This document shows, piece after piece, positions 1 to 64,000 of a DNA stretch of 64,000 nucleotides. Made by a program: the position numbers and the translations under genes. The first letter of the stretch is position 1. The number at the start of each line of letters is the position of its first letter. A model generated the notes under the pieces. That model worked only from the letters and a program-made list of their open reading frames with translations, searched no databases and was not told the DNA's origin. This DNA comes from an uncultured delta proteobacterium (lineage in GTDB: Bacteria > Myxococcota > Myxococcia > SLRQ01): assembly GCA_963727485.1 (NCBI GenBank), contig CAVSGM010000003.1:726636-790635 (forward strand). The letters run 5' to 3'.

Positions 1-402
1 ATTCCAGACCTCCGAAACATACTTCTTCAAGAGAGGGCGGCGTTGGCAGGGGAACTCGCCAACTACCCAGCCGGGCCGCACGTGGCGATCAGCTACTGTG
101 TAGGCGTGGAGATCACGGGCAGCGCGTCATTCCGCACGACAGCCGGTACCTACTCGAGATGCGGCCCTTCGGGGAGGTCCGGAGCCGGTTCTTCCGTGTC
201 TGGAAGCTGTCTTTGGGCCGCGCAGTATGTGAAGCGAGTTCGGCATAGAAGCCGACGAGAAGTGACAGCGCAGGTGGCACCACGCGGCCTTCACAGACTG
301 GTCGCTGCGGTTGCGCGACTCGTGTCTGCGTACGCGCCGGATGGGCGGACTGCACCGGGTGAATGCGTGGCCCGCGTACGACTCCTGGTGCAGAGGATGC
401 TA

Positions 403-1552
403 GTGTCCCGTTTGTGTAGTGCTGTTGACGGCCGGGTGCGAGTATGATCTACGATGCCGATGGCATCCAAACACCGCATCGAGTTGACTGACAGTGATCG
501 CAGCGAGCTGGAGGGCTGGCTGCGTACAACGACGATCAGCAAGGGCCTCGCGGACCGCGCCCGGATGATCCTCTTGGCCGCAGACGGGTTGTCCGTGCGG
601 AAGACTGCGGAGCGGATCGGCGTATCGTCGATGAGCGTCTTCCGGTGGCGGAAGCGCTTTGCCGCCGAAGGCATCGCGGGCCTGAAGGACCGCCCGCGCT
701 CTGGGCAGCCGCGCAAGATGACACCGGCCAAGGCCAAGGAGATCCTGCGGCTCACCACCGAGCGGATCCCCAAGGAGGCGACGCACTGGAGCCTTCGGCT
801 GATGGCCAAGTACGCCGGAGTGACGGTCCACCAGGTCCGGCAGGTGTGGATGGCCGCCGACCTTCGACCTCACCGCCTCAAGACCTTCAAGATCAGCAAG
901 GACCCCCGCTTCGCCGAGAAGGTCGTGGACGTCGTCGGGCTCTACCTCCACCCGCCGGCCAACGCCGTGGTGCTCTCGGTGGACGAGAAGACGCAGATCC
1001 AGGCCCTCGACCGCACCCAGCCGATGCTCCCGTTGCGGCCGGGCCAGGTGGAGCGGCGGACCCACGACTACGAGCGCCACGGGACGGCAAGCCTCTACGC
1101 CGCTTTCGACATCGCGTCGGGCAAGGTGCTCGGACGGGTGACTCACCGACATCGGGCCAAGGAGTTCCTGGCGTTTCTTCGCCAGATTGACAAGGCCGTG
1201 CCGGAGTGGCTCGACCTGCATCTCATCCTCGACAACTCGAGCACGCATACCACGCCGGAGGTTGAGGCGTTCCTCGAGAAGCATCCTCGGTTCGAGCTTC
1301 ACTTCACGCCCACCAGCGCGTCGTGGCTCAACGCGGTCGAGGGGTGGTTCTCGTTGCTGGAGCGCCGGTCGGTTCGGCGAAACTCGTTCACGAGTGTGGA
1401 GGCACTCCGGCAGGAGCTCCGTCGTTTCATCGCCGCCCACAACGCCGAGTCGGCCAAGCCCTTCATCTGGACGAAGTCTGCTGAAGCGATCATCGGATCG
1501 GTCAACCGCGCAAAGGCTCGCGCGACGGAACAGAACTAACCAAACGGGACAC
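403..1552 (+). mobile_element. Complete IS630-family insertion sequence
   Basis: Perfect terminal inverted repeats tagtgtcccgtttg (401-414) and caaacgggacacta (1541-1554), including the flanking TA (401-402, 1553-1554) in a CTAG context; encloses a transposase. Confidence 0.95.
454..1539 (+). CDS. IS630-family DDE transposase
   Basis: N-terminal HTH; DEKTQIQ, RTHDYERHGT, ILDNSSTH and SWLNAVE motifs typical of IS630. Confidence 0.95.
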   Translation: MPMASKHRIELTDSDRSELEGWLRTTTISKGLADRARMILLAADGLSVRKTAERIGVSSMSVFRWRKRFAAEGIAGLKDRPRSGQPRKMTPAKAKEILRLTTERIPKEATHWSLRLMAKYAGVTVHQVRQVWMAADLRPHRLKTFKISKDPRFAEKVVDVVGLYLHPPANAVVLSVDEKTQIQALDRTQPMLPLRPGQVERRTHDYERHGTASLYAAFDIASGKVLGRVTHRHRAKEFLAFLRQIDKAVPEWLDLHLILDNSSTHTTPEVEAFLEKHPRFELHFTPTSASWLNAVEGWFSLLERRSVRRNSFTSVEALRQELRRFIAAHNAESAKPFIWTKSAEAIIGSVNRAKARATEQN

Positions 1553-1610
1553 TAGTCGCCCGCAACAGTCGTGATTGAGCGCCCCGCGGCGGCCAGCCCC
1601 GTTGCCTCAA

Positions 1611-1822
1611 GGTGGCGCCGCCATGGGGCCGGATCTACACGGGTGCTCGCAGGGGGCCACACGATGAGGCTCTTCGCGATGCCGGCGCTCGGCCTCGCCG
1701 CCACCGCGGCCGCCCCGATGCCGTCGCCAACCCATTCCTCGCCCCCGCCCGCCTGGGCGCTGAGCATCGAAGCCCAACACCACGCCTGGGTTCGGATCGC
1801 CGGAGTCGCCCCCCTGGCGTAG
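1611..1822 (+). pseudogene. Truncated lipocalin 5' remnant (upstream region plus signal peptide)
   Basis: MRLFAMPALGLA at 1664 and its upstream DNA resemble the starts of the lipocalins at 9275 and 14214; similarity ends after the signal peptide. Confidence 0.65.
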
Positions 1823-1823
1823 A

Positions 1824-3001
1824 GTGCTCCCCGTGCTCACGACCCTCGCCATCGCGGGCTACCGCTCCCTGGTGGACCTCCGGGTCGGCCTCGCGGGGCC
1901 TCAACGTGGTCACCGGGCCCAACGGCAGCGGCAAGTCGAACCTCCACCGGGCGCTGCGGCTGCTCGCCGACACCGCCGAGGGGCGCCTCATCCCCGCCCT
2001 GGCGCGCGAGGGCGGGATCCCGTCGGTGGCCTGGGCGGGGCCCCAGGAGGCCACCCGGCGCTTCGAGACCGGGGAGCTGGCCATCACCGACCACGTCCAG
2101 GACGCCCACGCGCCCCTGCGCCTGCGCCTCGGCTTCGCCGACGAGGACCTGGGCTACGCCATCGTCCTGGGCCGGCCGGTGCCCGTGCCCGATCCCTTTT
2201 CGACCAGGACCCGGAGATCAAGCGCGAGGTGATCTTCGCCGGGCCCGCGTGGACCCGCGCCCGCGCCCTGGTCGACCGCGCCGGCTCCGTGGTTAAGGTG
2301 GCCAGGGCCGCAGCTGGAAGGTCATCGCCCAGGACGTGCCGCCGTACCAGGGGCTCTTCGACCTCGGCGCCGATCCGGCCCTGGCCCCCGAGGTCGTCCG
2401 CCTCCGGGAGCGCATCCGCGGCTGGCGCTTCTACGACCACCTGCGCACCGACGACGACGCCCCGGCCCGGAGCCCCCAGGTGGCCACCCGCACCCCCGTC
2501 CTCGCCGCCGACGGCGCCGACCTGGCCTCGGCCCTCCAGACCATCCTCGAGATCGGCGACGGGCAGGCGCTCGAGGCCGCCATCGCCGACGCCTTCCCCG
2601 GGTCGGGCCTGGAGATCGGCAGGCCCGCCGAGGGGCGCCTCGGCGTCGGCCTGCGCCAGGACGGCCTCCTGCGCACCCTCGACGCCGCCGAGCTCTCCGA
2701 CGGCACCCTGCGCTACCTGCTCCTGGTCGCGGCGCTGCTCACGCCCCGGCCCCCGCCGCTGATGGTCCTCAACGAGCCGGAGACCAGCCTCCACCCGGCG
2801 CTCCTCCCGGCGCTGGGTCGCCTCCTCGCCGCCGCCGCGACGCAGGGCCAGGTCTGGGTGGTGACCCACGCCCAGGCCCTGGCCGCGGCGCTCGCCGGGT
2901 CCGAGGGGCACCAGGCCATCGCCCTGGAGAAGCACCAGGGCGCCACGCGCATCGCCGGCCAGGGGCTCCTCGACAGCCCGAGCTGGCACTGGCCGGAGTA
3001 A
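1824..3001 (+). CDS. AAA_21/RecF-like ABC-type ATPase, frameshifted in assembly
   Basis: LAIAGYRSL start, Walker A GPNGSGKS, signature LSDGT, Walker B-like LNEPETSLHP, H-loop VTH spread over three frames. Confidence 0.85.
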
Positions 3002-3004
3002 GGG

Positions 3005-3433
3005 ATGCTGGTCGAACAGGTCGAAAGGAAGCTCACGAAGCGGGCGGAGAAGTCGGGCCTCGTCTTCTCCCTTGGCACATCCGTCGAGGCGAGCCAGCTC
3101 CGAAGTGTCGAATCAGCTCTGGGGTTGTCGCTTCCAGCCCAGGTGGAATCATTCTACCGAGCACATGACGGTCTGACCGTGGAAGAGCCAGCGCTGGTCG
3201 TCTTCCGAACGCAAGACCTGAAGCGAAGAGGCGACCTGCTTCGTTTCGCTACCTTCGATGGCGAGCATCACGTGGCGTTCGACGTGGGTCACACCAACGA
3301 GGCGGGCCAGTGGGACATCGTCTGCGAAGAGACGGGTGACACGATCACCCTCACCATGGCGAGCTTCTTGGCCAACAAGATTCGGCACTGGATTGACCAC
3401 CGAAGACGTGTCTGGCTCAACGAAGTATTCTGA
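3005..3433 (+). CDS. SMI1/KNR4 (SUKH)-like immunity protein
   Basis: VESALGLSLPAQVESFYRAHDG pattern typical of SMI1/KNR4. Confidence 0.7.
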   Translation: MLVEQVERKLTKRAEKSGLVFSLGTSVEASQLRSVESALGLSLPAQVESFYRAHDGLTVEEPALVVFRTQDLKRRGDLLRFATFDGEHHVAFDVGHTNEAGQWDIVCEETGDTITLTMASFLANKIRHWIDHRRRVWLNEVF

Positions 3434-3439
3434 CCAGGG

Positions 3440-4039
3440 ATGGCCAACACCCCCGAACCCGACACCCACTGCCCGGTCTGCGGCTACGAGCTGGGTCTGC
3501 CCGCCTGGGAGGGTCACCGGCCGTCGTGGGAGACCTGCCCGGCGTGCGGGACCACCTTCGGCCTGGACGACGACGTCTCCGAGAACCCCGCGGTCCGGGC
3601 GCAGTTCTACTCGCTCTTGCGCTCTCGCTGGGTCGCCGAGGGCACGCCTTGGTCGAGCAACACCCGGCGGCCGCTCCCTCGCGCGACTCTGCTCGCCAAT
3701 CTTCAGGCCCGGGATCCCGCCGGCGTTTGGAGGGACCGGGCGCGCTTCCTCGACACCGCACGGGCCTTCCTCGACGGCGAGCTGACCGTGCCCGCAGCGA
3801 TGGGCGTGCTCACCCCTTTGAGATTCCACGCCGGGGAGACAGGGCTCCTGTCCCGCGAGTTGCTGCTGGCGCTCACCGCCGTCGAGTCCGAGCTCGACGA
3901 GTTCGGCTTCATGCCCCTCGACCGCGTGTTCGCCCGGGACGGCATCGCCTCGAACAGGAAAGCCCTGGCCGTGCACCAGGACCTGGAGGCGGCCTGCCGC
4001 CGGATCCTCGCCGAGCTGGAGCCGGACGCCACCGACTGA
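3440..4039 (+). CDS. Cys-rich CPCC-like zinc-binding protein
   Basis: CPVCGY...SWETCPACGTTFGLDD. Confidence 0.6.
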   Translation: MANTPEPDTHCPVCGYELGLPAWEGHRPSWETCPACGTTFGLDDDVSENPAVRAQFYSLLRSRWVAEGTPWSSNTRRPLPRATLLANLQARDPAGVWRDRARFLDTARAFLDGELTVPAAMGVLTPLRFHAGETGLLSRELLLALTAVESELDEFGFMPLDRVFARDGIASNRKALAVHQDLEAACRRILAELEPDATD

Positions 4040-4176
4040 CGAGCCTTGCCGACGCCGGTGGCCGACCCGGTGCGCCGTCTCGGACGCTTTGACGGGCGGC
4101 CTCGCGACCCACTAGGATCATTCCCTAGAGACTGGTCCTTGCTGAATCCCGGACGACCTACGAGGGGACGTGTTGG

Positions 4177-4689
4177 ATGGCTTGCGGCGCTGGTGGCCGG
4201 GGTGACGGTCGGCGGATGCCAGTGCCAGGCTGTTGTACCGACGGCCCCGCCTGGCGAGGTCTACATCCCCGGATCGACCCTTGAGATGGGGCATGCGCCG
4301 ACATCCGGAACCCAGTGCCCTGGCCAGCAGCGCGGCCCCGGCCAACTCGGACAAGTGGATGCGCACGGTGGGCACGGACTCGCGCGACGTCTCGGCCGAG
4401 GGCGTCCACGATCTCTACGGCAATCCGTTCGAACTCGTGGCCAATCTCTACGTGGGCGACCTCTACGCGCACAAGCTCGCAGGACAACCCTACCAGGCCA
4501 AAGGCCTCCGACCTCCCGACGGGCGTCGTTCCCAGCGCTGACCACGTTGTCCGCGGCAACTGCGACGGCACGTTGTGGCCGGACTTCGACTATGCCCACA
4601 AGGGTTGCCCGGTCTGGTTCCGCACGTACGACTCGGGCGTGGCCGGCCAGGGACTCATCGACGGCCCGAGGTGGCACTGGCCCGAGTGA
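4177..4689 (+). pseudogene. Fragmented FGE/sulfatase-modifying-factor-like lipoprotein remnant, ending in a copy of the ATPase C-terminus
   Basis: EVYIPGSTLEMG, DVSAEGVHDLYGNPFE and HVVRG segments in different frames. Confidence 0.5.
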
Positions 4690-4745
4690 GGGCGTGAAGC
4701 AGTGCCTTCCCCAAGTCCGTACGAAGAGGCAAGCTTGGTGTTCAC

Positions 4746-5328
4746 ATGAACGAAGAAGAACGAGGCATCTTCGAGCATCTCGAGGAGATGGGGCACCTGG
4801 CGGCGGCGGGTCAATGGGCGTCGCTCGAGCAGAAGTACCTCTCGCTCTGCAGGTCACTGGCAGGCCCAACCCTTGCGGACAGGGTCATGCGCCTGGACTT
4901 CGGCAAGTATGGTGAATCGCTCCGTGCCCCGTACCTCGAGGCCTCGGCCGAGTGCGCCCGGCGCGGCCATCCCGCGTTGTACTTCGAGTACGACCTCGAC
5001 AATGCCTGGGAGGGCGCCTTCTTCGTGTGCTGTTGAGTTCCGTCCCATCGAAGAGGCCGATGAAGACTGGGCCTGTGACTACGAGGCTCACTTCCGCGCT
5101 CCACCATTCGAGGAGGCGTCGGCGCTCTACCTGGAGAATGGGTTTGATCAGACGCCCGAAGCGGTCGGTACCACGCTGCTCTTGATCGCGCGCCCCGTCC
5201 GAGCGGTTCGCGAGCTGGTGCAGGAAGATCCGCCAGGGCTTCGTGCGGTCTGCGTCGCCTTTCACGACCAGGATCCCCTTGTGCGTGTCTTCGAAGACCC
5301 GAGCGCAACCGCGTTGCACTCCGCGTGA
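4746..5328 (+). CDS. Hypothetical acidic protein, possibly immunity-like, frameshift near 5030
   Basis: Two overlapping coding-like frames (ALYFEYDLDNAW / DEDWACDY...VAFHDQD). Confidence 0.5.
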
Positions 5329-5374
5329 CGGGTTGAAGCAGCCGGCAAGGGCGCCTCGGCGGCCCGAGCTGGCA

Positions 5375-5860
5375 CTAGCGCGCCGGGTCCCGACCGCGGA
5401 GCGCGTCCAGCACCGCTTCCCTCGCCGCCAGCGCCTGCGCGAGGGACCAGAAGCGACCCGCGGGCTCATAGAAGCCGTCGCCAGCGAAAACCAGGTGATG
5501 AGGGCCTGGCCCGGCTTCGACGTAGAGACCCCGAATCGCCGCCAGCAGGGAGTACCGCTCCCGGGTCGGGCGGCGAGCCCAGGCGAAGCGCAGTCTCCCG
5601 GAGTCACCGGTGACGAGGATGCGGGCCTGTACGAGACCGTCGGATGCACCGCACCAGGAGGAGCCCGAGAGCGAGGCCGATTAACAGTCGCAGCGGCTGG
5701 GGCTCGAGCTCGGACCAGACCGCGGACCCTGGCAGACCGGCCCAGGCGCCCAGGGCCATCCCGCCCGCGGCAGCTACGCCCAGCATCCCCAGCACCACGC
5801 CGGCCACCTGGAGGTACGGTCGGTTGCCCACGCTCGCCTCCCGGATCTCCACGCCACCGT
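5375..5860 (-). CDS. Hypothetical membrane protein, frameshifted
   Basis: Two hydrophobic segments in ORF 5604..6026, with a coding-like continuation ending ...LRGRDPAR* at 5375. Confidence 0.35.
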
Positions 5861-5925
5861 CGGGGACCCAGCAATCGGCACCGGCTCCACCAGACGGGCC
5901 GACCCGCTCGTCCGCACGTTCCCGG

Positions 5926-6399
5926 CTACCAGGCGGGCCGTGAGCGGTGTCTCCAGGTCGCCGGCAGCGCGAACGTCGTCGCCGGAGAGGTCCCGCCAGA
6001 CCAGGGACCAGCCGCCGAGACGACAAAGCCCCTCGGCGAAGGTTCGCACCCGTGTCGGCGACGAAGTACCCGGAGGACCAAGTGCCGGGTCAATCCGGGC
6101 GCCACGAAATCGACGGCGTAGGCCGGACCGGCCACCCCGAGGTGACGTCGACCGCAGCGCGAGACCACCACGCACCCCTCTTCTACAGCCAGCGGTCCGG
6201 CACGGGTGCCCAAGATGACTCCGCCCTCACGCCGCAGCTCGAGGGCCCTCGGCCGTCCCGTGACCTGCGGTGCCAGGATGAGGAGCATGAGCAGAGGGGT
6301 CGACGGCAAGAGCGTCAGGTAGCCCAGCCCGAAGTGGAGGGAGACGGCTACTGTCGCGGCGAGGGCGACCAGTGCCCCGCCGATGACGACCCAGCGCAT
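5926..6399 (-). CDS. Hypothetical membrane protein
   Basis: MRWVVIGGALVALAA start and two hydrophobic helices; 3' end uncertain. Confidence 0.4.
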   Translation of the reverse strand: MRWVVIGGALVALAATVAVSLHFGLGYLTLLPSTPLLMLLILAPQVTGRPRALELRREGGVILGTRAGPLAVEEGCVVVSRCGRRHLGVAGPAYAVDFVAPGLTRHLVLRVLRRRHGCEPSPRGFVVSAAGPWSGGTSPATTFALPATWRHRSRPAW

Positions 6400-6639
6400 T
6401 CCGGGTCCACACCGGGGATAGGGGTCGGGTACCCGAAGCCTGGACGGGGTATGCGGGAGGGACTTCGTCCAGATATGGACGGGCGCAGCCATACCCAGAT
6501 GAAGCTGCGCCCCCCGCGTTCTGACGCCTTCAGCCCCTCAGGCCGCCGAGCCCCATGGCGCACAATCGGGGCCCTGCCCAACCTTCTCCGAGCCGCTGGA
6601 CGCGGACGCCGCGCGGCTGGTGCCGGGCAAGCCCAGTTG

Positions 6640-7286
6640 CTACCCGCCGCCATGCGCCTGGGCGAGCGCTCGCAGCCGACCCACGGCGCCGTCGACGACC
6701 GCGCGGACCTTGGCATCGATCTCCTGGACCTTCGGCGGGGGACCGCTCGGGTCCCAATCTCCCCCGGCCTCCAGACCGGGTCGTCGTCGGGGGGCAGCAC
6801 AATCCCGGGCACCTTGATCGCGGCTCGCTGAAGGGGCTGGAGGCAGGCGCAAATCTGGATCAGCAGCCGGGTCCGGGCCGGGTCGTCGCCAGTGCCCAAA
6901 TCCTCCCCGGGATCCGAGCGGTCCCGCAGCAGCGGGTTCGGGAACCGCGCCACCTCTGGCTCCAGGGCCTCGAGCTGGCGCATCGCCTCCGCGACGTCCT
7001 CCTGGGCCGCGGCAATCCGCTCGGACCAGGGGCGTGCCGCCCAGTCCACCTGGGCCTCGAGCGCCGACAGCCGGGCGCGTCCCTGACCTCCCTCGTACCC
7101 GCAGCTCCGGCACACGTAGACATCCGGGCCCAGGACCTCCAAATCGGTGCTGTCGCAGCTCGCGCATCGGGGCCGGGCGTCCTCGGCGGGGTCGTTCAGC
7201 TCGTTGTCGTAGGGCTTGCGGGTGGAGATGAACCAGACGAAGCCCACCAGGGCCAGGGTTCCGGCCGCGAGGAGCCAGGCCATCAC
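6640..7286 (-). CDS. Membrane-anchored zinc-ribbon protein, frameshifted near the 3' end
   Basis: N-terminal TM helix then CASC...CRSC; start overlaps the HNH stop. Confidence 0.5.
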
Positions 7287-7892
7287 GCGCCTCCGGGTTC
7301 CGTGGAGGCGGCGCCAGCCGCAGGTGGACCTCCGGCGACCGCCGTCTCCGCCGCGCGCCGCCAGCGTCGCAGGTACGCCGAGGCCAAGGCCTCCGGGTGC
7401 GCGTCAGTGTAGGCCAGGAACCAGCCGAGGAGGCCGTCCCAGTCATCCAGGGAGCCCGCCGGGTGCAGCTCCCAGCCGAGCTCCGCGAGGGTCCAATGCG
7501 CCTTCGCGGAGTTCCGGAGCTGCGAGGTCGAGACCATGTTCGACTCGTCGTCGGCGCCGCCGCGCGCCACGGGCACCACGTGGTCGATGGTGGGAAAGAG
7601 CTCCCAGTACATGACGTGCGTCTCCGACACCTTCCAGTTGGGATGAAACGGGAAGGCCTCTGGAAGCAGGTCCGAGAGGAGCCGCAGCGTGCCGGGAAAC
7701 ACCAGGCGTTCGCCCGAGTACCGGTCGACGAAGCCGTCGCGCCGGAACACGCGCATCATCGTGGCCTCGGCGTAGTGCCGCCCCGCGTTCTGCGGCGGCG
7801 CGAAGGGGTAGTCGGTGCGGGCGATGCGGTGGCGTCATCGCGGTCGCCCTCGGTCAGCGCCCGGCAGACCGGTCGAGTGCGTCCCAGCTCAT
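7283..7892 (-). CDS. HNH endonuclease, 5' part frameshifted
   Basis: VFRRDGF...TIDHVVPVARGGADDESNMV...RNSAK. Confidence 0.8.
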
Positions 7893-7957
7893 GTCGATGG
7901 TGGTTCTCCCATCGAACAACCTTCGTCAAGGACCGCGGTCGCCTGCCGGCCCGGTGC

Positions 7958-8566
7958 CTACTGCGTCTGCCGGAACCGGTAGTTGCGGACGACGATCGCC
8001 GGGATCGGCTGTCCCTTGTTGAGCGCCGGGTGGAACCGGCAGCGGCGCAGGGCGGCGCGCACCGCGTCGTCGAACACCGGGTTGGTGGACCGCCTGATCC
8101 GGATGTCCGTGACCTGGCCCGACCGGGTGACCGTGTACTCGGCGATCACCGTGCCGTGGAGCGCCTTGCGGCGGAGGCTGCGCCCCGTCGACCTCGGGCG
8201 CGTCAGCGGGGCCTGCGCCAGTGCTCCCGCGGACTGGCTTCCGACGCCGGACCGGGCGACGCCTCGGAGCTGGCCGGGGGCTCGACGGACACCGGACCGG
8301 CCGGTGGGCTGACGCCGCGGTCCCTGGTGCCGGCGGCGCCCCGAGACGTCCGGGCCGTTCGCCGGCGCCACCGGGGCGCCCCTCGTCGAGCCACGCCGGT
8401 GGTGCGGGCACGCCGAGGGGTGCCGACCGTCGCCGGCGCCCAGGGGTGGGCTGGCGCTGGTCGCACCGTCGTCGGCGGCTCGTGGTCCCAGGATAGCGCT
8501 GCGGCCTGCCGTGCCGGGCGCGCACTCCCCCGGACCCGCGGAAGACCCTCGTCCGCGGGCTCCCAC
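7958..8566 (-). CDS. TonB C-terminal domain protein, start uncertain
   Basis: GTVIAEYTVTRSGQV...FDDAVRAALRRCRFHPA...GQP. Confidence 0.65.
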   Translation of the reverse strand: MGARGRGSSAGPGECAPGTAGRSAILGPRAADDGATSASPPLGAGDGRHPSACPHHRRGSTRGAPVAPANGPDVSGRRRHQGPRRQPTGRSGVRRAPGQLRGVARSGVGSQSAGALAQAPLTRPRSTGRSLRRKALHGTVIAEYTVTRSGQVTDIRIRRSTNPVFDDAVRAALRRCRFHPALNKGQPIPAIVVRNYRFRQTQ

Positions 8567-8745
8567 CCACCTCCCGGCCGCCGCTGGCCACGCACATCCG
8601 GTAGCGCCGCATCCGGTGAGCCGTCGGGATGGGGATCAACGTCCGTTGCCCACCTCGCGCGCCTGCCCACCTTGGTGCCGGTCGATTTCTCGGCCGTCTC
8701 AACGGGTGGAGTGAACTCCCACCCCTCCACGGGGGATGAAGTCTG

Positions 8746-9135
8746 ATGCACGTCACCAAGAACGATGTGGAAGTGAAGATGGAGATTCCGGGCGCCGTCA
8801 TCCGTCAGCACACGGATTTCGGCGACGCCACCGGGCTGGGCAAGATCAGCTGCGAGTACTTCTCGCTGGCCGCCGGCGTCGACACCACCCCGCTCTTCGA
8901 GGGGCTCGAGGGCGATCTCTGCCAGTGCCCGCACTGGGGGTTCGTGGTCCGGGGGGAGCTGACCGCCACCGATGCGGCGGGGAAGACGGAGACCGTCAAG
9001 GGCAACGACCTCTTCTACTGGCCCCCGGGGCACAACGTGAAGGTCACGGCGGACGCCGACCTCATCATGTTCAGCCCGCAGCGCGAGCACTCCCAGGTGA
9101 TCGCCCACATGCAGGAGAAGGTGAAGACGCTGTAG
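8746..9135 (+). CDS. Cupin domain protein
   Basis: CQCPHWGFVVRG...GNDLFYWPPGH. Confidence 0.8.
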   Translation: MHVTKNDVEVKMEIPGAVIRQHTDFGDATGLGKISCEYFSLAAGVDTTPLFEGLEGDLCQCPHWGFVVRGELTATDAAGKTETVKGNDLFYWPPGHNVKVTADADLIMFSPQREHSQVIAHMQEKVKTL

Positions 9136-9274
9136 GCAGGCGCATCCCAGCGCGGTCATCCCTCGACGGGCGACGGGCAGGGCTGGCGCCGCCCTGGGGT
9201 CGGGCCAGCTTCGTCGTCCGGGGGTGGCGCCCCCCGGGGCCGCGCCTAGATCAGTGTTCTCGGGGGGACACACG

Positions 9275-9811
9275 ATGAAGCTGCTCGCGATGCTGGCCCT
9301 GGGCCTCGCCACCGGCGCCGGCGCCACCACCGCAAGGGCCCAGGGCGACCCGCCGCCGCTGAAGACCGTGCCCCAGGTCGACCTCTCGCGCTACCTGGGG
9401 ACCTGGTACGAGATCGCCAGCTTCCCCCAGCGCTTCCAGCGCGGCTGCACCGGCACCACCGCCACCTACTCGCTCATGGACAACGGCGACCTCCGGGTGG
9501 TCAACCGCTGCTTCAAGGGCTCCCTCGACGGCAAGCTCTCCGTGGCCCGCGGCCACGCCTGGGTCGTCGACAAGACCACCAACGCCAAGCTCGAGGTGAG
9601 CTTCTTCTGGCCGTTCCACGGCGCCTACTGGATCATCGACCTCGACCCCGACTACCGGTACGCCGTCGTCGGCAACCCGAGCCGCGACTACCTGTGGATC
9701 CTCTCGCGTACGCCGACCATGGATCCCGCGGTCTACGCCGGCATCCTCGAGCGGCTCGAGGCGCAGGGCTTTGACACCAGCCGGCTGGTGCGGACGCTGC
9801 AGAAGCGCTAA
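9275..9811 (+). CDS. blc: Bacterial lipocalin (Blc family), copy 1
   Basis: VDLSRYLGTWYEIA, VSFFWPF, YLWILSRTP. Confidence 0.92.
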   Translation: MKLLAMLALGLATGAGATTARAQGDPPPLKTVPQVDLSRYLGTWYEIASFPQRFQRGCTGTTATYSLMDNGDLRVVNRCFKGSLDGKLSVARGHAWVVDKTTNAKLEVSFFWPFHGAYWIIDLDPDYRYAVVGNPSRDYLWILSRTPTMDPAVYAGILERLEAQGFDTSRLVRTLQKR

Positions 9812-10026
9812 CGGCAGACGCGGTCCCCGTGCCGGCTACTGCGTAACGCACAACGCCGACGGTGCGCACCCTGCTTCGCGGAAGCGGCGTCGACGCGCCT
9901 CGTTGCCTGGCGGATCTGGCGCCAACCTCGCGGAAATCGGCACGCCCGCCAGGCTGGCCCGCCCCTTGCTCCAGGCCTCCTGATCACGGCAAGGACTCGC
10001 CCGGTCAGGGCGGCAAGGAGGACCGG

Positions 10027-10698
10027 ATGCGCGATTGGGTGAGGTGGCGGGTGCCGGGCATGCTTCTCTCCGCACTCGTGGTGTGGGCGCCGGCTGTGGC
10101 GCGGGCCGATGCGGGCGCGAGTCACGGAGACGCGACCAAGGCGGTCGCACCGGCGAAGACGCCCCCGACGATGCTCACGATGTTCCTGGCCTACCAGTGG
10201 GTCACGCCGAGGGGGCGCACCCCGGGTGCCAACGGCTTCGTGGGTGATGTCGGCTACGCGACGTCGGTGGCGGGCACCGGGCTCGTCCTCGGAGGCGGCT
10301 TCCTGGTGGAGGGACGGCAAGCGGTGGGCGCGACGACGACCCACGCCTACTTCGGCCCCGCCCTTCACGTCGGGTGGCAGCTCGACGCCGAGCACGACGT
10401 GCTCCTCGACGCCTCGGTGGCGCCGGTCTTCGGAAGGGTGGGAAGCGCCGGCGGCTGGCGCACCGGGCTCAGCGCCGGCTTCACCGTGGCGGTGCCGATC
10501 ATCAGCGGGAAGATCCTGACGTGGACGTTCGACCAGGGTGGGGGCGGAGAGCACTTGCCCCTCGAGGGCATCCTCTACCTGCCGTTGCTCCTCATCCCCA
10601 ACTCCATCGGGGTGCGCGCCGAGGTCGCGCCCGGGACCACCGGGGTCCGGATGGGGATCGAGCTCGGGTGGTCCATGCCCATCTCGGCCTCGTTGTGA
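10027..10698 (+). CDS. Hypothetical secreted, beta-strand-rich protein
   Basis: AGGAGG RBS, signal peptide ending AVARA, alternating hydrophobic pattern. Confidence 0.55.
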   Translation: MRDWVRWRVPGMLLSALVVWAPAVARADAGASHGDATKAVAPAKTPPTMLTMFLAYQWVTPRGRTPGANGFVGDVGYATSVAGTGLVLGGGFLVEGRQAVGATTTHAYFGPALHVGWQLDAEHDVLLDASVAPVFGRVGSAGGWRTGLSAGFTVAVPIISGKILTWTFDQGGGGEHLPLEGILYLPLLLIPNSIGVRAEVAPGTTGVRMGIELGWSMPISASL

Positions 10699-10728
10699 AC
10701 GATGACTCCGCGGTCCGGCCGACGCGCT

Positions 10729-11376
10729 CTACTCCCGAAAACGGCAGTCGCGCCAGAGCGTCTTGCCCGTGTTCCCCGGCTCCGAGATCGTGAGCTGGAA
10801 CTCCAGGGCGCGGCAGCTCGATGCACCAACGAACGCCGGCATGGCGGTGTTGCAGTGCGCGTCGGAGGGGATGGCGATCGGCACGCGGTCCACGTCGCCG
10901 CGGGCGAGCGTCACCTCGCCGTGCTTCTTGTCCACCGGCGGGAGTGCGAACCCGCTGGCATCCGGCGCCAGGAGCACGTGCCGGGAACCGTAGTCGAAAT
11001 CCTTGGACTCCAGGTCTCCCGCCACCGCGCGAAGCCGCCCCAGCTTCACCTGCACGGCCTCGTTGCCCACGTTCGAGAGCGCCACTCCGCCCTGGGTGCA
11101 CTCGATGCGGACGCTGTCGAGGAGCGCGAGCTGCTGGTCGTGGGCGTGGGCGACGATCCCGGAGACGACCGCGCCCCCGAGGCAGGCGAGGCCCGCCGTG
11201 AGGGCGAGCACGCCGCCCCACGTGTTGAACCCTTCCCAGGTGGCGTTCCGCTGGCTGGCGAGCCCCTCGGCGCTGTTCCGCCAGCGGGTGACGGCCCACA
11301 TGGTGTCGGGCTTCCAGAGGGCGAGGGCCCCCGTCCCCAGGAGGATGAGGCTCATGAGGATCAGCACGCCCGTCAT
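10729..11376 (-). CDS. Hypothetical membrane-anchored protein
   Basis: Two N-terminal hydrophobic helices; ATG overlaps the stop of the upstream mini-ORF. Confidence 0.6.
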   Translation of the reverse strand: MTGVLILMSLILLGTGALALWKPDTMWAVTRWRNSAEGLASQRNATWEGFNTWGGVLALTAGLACLGGAVVSGIVAHAHDQQLALLDSVRIECTQGGVALSNVGNEAVQVKLGRLRAVAGDLESKDFDYGSRHVLLAPDASGFALPPVDKKHGEVTLARGDVDRVPIAIPSDAHCNTAMPAFVGASSCRALEFQLTISEPGNTGKTLWRDCRFRE

Positions 11377-11489
11377 GACGAGCCTCCGTCGACCGCCGTC
11401 TCCGCCGCCCACCGCCACCGCCGCAGGTACGCCGACGCCAGCGCGCGGCAGACCCGGTCGAGTGCGGCCCAGATCATCTCGGTTGCCAT
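11373..11489 (-). pseudogene. Internally deleted, in-frame HNH gene remnant (38 aa)
   Basis: MATEMIWAALDRVCRAL-ASAYLRRWRWAAETAVDGGSS matches the N- and C-termini of the HNH gene at 7283-7892. Confidence 0.75.
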
Positions 11490-11493
11490 GACC

Positions 11494-12444
11494 CTACGGC
11501 ACCGGGTGATACCGCCGCGGGATCCAGCGGTACCCGTGCCCCTCGGCGCGGATGTGTCCGAGCCCCGGGAACGACAGGTGCGCCCCGCCCACCAGGTACC
11601 CCTGGGTCGCCGCCTGCGCCATCAGCTTCAGCCGGGTCTTGGCGGCCCGAGCGGGATCCGAGTCGAAGCTGATGGTGACCTTCGGATGGGGGAACTGCAC
11701 CTCGGCGCAGTGGACGATGTCGCCCCAGAGCAGCAGCCGCCGGCCCTTGCTCTCCACCATGTAGGCGGTGTGCCCGGGCGTGTGGCCGTGGGCGGGCACG
11801 GTGCGGATGCCGGGGAAGAGCTCGGTGGTGCCCGAGAAGGTCTTCACCTTCTTCGCCTTGATGTAGGGGTCGAGGGGCGCATGCGCCTTGGCGCCGGACT
11901 TCAGCGACCACGCCAGCTCGCGCTTGGCCAGGTACACCACCGCGTTGGGGAACACCCGGTGGCCGCCGGCGCTGAGGCCGCCGATGTGATCCCCGTGGGT
12001 GTGGGTGAGGAGCACCGCGTCGATCTGGCCCGGCTGGTAGCCCGACGCCTTCAGGTTCGTGAGGAGGCGACCGGTGGCGCCGGCCGGCCGCTGGCCGGTC
12101 CCCGTGTCGACCAGCACCACGCGCTTGCCGGTGTCGATGAGAAAGGCGTTCACCGAGGTCTCGATCGGCAGGCGCTCGTGGTCCCGGGCCAGGATCCGGC
12201 GCGCCAGCTGGGGCTTGCTCAAGAGCTTGTCCATGGGGCCGGGGAAGGCGCCGTCGTTGAGGGCCGTGATCACGAAGTCCCCGAGCTTCATCCGGTAGTA
12301 GCCCGGCGCCTGGGACTTGGTGTTGGCGGGGGCGGCCGGTGGCGGCGACGCGGCCGGCTGGGCCATCGCGGAGGTGGCCACGCAAGCTGCGAGCAAGGCG
12401 GCCAGCGGGAGGGGTGTCGGGAGGCGGAAGGACTTGGTCTGCAT
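11494..12444 (-). CDS. Secreted MBL-fold metallo-hydrolase (methyl-parathion hydrolase/lactonase-like)
   Basis: Signal peptide, QAPGYYRMKLG, THTHGDH, GHTPGH, WGDIVH, GAHLSFPG. Confidence 0.9.
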   Translation of the reverse strand: MQTKSFRLPTPLPLAALLAACVATSAMAQPAASPPPAAPANTKSQAPGYYRMKLGDFVITALNDGAFPGPMDKLLSKPQLARRILARDHERLPIETSVNAFLIDTGKRVVLVDTGTGQRPAGATGRLLTNLKASGYQPGQIDAVLLTHTHGDHIGGLSAGGHRVFPNAVVYLAKRELAWSLKSGAKAHAPLDPYIKAKKVKTFSGTTELFPGIRTVPAHGHTPGHTAYMVESKGRRLLLWGDIVHCAEVQFPHPKVTISFDSDPARAAKTRLKLMAQAATQGYLVGGAHLSFPGLGHIRAEGHGYRWIPRRYHPVP

Positions 12445-12541
12445 GGTCGTGCTCCGGATAGGGGCCGGCCAGCCTATCAGGCGCGACGCCGGAGCGGTCG
12501 CCGAGTGCGTCGCAACTGCCAACACGCGCTGTAGGTGGAGC

Positions 12542-14032
12542 TCATTGGCACTGGTCGGCACCGACGTCGTTGTCGCTGCCACGGGCCTCTGCGTCGAGGT
12601 CATCCTTGACGTCGGCCAGCACCCCGCCCTTGCCGGCGACGGCGGGGAGGTTGCACCCGGCAAGGTGCAGATCGCCCGCATCAGGGGACAAGAAGAAGCT
12701 CGCTGTGGCTGTCGTCACGTTGCTGCCGAGGGTTGCCGTGGCGCCGTTGCGGGCGGCGATCGCGTTGCTGGTCAGGTTGTTCTTCACGACCAGGCCGCTG
12801 CTGACGTCCCAGCGGTACTCGATCGCGTTCGGGTAGGCCTGGGGCGACGAGAAGAAGACGGTGTTGTTGAGGAGCTTCACCCCGTGGCCGCGCTCGACGC
12901 TGATCCCCACGTCGTGCTCGGCGTCCCCGGCAAACTTCGAGAACACGGTGTTGTTGCGCACCATCGTGCCGTAGACGTCCGCCGTCATGCCGACGCCAAT
13001 GCCCCGGGCGCAGTTCGTGATCACGTTGCGTTCGATGGTGTGGGCGGTGCCCTGGGGACTGTCCCACATGTGGATTGCGTACTCGGCCAGTCCACCCGTG
13101 TAGGTCTGTCCGCCACGCTCGCTGGCCTTCTTGCCGTGAGCCGGCCGCTGCACCCCGCCGGCGTCGCAGTAGATGCCCTCGAAGTGGTTGTCGGCGATCA
13201 GCCAATTGCGCGCGCCGTGCGCGTCGATGCCGCCCGTGTAGCAAGTGGTGCCGCCCGTCTGCGATCCGTAGCCCCAGACGTTGTCGCGCCCGGCCGGCGT
13301 CATCGAGAACTCGCTGCAGGTGACCTGCACGTTGTCGACGAACTCGCCCGAGCCGGGGCTCGCCTTTACGAACTGCTCTCCGCCGTCGATCAGGTGCAGG
13401 TTCTGAAGCACCACGTTGTCAGCGTTGGACCAGAGGTGGACCAGGTGAAAGATGCTGCGCTTCAGTGTCAGGTCGGCGACCACCACGCCAGGCGCGTCGA
13501 TCGTCATCAGAGCCGTCGTGCCGCCGTGGTCGGCGTAGTCTGAATCGAGGACCACTGCCGCGGCGTTGCCCGACTTCGAGCGCAGCGTCACGTTCGGCTT
13601 GGTGAAGTAGAGTCCCGTGTAGTCGCCGCTTCCCGTGGACTCCGGAAACGTGTAGGTGCCGTCGTCGAGCACGATGATGTCACCCGACGCCGCCCCCGAC
13701 ACCACCGCGCGCAGCGTCTTCGTACCCCCACCCGCAACGTTGACCATTCCGCCCGCAGCGGGCGACACCTCGATGATCTTGCCGGGCTTGGTGCGGATTG
13801 CCTGCGAGCGGGCCAGGCAGGCCGCCTCGGCGGCGGTGACACCGCCGTCGGTGCCGCCGTCCGTCCCCGTGCCGCCGTCCGTCGTCGTGCCGCCGTCCGT
13901 CCCCGTGCCGCCGTCCGTCGTCGTGCCGCCAGCGTCGCCGCCGGTCGAGCCGGGATGGCCTCCGCAGCCGCCGGCAAGCGTGAACAGGAACAGCGCGAGC
14001 ACGGCGAAGCGGCGGTGGATGGAGGTACGCAT
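12542..14032 (-). CDS. Right-handed beta-helix lipoprotein
   Basis: Lipobox LAGGC, Gly/Thr/Asp linker, parallel beta-helix repeats, C-terminal DVGADQ. Confidence 0.75.
   Translation of the reverse strand: MRTSIHRRFAVLALFLFTLAGGCGGHPGSTGGDAGGTTTDGGTGTDGGTTTDGGTGTDGGTDGGVTAAEAACLARSQAIRTKPGKIIEVSPAAGGMVNVAGGGTKTLRAVVSGAASGDIIVLDDGTYTFPESTGSGDYTGLYFTKPNVTLRSKSGNAAAVVLDSDYADHGGTTALMTIDAPGVVVADLTLKRSIFHLVHLWSNADNVVLQNLHLIDGGEQFVKASPGSGEFVDNVQVTCSEFSMTPAGRDNVWGYGSQTGGTTCYTGGIDAHGARNWLIADNHFEGIYCDAGGVQRPAHGKKASERGGQTYTGGLAEYAIHMWDSPQGTAHTIERNVITNCARGIGVGMTADVYGTMVRNNTVFSKFAGDAEHDVGISVERGHGVKLLNNTVFFSSPQAYPNAIEYRWDVSSGLVVKNNLTSNAIAARNGATATLGSNVTTATASFFLSPDAGDLHLAGCNLPAVAGKGGVLADVKDDLDAEARGSDNDVGADQCQ
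13843..13930 (-). repeat. Coding tandem repeat (GTTTDG/GTGTDG linker)
   Basis: Repeated gtgccgccgtccgtc units. Confidence 0.8.
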
Positions 14033-14213
14033 TCGGGGAGCCTAGCACTTCCCAATTCGCAGACGGCAAGGAAGGCCAACCCCCGCCTGCACCGCCATCC
14101 ACGGCCAGCTGTGGAGTGCCGCCAGGTTGTTCAGGCTACCCGGCCGCGTGGTGCCCGCGCCGGGCTGGCACCGCCCGGGGGCCGGCCCTACACCTGTGTT
14201 CTGGGAGGGACAC

Positions 14214-14753
14214 ATGATGAAGCTGCTCGCGATGCTGGCCCTGGGCCTCGCCATCGGCGCCTGCGCGACCACCGCCACGGCCCAGGGCGAGCTGCCGCCG
14301 CTCCAGACGGTGCCGAAGGTCGAGCTCTCGCGCTACCTCGGGACCTGGTACGAGATCGCCAGCTTCCCCCAGCGCTTCCAGCGCGGCTGCACCGGCACCA
14401 CCGCCACCTACTCGCTCATGGACAACGGCGAGCTCCGGGTGGTCAACCGCTGCTTCAAGGGCTCCCTCGACGGCAAGCTCTCCGTCGCGCGCGGCCACGC
14501 CTGGGTCGTCGACAAGACGACGAACGCGAAGCTCGAGGTGAGCTTCTTCTGGCCCTTCCACGGCGCCTACTGGATCATCGATCTCGATCCCGACTACCGG
14601 TACGCCGTCGTCGGCAACCCGAGCCGCGACTACCTGTGGATCCTCTCGCGTACGCCGTCGATGGATCCCGAGGTCTACGCCGGCATCCTGAAGCGGCTCG
14701 CGGCGCAGGGCTACGACACCAGCCGGCTGGTGCGGACGTTGCAGAAGGGCTAG
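14214..14753 (+). CDS. blc: Bacterial lipocalin (Blc family), copy 2
   Basis: Near-identical to copy 1; lipobox IGAC present. Confidence 0.92.
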   Translation: MMKLLAMLALGLAIGACATTATAQGELPPLQTVPKVELSRYLGTWYEIASFPQRFQRGCTGTTATYSLMDNGELRVVNRCFKGSLDGKLSVARGHAWVVDKTTNAKLEVSFFWPFHGAYWIIDLDPDYRYAVVGNPSRDYLWILSRTPSMDPEVYAGILKRLAAQGYDTSRLVRTLQKG

Positions 14754-14821
14754 CGGCGCCCGCGATACCCCTCGGTCAAACGGCGGATGGGCAGACGCGC
14801 GTGGTCTGCGATCATCGCGCC

Positions 14822-15313
14822 ATGAAACGAGCCCTCGGCGTCGCGGCCCTGTGTCTCTTTGCCGCCTGTCATCCACGGGTGCCGATCAACGACACCTTCC
14901 CCGGCCGCACGGCGCGCGAGATCCTGGCGCACGCCGAGAGCGCCACCATCTCCCGCACCGAGCAACCGTCCGGTGCCAGCGCCACCCGCAAGCTCGGCTC
15001 CCGCGATCGCGGAAAGATCATCGAGGCGATGCTGGCGCTGAAGCCCGGCGGCGGCTGCCGGTGCCTCTGCGGCTTCCTCGATCACAAGTGGTACCTCGAT
15101 TACGAGGTGAAGGGTCCCCTGGGCAGCGTGACCCTCGAGAAGATCTACGGCTGTCCGTTTGCGCCAACGCTGACGGTCGTCTCGGCGAAGACCGGGAAGA
15201 CCACCTCCGTCAAGGTGGAGGTACAGGGACTGGATGCGCCGGAGCGGATCTTCAAGCGCATCTTCCCCAAGAGCGGGCCGTTCGTGGAAGCCGCCGGTCA
15301 CGGCGCGCAGTAG
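14822..15313 (+). CDS. Hypothetical lipoprotein
   Basis: MKRALGVAALCLFAAC lipobox; CRCLC cluster. Confidence 0.6.
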   Translation: MKRALGVAALCLFAACHPRVPINDTFPGRTAREILAHAESATISRTEQPSGASATRKLGSRDRGKIIEAMLALKPGGGCRCLCGFLDHKWYLDYEVKGPLGSVTLEKIYGCPFAPTLTVVSAKTGKTTSVKVEVQGLDAPERIFKRIFPKSGPFVEAAGHGAQ

Positions 15314-15417
15314 ACTTCGGGGCATCCGCGGGACCCGGGACCCTGCCCGCGCCCCACCGCGCGACCGCTCGGGACGCACCGACCCCGCCCGCCGCGCCGA
15401 GAAGCGGGCGCGGGAGC

Positions 15418-16926
15418 TCACCGCGGCACGTGCACGCCGGTGGTGCTCGGATCGAGCAGGCTGCCGAGGTTGTGCACCTGGGCGTCGTTGTACCCGAGCT
15501 GGCCCACCGGGCCGAGGAAGTTGTACTCGAGGAACCGCACAATCGACGAGTGCTCCAGGGTCACGTGCGAGAGGGTGCCGGGCTTCACGAACGGCCCCAG
15601 GACCAAGAGCGGCACCCGGGTCCCATAGGGCACCGGGTTCCCCTGGGCGTCGGTGTCGATGCTCGGCGGCGGCGGGACGTGGTCGAAGAAGCCGCCGCCC
15701 TCGTCCCAGGTGATGAGGATCAGGGTGGAGTCGGCCTCGGCGGACTGCTGGACGGTCTGGACCACCTGCTCCACGAAGGCCTCGCCGTCGTGGATGTTGG
15801 AGACGTTCGGGTGCTCGTTCCTCGTCGTCAGCGCCTTGAGGTAGGCGAAGTTGGGCAGCGCGCCGCTCGCCACGTCCTGGGCGAACTGCGAGAAGTCGAC
15901 GATGTCCGGGCCGTCGGCGAACTGCGCGTAATAGGCGAAGGGGATGTCCGAGGCGTCGTAGCGGCACGCCTGGTGGGCCACGGGGTGGGCGACGGCGCCG
16001 TACTGGCAATCGGCCGCGATGCCCGGACAGTGCCCGTAGCCGGCCGCCTTCGCCTCCGCGTAGCCCTGGGCGTAGACCTTGAAGGTCTTGCCGGCCGCGA
16101 GGAGCAGGTCGGCGATGGTGGTGCGACCGTAGTACTTGGTCCGGTGCGCCGAGATGCAGACCGCGTCGGCGGTGCAGTCGAGGAGGCAGCCGATGGCGTC
16201 GGGCATGTTCTGGTTGTCCACGAACTGCTCGTGGGCGATGGCGAAGTACATGTCGTTCGACGAGGTGCTGCCGGCGATGGGCTGGAAGTAGCGGTCCGCG
16301 AGCGCGCCCTCGCCCGCGAGCTGCCAGTAGGTGCCCACCGTGCTCGCGTCCGCGAGAGCGTAGTTGTCGGCGGCGGAGCAGTTGGGCCCCGTGCCGAGGC
16401 AGGTGTCGGAGCCGCTGGCGCCGCTGACGTAGCCGTCCATGGCGCCGCCGTCGATCTGCTGCAGCTCGCAGGCCTGGGTGTGGTCGCGGTCGCTGGCGAA
16501 GTTGCTGGCGTCGTCGAGCACCGTGGGAAAGGCGCCGCGGGGCTCGGTCCCCGGCGCGGCTTCGCAGCACGACGGCCCCTGGGTGCAGGTGGGGTCGGAG
16601 TACGCCGGCGCCTGGCAGTAGAGGCCGAAGTAGGCGTCGAAGGTGTGGTTCTCCTCCACCACCAGCACCACGTGCTTTATCTTCGAGTCCTGGCAGGTCG
16701 CGTCGGCGCAGTGCTGCGCGCCGGTGCACGCGGTCTGGCAGGCGCCGCAGTGGGCGTCGTTCTCGGTGACGTCGATGCACTGGCCGCCGCAGAACGCCTG
16801 GCCGGTGGGACAGGAGGGACCGGCGTCCGGGGTGCCGGCGGGGCCGTGGCCGCAGCCGACCAGCGGGACGAGGAGGACGAGGAGGACGAGGAGCCAGAGT
16901 CGAGCGTGCACGCCCCAGTTTACCAC
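15418..16926 (-). CDS. Phosphoesterase/phospholipase C family lipoprotein with a Cys-rich N-domain
   Basis: IKHVVLVVEENHTFDAYFG, ITWDEGGGFFDHV, YGTRVP; HCGACQTAC myxobacterial-type repeat. Confidence 0.88.
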   Translation of the reverse strand: MVNWGVHARLWLLVLLVLLVPLVGCGHGPAGTPDAGPSCPTGQAFCGGQCIDVTENDAHCGACQTACTGAQHCADATCQDSKIKHVVLVVEENHTFDAYFGLYCQAPAYSDPTCTQGPSCCEAAPGTEPRGAFPTVLDDASNFASDRDHTQACELQQIDGGAMDGYVSGASGSDTCLGTGPNCSAADNYALADASTVGTYWQLAGEGALADRYFQPIAGSTSSNDMYFAIAHEQFVDNQNMPDAIGCLLDCTADAVCISAHRTKYYGRTTIADLLLAAGKTFKVYAQGYAEAKAAGYGHCPGIAADCQYGAVAHPVAHQACRYDASDIPFAYYAQFADGPDIVDFSQFAQDVASGALPNFAYLKALTTRNEHPNVSNIHDGEAFVEQVVQTVQQSAEADSTLILITWDEGGGFFDHVPPPPSIDTDAQGNPVPYGTRVPLLVLGPFVKPGTLSHVTLEHSSIVRFLEYNFLGPVGQLGYNDAQVHNLGSLLDPSTTGVHVPR

Positions 16927-16938
16927 GCGGCCCGCCGC

Positions 16939-17346
16939 TCAGCCGCCGAGGGTGAGCTCGGCCTCGGCCGGCGCCTCGCCGACGGGGTGACCCATGCGCT
17001 CGAAGCGCACCACGAGGCGGCCGGCGGCGTCCGCGGGGAGCCCGTGGCTCTCGGCGAGGTCCACGGCGACCTCCAGGGCCTGCCCGGGCTCCAGGGTGCC
17101 GTAGAGGCGCTCGCTCGGCGCCACGCTGACCATCGGGCCCGCGTAGCGCACCTCGTGCCCCTCGAGGGTCACCTTCAGCCGGCTCGCGAGGTTGAAGGTG
17201 AACACGTGGACGGTCCGCGCCGACGTGTTCTCGAAGCGCACGGTGGCCACCACGTGGTCCCCGGCGCGGGTGAGGGCAAGCGTGGTCACGACCTCACCGG
17301 GGTCGATGCGGCCGTACGCGTGCCAGTCGATGTGCGCCTCGCCCAT
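16939..17346 (-). CDS. Hypothetical protein
   Basis: GGAGG RBS then MGEAHIDW; beta-rich coding-like sequence. Confidence 0.55.
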   Translation of the reverse strand: MGEAHIDWHAYGRIDPGEVVTTLALTRAGDHVVATVRFENTSARTVHVFTFNLASRLKVTLEGHEVRYAGPMVSVAPSERLYGTLEPGQALEVAVDLAESHGLPADAAGRLVVRFERMGHPVGEAPAEAELTLGG

Positions 17347-17359
17347 GGTGGCCTCCACC

Positions 17360-20300
17360 CTACGCCTCCCCGGCGGCCCGCGCGACAGACCCCAGCCGCA
17401 CCCGGACCTCGCGGGTGCCCGTGCCGGCCGGGTCCAGGCGGAATCCGGTTCCCCGCAATCCGGGCGCCGTCCACGGTCAGCGTCGCCACCCCGCTCGCCA
17501 CGCCGTCGGGGTTCTCGACCACCACGTGGACGACCTGCTGCCCGCTGTGGACCCAGGCCTCGAAGCCCGGCCACGCCGGGGGGATGCAGGGATCGAGGCG
17601 CAGCTGGCCCTCGTCCCGGCGGAGGCCGAGGATGCCCTCGACGCCCAGGCGCCACAGCCACGCCGCCGCGCCGGTGTACCAGGTCCAGCCGCCGCGCCCG
17701 ACCCAGGGGGCGGCGCTGTAGACGTCGCCGGCCAGGGCGTAGGGCTCGACCCGGTAGCGCTCGGCGTCGGCCAGGGTGCGGACCCGGAGCGCCGGGTTGA
17801 GCAGGCGGAAGATCCGCTCGGCGCCCTCGCCGTCGCCGAGGGCGGCGTGGGCCAGGCCGAGCCAGGTGGCGGCGTGGGTGTACTGGCCTCCGTTCTCGCG
17901 GATGCCGGGCGGGTAGGCGCGGATGTAGCCGGGGTCGTGGCGCGTGGTGTCGAACGGGGGCCGCAGGAGGAGGACCAGCCGGTCGGCCTCGAGCACCAGG
18001 CGCTCGTCGGCGGCGGCCAGCGCCCGGCGCGCCCGCTTGGGGTCGCCGGCACCGGAGAGGACCGCCCACGACTGGGCGATGGAGTCGATGGTGCACTCCC
18101 GCGACCGCGTGGAGCCCAGGCGCGAGCCGTCGTCGTGGAAGGCGCGCAGGTACCAGTCGCCGTCCCAGGCCGAGGCCTCCAGGTTGTGGCGAAGCCCCTC
18201 CGCCCGGCTTCGCCACGCCGCCGCCTCCTCGTCGTCCCCCCGGCGCTCGCAGAGCCCGGCGAAGCGCTGGAGGGTGCTGAACAAGAACCACCCGAGCCAC
18301 ACGCTCTCCCCGCGACCCTCGGCGCCGACGCGGTTCATCCCGTCGTTCCAGTCCCCGTCGCCCATCAGCGGCAGCCCGTGTCGCCCGCGGGTGGCGCCTT
18401 TCGCCACCGCCCGTCGGCAGTGCTCGAGGAGGGGCTCGGGGGCCGGCGCCGACTCGAAGAGGGCGTAGCGGTCGTGCTCGTCGCGCCGGAGGGGGGCGCC
18501 CCGCAGCAGCGGCACCCGCTCCGACAGGATCGAATCGTCGCCGGTGGCCGAGACGTACTCCGCGACCACGTAGGGCAGCCACAGCAGATCGTCGGAGCAG
18601 TGGGTCCGCACCCCGCGCCCGGAGGGGGGGTGCCACCAGTGGAGGACGTCGCCCTCCTCGAACTGGTGCGCCGCCGCCTCGAGGATGTGGGCCCGGGCGA
18701 GCTCGGGCGCCGCGTGGAGCAGCGCCATCACGTCCTGGAGCTGATCGCGGAACCCGAAGGCGCCGCTGGACTGGTAGAACGCCGTCCGCCCGAACACCCG
18801 CGAGGAGAGGCTCTGGTAGAGCAGCCACCGGTTGAGCATCAGATCCATCGACGGCTCCGGGGTCTTGACCTGTACGCTCCCGAGGATCCGGTCCCAGAAC
18901 TGCCCCAGCGCCACCTGCGCGGCGTCCACCGTCGCCGGGGCGCGGTAGCGCTCGACCACCGCCAGCGCCTCGGCCCGGCTCGCCGCCTCCCCGAGGAGGA
19001 AGTGGGTCTCGATCGTCTCGCCGGGCTCGAGCTCCAGGTGCACCTGCAGCGCCGCGCAGGGATCGAGGCCGCCGCCGACCCGGCCACCGAGGCCCCAGCG
19101 CTCCAGGGCGGCCGGTCGCGCGTAGTCCCCGCGCCGCCCGAGGAACTCGGCGCGGTCGGCGGTGAACCCGTGGAGCTCCCGCGCCGAGGCGACGAACGCC
19201 ACCCGATCCGCGAACTCGGGCCGCCAGCTGCAGCGGGCCAGGATGCTCGCGTGGCTCTGGACCTGCTCGGTGGTGATGTACGCCTGCTGCGCCTCCCGCA
19301 GCGCCCCCAGGACCCACTCGACGTAGTAGGTGGCGGTGAGCCGCCGGTGGCGCGTCAGGGTGTTCTTCAGGCGCAGCCGCAGCACCTTCACCGGCGCGTC
19401 GGGCGGGACGAAGACCGAGAGCGCCTGCTCCAGCCCGTGGCACTCCCGCTGGTAGCGCGTGTAGCCGGCGCCGTGGCGGACGAGCACCTCGCCGTGCTGG
19501 CCGGCCGGCCGCGGCGTCGGCGACCAGATCGCGGCGGTCTCCTCGTCGCGCAGGTAGAGGACCTCGGAGGGCGTGTCGAAGACCGGGTCGTTGCGCCACG
19601 GGGTGAGCCGGTTCTCGCCGGCGTTGAGCGACCAGGTGGAGCCGAGGGACGACTCGCTGACCAGGCAGCCGAAGGTCGAATTCGCCAGCACGTTGCCCCA
19701 CGGCGCCGGGGTCGGCGCGCCGGGCCGGACCCGGATCACGTACTCGCGGCCGTCCTCGGTGAAGCCGCCGAGGCCGTGGTCGAAGGCCAGGGTCGGCGCC
19801 GCCACCGGGCGCGCGCCGTCGTCCTCCACCAGGGTCGGCTCGAGGCGGGGCGCGTCCCGGCGGACCTCGGCCGGTCGCGCGAAGCGGGCGGCGAGCGAGC
19901 CGTCCCGGGTGTCGAGGACGGCGCGGGCGCTGGCCTCGAGGTCGCGGCCCTCGTCCTCGGAGATCTGGTCGCTCGCCAGGACGACGATGCCGCCGCGGCG
20001 ATTGATCCACTCGTCGAGCTCATGCTGGGCGATCACGCTGCGCAGCGTGCCGGAGCCTTCGGCGGCGTAGCCGGTGGCCTGCTCGTCGACGAGGACCACG
20101 TCGATCCGGATCCCGCAGAGCCGGAGGTAGCGGTGGGCGACGAGCACCTCGTGGAGGAGGGCCGCCTGGGCGTCGTGCACCCGGACCAGAAGGATCGGAT
20201 CGTCGCCGGAGATCCCCCGCCCCCAGAGCCGGCTCTGTGACGGCCGCGCCTCGACCAGGACCTCCGAGGGCGGGCGGAACGCCGGATCGGCGAAGACCAG

Positions 20301-23300
20301 GGCCGAGAGCAGGCGCTGCACCGAGGGCACCAGCGCCGGCTCGAGGCCCAGGCGCTGCATCCGGCGCAGGGTCTCCGGCTCGGCGTCGCGGAAGGCCCAG
20401 CGCACCGCGTGCATCGAGCCGTACCGGCGCGCGAGCTCCAGGGCCTCGCTGCGGGAGCGGGCCACCGCGGTGGCGAAGGCGAAGGTCACCGTGCCCCGAG
20501 GCTTGAGCTCGACGCCCGCGGTCAGGCTCATCACCGGGTCGAGCACCGCCCCCGTCCGGCCGCCCCGGGCGCCCTGTCCGGGTGAGAGCGCCCGCGGCGC
20601 CCGGGCGTGGGTCCCCCGGCCGAAGAAGGCGAGGCGGTCGGTCTCCTGGCCCGCCAGCGTGACCGCCGCCCCCTCCCGGACCAGCCGGTGGACGAGCACC
20701 GCCCGCCCCTCGGCGGCGGCCCGGGGACGCCGCGCGAAGAGGAGACCCTCGAGCTCGGCCACCGCCTCGCTCTCCAGGAAGAGCTTGGAGAACGCCGGAT
20801 GGGTCGTCGCCTGGTCGGCCGGGAGCAGCACCGGCTCCCCCACGCTGGTCACCGACAGGCGCCGGCGCCGATCGGTCTCGTTGTGGATCGTGACCCGCCG
20901 GAGCTCGACGTCGTCGGCGGGGGCGACCGCCACGTCCACACGCATCGAGAGGCCCTGCTCGCGGCGATGGAACTCCGCCCGGTGGGCGGCGAAGGTGGTC
21001 CGTCCCCGCTCGGAGGTGGCCCGCCACCCGAGCCCGCTGTCCTGGTCCCGCACCTCGATCCACAGGCCCTCCTGGTCGCGATTGCGGTCGGTGCCCTGGC
21101 GGGTGAGCGCGAGCCCGTCCCAGAGCAGGCCGCCCCCGCCGGAGCCGGTGAGCAGGCTGCTGAGGCGACCGTTGCTCAGGATCTGCGCCTGAGGCCGGCC
21201 GCCGGCGCTCGGCGACCAGGGCGCGGGCGCGGGGAGCGGGGCCCCGTTCCCGGCGGCGCGCAGGGTCTCGGGGCGCTCGGCGATCGGCCACTCCCGCGGC
21301 GCGTGGGCGGGGGCCCGCTCGTTGAGCAGGGCCTCGCCGGTCTCGACCAGGGCGTTGGCGTGGAAGCGCGCGACCATGACCTCCTGGTTCAGGCAGTTGT
21401 CCAGGGCGACCAGGAGCATCCCCTGGTGGTGGGCCATGTACGAGCGCACCACCGCCCCCGGCCTGCCGTCGGGCACCCGGTTCGGCCGCAGGTCCAGCGC
21501 CTCGAAGAGCCCGTAGGCGCCGAGCATCCCCCGGGCCTCCAGCGCGGCGAGGTTGTCGACCACGGCCCGGGGCCGGATCGACACCCCCAGGGCCGAGGCA
21601 TAGGGCGCGACCACCAGGTCCTCCTCCAGCCCCCGCTTGAACCCGAGCCCGGGCACGCCGAACGACCGGTACTGGTAGGTGTGGTGCGCGTCGAGGCGGG
21701 CGTAGGCCGACTCCGAGACCCCCCAGGGCGCGCCCCGCGCCGCCATCCAGGCCACCTGGGCGTCGACCACCCGGGCGCTGGTCTCCGCCAGGAGCGTCCC
21801 CTCGTGGCTGCGCATCAGCAGGCCCGGCATCAGGTACTCGAACATCGACCCGCCCCAGGAGAGGAGCGCGGGCCCGCCGTGAACCCGGGTCATCGGGCGC
21901 CCCAGGGCATACCAGTGGGACTCGGGCACCTCGCGCTTGACGATCGCCAGGTAGCTGGCGAGCCGCGCCTCCGAGGCGAGGAGGTCGTAGTGGTGCGAGT
22001 CGACCTGGTCGAGGGTGACGTTGTAGCCGATGCGGAAGAGCTTGCGTTCGTGATCGTAGAGGAGGCCGAAGTCCATCCCCTGGACCTGGGCCTCGGCGCG
22101 GCGGGCGACCGAGACCAGGTCGTCGTGCAGCGTCCTGGCGGTCGTCGCCGCCTGGCCGAGCGCCTCCCGGACCCGCTGCGCCGACCCTTGGAGCGCCTGC
22201 GAGAGCTCGCCCTTCGCCCGGTGTCCGGCCTCCCACCGGTCGAGCGCCTCGAGGCGGTCCCGACACGCGCCGGGGATCTCGTGGAGCGCGGGCGCGGCCG
22301 GGAGGTCCTCGCCTCCGACCGCCGGCTCGCCGGTGAGCGCCAGCCAGGGGAGCAGCACCTCCAGCTCCTGGCGCACCTGCCGGAGCTGCTGGTGGAAGGT
22401 GTCCATCCAGGTGTGCAGGGCGTGGAGGCTCTCGGCCTCGTGGCGGTAGGTCCCCGACTCGAGGAGGGCGATGAGCGCCTGGTCGAGCTCGGCGGCGGTG
22501 TCGTCGGCGAGGGCGCACAGCCTCGCGTAGGCGTCCTGGGGACTGTCCCAGGGCGCCTCGAGGGCGCGGCGGATCCGCGCCATCGCCGGCGCCAGGCCGT
22601 CGGTCGGCGACACCGAAGCCGAGTCGATGACCTCCTGGAGGACGTCGAGGGTGTCGGTGAGGCCCGCCCCCAGCGCCGGGCGGAGGACCGGAGCCCGGGC
22701 CGCCGCCCGGCACCCCTCGGCAAGCGCGAGCAGGGCGCCGGCGAGGTTCCCGCTGTCCACGGTGGACACGTAGCGGGGCAGAAGCGGCTGGAGGTTGCGG
22801 GTCTCGTACCAGTTGAGCAGATGGCCCTGGTAGTGGGTGAGCCGCTCCAGGGTGTCGACGGCGCTGCGCAGGCGCAGGACCAGCTCGCTTTGCCCGAGGT
22901 AGCCGAGGTCGTAGGCGGCGAGGGTCGACAGGAGCATCATCCCGATGTTCGTCGGCGAGGTCCGGTGCGCGGTCTGCTCCAGGGGCGCCGCCTGGTAGTT
23001 GTCGATGGGCAGCCACTGGTCGCCGGGGCCGACGAAGGTCTCGAAGAAGAGCCAGGTCCGCCGCGCGATCCGGCGCAGCCGCCGGCGATCTTTGGCGCGC
23101 AGCACCTCGCCGCGCGCGCGGGGCGGCTGGCCAAGCCACCGGGCGATCTCGGGCGCGAAGAGCCAGAGCCCCAGGAGCCCGGCCCCCACCGGGAGCGCCG
23201 CGGGCCGGACCCACCAGACCAGCGCGGTGCCGGCGAGGGCGAGGACGGGCGACAGGTACATCTCGCGCCAGAGCACCGCCCGCGACGATCGCATCCCCAG

Positions 23301-25778
23301 GCGGAAGGCGGTGTGCTCGGCGGAGGTCCACTCGAGCAGGTGCCGTCGGGTGAGGGTCATCCGCACCAGCACCCGGACCACCGCGTCGAGCACCAGGGCC
23401 GCCTGGTGGGCGAGGAACGCGAGCGCCAGCAGATAGCGGGCCAGGCCCGCGGCGCGGCCGGGACCCGCGCCGGTGAGGGCGGGGAGGAAGGGAACCAGGA
23501 GCGCGGCCAGGGCGGCGAGGGTCCACACCCACGGCGAGCCCGGGAGCCAGGTCCAGGCCGAGACCAGGAGCGCGACGAGGCCCACGCTCGTCAGGCTCCG
23601 CCGGAGGTTGTCGACGATCTTCCAGCGGTCGATGAGCCGGAGCCGGTTGGGGATCCGCTCGCCGCCGCGCGTCGGGACCCGGGGCCGCAGCCAGGGCACC
23701 AGCTGCCAGTCGCCGCGCACCCATCGGTGGAGCCGTCGCGCCTGGGTGGCGTACCCCTGCGGGTACTCCTCGAAGAGGACGATGTCGCTGGCCAGCGCGG
23801 TGCGGCCGTGGATCCCCTCGAAGAGATCGTGGCTGGAGAGGGCGTTGTCGGGGACCCGGCCCTCGAGGGTGCGGCTGAAGCCGTCGACGTCGTAGAGGCC
23901 CTTGCCGACGTAGATCGCCGAGGCGAAGAGGTCCTGGTAGGCGTCGGACACGGCGTGGGTGTAGATGTCGAGGCCGACGTCGCCGGCGAAGATCCGCGAG
24001 AACCGGGTGTCGCGCGCGCTGGTGGGCGAGGTGTCGATGCGCGGCTGGACGATGGTGTACCCGGAGACGACGCGGCCGGTGGCGTCGTCGAAGACCGCGC
24101 GGTTGAGGGGGTGGGCGAGGAGCCCGACCAGGCGGGCGGCGCTGCCCATGGGCAGCTGGGTGTCGCTGTCGAGGGTGAGGACGAAGCGGATGCCCTCGAG
24201 GCCCCCGGGATCCCCGACATGCCGCTCGAAGCTGGTGTCGGCGTGCCCGCGGAGGAGCCGGTTGAGCTCCTCGAGCTTCCCCCGCTTGCGCTCCCACCCC
24301 ATGAACCGGTCCTCCGACGGGTTCCACCGGGAGGTGCGGTGCAGGAGGTGGAAGGGGCCGACCCCGCCGGTGCCGTGCTTCTCGTTGAGCGCCGCAATCC
24401 CCCGGGCCGCGCGATCGAGGAGGGTCGGGTCCCGGGGGAGGGTCTTCGAGTCCACCTCGTCGGTGAGCAGGGCGAGGCCGATCCGGGGATCGGGGTTGGC
24501 GAGATGGTGCAGCTCGATCTGGCGGAGCACCGCGTCCACCTCGTCGGGGCGGCCGAGGAGGGTCGGGATCACCACCAGGGTCCGCGCGTCCTCGGGGAGG
24601 CCCCCGGAGAGGTCGAGCTTGGGCAGCGCCTGCGGCGGCAGGAGGTGCGCGAGCGCCCAGTGCAAGACCGCGACGGCCATGACCGACGCCGGCAGGAGGG
24701 CGAGGATCACCGCCAGGGCGATGGACCAGGGGGGCGCCTGGGACCGGGCGGCGTACCCCCCGGCGAGGGCCATCGGTGCCGCGGTGAGGAGGGCCAGCGA
24801 CGCCAGGTAGGTCAGCGTGGGCCACCGCCGCAGGCCCCGGCGCACGCGCTCGAGGCCGCGGGGGCGATACCCGAGCTGCGCCTCCAGCACGCGCCGTCCG
24901 TCGTCGACGAGGTAGTAGCCGACGTGCCCGTGGCGCGGGTCGGGGTACCCGGCTCGCGCCAGCGCGATCGCGCGCCCCGCCACCTCCGCCTCGGGGACGC
25001 CGGTGGCCCAGGCGAGCGCCTCGACCCCCTTGCGGTAGGCATCACAGGTGGCGAACTCCATGCGCCCATAGACCTGGGCCGGGTCCTGGCGGAGGACGCG
25101 CTCGACCGAGCTGGTGTCCTCGAAGAACGCCAACCAGTCGATCTCCGCGAGCAGGCGCAGGGCCCGCACCGCCCGCTCCACACCGGCGCCCGGGTCGAGC
25201 TCGAGCTCGAAGGGCTCGGCCGGGCCGTCGTCGGCCTCGATCACGTGGAGGCCGGCGAGGAAGTGCAGCAGGCCGCGCAGCACCGACACCCGCAACATCG
25301 TCGGCAGCGCCCAGAGCTCGGCGATGGTGAGCGGCGAGATCTCCTGGTAGGCGTCGAGGTACCGCTCGAGGGCGGCCGGGTCGAGCTCGACGCCGCGCCC
25401 GACCACCAGCGCCCGCGCCAGGGCGTAGACCCGAGGCAGGCCCCGGGAGGGGCCCGAGGCGAGCTCGGGGAGGTGCCGGAGGAAGCCGCGCGGGAGCTCC
25501 TGGTCGATCTGTCGCGCCACGCGGCGAATCAGATAGTAGTTGTCGAGGAACCACTCGGCCGCCCGCTTCAGGGTCGGGTTGTCCGACTCGAGGCCGAGGA
25601 GGTGTTGCTCGGCCCGATCGAGGGCGTGGGCCATCGCCGACGGCTCGAGGAACCGGGTGACCGCGCGCCGGGCCCGGCACAGCTGGCGCTGGCCCTCGGC
25701 GAGCCCCCGGGCCTCCGCTTCGACGGCCGTCGCTTCCGCGGTCTCTTCGACGGTCGAGACCCGCGCGGGGTCCATCAA
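17360..25778 (-). CDS. ndvB: Cyclic beta-1,2-glucan synthase (GT84 + GH94)
   Basis: WFLDNYY, GWERKRGK, SHDLFEG, RWVRGDWQ, SWGGSMFEY, YQSSGAFGFRDQLQD, GDWNDG, ENGGQYTH, WYTGAA; indel near 17437, with the natural end EVRVRLG...* at 17360. Confidence 0.93.
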
Positions 25779-26854
25779 CGGGCCTCCGGCGAGTAGCTCG
25801 CCCGGGGCGGGGGCGCCACCTCCTCATCGCGCACGTCGGTGGTGCGCTCGAGCTCGAGCTCGGAGAGATCCTGCAGCACCAGGAGGGGGACGGCCGAGTT
25901 TGCCAGCAGGTGCGTGGTCACGTTTCCGAAGGGGCGGGCGGCGTTGCAGGTCACGCCGTGGGCGGAGAGGACGACGAGATCGGCCTGCTCCTTCTGGGCG
26001 AGCTCGAGGAGGAGCTGATGCGCGTCCCCATGCCGGACGACGAGGGCGCGCACCGAGGTGCCCTCCCGGGCGAGCTGGTCCCGAAGGTGATCCAGATAGC
26101 GCTGGGCGCTGGCGGCGAGACGGGTCGCCAGCTCCTGAGCCAGCGCCAGGTCCTCGGGGGCGCAGAGCACCCCCGTGGGCTGGGGCTCGACGATCACGTG
26201 GACCAGCAGCAGCTCCGCGTCATGGGCCTTGGCGATCCGCGCCGCCGTCGGCAACACGCTCTCGGTGCGGGCCGAGCCGTCGAGGGGGACGAGGATGTGC
26301 CTCGGGCACACCACCTCCGGGGCGGGCAGGGAGGAGCGGGCGACCAGGACCGAGTTTCGGGCCACCGCGAGGACCTGCTGCACGGTGCTGCCCAGGTTCC
26401 AGGGCACCACGCCGCCCTCGCCGTGGCTCCCGAGCACGGTGAGATCGGCGCCCAGCTCCCGGGAGAGCGCGACGATCCGTTCGGCGGGGTGGCCCTGCTC
26501 GAGCCGGACGTCGACCTGCTGGCCGGTGGACTCCGCCGCCTGGCGGCCGACGCGCTCGAGGTAGTCGCTGGCCTCGTGCCGGGAGATCTCCCAGCCCACG
26601 GCGTTGGTGGCGTGGGGCCCCGCGCGCGGCCCCACGCGCTCCTGCCGCGCCTCCAGGACGTGCAGGAGGGTGAGCGCGCTGCCGAAGGTCTTGCTGATGC
26701 AGACCGCGTAGGGGAGGCACACCTCCGAGAACGGCGAGCGGTCCAGGCACACCAGCACCCGACGGATGCCGTGGCCGCGGGCCGGCCGGATCGGCGTGGA
26801 TGAGCGGGTCGCCCTCCGAGGGGGGCGCGGTGAGGGTTCAGACCAGGTCCCCAT
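25775..26854 (-). CDS. Tandem-domain universal stress protein, start uncertain
   Basis: Two USP domains (VLVCLDRS / ILVPLDGS; GSTVQQV). Confidence 0.88.
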   Translation of the reverse strand: MGTWSEPSPRPPRRATRSSTPIRPARGHGIRRVLVCLDRSPFSEVCLPYAVCISKTFGSALTLLHVLEARQERVGPRAGPHATNAVGWEISRHEASDYLERVGRQAAESTGQQVDVRLEQGHPAERIVALSRELGADLTVLGSHGEGGVVPWNLGSTVQQVLAVARNSVLVARSSLPAPEVVCPRHILVPLDGSARTESVLPTAARIAKAHDAELLLVHVIVEPQPTGVLCAPEDLALAQELATRLAASAQRYLDHLRDQLAREGTSVRALVVRHGDAHQLLLELAQKEQADLVVLSAHGVTCNAARPFGNVTTHLLANSAVPLLVLQDLSELELERTTDVRDEEVAPPPRASYSPEAR

Positions 26855-27032
26855 GGTCTGACGTGGCTACAAGAAGCCTGCCAGGAGCGAGGTGCTGGGC
26901 AGGAACCCGACCTGCGCGTCCGAAACCCCAGCGGGGGGCGGGGGACGGGGCGGGGCGGCCCGCGGGAGGGGGCACCGATTGCCCGGGTCGGACGGGCTCC
27001 GGTGCACACTCTGCGGACAGGGGCACCTGCCC

Positions 27033-27452
27033 CTAGTGCCGCTTCGTCGCCTCCACGTAGCGCAGGCGCAGGTCGTAGAGCAGGGCGTCGAGGTAGCTCG
27101 CCTCGTCCCGGTCGAGGTTGCCCTGGGTCTTGTCCCGGAGCATGGCGAGCATGTCGATGGTCTGCTTGGCCATGGTCAGGTTGGGCTCGGGGGCGTGGGT
27201 GTCGGGGTGGGGCGAATCGCCGAGGTGGACGAGCGCCGAGGAGCCGAGCGAGAGGACGAAGGTGGTGAAGTCCATCTCCGGGGCGGGGCGGCGGGGGCCC
27301 TCCTCGGCGGCGGCGTCGGCGCGGCGCGCGGCGTCGTCCATGGCGGCCTGGCTGGGGCGGGGTGGGGCGCCGGGCTCATCGTCGAGGTGCACCCGCCGGT
27401 GGTCGGTGACCTTGAACGCCGGCTCCTGCTCGTCCCTGTCCTTGTCGGCCAT
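27033..27452 (-). CDS. DUF1844 family protein
   Basis: FTTFVLSLGSSALVHLG...AKQTIDMLAML..KTQGNL...LYDLRLRYV. Confidence 0.88.
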   Translation of the reverse strand: MADKDRDEQEPAFKVTDHRRVHLDDEPGAPPRPSQAAMDDAARRADAAAEEGPRRPAPEMDFTTFVLSLGSSALVHLGDSPHPDTHAPEPNLTMAKQTIDMLAMLRDKTQGNLDRDEASYLDALLYDLRLRYVEATKRH

Positions 27453-27505
27453 GTGCGCTCCTCCGATCGTCGATGGTAGGCAGGACCACGCCAGGTGGCA
27501 ATGGT

Positions 27506-28312
27506 TCAGCCGAGGACCTCGGGGTCGAGGTCCACGCCCACCGGGCAGTGGTCCGAGCCCATCACCTCGGGCTGGTGGAAGCCCCGGCGGACATGGCGCA
27601 TGGCGCTCGGCGCGGCCAGGACGTAGTCGATGCGCCACCCCACGTTCCGCTCCCGGACGCCCTGGCGGTTGCTCCACCAGGTGTAGTGGCCGCCTGCGGG
27701 CTCGAAGTGGCGGAAGGTGTCGACCCAGCCGGCGGCGAGCCACTGGTCGAGGGCCTCGCGCTCCTCGGGGAGGAAGCCGCTGGTCTCCCGGTTGCCCTGG
27801 GGGCGGGCGAGGTCGATCTCGCGGTGGGCGGTGTTGAAGTCGCCCATCACCAGCACCCGGTAGCCGCCCTTCCGCAGGCGCTGGAGGCGGTCGAAGAGGG
27901 CGGCGTAGAACTCGAGCTTGTAGGGGACCCGGCTGTTGTCCCGGTCCTTGCCGCTGCCGTTGGGGAAGTAGACGTTGGCGACCACCAGCTTGCCGAAGCG
28001 CGCGATCTGGAGGCGGCCCTCGGCGTCGAAGCGGTCCTCGCCCAGGGAGGTGTCGAGGCGGTCGGGGGCGCGGGTCATGTAGAGGCCCACGCCGGAGTAG
28101 CCCTTGCGCTCGGCGGCGACGAAGTGGGCCTGGTAGCCCGTCGGCGCGCGGACCGCCTCGGGGAGGACGTCCTCGGTGGCGCGCACCTCCTGGACCCCCA
28201 CGGCGAAGGCGGGCTCCCGGTCGAGCCAGTCCACGAAGTGGCCCTTGCGGTGGGCGGCGCGCAGGCCGTTGACGTTCCAGGAGAGGATGCGGATCGGGCG
28301 GGGGCGGGACAT
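27506..28312 (-). CDS. xth: Exodeoxyribonuclease III
   Basis: SWNVNGLRA, QE, GDFNTAH, YTWWS, GWRIDY, SDHCP. Confidence 0.95.
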   Translation of the reverse strand: MSRPRPIRILSWNVNGLRAAHRKGHFVDWLDREPAFAVGVQEVRATEDVLPEAVRAPTGYQAHFVAAERKGYSGVGLYMTRAPDRLDTSLGEDRFDAEGRLQIARFGKLVVANVYFPNGSGKDRDNSRVPYKLEFYAALFDRLQRLRKGGYRVLVMGDFNTAHREIDLARPQGNRETSGFLPEEREALDQWLAAGWVDTFRHFEPAGGHYTWWSNRQGVRERNVGWRIDYVLAAPSAMRHVRRGFHQPEVMGSDHCPVGVDLDPEVLG

Positions 28313-28378
28313 GATCGCCGCCGATATAGCATCCCCGAGAGGGGTCCGCGACCGGTGGCGCCGTGGTACCGTCCGCCG

Positions 28379-28972
28379 ATGCTCGCCGCCGGCTGGGACA
28401 TGCAGGTCGTTCGCGCCGCCACCGAGGCCGCCCATGGCCCCGGCGTCGGCGCCGCGATCCTCGCCACGGTGGCCCGGAGCCTCTCGGCCCGGTGGTTCCC
28501 CTTCGTGGTCCTCGCCATCCTCCTGGCGATCGCCGTCCGCCGGCGGACCCGCCGGTCGGTGCTGGCGGTCCTCGCCCCCCTCGCCGCCATCGGCATCTGC
28601 GACCCGGTGAACAGCCAGATCTTCAAGCACCTCTTCCACCGGCTGCGCCCCTGCCACGCCGACGCCGCGCTGCGCACCCTGGTCCACTGCGGGCCCGGGT
28701 TCTCCTTCCCCTCGAGCCACGCCGCCAACGGCGCCGCCGCCACCTGCGCCCTGATCCTGGCCCTGCGCCCGCGGTGGCCTTCGGCCCTGGCCCTCGGCGC
28801 CATCGGCCTCTCGGTGGGCCTCTCGCGCATCGTGGTCGGGGTCCACTACCCCACCGACGTCCTCGGCGGGTGGGGGTGGGGCGCGGTGGCGGGGACGGTT
28901 GCCTACCTGCTGATGCGCCGGCTGATGGGCCTGGTGCCGCCAGGGGTGTTCCGGCGGCCCGAGTCGGGGTAG
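28379..28972 (+). CDS. PAP2 family phosphatase
   Basis: KHLFHRLRP, FPSSHA, SRIVVGVHYPTDV. Confidence 0.92.
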   Translation: MLAAGWDMQVVRAATEAAHGPGVGAAILATVARSLSARWFPFVVLAILLAIAVRRRTRRSVLAVLAPLAAIGICDPVNSQIFKHLFHRLRPCHADAALRTLVHCGPGFSFPSSHAANGAAATCALILALRPRWPSALALGAIGLSVGLSRIVVGVHYPTDVLGGWGWGAVAGTVAYLLMRRLMGLVPPGVFRRPESG

Positions 28973-28995
28973 AAGGTCCGGCGAAAGGAGCCCGC

Positions 28996-29520
28996 ATGTC
29001 CAAGGTTGCGCAGGGCAAGGTCATCGACATCGAGTACACCCTCACCCTCGAGGACGGAGAGGTGGCCGACGCCACCGACGGTGAGCCCGTGGTCTACCTC
29101 CACGGCGCCGGCGAGATCCTCCCCGGTCTGGAGAAGGTCCTGGAGGGCCACGCGGTCGGGGACAAGGTCACCGTCACCCTCGCGCCCCCGGACGCCTACG
29201 GCGAGTACGACGCGGACCTCACCGCCGACGTGCCCCGGGACGCCTTCCCCGACGGCGCCGAGATCGAGGAGGGCGACGAGGTCGATCTGGTCTCCGACGA
29301 CGGCGACGACATGACCGGCTGGATCGAGTCCTTCGACGACGAGAACGTCCACGTGGACCTGGACCACCCCCTCGCCGGCGAGACCCTCACCATCGTCGCC
29401 GAGGTCATGGCCATCCGCGACGCCACCCCGGAGGAGGTCGCCCACGGGCACGCCCACGATCCCTTCGAGGAGGACGAGGAGGGTGGCGAGGACGACGAGA
29501 AGAACGGCGTCATCCACTGA
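28996..29520 (+). CDS. slyD: SlyD-type FKBP peptidyl-prolyl isomerase
   Basis: YLHG..ILPGLE, AYGEYD, DLDHPLAG, IRDATPEEVAHGHAH. Confidence 0.9.
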   Translation: MSKVAQGKVIDIEYTLTLEDGEVADATDGEPVVYLHGAGEILPGLEKVLEGHAVGDKVTVTLAPPDAYGEYDADLTADVPRDAFPDGAEIEEGDEVDLVSDDGDDMTGWIESFDDENVHVDLDHPLAGETLTIVAEVMAIRDATPEEVAHGHAHDPFEEDEEGGEDDEKNGVIH

Positions 29521-29554
29521 CGCCCGTCGCGCCTGGCCCAGCGGCAGGTGATCG

Positions 29555-30724
29555 TCAGCGCAGCGGCTCGGTCCCCTGGGCGAGCAACGCCAGGTACGGG
29601 TCGTAGGCAAACAGACGGTCCCGCTTCCGCCCGGTGATCTCCCGGAGGAGCCCCAGGTCGATCATTCGGGCGAAGGCCGCGCCGACCGTCGGGGCCGAGA
29701 GGCCGGTCTCGCGGGCGCCAGCCTGAACCGAGAGCAGGGGCCGCTTCTGCATCACCTCGTGGACCTGGAGCGCCGAACCCGCGGTGCGGCCGAGGGTCTG
29801 GAGTCGCTGGCGATCGCGGTTGAACAGGTCGAGTGCCCCGCGTGCGGTGTCCACCGCCTGGCGCGAGGTGGCGAGGACGCCCTCCAGGAAGAAGCGGAGC
29901 CACGCCTCCCACTCGCCGTGGGTCCGGACGCGCTGCAGGCGCTCGTAGTACTCCTCGCGGTGCTGTTTGAAGTGAAGGGAGAGGTAGAGGATCGGCTCCG
30001 AGAGCGCCGCGCCGGCGCAGAGCAGGAAGGTGATGAGCAGGCGGCCCAGGCGCCCGTTCCCGTCGAGGAACGGGTGGATGGTCTCGAACTGCGCGTGGGC
30101 CAGGGCGGCCTTGATGAGCAGGGGCGTGGGCTCGGGGTCGTCGTGGAGGAAGCGCTCGAGGGGATCGAGGCAGTCCATGAGCCGGGCCGGCGGCGGGGGC
30201 ACGTAGCGCGCGTTGCCCGGTCGGCTGCCACCGATCCAGTTCTGGGTTCGCCGGAACTCCCCCGGCGTCTTGTCGCTCCCGCGGCCGGCCGCCAGCATCA
30301 CGCCGTGGATCTCGCGGATGAGCCGGAGCGAGAGGGGGAAGCCCTCCTTGAGACGCGCGAGCCCGTGCTCCATGGCGCGGACGTAGTTGACCACCTCCAC
30401 CACGTCGTCGAGAGGCGTGCCGGGGACGCCGTCGGCCTCGTGTGCCAGGAGGTCCGAGAGGGACGACTGGGTCCCCTCGATCTGCGACGAGAGGACCGCC
30501 TCCTTGCGCACGTAGTTGTAGACGAAGAGCGAGGTGTCCGGCAGGACGGTGGCCAGGCCGTCGAGACGGCCGAGGGCCAGGTTGGCCTGACCGAGCAGCT
30601 CGTGGTCCGCCGCGCGGAGTGCCAGCGGCGGCCGGGGCGGCAGGGGGTGGGGGACGAACGCCCGTACCGCCTCGCCCCCGGTGTCGGTCGTCACCCAGTC
30701 GCCCGAGGGCGCGTCACGCGCCAT
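29555..30724 (-). CDS. Fic family protein
   Basis: HPFLDGNGRLGR motif and SSQIEGT. Confidence 0.95.
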   Translation of the reverse strand: MARDAPSGDWVTTDTGGEAVRAFVPHPLPPRPPLALRAADHELLGQANLALGRLDGLATVLPDTSLFVYNYVRKEAVLSSQIEGTQSSLSDLLAHEADGVPGTPLDDVVEVVNYVRAMEHGLARLKEGFPLSLRLIREIHGVMLAAGRGSDKTPGEFRRTQNWIGGSRPGNARYVPPPPARLMDCLDPLERFLHDDPEPTPLLIKAALAHAQFETIHPFLDGNGRLGRLLITFLLCAGAALSEPILYLSLHFKQHREEYYERLQRVRTHGEWEAWLRFFLEGVLATSRQAVDTARGALDLFNRDRQRLQTLGRTAGSALQVHEVMQKRPLLSVQAGARETGLSAPTVGAAFARMIDLGLLREITGRKRDRLFAYDPYLALLAQGTEPLR

Positions 30725-30857
30725 GGCGCACCGGGTAATAAAGGGACGTTCTTGTCACCGACGGATAGGAAAGAATAGGCACTTATCTTTCTTAACGCCG
30801 GGTACCAGGCCGGTCAATTCGAATGGGGGGCTCCACTGACCGCGCCGGCCGATCCGG

Positions 30858-31289
30858 TCAGTCGTCGCGGCCGACCGGACGGCGCCCCTGCTTCACCTGG
30901 CCCCGGGCCTTCTTGCCCTTGATGCGCCGCTCCTTGGAGCCCTTGGTGGGCCTGGTCGGCTTGCGGCGCTTGGGCGGCACCAGGGCCCGGCGCACCAGCG
31001 CCGCCAGGTCCTCCCGGGCCGCCTCGAGGTTCCGGGGCTGGTCCCGGTAGGCGCCGCGGACGAGCACCACGCGGCCCTCGGCGTCGAGGCGGCTCGGGCC
31101 CGCGAGCTTGCGCAGGCGCGCCTTCACCGGGGGCGCCAGCGCCTCGCAGCCCTCGAGGTCGAAGCGCAGGTCGACCTTGGAGGCGACCTTGTTCACGTTC
31201 TGCCCCCCGGGGCCGCTCGACCGCACGGCGGTCCACGAGAGGTCGGCGGCGGGGAGGGTGATCCGGCTGGAGATGCGCAGGGGGTCCAT
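30858..31289 (-). CDS. arfB: Alternative ribosome rescue factor ArfB
   Basis: SSGPGGQNVNK and basic tail RKPTRPTKGSKERRI. Confidence 0.93.
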   Translation of the reverse strand: MDPLRISSRITLPAADLSWTAVRSSGPGGQNVNKVASKVDLRFDLEGCEALAPPVKARLRKLAGPSRLDAEGRVVLVRGAYRDQPRNLEAAREDLAALVRRALVPPKRRKPTRPTKGSKERRIKGKKARGQVKQGRRPVGRDD

Positions 31290-31377
31290 GACGGGCCCCG
31301 ATATAGCGCGCCGGGCGCGAGGATGCGAACGCACCGCCCTTGCCCCCGCGGGCCCTGGCGGCGATCCTCGGGGACCC

Positions 31378-32091
31378 GTGAGCACCCTCGAGCGCATCAC
31401 CGACGACCTGGTCCAAGACCTCTCGCGCCTCCGCTTCGGCCCGCCGGTCACCCACGTCTACGACCCCCTGGTCTACGCGCGCCGGGCCTGGGACCGGTAC
31501 TGCACCCGGTACGGCCGCGGCCGCCGGGAGGTGCTGCTCCTCGGCATGAACCCCGGGCCCTTCGGCATGGGGCAGGTGGGCGTGCCCTTCGGCGAGGTGA
31601 ACCTGGTGCGCGACTGGCTCGGGATCGAGGCGCCCATCGGGAAGCCCGAGCCCGAGCACCCCAAGCGGCCCATCCAGGGCTTCGCCTGCACCCGCAGCGA
31701 GGTGAGCGGCGCCCGGCTCTGGGGGTGGGCGCGGGACACGTTTGGCACCGCCGAGGCGTTCTTCGAGCGGTTCTTCGTCGCCAACTACTGCCCCCTGGTG
31801 TTCATGGAGGACAGCGGGCGCAACCGCACGCCCGACAAGCTGCCGGCGGACGAGCGCGAGCCGCTCTTCGAGGCCTGCGACCGGGCCCTCGAGCGGACCA
31901 TCGACCACTTCCGGCCCCAGCGGGTCATCGGCGTCGGGGCCTTCGCCGAGGGGCGGGCGCGGGCGGTGGTCGGGGACGACGGGCCCAAGGTCGGCCGCAT
32001 CCTCCACCCGAGCCCGGCGAGCCCCAAGGCGAACCGCGGCTGGGCCGCCGAGGCCACCCGGGAGCTGAAGGCCCTCGGCGTGAAGCTCTAG
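31378..32091 (+). CDS. SMUG1-like uracil-DNA glycosylase
   Basis: GMNPGPFGMGQVGVPFG, SEVSG, NYCP, HPSP. Confidence 0.93.
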   Translation: MSTLERITDDLVQDLSRLRFGPPVTHVYDPLVYARRAWDRYCTRYGRGRREVLLLGMNPGPFGMGQVGVPFGEVNLVRDWLGIEAPIGKPEPEHPKRPIQGFACTRSEVSGARLWGWARDTFGTAEAFFERFFVANYCPLVFMEDSGRNRTPDKLPADEREPLFEACDRALERTIDHFRPQRVIGVGAFAEGRARAVVGDDGPKVGRILHPSPASPKANRGWAAEATRELKALGVKL

Positions 32092-32138
32092 CGCCGCCCC
32101 GGTTGGCCTTTGGCCCCGCGCCGGGATAGACAGGCCCC

Positions 32139-33278
32139 ATGGATACCTGGGACCGCCTCCGCGTCGAGTTCGCCGAAGTCCGCAAGCAGTGGGTCTACCT
32201 GGACCACGCCGCCGTCGCGCCCCTGCCGCGCCGGTGCACCGACGCCATCGCCGGCTACTGCTACGAGCTCGGGTCAAACGGCGACGCCCACTACCCCGAC
32301 TACGCCTTCGGGGGCCTGATGCGCGCCCGGCAGCTCGGCGCCGAGCTCCTCCACACCGACCCGGGGCACGTGTTCATCGTGCGCTGCACCACCCAGGGCC
32401 TGGGCCTCGCCGCCAGCGGCCTCGAGGCGGACGAGGGCGACAACGTGGTCCTGGTCGAGGGCGAGTTCCCGGCGAACATCCGGCCGTGGCTGGCGCAGCG
32501 CCGCCGGGGCGTCGAGGTCCGGTTCGTGAAGATGGCCCAAGGCCGCGTCCCCCTCGACGCCCTCGCCGCCGCCGTCGACGACCGCACCCGGGCGGTGAGC
32601 GTGAGCTACGTGCAGTTCGGCACCGGCTTCCGCATCGAGCTGGCCAAGGTCGCCGAGCTGTGCCGCCGCCACGACGCCCTCTTCGTGGTCGACGCCATCC
32701 AGGGCCTCGGACCCTTCCCCGTCGACGTGGGGCGTGACGGCGTCGACTTCCTCGCCGCCGACAGCCACAAGTGGCTGCTGGGCCCCGAGGGCGTGGGCCT
32801 GGGCTACGCCTCCGACCGGGCCCTGGAGCGCATCCACCCGGCGGTGGAGGGGTGGATGGGCCTGGCCAACCCCTTCGACTTCTCCGATCCCGAGCAGCCG
32901 CTGGCCGCCGACGCCGGGCGCTACCACGACGGCGCCTTCAACTTCGCGGGCATCTTCGGGATGAACGGGAGCCTGGAGCTGTTCACCGAGCGGGGCGTCG
33001 ACGCCTTCACCGAGCGGCTCCTGATGCTCACCGACCACCTCTGCGAGGGCCTCAAGGGCCGGGGCTTCGACATCCTCTCGCCCAGAGACACCGAGCAGGA
33101 GAAGTCGGGCATCGTCATCACCCACCGCGACGACGTGGACCCGGCGCACGTGGCCACCCGGCTCAAGGACGAGGGCTTCCTCGTCAGCGTCCGCGCCGGG
33201 GGCCTGCGCCTCTCGCCCCACGCCTACACCACCACCGACGAGCTCGACGCCCTGGTGAAGGCCCTGCCGGCGCCCTAG
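32139..33278 (+). CDS. Class V PLP-dependent aminotransferase
   Basis: YLDHAAV, VDAIQ, DSHKWLLGP, RLSPHAY. Confidence 0.9.
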   Translation: MDTWDRLRVEFAEVRKQWVYLDHAAVAPLPRRCTDAIAGYCYELGSNGDAHYPDYAFGGLMRARQLGAELLHTDPGHVFIVRCTTQGLGLAASGLEADEGDNVVLVEGEFPANIRPWLAQRRRGVEVRFVKMAQGRVPLDALAAAVDDRTRAVSVSYVQFGTGFRIELAKVAELCRRHDALFVVDAIQGLGPFPVDVGRDGVDFLAADSHKWLLGPEGVGLGYASDRALERIHPAVEGWMGLANPFDFSDPEQPLAADAGRYHDGAFNFAGIFGMNGSLELFTERGVDAFTERLLMLTDHLCEGLKGRGFDILSPRDTEQEKSGIVITHRDDVDPAHVATRLKDEGFLVSVRAGGLRLSPHAYTTTDELDALVKALPAP

Positions 33279-34600
33279 AGCGGGAAGGTCAGCTCCTGGA
33301 GGTAGCCGCCGCGCTGGATCACCAGCTCGAGCTGCCCGCTGCGCTCGGCCCGGAGCACCATCTCCTTGAGGTCCGAGTGCCCGGTGACCTCCACCGAGTT
33401 CACCGCCCGGATCACGTCCCCGGGCTTGAGCCCCACCCGCGCCGCCGGCGACCCGGGCGTCACCCGGGTGACCACCAGGCCCCGATCGGTGGCCAGGCGC
33501 ATCCGCCGGGCCAGGCGCCGGCCGTTCGCCCGCACCGTGATGCCCACCTGGGTGCGCAAGAGCTCGTCGGCCACGTGGGCCGGCACCTCGGTGGTCTTCA
33601 CCGAAAGCTTCACCGTGCCCTCGCCGCGCACCACCTTCAGGTGGGCCACCGCGCCCACGGTCACCGCCCGCAGCCGGTAGCGGTACTCGGCGCTGCTCCC
33701 CACCGGCCGGCCGTCGATCCCCAGGATCACGTCGCCCTGCTTCACCTTCCCCGCCGCCGGCGACCCGCGGAGCACGTCGGTGACCACCACCCCGCGGTCG
33801 TTCTGCACCGGCTGGACCAGGAGCCCCAGCCAGGCCTCGCGGATGTGGCCAAAGTGGATGAGGTCGGCGACCTCGCGCTTCACCCGCGCCGCGGGGATGG
33901 CGAACCCAATCCCCTGGCCCTTGCCGAGGATGGCGGTGTTGATGCCCATCACCTCGCCGTCGATGTCCAGGAGCGGCCCGCCGCTGTTCCCCGGGTTGAT
34001 CGAGGCGTCGGTCTGGATGAAGTCGAAGTAGGTCCGCCCCTCGGCCTTCAGGTCCCGGTGCAGGGAGCTGACGATCCCCCGGGAGACCGTGTGCGCCAGG
34101 CCGAAGGGGTTGCCGATGGCGATCACCGTCTCCCCGAGCATCAGGGTGTTCGAGTCGCCCAGCGGCGCCGCGGGCAGCGGCTTGCCCGCGTCGACCTTGA
34201 GCACCGCCAGGTCGCCGTCGGGATCCGTGCCCACCACCTGCGCCCGGAGGCGCTTGTCGTTCCACAGGTGGACCCAAATCCGGGCCCCGTGGCGGATCAC
34301 GTGGTAGTTGGTCACCACGTAGCCCCGGGGGTCGATGATCACCCCCGAGCCCAGGGCGTAGGGCCGGTAGCCCTCCTTGTACCGCGGGGGCTGGTAGTAG
34401 CCCCCGAAGAACTCGTTGAGCCAGTGGGAGCCGCCGACCTGGACCCGGACCTTCTGGTCGGTGGAGATGGAGACCACCGCCGCCTTGGTCTTCTCCACCG
34501 CCAGGACCGTCGGGGTCCGGCGGGCGGCGAGATCGGCGCGGGCGCCCGCAGGCGCCAGGAGGGCGGCGGCGACGACGAGGGCGGCAGCGGGGCGCAGCAC
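33275..34600 (-). CDS. HtrA/DegP-like serine protease with two PDZ domains
   Basis: LGSGVI, TNYHV, IQTDASINPGNSGGPL. Confidence 0.93.
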   Translation of the reverse strand: MLRPAAALVVAAALLAPAGARADLAARRTPTVLAVEKTKAAVVSISTDQKVRVQVGGSHWLNEFFGGYYQPPRYKEGYRPYALGSGVIIDPRGYVVTNYHVIRHGARIWVHLWNDKRLRAQVVGTDPDGDLAVLKVDAGKPLPAAPLGDSNTLMLGETVIAIGNPFGLAHTVSRGIVSSLHRDLKAEGRTYFDFIQTDASINPGNSGGPLLDIDGEVMGINTAILGKGQGIGFAIPAARVKREVADLIHFGHIREAWLGLLVQPVQNDRGVVVTDVLRGSPAAGKVKQGDVILGIDGRPVGSSAEYRYRLRAVTVGAVAHLKVVRGEGTVKLSVKTTEVPAHVADELLRTQVGITVRANGRRLARRMRLATDRGLVVTRVTPGSPAARVGLKPGDVIRAVNSVEVTGHSDLKEMVLRAERSGQLELVIQRGGYLQELTFPL

Positions 34601-34604
34601 GGGG

Positions 34605-34802
34605 CTACTCGTCCGCGGTCTCGTCGGCTTCGTCCTCGTCCGCCGGATCCATGGAGACGGCGACCACGTCGGCGTTCTCCTTCTGGTCGGCGAGGCCCTT
34701 CACGAACTTGTCGTAGTCCTTCTCGGCCACCACGCCGTCGTGGATGAAGCGTTGGACGATGCGCTGGTCGTAGAGGCGATGCTCGGGACGGTCCTTGGCC
34801 AC
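34605..34802 (-). CDS. Small hypothetical protein
   Basis: AGGAG RBS, GTG start, LYDQRIVQRFI...acidic tail. Confidence 0.65.
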   Translation of the reverse strand: MAKDRPEHRLYDQRIVQRFIHDGVVAEKDYDKFVKGLADQKENADVVAVSMDPADEDEADETADE

Positions 34803-34897
34803 GTTTCTCTCCTAGCTGGTCCCCGGAAAAGGGGCGGAAAGGTAGCTTCCGCGTGGGAAGGCTGTCAACGAGCCAGGGATGGCGTAGATTCCCGGCC

Positions 34898-35551
34898 GTG
34901 GACCCGGGCCTCTACGCCATCGCCGACCTCGCCGCGGGCGCCGCCGACCCCGAGGCCCTCGCCGGGCAGCTGCTCGCCTGCGGCCCCGCCGCCCTCCAGC
35001 TCCGGTGGAAGGACCCCCCGGGGGCCGGGGCCTTCCTGGAGGTGGCCCGGCGCCTCGCCGCCCTGAGCCGCGCCGCCGGGGTGCCCTTCATCGTGAACGA
35101 CCGGGTCGACGTCGCCGCCCTCGCCGGGGCCGACGGGGTCCACCTCGGCCAGGACGACCTGCCCCTCGCCGCCGCCCGGCGCCTGCTCCCCCCGGGGACC
35201 CTGGTGGGCGTGTCCACCCACACCCTGGCCCAGGTCGAGGCGGCGGTCGCCGAGGGCGCCGACTACCTGGGCTTCGGCCCGGTCTTCGCCACCTCCACCA
35301 AGGCCCGCCCGGACCCGGTGGTGGGCCCGGGCGGCCTCGCCGCCGCCGTCCGCGCCGCGGCCCCGGTGCCCGTGGTGGCCATCGGGGGCATCACCCTGGA
35401 GCGGGTGGCCGAGGTCGCCGGCACCGGGGCGGCGTGCGCCGCGGTCATCGGCGACGTCCTCGGGGCCGCCGACGTCGCCGCCCGCGCCGCCGCGGTCCAC
35501 CAGGCGTTTCTCGACGCCCGGCCGGCCACCCCGGGGGGCCCCCGCCGGTGA
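34898..35551 (+). CDS. thiE: Thiamine-phosphate synthase
   Basis: [34 protein letters not shown]. Confidence 0.95.
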
Positions 35552-36279
35552 TCCTCGTCGGGCTCACCGCCGACGAGGCCGAGGCGACCGAGGCGTCGCC
35601 CCTGGCGTCCTACGTCCTCAAGGCCCCCTACGCCGACGCCGTGGCCCGGGCCGGGGCGCTGCCCGTGATCCTCCCCTACCTCGACGCCGGCGCCGTCGAC
35701 GCCCTCCTCGACCGCCTCGACGCGGTGGTGGTCACCGGCGGCGCCTTCGACGTCTCGCCGGCCCTCTACGGCGCCGCCCCGGCGCCGGGCCTCGGCCCCC
35801 TCAAGGCCGCGCGCACCGCCTTCGAGGCGGCCCTCACCCAGGGCGCCCTCGCCCGGGGCCTGCCCCTCCTCGGGGTCTGCGGGGGGATGCAGCTCCTCGC
35901 CGTCCTCGCCGGCGGCACCCTCCTCCAGGATCTGCCCACCGAGCGCCCGGACGCCCTCGCCCACGAGCAGGCCACCGACAGCCGCCAGCCGGCCCACCCG
36001 GTGGCCGTCACCGCCGGCACCCGCCTCGCCGCGGCGGTGGGCGAGGGCGGCCTGGACGTCAACTCCACCCACCACCAGGCGGTGGACGATCCCGGGCGCC
36101 TCACCGTGAGCGCCGTCGCCCCCGACGGCGTGGTCGAGGCCGTGGAGGACCGGTCCGCGGCCTTCGTGGTCGGCGTCCAGTGGCACCCCGAGCGCCTCGT
36201 CGCCCGCGACCCGCGCCACCAGGGCCTCTACGACGCCCTGGTCGCCGCCGCCGCCGCCCGCGCCGCCGGAGGGGCCTGA
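35548..36279 (+). CDS. Peptidase C26 / PuuD-like glutamine amidotransferase
   Basis: [24 protein letters not shown]. Confidence 0.92.
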
Positions 36280-37209
36280 TGGCCGACGCCGATCTGTTCA
36301 ACCGCGTCCGCAAGACCTGGCGCCACCGCCGGAAGTGGGCGGCGCGCCAGGGCCTCGAGGCCTTCCGGGTCTACGACCGGGACATCCCCGAGCACCCCTA
36401 CACCGTGGACTGGTACGCGGGCCGGATCGTCTGCGTCCACTACCCCTCGCGCCGGCGTCCCGGGGGTATCCCCGAGGCCGAGCTCCGCGCCGGCCTCGCC
36501 GAGATCTTCGAGGCGGTGGCCTCGGAGGTGTACCTGAAGACCAAGACCCCCCGGCGCCCGGGCCGAAGCCAGTACGAGAAGCTCGCCGACACCGGCCGGC
36601 GCTTGCCGGTCGCCGAGCAGGGCCTGCGCTTCTGGGTGAACCTCACGGACTACGTGGACACCGGGCTCTTCCTCGACCACCGGCTGACCCGGGCGCGGGT
36701 CCGGGACGAGGCGCGGGGCAAGCGCTTCCTCAACCTGTTCTGCTACACCGGCGCCTTCACGCGTCTACGCCGCCGCCGGGGGCGCCGCGGCGACCACCTC
36801 GGTGGACCTCTCCAACACCTACCTCGCCTGGACCCGGGACAACCTCATCCTCAACGACCTCGAGGCCAAGGCCCACACCCAGGTTCGCGCCGACGTCCTC
36901 CGGTGGATCACCACCGGCCCCGCCGGCGCCTTCGACCTCGCCGTCCTCGACCCCCCGAGCTTCTCCCGCTCCAAGGGCATGCGCACCGACTTCGAGCTCC
37001 AGGCGGATCACCCGGTGCTCCTCGCCGCCACCCTGCGCCTGCTGGCCCCCGGCGGGGTCCTCTACTTCTCGACCAACTACCGGGGCTTCGAGCTCTCGGA
37101 GTCCGCCGCCGCCGGTTGCGAGATCGAGGAGCTCACCCCGGCCTCCATCCCCGAGGACTTCCGGGACCGGCAGGTCCACCGGTGCTTCCGCATCGTGACG
37201 CCCCGGTGA
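36279..37209 (+). CDS. RlmK-like SAM-dependent rRNA methyltransferase, frameshift near 36762
   Basis: [27 protein letters not shown], then VDLSNTY, DPPSF and YFSTN in a second frame. Confidence 0.88.
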
Positions 37210-37230
37210 GGGCCGGGTAGGCTTTGGGCC

Positions 37231-37607
37231 ATGGCCCCGGATCCCACCGACCCGCGCCACTGGCTCCTCTACGACGGCGACTGAGGCTTCTGACGCCGCG
37301 CCGTCGCCTGGGTCAGGCGACACGACCGCGCCGGGGCGCTCAACCCGGAGCCCTTCCAGACGGCCCCCTCGCCGCCGATGACCCCCGAGCTGCGCCGGGC
37401 CTGCGCCCGGGCCGTCCACGTGGTCACCTCAAGCGGCCAGGTGCTCCGGGCGGGGCGGGCGGCCCTCTTCGTCCTCGAACGCACCGGCCACCCGATCCTC
37501 GGGCGGGTCCTGGGGTGGCCGCCGATGGTCTGGGCGGTGGAGCTGACGTACCGGGTGGTGGCGGCCAACCGCGGCTTCTTCGCCCGGTTCCTCTTCCGGC
37601 CGCCGCG

Positions 37608-37611
<4 letters not shown>
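37231..37611 (+). CDS. DCC1/DUF393-like thiol-disulfide oxidoreductase, candidate selenoprotein with UxxU motif
   Basis: MAPDPTDPRHWLLYDGD-TGA-GF-TGA-RRAVAWV..., in frame with ORF 37378..37611 (ending YRVVAANRG); TGAs at 37282-37284 and 37291-37293. Confidence 0.85.
37303..37321 (+). promoter_or_regulatory. Candidate bacterial SECIS upper stem-loop
   Basis: Perfect 8-bp stem GTCGCCTG / CAGGCGAC with GGT loop; loop begins 17 nt after the second TGA and 26 nt after the first. Confidence 0.75.
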
Positions 37612-38515
<904 letters not shown>

Positions 38516-38519
<4 letters not shown>

Positions 38520-39877
38520 GGTACGCCCTCGCGGCGCTCGTAGTTGTCGAACCGGGTGTAGCTCTCGAAGAAGACCAGCTCCACCGTGTCCACCGGGCCG
38601 TTTCGCTGCTTGGCGATGATGACCTCGGCGAGCCCGTCGTGCTCGGCGTTCTCGCCCTGCTTGTAGCGGTCCTCGCGGTGGATGAAGGCGATGACGTCGG
38701 CGTCCTGCTCGATGGCGCCCGACTCCCGGAGGTCGGAGAGCTGGGGCCGCTTGTTCTCCCGGCGCTCCAGGGAGCGGTTGAGCTGGGAGAGGGCCATCAC
38801 CGGCACCTCCAGCTCCTTGGCGAGCTGCTTGAGCCCCCGGCTGATCGCCGAGATCTCCTGCTCGCGGCTGTCGGTCTTGGGGCCGCGCATCAGCTGGAGA
38901 TAGTCGATGACCACCAGGTCCAGGCCGTGCTTGGCCCGCATCCGCCGGCACTTGGAGCGCAGGGCGTTGAGGGTGAGCGCCGGGGTGTCGTCGATGTAGA
39001 GCTTGGAGTCGTTGAGCTTGCTCGCCGCGGTGGCGAGCTTGGGCCAGGAGCCCTGGGCGATGCGCCCGGTCCGCAGGGTCTCGCTGGGCACCCGGCCCTC
39101 GCTGGCGAGCATGCGCATCACCAGCTGCTCCCGCGGCATCTCCAGGGAGAACACGGCGACGGCGGCCCCGGGCTCCAGGCGCAGGGCGGCGTTGGAGGCG
39201 ATGTTCAGGGCCAGGGCGGTCTTCCCCATGGAGGGGCGGGCGGCGAGGATGATGAGGTCGCCGCGCTGGAGGCCGGCGGTGATCCGGTCGAGGTCGGTGT
39301 AGCCGGTGGAGACCCCGGTGACGTCGGACTGGGCGGCGAAGCGGGCCTCGAGGATCTTGAAGACGTCGAGGGCCACCTCGCCGGCGTGGGCGAGGTCGCG
39401 CTTCTCCTGGGACTGGGAGATCTTGAAGACGTCGCCTTCGACCTGGTCGATGAAGTCCCGGATGCTCGACGGCCCGGCGACCGCCTCGGTCAGCGCCCCG
39501 TTGAGGCTGCCGATGAGCCGCCGGAGGGTGGCCTTCTCCTTGACGATGCCGGCGTAGGTCACCGCGTGGGAGGCGGTGGGGACCCCGGTGTCGAGGTTCG
39601 CCAGGTAGTCGAGGCCCCCACAGGCGTCGAGCTGGTCGTGGTCCCGGAGGCGCTCGACCAGGGTCACCAGGTCGACGGGCTTGCTCTCCGCCGACAGGGC
39701 GGTCATCGCCTCCCAGATGACCCCGTGGGCCCGGCGGTAGAAGTCCTCGGGGTGGAGCTGGTCCTCGAGCTCATGGAGGACCTCGGCGTCGAGGAGCACC
39801 CCGCCGAGGACGCTGCGCTCCGCTTCCAGGGAGTGGGGGAGCGCTCGCTCGCGCGTCTCTTGAGCGTCCGGGAGCAT
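38516..39877 (-). CDS. dnaB: Replicative DNA helicase
   Basis: AARPSMGKT, FSLEM, IDYLQL, SDLRESGAIEQDAD, AKQRNGP. Confidence 0.97.
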
Positions 39878-40050
39878 GGCCAGGAGACGCCGGAGCATAC
39901 CATGGGGGGCAAGGTCCGGGACGATTCCCGGCCCGTCAGGGGTTCTGCCCCGGGGAGCGGTGGCTTCTCACCATCCCTGGCGCTATATTCGCGGAAGATG
40001 TATAGGACGGCTCGGCTCGGGAGGGCCGGAACCCGTCTTGGAGGTACGAA

Positions 40051-40254
40051 GTGCTCGGCACCCCAGAACTCCTCATCATTCTCGCCATCGTGGTCCTGGT
40101 CTTCGGGGCCAAGCGGATCCCGGAGCTCGGGAAGGGCCTCGGAGAGGGCATCCGCTCCTTCAAGGACGGCCTCGCCGCCAAGGACCAGGAGCCCGGCGAC
40201 CCCAAGGAGGTCAAGGGGTCCGAGGATGAGGCAGAGAAGAAGCTTCTCCCCTAG
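40051..40254 (+). CDS. tatA: Twin-arginine translocase TatA
   Basis: [33 protein letters not shown]. Confidence 0.95.
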
Positions 40255-40270
40255 GCGGGGCCCCTAATCG

Positions 40271-40885
40271 ATGGCCAATCGGAGGTACTCCCGTCGGGAC
40301 CTCTTCCGCCTCTTCGGCGCGCGGGTGAAGAACGCCGCGGAGCCGGTGGCCCGGGCCGTGCGCCCGCAGCCGCCCGGGGCTTCCGCCGGCGACGCCCCCG
40401 GAGCCGCGGCCGCCCGGGACCTGGTGTGGATTCGGCCCCCGGGCTACGGCGAGGGGACCACCGAGGTCTGCGGGGGCTGCGACGCCTGCCTCGAGGCCTG
40501 TGGCCCCGAGGCCATCGTCAAGCTCACCGACGGCACCCCCGGCATCGACCCGAGGCGACAGCCGTGCCTCCTCTGCGGGGACCTGCCCTGCATCGAGGCC
40601 TGCCCCTCGGACGTGCTCCAGCCCCTGCGCACCCCGGCGATGGCCCGGATGGCCGTCGCCGAGATCGTCGCCGAGCGCTGCCGCCACGGCCGGGGCGAGC
40701 CGTGCAGCGACTGCTACACCGCCTGCCCCCTGCCTGGCCGCGCCATGGCGCTGGTGACCGGGGGGCCCGCGGGCCCCAAGCCGGTCGTGTTCGCCGAGGG
40801 CTGCACGGGGTGTGGCGCGTGCCTCTACGCCTGCCCCGAGCGCCCTCGCGCCATCCGCCTGGTCCCCGCGGCTACTCCGCGGTGA
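40271..40885 (+). CDS. NapG/MauM-like polyferredoxin
   Basis: IRPPG and four Cys clusters; N-terminal SRRDLF. Confidence 0.85.
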   Translation: MANRRYSRRDLFRLFGARVKNAAEPVARAVRPQPPGASAGDAPGAAAARDLVWIRPPGYGEGTTEVCGGCDACLEACGPEAIVKLTDGTPGIDPRRQPCLLCGDLPCIEACPSDVLQPLRTPAMARMAVAEIVAERCRHGRGEPCSDCYTACPLPGRAMALVTGGPAGPKPVVFAEGCTGCGACLYACPERPRAIRLVPAATPR

Positions 40886-41315
40886 CCCACACCATGACCT
40901 CGGGGGTGACCTCGGGGTGCAGGCGCACGGTGACCTTGTAGACGCCCAGCGTCTTGATGGGCTCCTGGAGCCGGATCCGCTTGCGGTCCACCTCGACCCC
41001 CTCAATCCCGAGGGCGTCGGCGATGTCCCGGACGGTCACCGAGCCGAAGAGCTTGTCCATCTCGCCCGCCTTGCGGGAGACGGTGACCGACAGGCCCTCG
41101 AGCTTCGACGACAGCTCGGTGGCCTCGGCCTTCATCGACTCCAGGCGCTTGGCGATCAGCCGCTGCTCGTGCTCGATGCGGCGGACGTTCTTGGGATCCG
41201 CCAGGACCGCCAGGCCCTGGGGAAGCAGGTAGTTGCGTCCGTAGCCTGGCTTGACCTCGACGATGTCGCCGACGTCGCCCAGACCGTGGACGTCCTCACG
41301 AAGAATGACCCTCAT
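40872..41315 (-). CDS. rplI: 50S ribosomal protein L9
   Basis: MRVILREDV..LG..GDIVEVKPGYGRNYLLP, KLFGSV. Confidence 0.97.
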   Translation of the reverse strand: MRVILREDVHGLGDVGDIVEVKPGYGRNYLLPQGLAVLADPKNVRRIEHEQRLIAKRLESMKAEATELSSKLEGLSVTVSRKAGEMDKLFGSVTVRDIADALGIEGVEVDRKRIRLQEPIKTLGVYKVTVRLHPEVTPEVMVWVTAE

Positions 41316-41341
41316 GTCGTCTCCCGGTGGGATCGCCGGCG

Positions 41342-41578
41342 TCAGCCGGTGATGCTGAAGGGCAGGAGGGCCACCACCCGCGCGCGCTTGACCGCCAGGG
41401 TGAGCGAGCGCTGGTGCTTGGCGCAATTCCCGGAGATGCGGCGCGGGATGATCTTCCCTCGCTCGGTGATGAAGTAGCGGAGCTGACCGGCGTCCTTGTA
41501 GTCGACGGTCAGGCTCTTGTCGGCGCAGAACCGGCAGACCTTGCGGCGGGAGCCGCGGGAACGGAAGGGCGTTGCCAT
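41342..41578 (-). CDS. rpsR: 30S ribosomal protein S18 (Cys-containing form)
   Basis: [25 protein letters not shown]. Confidence 0.97.
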
Positions 41579-41589
41579 GTTCGGGCTCC

Positions 41590-42207
41590 TTACTCGTTGG
41601 CCTCGTCCTTGGACGCATCGTCCTCGGACTCGGCAGGGGTCTCGGGCTTGGCCTCGGCGGCCTCGGCAGGCTTGGCCTCGGCGGCCTCGGCGGGCTTGGC
41701 CTCGGCGGCCTCGGCGGGCTTGGCCTCGGCGGCGGGCGCGGACCGGCGCTCGTCGCCGCGGTCGTCGCGGCGGTCGTCACGACAATCGTCGCGCCGGTCG
41801 TCCCGGCGGTCGTCCCGGCCGGTGTCCTCGTCCTCCTCGGCGGCGCGGCGGTTCACGCCGGTGGCCTCGGGGCGGGCGCTGGGGTCGACCTGGTCGTTGA
41901 TGAGCACGGTCTGCCAACGGATGATCTCGTCGGCGAGGCGCATGGTGCGCTCCATCTCGGCCACCACCCCGGCCTCGGCCAGGAACTGCATGTAGACGTA
42001 GGTCGCCTTCTGCTGCTTGTGGATCTCGTAGGCGAGCTTGCGCTTGCCCCAGTTGTCGATCTGCACGACCTTGCCGCCCTGGTTGGTGACGGCCTCACGG
42101 TAGCGCTGAACAATCTCGTCGACCTGCGGGTCCTCGAGGGACTGGTCGATGAGGTAGATGCACTCGTACTCCCGTCGCAGGTGCGATGGGGTCTGCACGC
42201 GTGGCAT
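41590..42207 (-). CDS. rpsF: 30S ribosomal protein S6 with long repetitive C-tail
   Basis: [18 protein letters not shown]; tail of RDDR and AEAKPAEA repeats. Confidence 0.95.
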
Positions 42208-42361
42208 GGTTGCCTCCTCCTGGATCGGTTGAAAACGAGCCCCCGGCAGGCGGCCGGGAGCGAGGGGCGCCGGGGTATGCCCCGGCGGGAAGCGCGGCTT
42301 GTACACCCGGGGTGGGGCCGGTGTAAAGGGCGGCGTCGCCCCCCGGCCCCACCGTGGCCCT

Positions 42362-44476
<2,115 letters not shown>

Positions 44477-44585
44477 GGGAAGCGACCTCCGTAAGGGGGG
44501 TGCGGGACCACGGGGAAAGGGGGGCTGGACAAAGCAGAATTCCAGCCGTTTTTCAAGATCCGAAGGGGGCGGGCCGTTCGGTGCG

Positions 44586-45164
44586 CTAGGCGGAGGCCGC
44601 CTTCTGGTTGAAGCGGTTCATCGCCGCGGCCACCCCCTCGGTGAGGATGGCCTCCACGGCGTCGGCGGCGGTGTCCACCAGGCCCGGGAGGGCGGCGCGC
44701 TCCTCGGCGTCGAAGCCCCCGAGGACGTGGCCCACCACGTCGCGCGGGCCGTCGGGCTTGCCCACCCCGAAGCGGACCCGGAGGAAGTCGCCGGTCCCCA
44801 GGTGCTGCTTGATGGACTTCAGGCCGTTGTGGCCCGCGAGCCCGCCCCCCTGCTTCACCCGGAGGGTGCCATAGGGGAGGTCGAGCTCGTCGTGGACCAC
44901 GATGACGTGCTCGGGCGCGACCCGGAAGAAGTGCGCGGCCGGGCCCACCGACTCGCCCGAGAGGTTCATGTAGGTCAGGGGCAGAAGCAGGGCCGCGTCG
45001 TGCCCGGCCACGGTGGCCCGGACGAAGCGGCCCGAGAACTTCTTCTGCCGGCCAAAGGAGGTGCCCGCCCGGCGGGCCACCTCCTCGACCACCATGAACC
45101 CCGCGTTGTGTCGGGTGGCCTCGTACTGCGACCCGGGGTTGCCCAGACCGACGACGAGGTACAC
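44586..45164 (-). CDS. pth: Peptidyl-tRNA hydrolase
   Basis: VGLGNPG, TRHNAGF, TYMNLSG, HDELD, GHNGLKS. Confidence 0.97.
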
Positions 45165-45176
45165 AGGACCTTCCGG

Positions 45177-45833
45177 CTAGGCCGCGGGGGTCTCGGCCTC
45201 GGGGGTCTCGCCACCCGCCGCGGGCGCCGCCTCCGCGCCGGCCTCGGCCCCGACCGCCGCCGCCTCGCCCTCGGGCGGGTTGACGACCGCGAGGGTCACG
45301 TTCCGGGAGAAGACCAGCTCCACGTTCTCCGGGGCCGGGATCTCGTCGATGTGCAGCGAGTCGTTGATCTGCATCTTGGTGACGTCGACGTCGATGGACA
45401 CCGGGATGTCCCGGGGCAGGCAGCGGACCATGATGTCCCGGCGGACCTGGTTGAGGATGCCGCCCTCGACCACGCCCTCGGAGATGCCCACGAGGTTCAG
45501 GGGCACCGCCGCCTCGAGCTTCTCGTCGAGCTTGATCTCGATGAAGTCGGCGTGGAGGAGCTGGCGGCTGACCGGGTCGACCTGCCAGTCCTTGAGCAGC
45601 GCGGTCTTGGAGCCGCCGCCGTCGAGGTCGAGGGTGAGCACGGTGTTGAAGGAGTGATCGGAGTCCTTCACCGCCTTGCGGAGGGTGGTGGGGTCGACCG
45701 AGATCGCCATCGGCTCGGCGAAGTGGCTGTAGACCACCGCGGGGATCTTGCCCTCGCGCCGGGCGGCGCGAGCGGAGCCCTTCCCGGTGCGGGTGCGGGG
45801 CTGTGCCTTGAGGGTTGCCTCTTCCATGGCCAT
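45177..45833 (-). CDS. rplY: 50S ribosomal protein L25/Ctc
   Basis: GKGSARAARREGKIPAVVY, HADF. Confidence 0.95.
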   Translation of the reverse strand: MAMEEATLKAQPRTRTGKGSARAARREGKIPAVVYSHFAEPMAISVDPTTLRKAVKDSDHSFNTVLTLDLDGGGSKTALLKDWQVDPVSRQLLHADFIEIKLDEKLEAAVPLNLVGISEGVVEGGILNQVRRDIMVRCLPRDIPVSIDVDVTKMQINDSLHIDEIPAPENVELVFSRNVTLAVVNPPEGEAAAVGAEAGAEAAPAAGGETPEAETPAA

Positions 45834-45887
45834 TGCAGGTACCTCCTGGACGAAACTGCCAGAGCGTGAGGGGTCAGACGAAAAGGG

Positions 45888-46838
45888 TCAGACGAAAAGA
45901 GAAGAAAGGGAGTCGGCGTTGTGGATGCGCCGGATGGCCTCGCCGAGGAGCCAGGCCACCGAGAGGACCTTGATCTTGCCGGAGCTCTTCGCGTGGTCGG
46001 AGAGGGGGATGGTGTTGGTGACCACCACCTCCTCGATGACGCTGTCGTCGATGCGCTCGATGGCGGGGCCCGAGAGCACGCCGTGGGTGGCGTAGGCGAA
46101 GACCCGGCGGGCGCCCTGGGCCTTGATGGCCGCGGCGGCCTGGGTGAGGGTGCCGGCGGTGTCGATCATGTCGTCGAGGAGGACGGCGTCCTTGCCCTTC
46201 ACCTCGCCGACGACGTGGAGGACCTCGGCGACGTTGGCGCGGACCCGCCGCTTGTCGACGATGGCGAGCTGGGCGCCCATGCGCTTGGAGTAGGCCCGGG
46301 CCCGCTCCACGCCCCCGGCGTCGGGGGAGACGATGACCACCTCGGAGGCGTCGTCGAAGCGCTTGCGCATGTGGTCGAGGAGGACCGGCATGGCGAAGAG
46401 GTGGTCGAAGGGGACCCGGAAGAAGCCCTGGATTTGCCCGGCGTGCATGTCGAGGGACACCACCCGGGTGGCGCCGGCGGCCTCGACCAGGTCGGCGACC
46501 AGCTTGGAGGTGATGGGGGTGCGGGGCGCGACCTTCCGGTCCTGGCGGGCGTAGCCGTAGTAGGGGAGCACCGCGGTGATCGACGCCGCCGAGGCGCGGC
46601 GCGCGGCGTCGATCATGATGAGCAGCTCCATCAGGTGGTCGTTGGTGGGGGCGCAGGTGCTCTGGAGGATGAACACGTCCACCCCGCGGACGTTCTCGCC
46701 GATCTCCACCTGGATCTCGCCATCGGAGAAGCGGCCGACGTCGGCGTGGGAGAGCGGGCGGTCGAGGTAGTCGCACACCTCGGTGGCGAGGACGCGGTGC
46801 GAGTTGCCCGCGAAGACCTTGTAGGTGCCAGCTCTCAT
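45888..46838 (-). CDS. prs: Ribose-phosphate pyrophosphokinase
   Basis: [30 protein letters not shown]. Confidence 0.97.
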
Positions 46839-46844
46839 GCCGTG

Positions 46845-47174
46845 TCAGTCCTCGTCGTAGCCCCGCGCGTGGAGCTCGGCGCCGCCGGTGGCGGGCAGGG
46901 GCCGGTCCTCGTCGGCGGCGTCGCCCTGCTCCGCGTGATAGGCGGCGAGGACCTTCTCCTCCATCCAGGCGCGGGTCTCGGTGTTCAGCGGGTGGGCGAT
47001 GTCCTTGAAGGTGCCGTCCTTGCGCCGCTTCGCCGGCATGGCGACGAAGAGCCCCGAGTTGCCTCGGACGACCTTGAGGTCGCGGACGACGAAGCAGCCG
47101 TCGAAGGTGATGGTGACGTAGGCCTTCAAGCGGTCCTCCTCGACAGGGAAGATCCGCACGTCTGTAATCTCCAT
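46845..47174 (-). CDS. spoVG: SpoVG
   Basis: MEITDVRI, FVVRDLKV, GLFVAMP, FKDIAHP. Confidence 0.95.
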   Translation of the reverse strand: MEITDVRIFPVEEDRLKAYVTITFDGCFVVRDLKVVRGNSGLFVAMPAKRRKDGTFKDIAHPLNTETRAWMEEKVLAAYHAEQGDAADEDRPLPATGGAELHARGYDED

Positions 47175-47369
47175 GATGTGCCCCCGGACGTTTGCGTGCG
47201 GGACCGGGCGTGCCGCACGGCGTGCATGACTGGCCCCTGGTCGGTCCCGTCGGCATTGCCTCTCCGGAGGCACCCCGTGCGGGGCCTCGACCCCCGCTGC
47301 GGTCCGGGAGACCGGGCGAGGTCCAAGGGTCAGCCGCCTTCTAGCAGCGGGCCCCAAGGGTGTCAATCG

Positions 47370-48956
47370 GCGCCCTGGGGGCCGGCCGGGGCGGCGGCCG
47401 GGGGCACCGTGAGGGGGACCCCGTAGCGCCGGTCCGGGCGGTCGGGGGCGCGCCAGGTCACCTCGGTGGCCCCGGCGGCGAGGGCGGCCCGGAGGGGCGC
47501 GAGGGCCCCCGGGGCCGGGCCGGCGTCGACGACCGGGGGCGCGGCCCCGGGGACCAGCGCCGCGGCGGCCGGGGTGGGCCGCGGGCCCCTGGCCCCAGGC
47601 CCGGAGCCGGAGCCCGGTGAGCGCCAGGGCCGAGGGGACCCGGACCACCGGCCGGGGCCCGAGGAGACGCTCGAAGGGCACCCGGTGGACGATCCCCTGG
47701 GCGGCGACCAGGATCTGCCGGGCCCGGGCCAGGGGGGCGCCGGCGGGGCCCAGGACGTCGGCCCGGAGGGCGGCGCAGGGATCGGCGCCGGGCCCGCCCG
47801 AGGCGCCCGGCGTCGGGGCCGCCGCGCAGGCCTTTGCCTCGGCCTCGAGGCGGGCCCGCCCGGGCAGGGGGCGGGCGTCCACCGTGTCGTCGGTGATCAC
47901 GAAGAGGATCCCGTGACGGCGGCCCACGGCGTAGTCGAGGAGGACCTCGCCCGGGGCGAGGACGGCCTGGGTGCTCCCGACGATCTGGGCCACGTCGCCG
48001 GGGAGCCAGTCGAGGAGGCTCGGGGCCGCGGCGATCCACGCCGGCCCGCTCTGGACCACCGCCTCGGCGGCCGCCTCCCGGCCCGGGGCGGCGGTCCGCT
48101 CGGCGGGGCCCCAGGCGGCGCGGAGGCGCCGGGTCAGGGTGGCGAAGGCGGCGAGGCGCCGGGCGGCGTCCGGGAGGCCCGCGGCGGTGGCCAGCCGCGC
48201 CGGGGTCACGCCCCTGGCCCGGAAGGCCCGGAGCGCCTCGCGCCCCTGCAGCCGCGTCACCGCGGCGAGGGCGTCGTCGAGGTCCGAGCGGTCGTGGGTG
48301 CGCTCCCACTGGGCGAGGGCCTCGATGGCGTCGGTGACGAAGATCCCGTCGAGGGCCGGGCGGGCGTCCCCGGTGGCGGCGGCGTCCCGCCCGGCGGCCC
48401 GCACCGCCCGGCCGAGGTGGAAGACGGTGGCCTTGGCGTCGCCCACGGCCATGGCCACCCTGGCCCGCCCCAGGTCGGCGACGGCGGCGAGGTCGTCGTC
48501 GCCGAAGCGGTTGGCCCGGATCTCCGCCTGCCGGAAGTGCCAGGCCGCCCGCTGCAGGGCGTCGTCGTCGAGGGGCCCGGCGCCCGGGTGCGCCGCCTTG
48601 GCCGCCGCCAGCAGGGCCTCGGCGAGGGCGATCTCCCGGGCGCTCCAGCACCGGGCGTCCCGGTGGTCGAAGGCGGCGTCCATGGCGTCCCGGAGCCCGT
48701 CCGCGGACCGGTCCCGGGGGAGGCAGGGGGCGAGGAGGGCGTCGGGGCCGGTGGGGGCGGGGGCCGGGGCGGTCCGGGGCGCGGGGGCCGGGGCGGCCCC
48801 GGGCGCGGGGGGCGGTGCCGGGGCGGCGTGGGGGGCCGGGGCCGGGTGGGGCGCCGGGACGGGCTTCGCGCGCCGGGCGCCCGGGGTGACGCAGCCGCCG
48901 GCGAGGACGGCGAGGGCGGCCACGACGGCCAGGCGATGGGGCGGGAGGCGGCTCAC
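47370..48956 (-). CDS. Lipoprotein with CHAT-like C-terminal region, 3' end frameshifted and approximate
   Basis: Lipobox LAGGC, Pro/Ala linker, LLDYAVG...FVIT...RVPFERL...VPSA. Confidence 0.55.
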
Positions 48957-49000
48957 GGGGGGCGCCAGGATAGGCCAGCGCCCGGCCTCGGGGCCACCGC

Positions 49001-50116
49001 CTAGAACCGCGCCTGCCCCTGGAGCTCGAAGGCCGTCGGGTACCCGGCGTCCCAGGGCTCGAGGAGCACGTTGGCCACCACCCGCAGGTCCGGGGACGGC
49101 AGGTTCCAGCAGGCCCCGGCGGTGAGGCGCGTCCGGGCGGTCCCGGCCGCAAGGTCGGCGGCGTAGGTCTCCAGGCGCACCAGGGGCCCGAGGTGCCAGG
49201 GGCTCCGGCCGAAGAGGGTCAGGTAGGCCCCGCCCTGGCGCCCCGGCACCCCGGCGAGCCAGGACCACCCGAGGATCCCCTCGGCCCGCAGGGCGATCCA
49301 GGGGGTGTCGAGCTCGAGGTCGGCCCCGGCGCGGCGGAAGTAGGTCACCGGGGCGGCCGTCGCCGCCGGGGGCAGGTCGCCGAGGGCGAAGGAGACCCCC
49401 AGGCGCAGGTGCACCCCCCCCCGCCGCCACCGGGCGCCCACCCGGGCGAAGGCGTCCTTCCCGGCGCCGCCGTCGAGGGTGTTGGGCCCGGCGCCGTTGA
49501 CCAGGGCCACGGCGTACTCGAGGCCGAAGCGGGCCGGGAGGGCGAGGTGGCCCCGGGCGGAGACGCCGATGTCCCGGGCGTTCACCGCCCGGCCCAGGGC
49601 CCGGGAGACCAGGCTCCGGTCGAGGGTCACCAGCACCGTGGACGAGGTCGGCCAGTCGTAGCCGAAGGGGGTCTTCTGCTGGCCGAGGCGCAGCTCCAGG
49701 TGGGGGATGAGGCGCACGCTGAGGTAGGCGTCGCGCAGGGGCGTGGTGGGGGTGGCCGCCTCGAGGAGCAGGTCGTAGCCCACCCCCGGGACCACGTCGC
49801 CGGCGGCCTTGAGCCGGGCGCGGCGCACCAGGAAGGTGTCCAGGCCCGCGCCGCCGGGGCCGCCGGCCGGGGCCGCGCCGCGGAGGGTGTACTGGACCTG
49901 GAGGTAGCCCGAGAGGTGGAGGGTCGGGTGCGTCGCCGAGGCGGTGGGGGGCGGCGGCGGGGGCGGGACCTCGGTGGCTGGGGCGGGGGCCGGCGCGGGG
50001 GGCGGCGCGGCGCCGGTGTCGGCGCGGGCCGGGCCCGGTGGGAGGCCGAGGGCGGCGGCGGCGAGGAGGAGGACGCCGAGGCGAAGGGCGAGGCGGCGGA
50101 CGCGGTGCGGGCTCAT
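49001..50116 (-). CDS. OprO/OprP-like anion-selective porin
   Basis: SGYLQ, FLVRRARL, LRDAY, RLGQQKTPFG, terminal Phe. Confidence 0.8.
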   Translation of the reverse strand: MSPHRVRRLALRLGVLLLAAAALGLPPGPARADTGAAPPPAPAPAPATEVPPPPPPPTASATHPTLHLSGYLQVQYTLRGAAPAGGPGGAGLDTFLVRRARLKAAGDVVPGVGYDLLLEAATPTTPLRDAYLSVRLIPHLELRLGQQKTPFGYDWPTSSTVLVTLDRSLVSRALGRAVNARDIGVSARGHLALPARFGLEYAVALVNGAGPNTLDGGAGKDAFARVGARWRRGGVHLRLGVSFALGDLPPAATAAPVTYFRRAGADLELDTPWIALRAEGILGWSWLAGVPGRQGGAYLTLFGRSPWHLGPLVRLETYAADLAAGTARTRLTAGACWNLPSPDLRVVANVLLEPWDAGYPTAFELQGQARF

Positions 50117-50156
50117 GGGGGCGGGGTCGGGCGGGCGCGGGATTGCCGGCGCGGGG

Positions 50157-51311
<1,155 letters not shown>

Positions 51312-51318
51312 GGGGGCA

Positions 51319-51348
51319 GTTGACGCGGATACATGACGCTTTGTCAAC
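51319..51348. promoter_or_regulatory. Inverted repeat GTTGAC-N18-GTCAAC between the divergent regulator and modA
   Basis: Seen directly; contains a perfect TTGACA on the minus strand. Confidence 0.5.
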
Positions 51349-51388
51349 GATGCTTTCCCAAGCGCCGGCGCCCTGGTAACAGGGAGGC

Positions 51389-52225
51389 ATGCGCCCCGCC
51401 CGCTCCGCCGGCCCCGCCCGCTTCACCGTCGCCCTCGCCCTCGCCCTCCTCCCGGGCCTCGGCGGCTGCCACGGGTCCGGCGGCCGGGCCCGCGGCCACC
51501 GGGACCTCCTGGTGTCCGCGGCCATGAGCCTCCACGACGTGCTCCCCAAGGTGGCCCGGGCCTTCGAGGCCGGGCACCCGGGGACGAGGGTGTCCCTGAA
51601 CTTCGCCGGCTCCGGGACCCTCGCCCGGCAGATCGAGGCCGGGGCCCCGGTGGACCTCTTCGTCTCCGCGGACCTGGCCACCGTCGACGGCCTGGGCCCG
51701 CGGGTGGTCGCCCGGCGCCAGGTGCTGACCACGGGCCTGGTGGTGGTGGTGCCCGCTGGCGCCAAGGCCCCGCCCCGGGGGGCCGCCGAGCTGGCGAAGC
51801 TTTCGCGTCTGGCCCTGGGCAACGACACGGTCCCGGCGGGGCGCTACGCCCGGGCGTGGCTGAAGCGCGCCGGGGTCTGGGACGCGGTGAAGGGCCGGGT
51901 GGTCCCCGGGGACAACGTGCGCGCGGTCCTCGCGGCGGTCGCCAGCGGCGCGGTGCCCGCGGGGATTGTCTACGCCACCGACGCCAAGGTCGAGCCCCGG
52001 GTGACGGTGGCGTTCCCGGTGCCCGCGGCCCAGGCGCCGCAGGTGACCTACGAGGCGGCGGTGATCCGCGGGGCCCGGCACCCGGGGGCGGCGCGGCGGC
52101 TGATGGCGTTCCTCACGGGCAAGGCGGCGCGGGCGGCGTTCACCGCCGCCGGGTTCACGGTGCTCGGGGCGCCGGCGGGCGGTCACGCCACGGCCGGCGG
52201 TCGCGCCACGGGGGCCGGGCCTTGA
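51389..52225 (+). CDS. modA: Molybdate ABC transporter binding lipoprotein
   Basis: SAAMSL, FAGSGTLARQIEAGAP.DLFVSA, VPAGRYA, GIVYATDA. Confidence 0.93.
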   Translation: MRPARSAGPARFTVALALALLPGLGGCHGSGGRARGHRDLLVSAAMSLHDVLPKVARAFEAGHPGTRVSLNFAGSGTLARQIEAGAPVDLFVSADLATVDGLGPRVVARRQVLTTGLVVVVPAGAKAPPRGAAELAKLSRLALGNDTVPAGRYARAWLKRAGVWDAVKGRVVPGDNVRAVLAAVASGAVPAGIVYATDAKVEPRVTVAFPVPAAQAPQVTYEAAVIRGARHPGAARRLMAFLTGKAARAAFTAAGFTVLGAPAGGHATAGGRATGAGP

Positions 52226-52875
52226 GCCCCTGGGCGATCCTCGCCCGCACCCTCCTGGTGGGGGGGACGGCGGTGGCGGCGATCCTGGTCCCCGGGGTGG
52301 CGCTGGGCTACCTCCTGGCCCGGGCGCGGTTCCCGGGCCGGAGCCTCCTCGAGAGCCTCACGGCCCTGCCCATGGTCCTGCCCCCGGTGGCGGTGGGGCT
52401 GGTGCTGCTGCTCCTCCTCGGGCGCGGGGGGCCGCTGGGCTTCCTCGACGTGCTCTTCACCTGGCCCGCGGCGGCCATCGCCTCGGCGGTGATCAGCTTC
52501 CCGCTCTTGGTGCGGGCCGCCGAGCAGGCCTTCCACGAGGTGCCCCCGCGCCTGGAGCAGGTGGCCCGGTCGCTGGGGGCGTCGCGGTGGCGGACCTTCG
52601 TGCGGGTGACCCTGCCGCTCGCGCGCCGCGGGATTGCCTACGGCACGCTGCTGGCCTTCGCCCGGGCCCTCGGGGAGTTCGGGGCCACGACGCTGGTCGC
52701 CGGGAACATCCCCGGGCGGACCCAGACCCTGTCGCTGGGGATCTACGCGGAGATCCAGCGGGGGCACGACGCCGGGGCCCTGTCCCTGGCGGCGATGTCG
52801 GCGGTGATCGCGGTGGCGGCGACCTGGGTGGGCGAGGTGTACCTCCGCGGCCGGCGCCGGGGGGGGCGGGCGTGA
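52222..52875 (+). CDS. modB: Molybdate ABC transporter permease
   Basis: LPMVLPPVAVG, ARSLGAS, FARALGEFGAT..VAGNIPG. Confidence 0.95.
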   Translation: MSPWAILARTLLVGGTAVAAILVPGVALGYLLARARFPGRSLLESLTALPMVLPPVAVGLVLLLLLGRGGPLGFLDVLFTWPAAAIASAVISFPLLVRAAEQAFHEVPPRLEQVARSLGASRWRTFVRVTLPLARRGIAYGTLLAFARALGEFGATTLVAGNIPGRTQTLSLGIYAEIQRGHDAGALSLAAMSAVIAVAATWVGEVYLRGRRRGGRA

Positions 52876-54032
52876 GCGGCGTCCCGATGCCCGCGCCGGG
52901 GACGACCTCGGCGGGCTCGGCGCTGCGCCTCTCCGGGCGGCGCGGGGGCTTCGACCTCGAGGTGGACCTCGCCTGGGACCGCCCGGTGCTCGGGCTCCTC
53001 GGCCCCAGCGGCGCCGGGAAGTCCTCGATCCTCGACGCGCTCCTGGGCCTGTGGCCCGGGGCCCGGGGGCGGGTGGTGGTCGGCGGGGCGGTGCTCCAGG
53101 ACGACGCCGCCGGCATCCGGCTGCCGGTGGAGGCCCGGGGGCTCGGGTGGCTGCCCCAGGACCTCGGCCTCTTCCCGCACCTCACGGTGGCCGAGAACCT
53201 GCGCTTCGGCGCCCGCCGCAGGCACGGCGGCGCCGAGTTCTCCCCGGAGGCCGAGGTCGCCGGCCTCGCCGCGCGCCTGGGGATCACCCCGCTCCTCGGG
53301 CGCCGGGTGGACGTGCTCTCCGGGGGCGAGCGCCAGCGGGTGGCCCTGGGCCGGGCCCTGGCGGCCGGGCCCCGGGCCCTGGTCCTCGACGAGCCGTTGG
53401 CGAGCCTCGACCGCCCCCTGCGCGCGCGCATCGTCGCCGACCTGCTGGCGCTCAAGGCCACGGGCCTCCCGATGATCTACGTGAGCCACGACCTCCACGA
53501 GCTCTGGGTGCTCGCCGACGTGGTGGCGGTGATCGAGGGGGGCCGGGTGGCCGCCTTCGGGCCGGTGCGCGAGGTCCTGGCCTCGCCCACCGCCGCCGAC
53601 CACCTCTCGCTCCACGGGGTGGAGAACCTCCTCGCGGGCGTGGCCGAGCCGGTGGACGGCGAGGCGGCGCTCAAGGCCTGCGTGACCCCCTCGGGGACGC
53701 GGCTGGTGTTCCCGGCGTTCCCCTCGGCCCCGGCCGACGGGGCGCCGATCCGGGTGGCGGTGCGCGCCGAGGACGTGGTGCTGGCCACCGGCGATCCCGG
53801 GGCCACCTCGGCCCAGAACGTCCTCCGGGGGACGGTGGCCGAGGTCGCGGACGTGGCCCGGGCGGCGCTGGTGGCGGTGGACGTGGGCGGCGACCGGGTG
53901 CAGGTGCAGGTGACGGCCCGGGCGGTGCGGGCCCTGGAGCTCGCCCCGGGTCGGCCGGTCACGTTGCTGGTGAAGGCCCACGCGGTGCACCTGGTGGGCC
54001 CGGCGCCGGCGGCCCCGGCGGGTCCCCGGTGA
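52872..54032 (+). CDS. modC: Molybdate ABC transporter ATPase with TOBE domain
   Basis: GPSGAGKS, LSGGERQR, LDEP, SAQN, VKA. Confidence 0.93.
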   Translation: MSGVPMPAPGTTSAGSALRLSGRRGGFDLEVDLAWDRPVLGLLGPSGAGKSSILDALLGLWPGARGRVVVGGAVLQDDAAGIRLPVEARGLGWLPQDLGLFPHLTVAENLRFGARRRHGGAEFSPEAEVAGLAARLGITPLLGRRVDVLSGGERQRVALGRALAAGPRALVLDEPLASLDRPLRARIVADLLALKATGLPMIYVSHDLHELWVLADVVAVIEGGRVAAFGPVREVLASPTAADHLSLHGVENLLAGVAEPVDGEAALKACVTPSGTRLVFPAFPSAPADGAPIRVAVRAEDVVLATGDPGATSAQNVLRGTVAEVADVARAALVAVDVGGDRVQVQVTARAVRALELAPGRPVTLLVKAHAVHLVGPAPAAPAGPR

Positions 54033-54153
54033 CCTCCTCGCGGGCACGACGCATTGCGTAATGCGGCGGGGGTCGGCGGGTGCTATCCCGCCACCGCCAC
54101 GCGGTAACCGGTGTGGCGCCGGCGCCGCTTCACCGACACCTTGGAGGTCGGAC

Positions 54154-55263
54154 ATGCCACTTAGCGAGCTTCGCGAGTACGGGCACGAGCAGGTCATCTT
54201 CGTGAACAACGAGGAGGCCAATCTCAAGGCCATCATCGCCATCCACGACACCACGCTGGGGCCCGCTCTCGGCGGCTGCCGGATGTGGCCCTACGCCTCC
54301 GAGGAAGAAGCGCTCACCGACGTGCTGCGCCTGTCCCGGGGCATGACCTACAAGGCCGCGGCCGCGGGGTTGAACCTCGGCGGCGGCAAGGCCGTGATCA
54401 TCGGGGACTCGAAGCAGGACAAGTCCGAGGCCCTGTTCCGCGCGTTTGGCCGGGCGGTGAACGCCGCCGGCGGCCGCTACATCACCGCCGAGGACGTGGG
54501 CACCGACGTCAACGACATGGAGTACGCCTTCATGGAGACGGCGTCGGTGACCGGGGTCGACACCAGCCACGGGGGCTCCGGCGATCCCTCGCCGTTCACG
54601 GCCCTCGGCGTCCTCCAGGGGATGCGCGCGGCCTGCGAGATGGTCTACGGCGAGAACGGCGTCAAGGGCCGCCACGTGGCCATCGAGGGGGTGGGGCACG
54701 TGGGCTTCAACCTCCTCAAGCTCCTCCACGAGGAGGGCGCCACCGCCACCATCTGCGACATCGACCCCGAGAAGATTGACGCCGCCAAGGAGGCCATGCC
54801 CGGGGTGGAGGTGGTGTCGACCAAGGAGATCTACGACGTCAAGGCCGACATCTTCGCCCCCTGCGCCCTCGGCGCGTCCATCAACGAGAAGACGGTGGAC
54901 CGGCTCAAGGTGAAGGTCATCGCCGGCGCCGCCAACAACCAGCTGGCCACCGACGCCATCGGCACCGAGCTGGAGAAGCGCAAGATCCTCTACGCCCCGG
55001 ACTACGTGATCAACGCCGGCGGGCTCATCAACGTGTCGGTGGAGCTCGAGGGCTACAGCCGGGAGCGGGCGCTGCGGCTCACCCGGGGCATCTACTACAA
55101 CACCCTGAAGATCCTCCGGCTCGCCAAGGCCGAGGGGCTGCCCTCGAACCAGGCCGCCGACCGCCAGGCCGAGGTGCGGATCCGGTCCATCGGCCGGGTG
55201 CGCAACGCCTTCTCGTTCTTCCACCGCGGGCGCAACGGCGAGGGCAAGCCGTTCAGCCGCTAG
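54154..55263 (+). CDS. Leucine dehydrogenase (Glu/Leu/Phe/Val family)
   Basis: IHDTTLGPALGGCR, LSRGMTYK, GGGK, YITAEDVG, GAANNQL. Confidence 0.93.
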   Translation: MPLSELREYGHEQVIFVNNEEANLKAIIAIHDTTLGPALGGCRMWPYASEEEALTDVLRLSRGMTYKAAAAGLNLGGGKAVIIGDSKQDKSEALFRAFGRAVNAAGGRYITAEDVGTDVNDMEYAFMETASVTGVDTSHGGSGDPSPFTALGVLQGMRAACEMVYGENGVKGRHVAIEGVGHVGFNLLKLLHEEGATATICDIDPEKIDAAKEAMPGVEVVSTKEIYDVKADIFAPCALGASINEKTVDRLKVKVIAGAANNQLATDAIGTELEKRKILYAPDYVINAGGLINVSVELEGYSRERALRLTRGIYYNTLKILRLAKAEGLPSNQAADRQAEVRIRSIGRVRNAFSFFHRGRNGEGKPFSR

Positions 55264-55284
55264 GGTGCGGACCTCCGGCGGGGC

Positions 55285-55770
55285 CTAGTTGTTCTGGGCC
55301 CCGTCGGTGATCCACTGCTTGAGGGCGTCGAGGTCCGCCTGGGAGAGGTAGGGCCCGCCGTTGGGCATCTGGAGGCCGCAGTTGAAGGCCGGGTCGCCGT
55401 TCTGGCTGCAGACCTGGGCCTGGGTGCCGTCGAGCTTGTTCACCAGGTAGCTCTGCTCGGGGTGGCCGGGCTCCACCAGGTTGACCGAGGGCTGCTCGGT
55501 GGACGGCTGGCCCACGAGGTTGGCGTAGGCGTTGCCGGTGCTGAAGTCCTCGTGGCCGGTGGGCGTGCTGCCGTTCTGGGAGCCGTGGCACTGGTTGCCC
55601 AGGGTGCAGCTGGGCATGAGCTTGGTCTGGATGGAGCTCCAGTGGGCGGTGAGGCCCAGGGACTGGGTGTTGCCGCCGCCGCCGTCGGGGCTCCCGCCGG
55701 TGGTGCCGCCGCCGCAGGCGGTGAGGGCGAGGGCGGCGGCGAGGACGAGGACGGTGGGGGTCGGGCGCAT
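55285..55770 (-). CDS. Lipoprotein, possible atypical c-type cytochrome
   Basis: Lipobox LTAC, CTLGNQCH, LVEPG.PEQSYL, QMP, WITDGA. Confidence 0.65.
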   Translation of the reverse strand: MRPTPTVLVLAAALALTACGGGTTGGSPDGGGGNTQSLGLTAHWSSIQTKLMPSCTLGNQCHGSQNGSTPTGHEDFSTGNAYANLVGQPSTEQPSVNLVEPGHPEQSYLVNKLDGTQAQVCSQNGDPAFNCGLQMPNGGPYLSQADLDALKQWITDGAQNN

Positions 55771-55808
55771 GCGGGCCTCCGGGGAGCAAGGTCCGGGGCG
55801 CGGCCCCG

Positions 55809-55855
55809 GCGGGGGAGTCAAGAGGACAGTATCACCGTCCCCTGACTCCCCCCGC
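55809..55855. terminator. GC-rich hairpin downstream of the aldolase gene
   Basis: gggggagtca...ggac / gtcc...tgactccccc inverted repeat; no clear U-tract. Confidence 0.4.
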
Positions 55856-55897
55856 AACCGGGAGGCTACCCCTGGGGGCCGGGGGCCTGGACCGGCG

Positions 55898-56834
55898 CTA
55901 CCGGGAGATGCGCGGCGCGCCCTCGTCGAGGATGGCCTGCACCTGCTTGGTCACCTTCAGGGCCGAGGCCTTCTCGCGCTTCCACATGTTGCGCCCGAAG
56001 ATGAAGCCCCAGGCGCCGGCCTTCACGCAGGCCCGGGCCTTGTGGAGCAGGTCGTCGTCGCCCATCTGGGAGCCGCCGGAGAAGAGCACGGGCACGCCCT
56101 GGGCGGCCTGGACCACGCGGTCGGTCCGCGCCTGGTTGCGGGCCTCGGGGTCCAGGGCCATCAGCTCGGTCTCCAGCGTCCTTGTAGTAGCCGGGGACCT
56201 TGAGGTCGGCGAAGCCGGCGTCGGCGTCCTTGGGCACGTTGGCCTTGACCACGGTGGCGCCCATCTCCACGGCCATGCGGGTGGCGGACTCGACCATGTA
56301 GCTGGTGTCCCGGCCGCCCTTGGCGTTGACGGCCTCGCCCCGGGGGTAGGCCCAGACGATCAGCGGCATGCCGTAGCGCTCGCACTCGCGGCGGACGGCG
56401 GCGAGCTGCTCGATGTCGACGTCCTGGCGGGGGCTGCCGTAGTAGAGGGTGTAGCCGACGCCCACGGCGCCGATGCGCACCGCGTCCTCGACCCAGGAGG
56501 TGTGGGTGGACAGCGCCTGGGCGTCGGAGGGGATGGAGGTCTTGCCGTTGAGCTTGACCACCAGGGGCACCTTGCCGTCGAGGCGGGTCCAGGCGCGCAT
56601 GGCCACGCCGTAGTGGACGGCGACGGCGTTGTACCCGCCCTCGTCGGCGAGCTGCATGATGTAGTGCGGGTTGCCGGCGTCGCTCTTGGCCTCGAGGTGC
56701 CGGCAGTCGTGCTCGATGAACTGGTCGTAGGGGAGGATGATGGAGGTGCCGTTGGCGCGGCACATGGCCCGGACGCGCGCGAGCTCGCCGGAGGTGAAGT
56801 GGAAGCTGCGGAAGTAGCGAAGCTGGTCGGTCAT
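55898..56834 (-). CDS. Class I (DhnA/FbaB-type) fructose-bisphosphate aldolase, frameshift near 56178
   Basis: ILPYDQ, KLNGKT, VEDAVRIGA, WAYPRG, VVK, FSGG, FGRNMW. Confidence 0.88.
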
Positions 56835-56926
56835 GGCCGGTCCCTCCCGGGAGCAGTTGACGGGTTCGCCGGTCAATTAGTCCACGGGGTTTGCGGTGGC
56901 AAGGGCCTGGCGCCATGATCGGCCCC

Positions 56927-57367
56927 ATGCACTTCAAGCGCGTGGAGGCCGCCGAGGCCAAGGAGCTGGTGGACGCAGGGTGGCTCTACCTGGACGTGCG
57001 CAGCGTCCCCGAGTTCGAGCAGGGCCACGCCCCCGGGGCGGTGAACCTGCCGATCCTGCACGCGACGCCCACGGGGCAGCAGGTGAACCGGGACTTCCTG
57101 CGGGTGGCCGAGGTGGCGCTGCCCAAGGACCGGGGGATCGTGGTGGGGTGCGCCAGCGGGGTGCGCAGCCAGGAGGCGACGCGGCTCCTGCTCGAGGCCG
57201 GGTGGGCCGAGGTGGTGGACCTGCGCGGGGGGATCTTCGGCGAGCGGGACATGTTCGGCCGGGTGTCGCTCGCCGGGTGGGCCACCAGCGGGCTGCCGGT
57301 GACGGTGGAGGCCTCGGACGACGAGCGGTACGAGGCGATCCTGGCGAAGGCGGACGCGGGCGAGTAG
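56927..57367 (+). CDS. Rhodanese-like protein
   Basis: YLDVRS..EF..GHAPGAVNLP, CASGVRS. Confidence 0.9.
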   Translation: MHFKRVEAAEAKELVDAGWLYLDVRSVPEFEQGHAPGAVNLPILHATPTGQQVNRDFLRVAEVALPKDRGIVVGCASGVRSQEATRLLLEAGWAEVVDLRGGIFGERDMFGRVSLAGWATSGLPVTVEASDDERYEAILAKADAGE

Positions 57368-57423
57368 GGGCGCGGGGGCCGGGTGCGGCGCCCCGGTCAG
57401 CCCTCCGCGGCCCCGTCTCCCGG

Positions 57424-58270
57424 TTACCCCTCCGCGGCCTCGGCGACGTCGGCGTCGGCGGCCTCGGGGGTCAGCTCCACGCGCCGCCAGGGGACCGCGG
57501 GCCCGAAGCCCACCTTGCGCACCACGCCGGCGGCGGCGAGGTCCCCGTCCTCGGCGCAGGCGGTGAGCCGGGGCATGCGCGCGAGCATGGACCGGGCGAG
57601 CTGCCCGAGCCCCAGGGCGGCGAGGCCCCGGCGCCTGAAGTCGGGCGCGGTGAAGATGTGCCCCACGTGGGCCCCGTGGCGGCTCTCGGCGACCACGTCG
57701 ACCCGGAAGGCGAGCTGGCCCCCCTCGACGATGACGAAGGTCCGCCCGGCCCCGACCCGGGCGCGGACGGTGGCCTCGTGCCCGGCGGGGGGCGGCGCCA
57801 GGCCCTGCTCGTCGTGGAAGGTCCGGTCGGCCTCGATGAGCGCGGGGACGTCGAGGTCGGTGGCCCGGCGCAGGGCGGGGGTCACGTAGGGCCCCATGTC
57901 GTCGGCGGTCACCGAGTAGAGCCGCTCGGCCCGCCCGGGCAGCCGCGGCGCGTCGAGCCCGGCGAGGATCCCCCCACGGCCGTGCGCTCGCCGAGGAGGG
58001 TGCGCACCGCGTGCCCCCGGAGCGCCGCCCCGAGCTCCCGGGCGGCCGTGGGCCCGCTGATGCCCGCGGGGATGAGGGTCCCGTCGGCCCCCACGAAGAC
58101 CACCCCGGCGAGCTGCCCATTCTGCACGCAGGCCACGAATGGACGGGTCCCGTGCTCCGCCAGGAGCCCGAGGGCGAGGAGGTGGGCCTGCTTGTCCTCG
58201 AGGAGGAACGCCTCGAGGTGCGAGGCCCGGCTGGTTGGGACCGGTCCGACCACTGGGGGGCCGATGGGGA
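57424..58270 (-). CDS. GNAT acetyltransferase-like protein, frameshifted
   Basis: VGHIFTAPDFRRRGLA and RKVGF; N-terminal part in another frame. Confidence 0.75.
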
Positions 58271-58417
58271 TCGGGGGGTAGAGGAGCCGAGGATAGCACG
58301 GGCGGGCGGGGTGCGGCGGGGGTGGGGGATGGGGCCCGGGATGCCGGGGGGTTGGCCCGGCTCGGGGGGCGCGCGGGGCCCGGCGGGGCGGGGTGGGACC
58401 AGGCGGGCGCTTCGGCG

Positions 58418-58447
58418 TTGACAGGGGGCGCCAAGAGGTCCTATACG
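58418..58447 (+). promoter_or_regulatory. Sigma70-like promoter of tRNA-Asn
   Basis: TTGACA-18 bp-TATACG about 65 bp upstream of the tRNA. Confidence 0.5.
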
Positions 58448-58513
58448 TGCGGGCTCCCGGGCGGTACCGGGGCTCCGAGGAGCCTCGGTTGCGGGCCTGG
58501 GAAGCACGGATAT

Positions 58514-58586
58514 TCCGCAGTAGCTCAGTTGGCAGAGCGGGTGGCTGTTAACCACTAGGTCGGGGGTTCAAGTCCCTCCTGCGGAG
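58514..58586 (+). tRNA. tRNA-Asn (GTT)
   Basis: Acceptor stem TCCGCAG/CTGCGGA, D-arm GCTC/GAGC, anticodon arm GTGG-CTGTTAA-CCAC, T-loop GTTCAAGT; CCA not encoded. Confidence 0.96.
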
Positions 58587-58917
58587 CTAACCTCCAGGGA
58601 TGCCCCGTCCGCCGTGTCGGCGGGGCATCCTGTTGCTTGCCCGGACTCGGCCGGTTGCCTGCAGCGGCGTCAGCGACGATGGCGGCTGGCCAAGCAGTCG
58701 TGGGCGGAACGTCCTTGGCGAAGCCTCTGGGCGGTTCTCGGGCATTAGCCTAGGCGGTGGCAATGACTTCGGCTGCCAGTCGAGGTAAGGTCCCCGATGC
58801 AATGCCCACTATCCCCGAAAGTGCGCGCCACGAAGCGCCTGTCGCCAGACATGCGCCGCCTCCTCAAGTCCGTGTTCGAGAGCACCGTACGCGAGATGGG
58901 CGAGGAACAGTTCCACT

Positions 58918-59196
58918 ATGTCGGAGCGGAAGTTTCTCGACCGCAAGCTAGACGCCGTGGCCGCGTCCCGGATTGCCTGGGTGCGACGCCTTGCGGCCGC
59001 CATGGCGGTCCTACATGAAGTCTATCAGGCCCATTCACGGGGCGAGTTGGAGCTTCCGAAGCGGGCCTTGGCGACAATCGGCGCAGCGCTCTACTACTTC
59101 GTGAATCCATCCGACATCATCCCGGACCACGTGCCTGGACGGGGCTACCTCGACGACGCGTACGTGCTTGAGTTGTGCGTCGGTGCGGTATCCTAA
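58918..59196 (+). CDS. YkvA/DUF1232 family protein, 5' part probably frameshifted
   Basis: AALYYFVNPSDIIPDHVPGRGYLDD. Confidence 0.85.
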   Translation: MSERKFLDRKLDAVAASRIAWVRRLAAAMAVLHEVYQAHSRGELELPKRALATIGAALYYFVNPSDIIPDHVPGRGYLDDAYVLELCVGAVS

Positions 59197-59231
59197 ATGG
59201 TGCCCGACTTGTTTGAGTGACTGACTACGCA

Positions 59232-59858
59232 ATGCCTCCTCTGAATGATGTCTGGAAGACGTTTCAGCAGAAGATTGGAATCTACTATCTCGGTAGATTC
59301 GATGACATTCCTCCGGTTCCGGGAGCCTACGCCTGGTTCTATCCGCTACGAATCCAAACCCATGTGCTAGAGGAGTTCTTGGCGGATGTTCGGGCGGCCC
59401 ACCGGTATGATGCTCGAAGTCGAGGAGCCTTCACTAGCTGGGCCACTTTCCCTTCGGCTGGGACAGACTGGGTTGGTCCGTGAACCTCGACCCGCTTGAT
59501 GCGCCGATCGCAGCCGATGCCGCGCGCGCTTGGGACGAGATTGTTGCAGACGAACCGGCATTCGAGGCACTGAGGCGAACGGTCTTGAGGGCCAGTCTGC
59601 TCATGCCCCCGCTCTACGTCGGGAAGGCAATGAACTTGCGCTCACGGTGCTTCCAACATCTGGATGGAAATTCTTCGGACTTTTCGGAACGCTACGTGAA
59701 GTACGCTAGAGGACTCCAAGCTGAATGCCCGGTTGGTCTCCAATCTGATACTTGCGTGCGTTCGGATGGATGGCGATGTGTCATCGGTCGCAAATTCTGA
59801 GCACTTGGTGGAAGAAATACTCAAGGCGGCAGCGCGTCCGCCGTATGGAATTCGGTAA
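59232..59858 (+). CDS. GIY-YIG-like nuclease (SspF-like?), frameshifted
   Basis: IPPVPGAYAW...PLYVGKAMNLRSR..QH...EHLVEEIL. Confidence 0.65.
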
Positions 59859-59883
59859 CCCTCCCCCAGAAGGAGACTGATCG

Positions 59884-61689
59884 ATGGAGGCATTCCCCCC
59901 CCGGCACAGTATGATCCGTACAATCAGAGCGCCTTCGGCTACTACGGCGAGCTGGGCTCGGGCGCTAATGCTAGGATCAAGTCGTTCAGTCCGCGATCAC
60001 CCATGAGGATCTCGATCGCATCACCCTGATTCAGAACATACCTGGAAGCGAGACGTGGGACGTCCGGGACCTATTCCAGCGCGATGTCGATGTGGCTCGG
60101 GTGACGCGTGACCTTTTGCCGTACTTCAAGGATTCAAACAGGGTAAAGTACTTCATTCCCCTAACATTTGTGCTCCTTCCGTTGGCTGATGGACTGTCAA
60201 CGGTTGAGAAGGAGCTGCCCACAGTAGTCAAGTCCGAGATCGAGAAGAACAATCAGAATACACGCTCTACGAAGTTCCGGAGTTGTTTCGGTTCAGTGAG
60301 CACATCGAGTATCCCGCAATACTCGTAGGTTCATTGGAACGACCGGCGGGTGCGGGTAGTCGCATTGATGGCAGCATCGCCTGTCAGCGCTGAAGCGTTG
60401 GAAGGCGATCCGGAGGGTTGTGGTCCCTGCAGAGCTGGGTTATCCCGGTAGTGTTTCTTGGAATCGTCAGAGACCAGCCAGAGGTGTCTGCCGCAAATGT
60501 GCTCGAAATAGTCAGGAAGACCTTCGTATACATCAACAGTCGTGCCGAGACCGTCAATCAGGCCCGTCAAATCCTTCTGGATGACGAGAGTATCAGCTGC
60601 CTGTGTGTCCAAGAGGTTGTTGAGGCATCTCACAGGAACGACATCTTGGGTCCGGCGGAGCGAGACGCTTCAAGGCTGCCGCTGATGTTTTTGATCGGCG
60701 CGGTGAAGTGCGGAAAGGCCAGCCGTTCCAAGCCCCCGGGGCGGTCCAGAACATCGAGGAGCTGAAGGCCTGGATGGATGAGTACCTGATCGGCGCGGAC
60801 GGGGACAAGGATAGGAAGCAGGTGGCGAGACTTGAGCTGGAGGACCTCATCCCAGCGATCGATACCTCCGATCTGGCTGGTGTACGTCTCAGAGGATGCT
60901 ACCAGGATTCGGGGGAGGTTCCGGCAGACGGTCTATCCGGGCCTGTCGTACCTGCTTGAAGAGTTTCTGCCCTATAAGAACTACTGCGCAGAACTTCGAG
61001 GCCCGAGAGAAGAGCTCTCGGCAAGTCTGATCTGGCCAAACACGCCTTCAACAAGCTTCGCTTCGGAACGTTCAAGGCAAGCCAGGATTTCTGGAAGATG
61101 TCGAGGAGAAGTATCAGGAACTACTCGACGATATTCAGCGTATAACCAATAAGGCGTTTCCGGAGCTTGTCGCCTTCGATGTTGGGATGCGGGCGGTCGT
61201 AAGTGCCTTTGATTTCGTGAAGGAATACCGTGATGGACAGCCAAAGGAGACTTCAACTTGGCTTGAACATGCAAAGTGGTTGTTGGTGGTCTATATAAAC
61301 TTGTGTCAGAGGGATGGTGTCCGAGGGCTACGAGGATTGAGCCAGTCCTCGCAAGCGCCTGCTCACCCAGGGTGGTGTTTGATGCTTCTGGGGCTATCGT
61401 GCAGAGTGCAACCTTCAGGATGCCGGGCGTGCGTTCGGAACGCTCGTCGCTCTTCTTGTGGTGAGCCGCGCTTCCGACCAGGACGAGCTTACGGACGTCT
61501 GGCAGGAATACAGTGAGAATCTGCGGGTACCGCTTCGGCGCGGAGATCGCCAGCTAATCAGGGCGGAGCTGGCCAAGAGGTTCGAGGGGACAAATGTCCA
61601 GTTCAAGAATGAGGTGAATCGCCAGGCTGATGCTCGTGTCGACGAGCACCTTGAGGACCTCAAGGAGTACCTTGGGATCTCCCGACTGA
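59884..61689 (+). CDS. DndB-like DGQHR domain protein (SspG-like?), heavily frameshifted
   Basis: LFQRDVD..RV, YFIPLTF, gat-gg-cag-cat-cgc (DGQHR minus one base, 60367-60380), FVYINSRA. Confidence 0.7.
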
Positions 61690-61699
61690 CCTACGGGCT

Positions 61700-63301
61700 T
61701 TGCTTTCGCGGATTCCGGAGGCGGATTCCGCGCGTGCGGTCGACCCCCGGCTAGAGAAGCGCCTGGTGGGGATTGTCGGAAAGACTGGTGCGTCCAACAG
61801 AGACCTGCTCGTGGCCAGTCTCGTTTCTGGGGCGGGCTTTGCGCTTCTCCGAAACAAGGAGGTGCGGAAGGGCTTGTTTCGTCTGCTTCCGCCGGAGGAA
61901 CTTCAGGCTGTAGCTCACGATCTCAGGGGAAGGGTCTACGACAAGTCGGACGACAATGTCCTGGCCCTTGCCCGACTCCGCTGGGCCCCGGGATTCGATG
62001 TTGTAAACTGCTTAGCGCGACGCTTTGAAATTCCCTATCCCTCTCTTGCCCCGATGTCGAGCCAGAGGCTCCGGATGTGGAGACGATTGAGCCACGCGAA
62101 CCACTGCCTCCCCTCCACGACTACCAACACGAGGTAGTGCAGAAGGCGCGGAAGCTACTGTCTGACGGGCGCGCGTTTCTAATCCAGATGCCAACAGGAT
62201 CCGCAAAGACGCGCACGATGGTCGAGGCCTTGGGTGAGACCTACGGTGCTGGCATTGGTGGGGCAGCTGGTCTGGCTGGCCCATACGGAAGAACTCTGTG
62301 GCCAAGCCAGTGGAACCATTGAGCGTGTTTGGAGAGAGCGTGCGAGTGTCTCGATGCTACTGGTGAGGCTCTTTGGCGCACACAACCCACCGCCCTACTC
62401 CGTGGACGGGAGTGTTGTCGTCGCGAGTATACAGAAGCTCTACTCGAGACTGAAAATGAAGGACAACACCGCTCTTACCGTGGGCCGACAGGCAAGGGTT
62501 GCGGTGCTTGATGAGGCGCACAAGGCGCTAGCTCCCAGCTATCGGTTCGTTCTCGATGCGCTGCGAAAGGCTGGCGCAACCGTGGTGGGGCTTAGTGCAA
62601 CTCCAGGCCGGGGACTCCGGCGTGATGCGGAGAACCGAGATTCAGCCAGCTACTTCGGCGGCCGGCTCATCCAGCCATCGGTGGGAGAAGATGCTATCTC
62701 GGATTTTCAGGCCCAGGGCGTGCTGGCGGTAGTCAGGCGAAGGAGCGTATCTAGCGGCGTGGAAGTCGCAGTAGTCGGGGGATTCGCTAGGAGCTGTCTC
62801 TGGGATTCGACTACGGAACGTCTGTTCTGAAGAATCTCGCGAGGAGTCGCGGAGAAACAGGCTTCTCGTTGACCTTCTCGTGAGTGAGGTTCATGCGGGC
62901 AACCCGTGCCTCGTCTTTGCCTGCACGAGGGAGCACGCCCGGGTCCTAGCCGCCGCCGCAGCTGTCGCCGGTCTACGAGCTGGGTTCGTTGATGGCGAGA
63001 TGGACCGCGCCGACCGCAGGTTCACCGTTGAAGCATACCGACGTGGTGATCTGCACGTGCTAACGAACTTTGGCGTGCTGACTACAGGGTTCGACGCGCC
63101 AAGAACGCGGACCTCGTCATCATAGCCCGGCCGACGACCTCTGCGGTTCTCTACGGGCAAACGATTGGACGAGCCTCCGCGGGGCCCAAGGATGGGCGGT
63201 GGTGAGTCAGCTACCGTGATTGATGTCGAAGATAACTTCCAGCGCTTCGGCACGGTAGAAGGGAGCCACCGTGTTCGCAGGACTACTGGGGCTCTCGCTA
63301 G
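61700..63301 (+). CDS. DEAD/DEAH-box SF2 helicase (SspH-like?), frameshifted
   Basis: LHDYQ, MPTGSAKT, WLAH, DEAH, SATP, LVFA, LTTGFDAP. Confidence 0.85.
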
Positions 63302-64000
63302 AGAGTGCATATCAAGCAGGCCTCGTCTTCTTCATCTTCGTCGCCAAGGATGGACAGAAGGTTCGAAGAGGCCTTGTCCGTTACAGGCCTGTGGGCCGCG
63401 ATTCCCAACGAGGCGCTCGGGCCGCTCAAGCTCCGCAAGGCTTTCTTTCGCCTGCCACGTGTACCGGTCTCCCGTCGCCTCGTCGAACTTTTCGTAGGCC
63501 TTGGCCTTCTCGAAGAGGTCGGGGTGGCGCTCGCGCAAATCAGCCCATTCGCTCTTGCGCTGAAAGAAGCAGAAGTAGCAGCCGGAGCGAGAACGCCACT
63601 CGTAGTAGGTTGGCACTCCGACGCCCGACTCCTCGAGGATTCGAACATGTTAGCCTTGACCAGGCCTTCCTCCTTGAAGGGGTACTGGGCGTGGAGGTTG
63701 GGCTTGCTGGAGATGTACCCCTGCGTGATCCTCGTCGGCCCTCAGGCCAATGTAGTTGATGACGTGGTCCTCGCCGACGTACTCCTCAAAGGGCTTGATT
63801 TCAGCTGCCGGGTGCACCAGCGCATTCGAGATGACGGCAAATAGCCGCCGTACAGTTCGAGCCAGTGATCAAAACTCCGGTCGGCGTTCAGTCGGACGAT
63901 GGCCTTTCCCAGATAGGCTTCGAGCTTGTCGAGGTATTCGTACGTCTCGGGGAGTTCCTTCCGCGTGTCGCAGAATACGTACTCCATCTCGGGAATCCGG
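63298..64000 (-). CDS. PAPS reductase family protein (SspD-like), 5' truncated by the window edge, frameshifted
   Basis: FCDT..ELPETY, RWCTRQLK, YYEWRSRSGCYFCFFQ, C-terminal CLIC. Confidence 0.85.

What the first reader, a model, noticed from the sequence alone, without database searches (positions are those of the whole stretch)
37282..37338. One SECIS-like hairpin positioned to serve two UGA codons 9 nt apart
Seen: a perfect stem GTCGCCTG (37303-37310), loop GGT, CAGGCGAC (37314-37321), with possible weaker lower pairing (cgcc 37294-37297 with ggcg 37335-37338). The loop lies 17 nt after the second UGA and 26 nt after the first. The 3' arm uses AGG and CGA Arg codons where neighbouring genes mostly use CGC/CGG, suggesting selection on RNA structure. 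Established: bacterial SECIS elements lie just 3' of the UGA and have a small G/GU-containing apical loop bound by SelB. Inference: a single SECIS may recode both UGAs, which is mechanistically unusual and relevant to multi-Sec protein engineering.
Basis: partly seen in the sequence, partly recalled or inferred. Interest (0 to 1): 0.8.

Follow-up and report, generated by a model that had tools for sequence, protein, structure and literature searches.

The report
One SECIS hairpin, two selenocysteine codons
A small redox-protein gene has UGA "stop" codons at both active-site cysteine positions followed by one conserved RNA hairpin, and natural relatives with only the first or only the second UGA keep that hairpin in the same place, so the single hairpin likely directs selenocysteine insertion at both codons, in a protein family missing from a 2026 selenoprotein catalogue.

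Summary
The hairpin is real. It lies in a 126-codon DCC1-like (PF04134) oxidoreductase gene (37231-37611) whose CxxC is written TGA-x-x-TGA, in a genome with selA, selB, selD and tRNA-Sec. Its six core pairs form fully in 59 of 65 UxxU homologs found without using the hairpin, against 0 of 25 close CxxC homologs, with compensatory changes. No second conserved hairpin exists. Natural UxxC genes (5 of 5, unbiased scan) and CxxU genes (8 of 8, hairpin-anchored scan) keep it in the same register, so it plausibly works at both 26 and 17 nt. A catalogued SelL-related family uses the 25-26 nt spacing in 24 of 28 genes. The proposed lower stem is not conserved. One SECIS recoding both UGAs is the best reading (about 0.8) but is untested. 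The idea is not new: it was proposed in 2026 for UXXU hydrogenases, and bacterial UxxU families are catalogued. The DCC family is absent from a 119-family list. This scan noted the same family before in other genomes. New member of a known kind, and a compact test case for dual-UGA decoding.

The parts
37231..37611 (+). Gene for a 126-residue DCC1-like (DUF393/YuxK-type) thiol-disulfide oxidoreductase, ATG to TAG, with two in-frame TGA codons
   Evidence: Translation with TGA=U; Pfam PF04134 62.6 bits against cut-off 27.8; 392 homologs at E<=0.001, best 66-72% identical; the protein collection holds only the 77-aa piece from ATG 37378, which lacks the active site (P0013)
37273..37293 (+). Active-site motif D15-x-x-U18-x-x-U21, matching DxxCxxC of Cys homologs
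   Evidence: C18 invariant, C21 at least 90% conserved in 78 aligned sequences; AlphaFold2 model puts it after strand 10-14 at the start of helix 19-31
37282..37284 (+). First TGA (codon 18, predicted Sec), 26 nt before the loop
   Evidence: UxxC homologs with this TGA alone keep the hairpin
37291..37293 (+). Second TGA (codon 21, predicted Sec), 17 nt before the loop and 11 nt before the conserved 6-bp core
   Evidence: CxxU homologs with this TGA alone keep the hairpin
37303..37321 (+). Bacterial SECIS-type hairpin: 8 bp here, conserved core 37305-37310 with 37314-37319; the two outer pairs are variable
37311..37313 (+). Apical loop GGU; first G invariant in 65 of 65 UxxU homologs (it is also the third base of a conserved Trp codon)

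Best explanation
The hairpin at 37303-37321 is conserved and covaries only in TGA-bearing members of a DCC1-like oxidoreductase family, and it is likely a canonical bacterial SECIS that recodes both UGA codons to selenocysteine, one after the other. Shown: the gene, the UxxU motif, the Sec machinery, the hairpin's conservation, the lack of any second conserved hairpin, and natural UxxC and CxxU genes with the hairpin in the same register. Inferred: SelB-GTP-Sec-tRNA binds the G-containing loop through its C-terminal winged-helix domains. With the first UGA in the A site, the 18-nt spacer before the stem has slack. After insertion SelB leaves and the ribosome moves three codons. The 6-bp core then begins 11 nt after the second UGA, still just outside the mRNA entry channel, and a second SelB complex loads on the same loop before the ribosome melts it. 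The product would be a thioredoxin/glutaredoxin-like redox protein able to form a diselenide; its substrate is not identified.
For: Family and motif. Machinery in this genome: tRNA-Sec with TCA anticodon, selB over cut-off with both winged-helix domains, selA, selD with its own in-frame TGA. Of 70 genomes carrying UxxU or UxxC genes, 65 gave a selA hit and 61 a tRNA-Sec hit; all 70 have one or the other. Six core pairs complete in 59 of 65 unanchored UxxU segments (the other 6 have five), 0 of 25 close CxxC, although 20 of those 25 genomes also have selA. Covariation: 49 cells changed on both sides, 0 of 500 shuffles as high, slid controls 16-41% paired against 90%; RNAalifold finds only this helix. 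The arm Arg codon is AGR in 57 of 57 against 31 of 507 downstream Arg codons. A model-conforming hairpin centres on this loop in 61 of 65; no other register exceeds 3 of 65. UxxC: 5 of 5 from a scan not anchored on the hairpin have all six pairs; CxxU: 8 of 8 distinct from the anchored scan. Starred branches force at least 2 changes for UxxC and 3 for CxxU on a quick tree. Both spacings fit the published 16-37 nt model. Best G-loop hairpins of other selenoprotein candidates in this genome lie at about 19 (Fdh), 21 (Prx), 25 (SelL-related), 32 (DsbA) and 33 nt (SelD), and 24 of 28 SelL-related UxxC genes have theirs at 25-26 nt.
Against: No experiment, proteomics or RNA data. Unanchored UxxC genes are few (5, plus L356 with a broken frame; L357 also looks frameshifted) and mostly from one clade. 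Single-UGA forms nest among UxxU forms, so the hairpin may partly be inherited, and one anchored CxxC gene (L526) still has all six pairs. The 17-nt spacing is shorter than any other spacing seen in this genome and near the model's lower limit. The loop's first G and two inner pairs coincide with a Trp codon that Cys homologs also conserve, so their invariance is not independent evidence. The number of pairs with compensatory change did not beat the shuffles (171 of 500), and related sequences inflate the other measures. PMC13582414 warns that one or both UGAs of UXXU motifs may be read as Cys (75).
Confidence: 0.8

Rival explanations
1. The hairpin is a SECIS for only one of the two UGAs; the other is passed by SECIS-independent, low-efficiency read-through (Sec, Cys or Trp by near-cognate decoding), perhaps helped by the locally bound SelB complex or by ribosome pausing.
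For: No direct test exists. E. coli fdhF recoding is known to be sensitive to UGA-SECIS spacing (recalled, from no call). The 17-nt spacing is at the edge of the model and shorter than the other spacings in this genome.
Against: Genes with only the first TGA and genes with only the second TGA both keep the hairpin in register, mostly in full-length frames. UxxU is by far the commonest Sec form (92 of 119 classified loci), which fits poorly with one codon relying on leakage.
Confidence: 0.1
2. One SECIS serves both codons, but one or both are read as cysteine by a tRNA-ReC (SelC*) system, giving a mixed or all-Cys motif.
For: PMC13582414 reports tRNA-ReC enriched in genomes with UXXU hydrogenases and raises this caveat. 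This genome is 93% complete.
Against: ARAGORN lists 59 tRNAs here, with one TCA tRNA-SeC and one ordinary 74-nt GCA tRNA-Cys. Among 70 Sec-type genomes only 5 had a second tRNA-Sec-like hit, and these are Tyr, Leu or Ser tRNAs. The Rfam model with strict filters could miss tRNA-ReC.
Confidence: 0.05
3. A structural switch: an alternative helix pairs the second UGA region (37289-37294) with the loop and 3' arm (37312-37317), and refolding between the two forms times or regulates the two insertions.
For: The alternative helix is 94.9% paired in the 65 UxxU segments, with some double changes (0 of 500 shuffles as high).
Against: The covariation did not replicate in 71 metagenome segments (Fisher p 0.51 and 0.68, against 0.014 and 0.056 in the first set). 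The pairing follows from the Phe-UGA junction sharing CUG with the 5' arm, and it is broken in UxxC genes. RNAalifold picks the SECIS helix. With the first UGA in the A site these bases would be inside the ribosome (inference).
Confidence: 0.03
4. A pseudogene or assembly error, with a chance hairpin in GC-rich DNA.
For: The neighbouring methyltransferase gene has a frameshift near 36761, so this assembly has errors; the local fold is not exceptional.
Against: 135 UxxU protein rows in the tree from many phyla, TGA exactly at the two catalytic Cys codons, full-length frames after them, co-occurrence with Sec machinery and independent contigs with the same letters.
Confidence: 0.02

Closest known systems
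Bacterial SECIS / SelB recoding (E. coli fdhF type; consensus model of Zhang and Gladyshev as given in PMC13188914)
   Same: Hairpin inside the coding sequence just 3' of UGA, 3-nt loop starting with G, 8-bp stem, spacing within 16-37 nt, -12.5 kcal/mol, canonical SelB in the genome
   Different: One hairpin lies downstream of two UGAs and fits the model for both; no conserved lower stem
UXXU-type group 4 [NiFeSe] hydrogenases (PMC13582414, 2026)
   Same: Two predicted Sec three residues apart; SECIS core shared between UXXU and CXXU forms; the authors propose one SECIS for both UGAs
   Different: Unrelated metalloenzyme; there the UXXC type is a separate group, whereas this family has UxxU, UxxC, CxxU and CxxC with one fixed hairpin register; no tRNA-ReC found here
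SelL-related / Prx-like thiol:disulfide oxidoreductases (NF040769, PF00578; UxxC and UxxU), FmdB family, NF041115 metal-binding protein, TsoB (UxxxxU)
   Same: Catalogued bacterial proteins with two close Sec residues; SelL-related genes here place their G-loop hairpin 25-26 nt after the first UGA, the same geometry
   Different: Different protein families; all 28 Sec-type SelL-related genes parsed here are UxxC, none UxxU
Cys-type DCC1-like thiol-disulfide oxidoreductases (PF04134; DUF393, YuxK-type; Arabidopsis DCC1)
   Same: Same domain and DxxCxxC position; up to 72% identity; Arabidopsis DCC1 is described as reducing a complex I subunit (PMC7598583)
   Different: Both Cys codons are TGA, and the codons after the motif are reshaped to form the hairpin; PF04134 is not in the 119-family table of PMC13188914

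Membership tests
Bacterial SECIS element | Lies in the coding sequence 3' of an in-frame UGA, loop 16-37 nt away | tested here: met
   26 and 17 nt; criterion from PMC13188914
Bacterial SECIS element | 3-9 nt apical loop, 4-16 bp upper stem, energy at or below -7.5 kcal/mol | tested here: met
   3-nt loop, 8 bp, -12.5 kcal/mol
Bacterial SECIS element | G in one of the first two loop positions, often followed by G or U | tested here: met
   GGU; first G in 65 of 65 UxxU homologs, but it is also part of a conserved Trp codon
Bacterial SECIS element | Structure conserved in Sec forms and lost in Cys forms | tested here: met
   59 of 65 against 0 of 25; covariation 0 of 500 shuffles
Bacterial SECIS element | Bound by SelB and required for UGA read-through | not testable with these tools
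   Needs binding or reporter assays
Bacterial SECIS element | Match to a curated Rfam SECIS family | tested here: not met
   No SECIS family among the 5 weak Rfam matches up to E 10 in 36800-37800; PMC13188914 notes that many bacterial SECIS elements do not resemble each other, so this is not a defining feature
Bacterial selenoprotein | In-frame TGA aligned with conserved Cys of homologs | tested here: met
   Both TGAs align with CxxC
Bacterial selenoprotein | selA, selB, selC, selD in the genome | tested here: met
   70 of 70 homolog genomes have selA or tRNA-Sec
Bacterial selenoprotein | Selenium shown in the protein | not testable with these tools
   Needs 75Se labelling or mass spectrometry
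DCC1-like oxidoreductase PF04134 | Score above the Pfam gathering cut-off over the whole domain | tested here: met
   62.6 bits against 27.8, profile 1-108 of 113
DCC1-like oxidoreductase PF04134 | DxxCxxC motif near the N-terminus | tested here: met
   D15-x-x-U18-x-x-U21, with Sec predicted in place of Cys
DCC1-like oxidoreductase PF04134 | Thioredoxin-like fold | tested here: inconclusive
   Model pLDDT 85.8 with the motif at a strand-helix junction; Foldseek gave no match at E<=0.001, weak top rows mostly Trx, Grx and GST folds
tRNA-ReC (SelC*) Cys recoding | A second tRNA-Sec-like tRNA with UCA or GCA anticodon | tested here: not met
   Not found in this genome or among 5 second hits in 70 genomes; the search may miss divergent ones

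The most novel reading that the evidence does not exclude
An uncatalogued, multi-phylum two-selenocysteine DCC oxidoreductase family in which one fixed SECIS, 26 and 17 nt from the two UGAs, is loaded twice by an ordinary SelB, forming a diselenide active site. The 26-nt register, shared with SelL-related genes, would be a general geometry that lets UxxC genes gain a second Sec without a new SECIS, and the natural UxxU/UxxC/CxxU/CxxC series maps SelB's working range.
Probability: 0.7. Interest if true: 0.68.

Novelty: new member of a known kind. Interest (0 to 1): 0.58.

Why it matters
Bacterial Sec insertion is usually drawn as one SECIS at a set distance from one UGA. How bacteria decode UxxU is open; the 2026 hydrogenase paper only raises the single-SECIS possibility. 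This 381-nt gene has all four natural motif states around one fixed hairpin, which makes the question cheap to test and could guide making two-Sec proteins with one in-frame SECIS. It also adds a family of well over a hundred distinct sequences that gene callers cut to an inactive C-terminal piece (77 aa here) and that a 119-family catalogue lacks.

Tried and rejected
Lower stem 37294-37297/37335-37338: not conserved. Alternative helix over the second UGA: did not replicate. A second SECIS for the first UGA: no register above 3 of 65. Rfam: no relevant match. NCBIfam: no family for the protein. The Tyr/Phe-based pattern scan gave only 3 homologs in 120 loci because the subfamily mostly has Trp there. 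The protein-based genome scan gave 1 UxxU among 80 loci. Conserved gene neighbours: none; the largest shared neighbour cluster covers 4 of 48 loci, so context gives no substrate. Expression: no RNA holder listed. Fold search: no significant match; the wider structural search was not obtained. The careful tree did not finish; the quick tree has 77 of 182 inner branches open. My genome-wide TGA screen missed this gene and SelD, so it is not a full selenoproteome; two further candidates from it were dropped (one ends a PheS-like frame, one had no Pfam or NCBIfam match; 62-64). Literature searches for DUF393 with selenocysteine and DCC family with selenoprotein found 0 papers; DCC1 with selenocysteine and UGA found 1 unrelated paper; searches listed no title on a bacterial single-SECIS, two-UGA experiment. 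Haft and Tolstoy 2025, Haft and Gwadz 2023 and Shchedrina 2007 were not held.

Full report
Observation. The stem is in the MFE fold, but the region is not unusually stable for this GC-rich DNA (z -1.37), and perfect 8-bp/3-nt hairpins occur 349 times in the 5.55-Mb genome. Contigs of two public runs from different studies carry both TGAs and the hairpin (one record with 0 other letters over 37247-37488, one with 2 over 37179-37392, none listed at these sites).

The gene. Reading TGA as U gives a 126-residue protein from ATG 37231 to TAG 37611. It is a PF04134 DCC1-like oxidoreductase (62.6 bits, cut-off 27.8) with no NCBIfam family. Of 392 homologs at E<=0.001 the 120 best were listed, and the TGAs align with their CxxC. 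The collection holds only the 77-aa downstream piece of this gene. An AlphaFold2 model (pLDDT 85.8) places the motif after strand 10-14 at the start of helix 19-31. Foldseek gave nothing at E<=0.001; weak rows are mostly thioredoxin, glutaredoxin and GST folds. The genome has tRNA-Sec with a TCA anticodon, selA, a selB with both winged-helix domains and a TGA-bearing selD.

The family. In 401 genomes of the phylum, 129 had a match; of the 30 best loci 7 (this one included) were UxxU and 23 CxxC, and no listed match had a single TGA (the tally of 129 includes the unpublished genome G196, on which nothing else rests). Record titles of the Sec forms include Myxococcota, Chloroflexota, Planctomycetota, Ca. 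Entotheonella, Methylomirabilota/Rokubacteria, Armatimonadaceae, Thermoanaerobaculia and Sericytochromatia. Of 70 genomes holding unanchored UxxU or UxxC genes, 65 gave a selA hit (64 over cut-off) and 61 a tRNA-Sec hit; every one has at least one of the two. Of 25 genomes with close CxxC genes, 20 also have selA, so the hairpin follows the TGA, not the genome's Sec trait.

The hairpin is under selection. After removing identical 72-nt segments, all six core pairs (37305-37310 with 37314-37319) form in 59 of 65 unanchored UxxU genes, 5 of 5 unanchored UxxC genes, 0 of 25 close and 0 of 76 distant CxxC genes. Redrawing synonymous codons predicts 0.7 of 65. On the 65-row alignment the 8-bp stem is 90.4% paired with 49 cells changed on both sides, no shuffle of 500 as high, and slid controls reach 16-41%; the count of covarying pairs did not beat the shuffles (171 of 500). 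The changes cross codon positions: a synonymous Ala change on the 5' arm goes with Arg to Lys on the 3' arm, and Ala to Val goes with a synonymous Arg change. The arm Arg codon is AGR in 57 of 57 cases against 31 of 507 downstream. RNAalifold finds this helix alone. Limits: the loop G and two inner pairs overlap a conserved Trp codon, kin inflate these counts, and 1 of 4 close anchored CxxC segments keeps all six pairs.

One SECIS or two. Scanning all registers for model-type hairpins, 61 of 65 UxxU genes have one centred on this loop and no other register exceeds 3 of 65. The natural single-UGA genes are the key control: UxxC genes must decode the first UGA and keep only this hairpin at 26 nt; CxxU genes keep it at 17 nt (8 of 8 distinct, but found by an anchored scan). 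Most have full-length frames; L357 looks frameshifted. On a quick tree of 187 rows the mixed forms sit among UxxU forms, with starred branches forcing at least 2 changes for UxxC and 3 for CxxU; 77 of 182 inner branches are open, so direction is not settled. Both spacings fit the published 16-37 nt model (PMC13188914). Other selenoprotein candidates in this genome, matched to Fdh, Prx, SelL-related and DsbA families plus SelD, have their best G-loop hairpins at about 19, 21, 25, 32 and 33 nt (the Fdh and Prx hairpins are weak, -5.3 and -7.0 kcal/mol). In 30 SelL-related loci from 301 genomes, 28 are UxxC and 24 of these have the hairpin at 25-26 nt, the geometry of the first UGA here.

Mechanism. 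Shown: sequence, conservation, machinery, mixed variants. From established knowledge (PMC10778597): SelB binds Sec-tRNA and the SECIS to bring the tRNA to the adjacent UGA. Inferred: the same loop is loaded twice. At the first UGA the 18-nt spacer has slack; at the second the conserved core starts 11 nt downstream, close to the distance I recall for the E. coli fdhF upper stem (recalled, from no call), with the variable outer pairs free to fray at the entry channel. The product would be a diselenide-capable redox protein; 48 loci with wide flanks share no neighbour in more than 4, so no substrate can be named. Rivals: one UGA read without the SECIS (0.10); Cys insertion by tRNA-ReC, for which no tRNA was found (0.05); a refolding switch whose covariation failed to replicate (0.03); pseudogene or error (0.02).

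What is known. PMC13188914 (passages, and section 7 parts 1-2 of 3 with the whole Table 1) lists 119 prokaryotic families, among them UxxU forms of Prx-like, FmdB and NF041115 proteins and UxxxxU TsoB, and has no DCC, DUF393, YuxK or PF04134 entry. PMC9312934 and PMC12013277 (passages) also lack DCC and DUF393. PMC2398784 (passages) reports UxxU in a marine Prx-like family. PMC13582414 (passages and the whole Discussion) proposes that one SECIS decodes both UGAs of UXXU hydrogenases, as a possibility. PMC7598583 (passages) describes Arabidopsis DCC1. Searches found no paper linking this family to selenocysteine; searches were seen as listings only, apart from the papers named here. The library lacks most subscription papers, three relevant papers were not held, and I read no supplements; candidate lists there, such as Deng et al. 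2026, could already include this family.

Earlier notes of this scan. Eight AI notes on other genomes describe the same family, five as two-Sec and three as UxxC. I read them after forming my view and count them as leads, not support.

Verdict. The element is a canonical bacterial SECIS in an uncatalogued selenoprotein family; dual use is likely (0.8), already proposed for another family, and untested. New member of a known kind; interest 0.58.

Noticed in passing
window 36279-37209 (+): The SAM-dependent methyltransferase gene (PF10672) just upstream is split by a frameshift near 36761; one low-depth contig of a public run lacks one base there, so it is probably an assembly error.
   Followed up: partly
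L556:35-640 (-), G000:C3 near 504703: A DsbA-like gene with an in-frame TGA has a hairpin whose core nearly matches the DCC SECIS, but 32 nt after its UGA.
   Followed up: partly
L562-L591: SelL-related UxxC genes of this phylum place a covarying G-loop hairpin 25-26 nt after the UGA in 24 of 28 cases, the same register as the DCC family.
   Followed up: yes
L553:358-1653 (-), G000:C3 near 466881: A formate dehydrogenase alpha-subunit gene with TGA at the Sec position runs out of frame after about 410 matched residues, probably another assembly frameshift.
   Followed up: no
L498 and L499 (one metagenome contig): Two UxxU DCC-like copies lie about 2.5 kb apart on one contig; one scores weakly and has mismatches in the hairpin.
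   Followed up: no
window 37402-37419 (+), residues 58 and 63: A third Cys (C58, at least 90% conserved) and an invariant His (H63) mark this subfamily and may belong to the active site.
   Followed up: no
L012 and L013 (G000:C3 and C12): Identical GTPase hits on two contigs, and identical candidates on C4 and C13, suggest duplicated stretches in the assembly.
   Followed up: no
L526: A CxxC homolog keeps the complete hairpin, possibly a recent reversion from a Sec form.
   Followed up: partly
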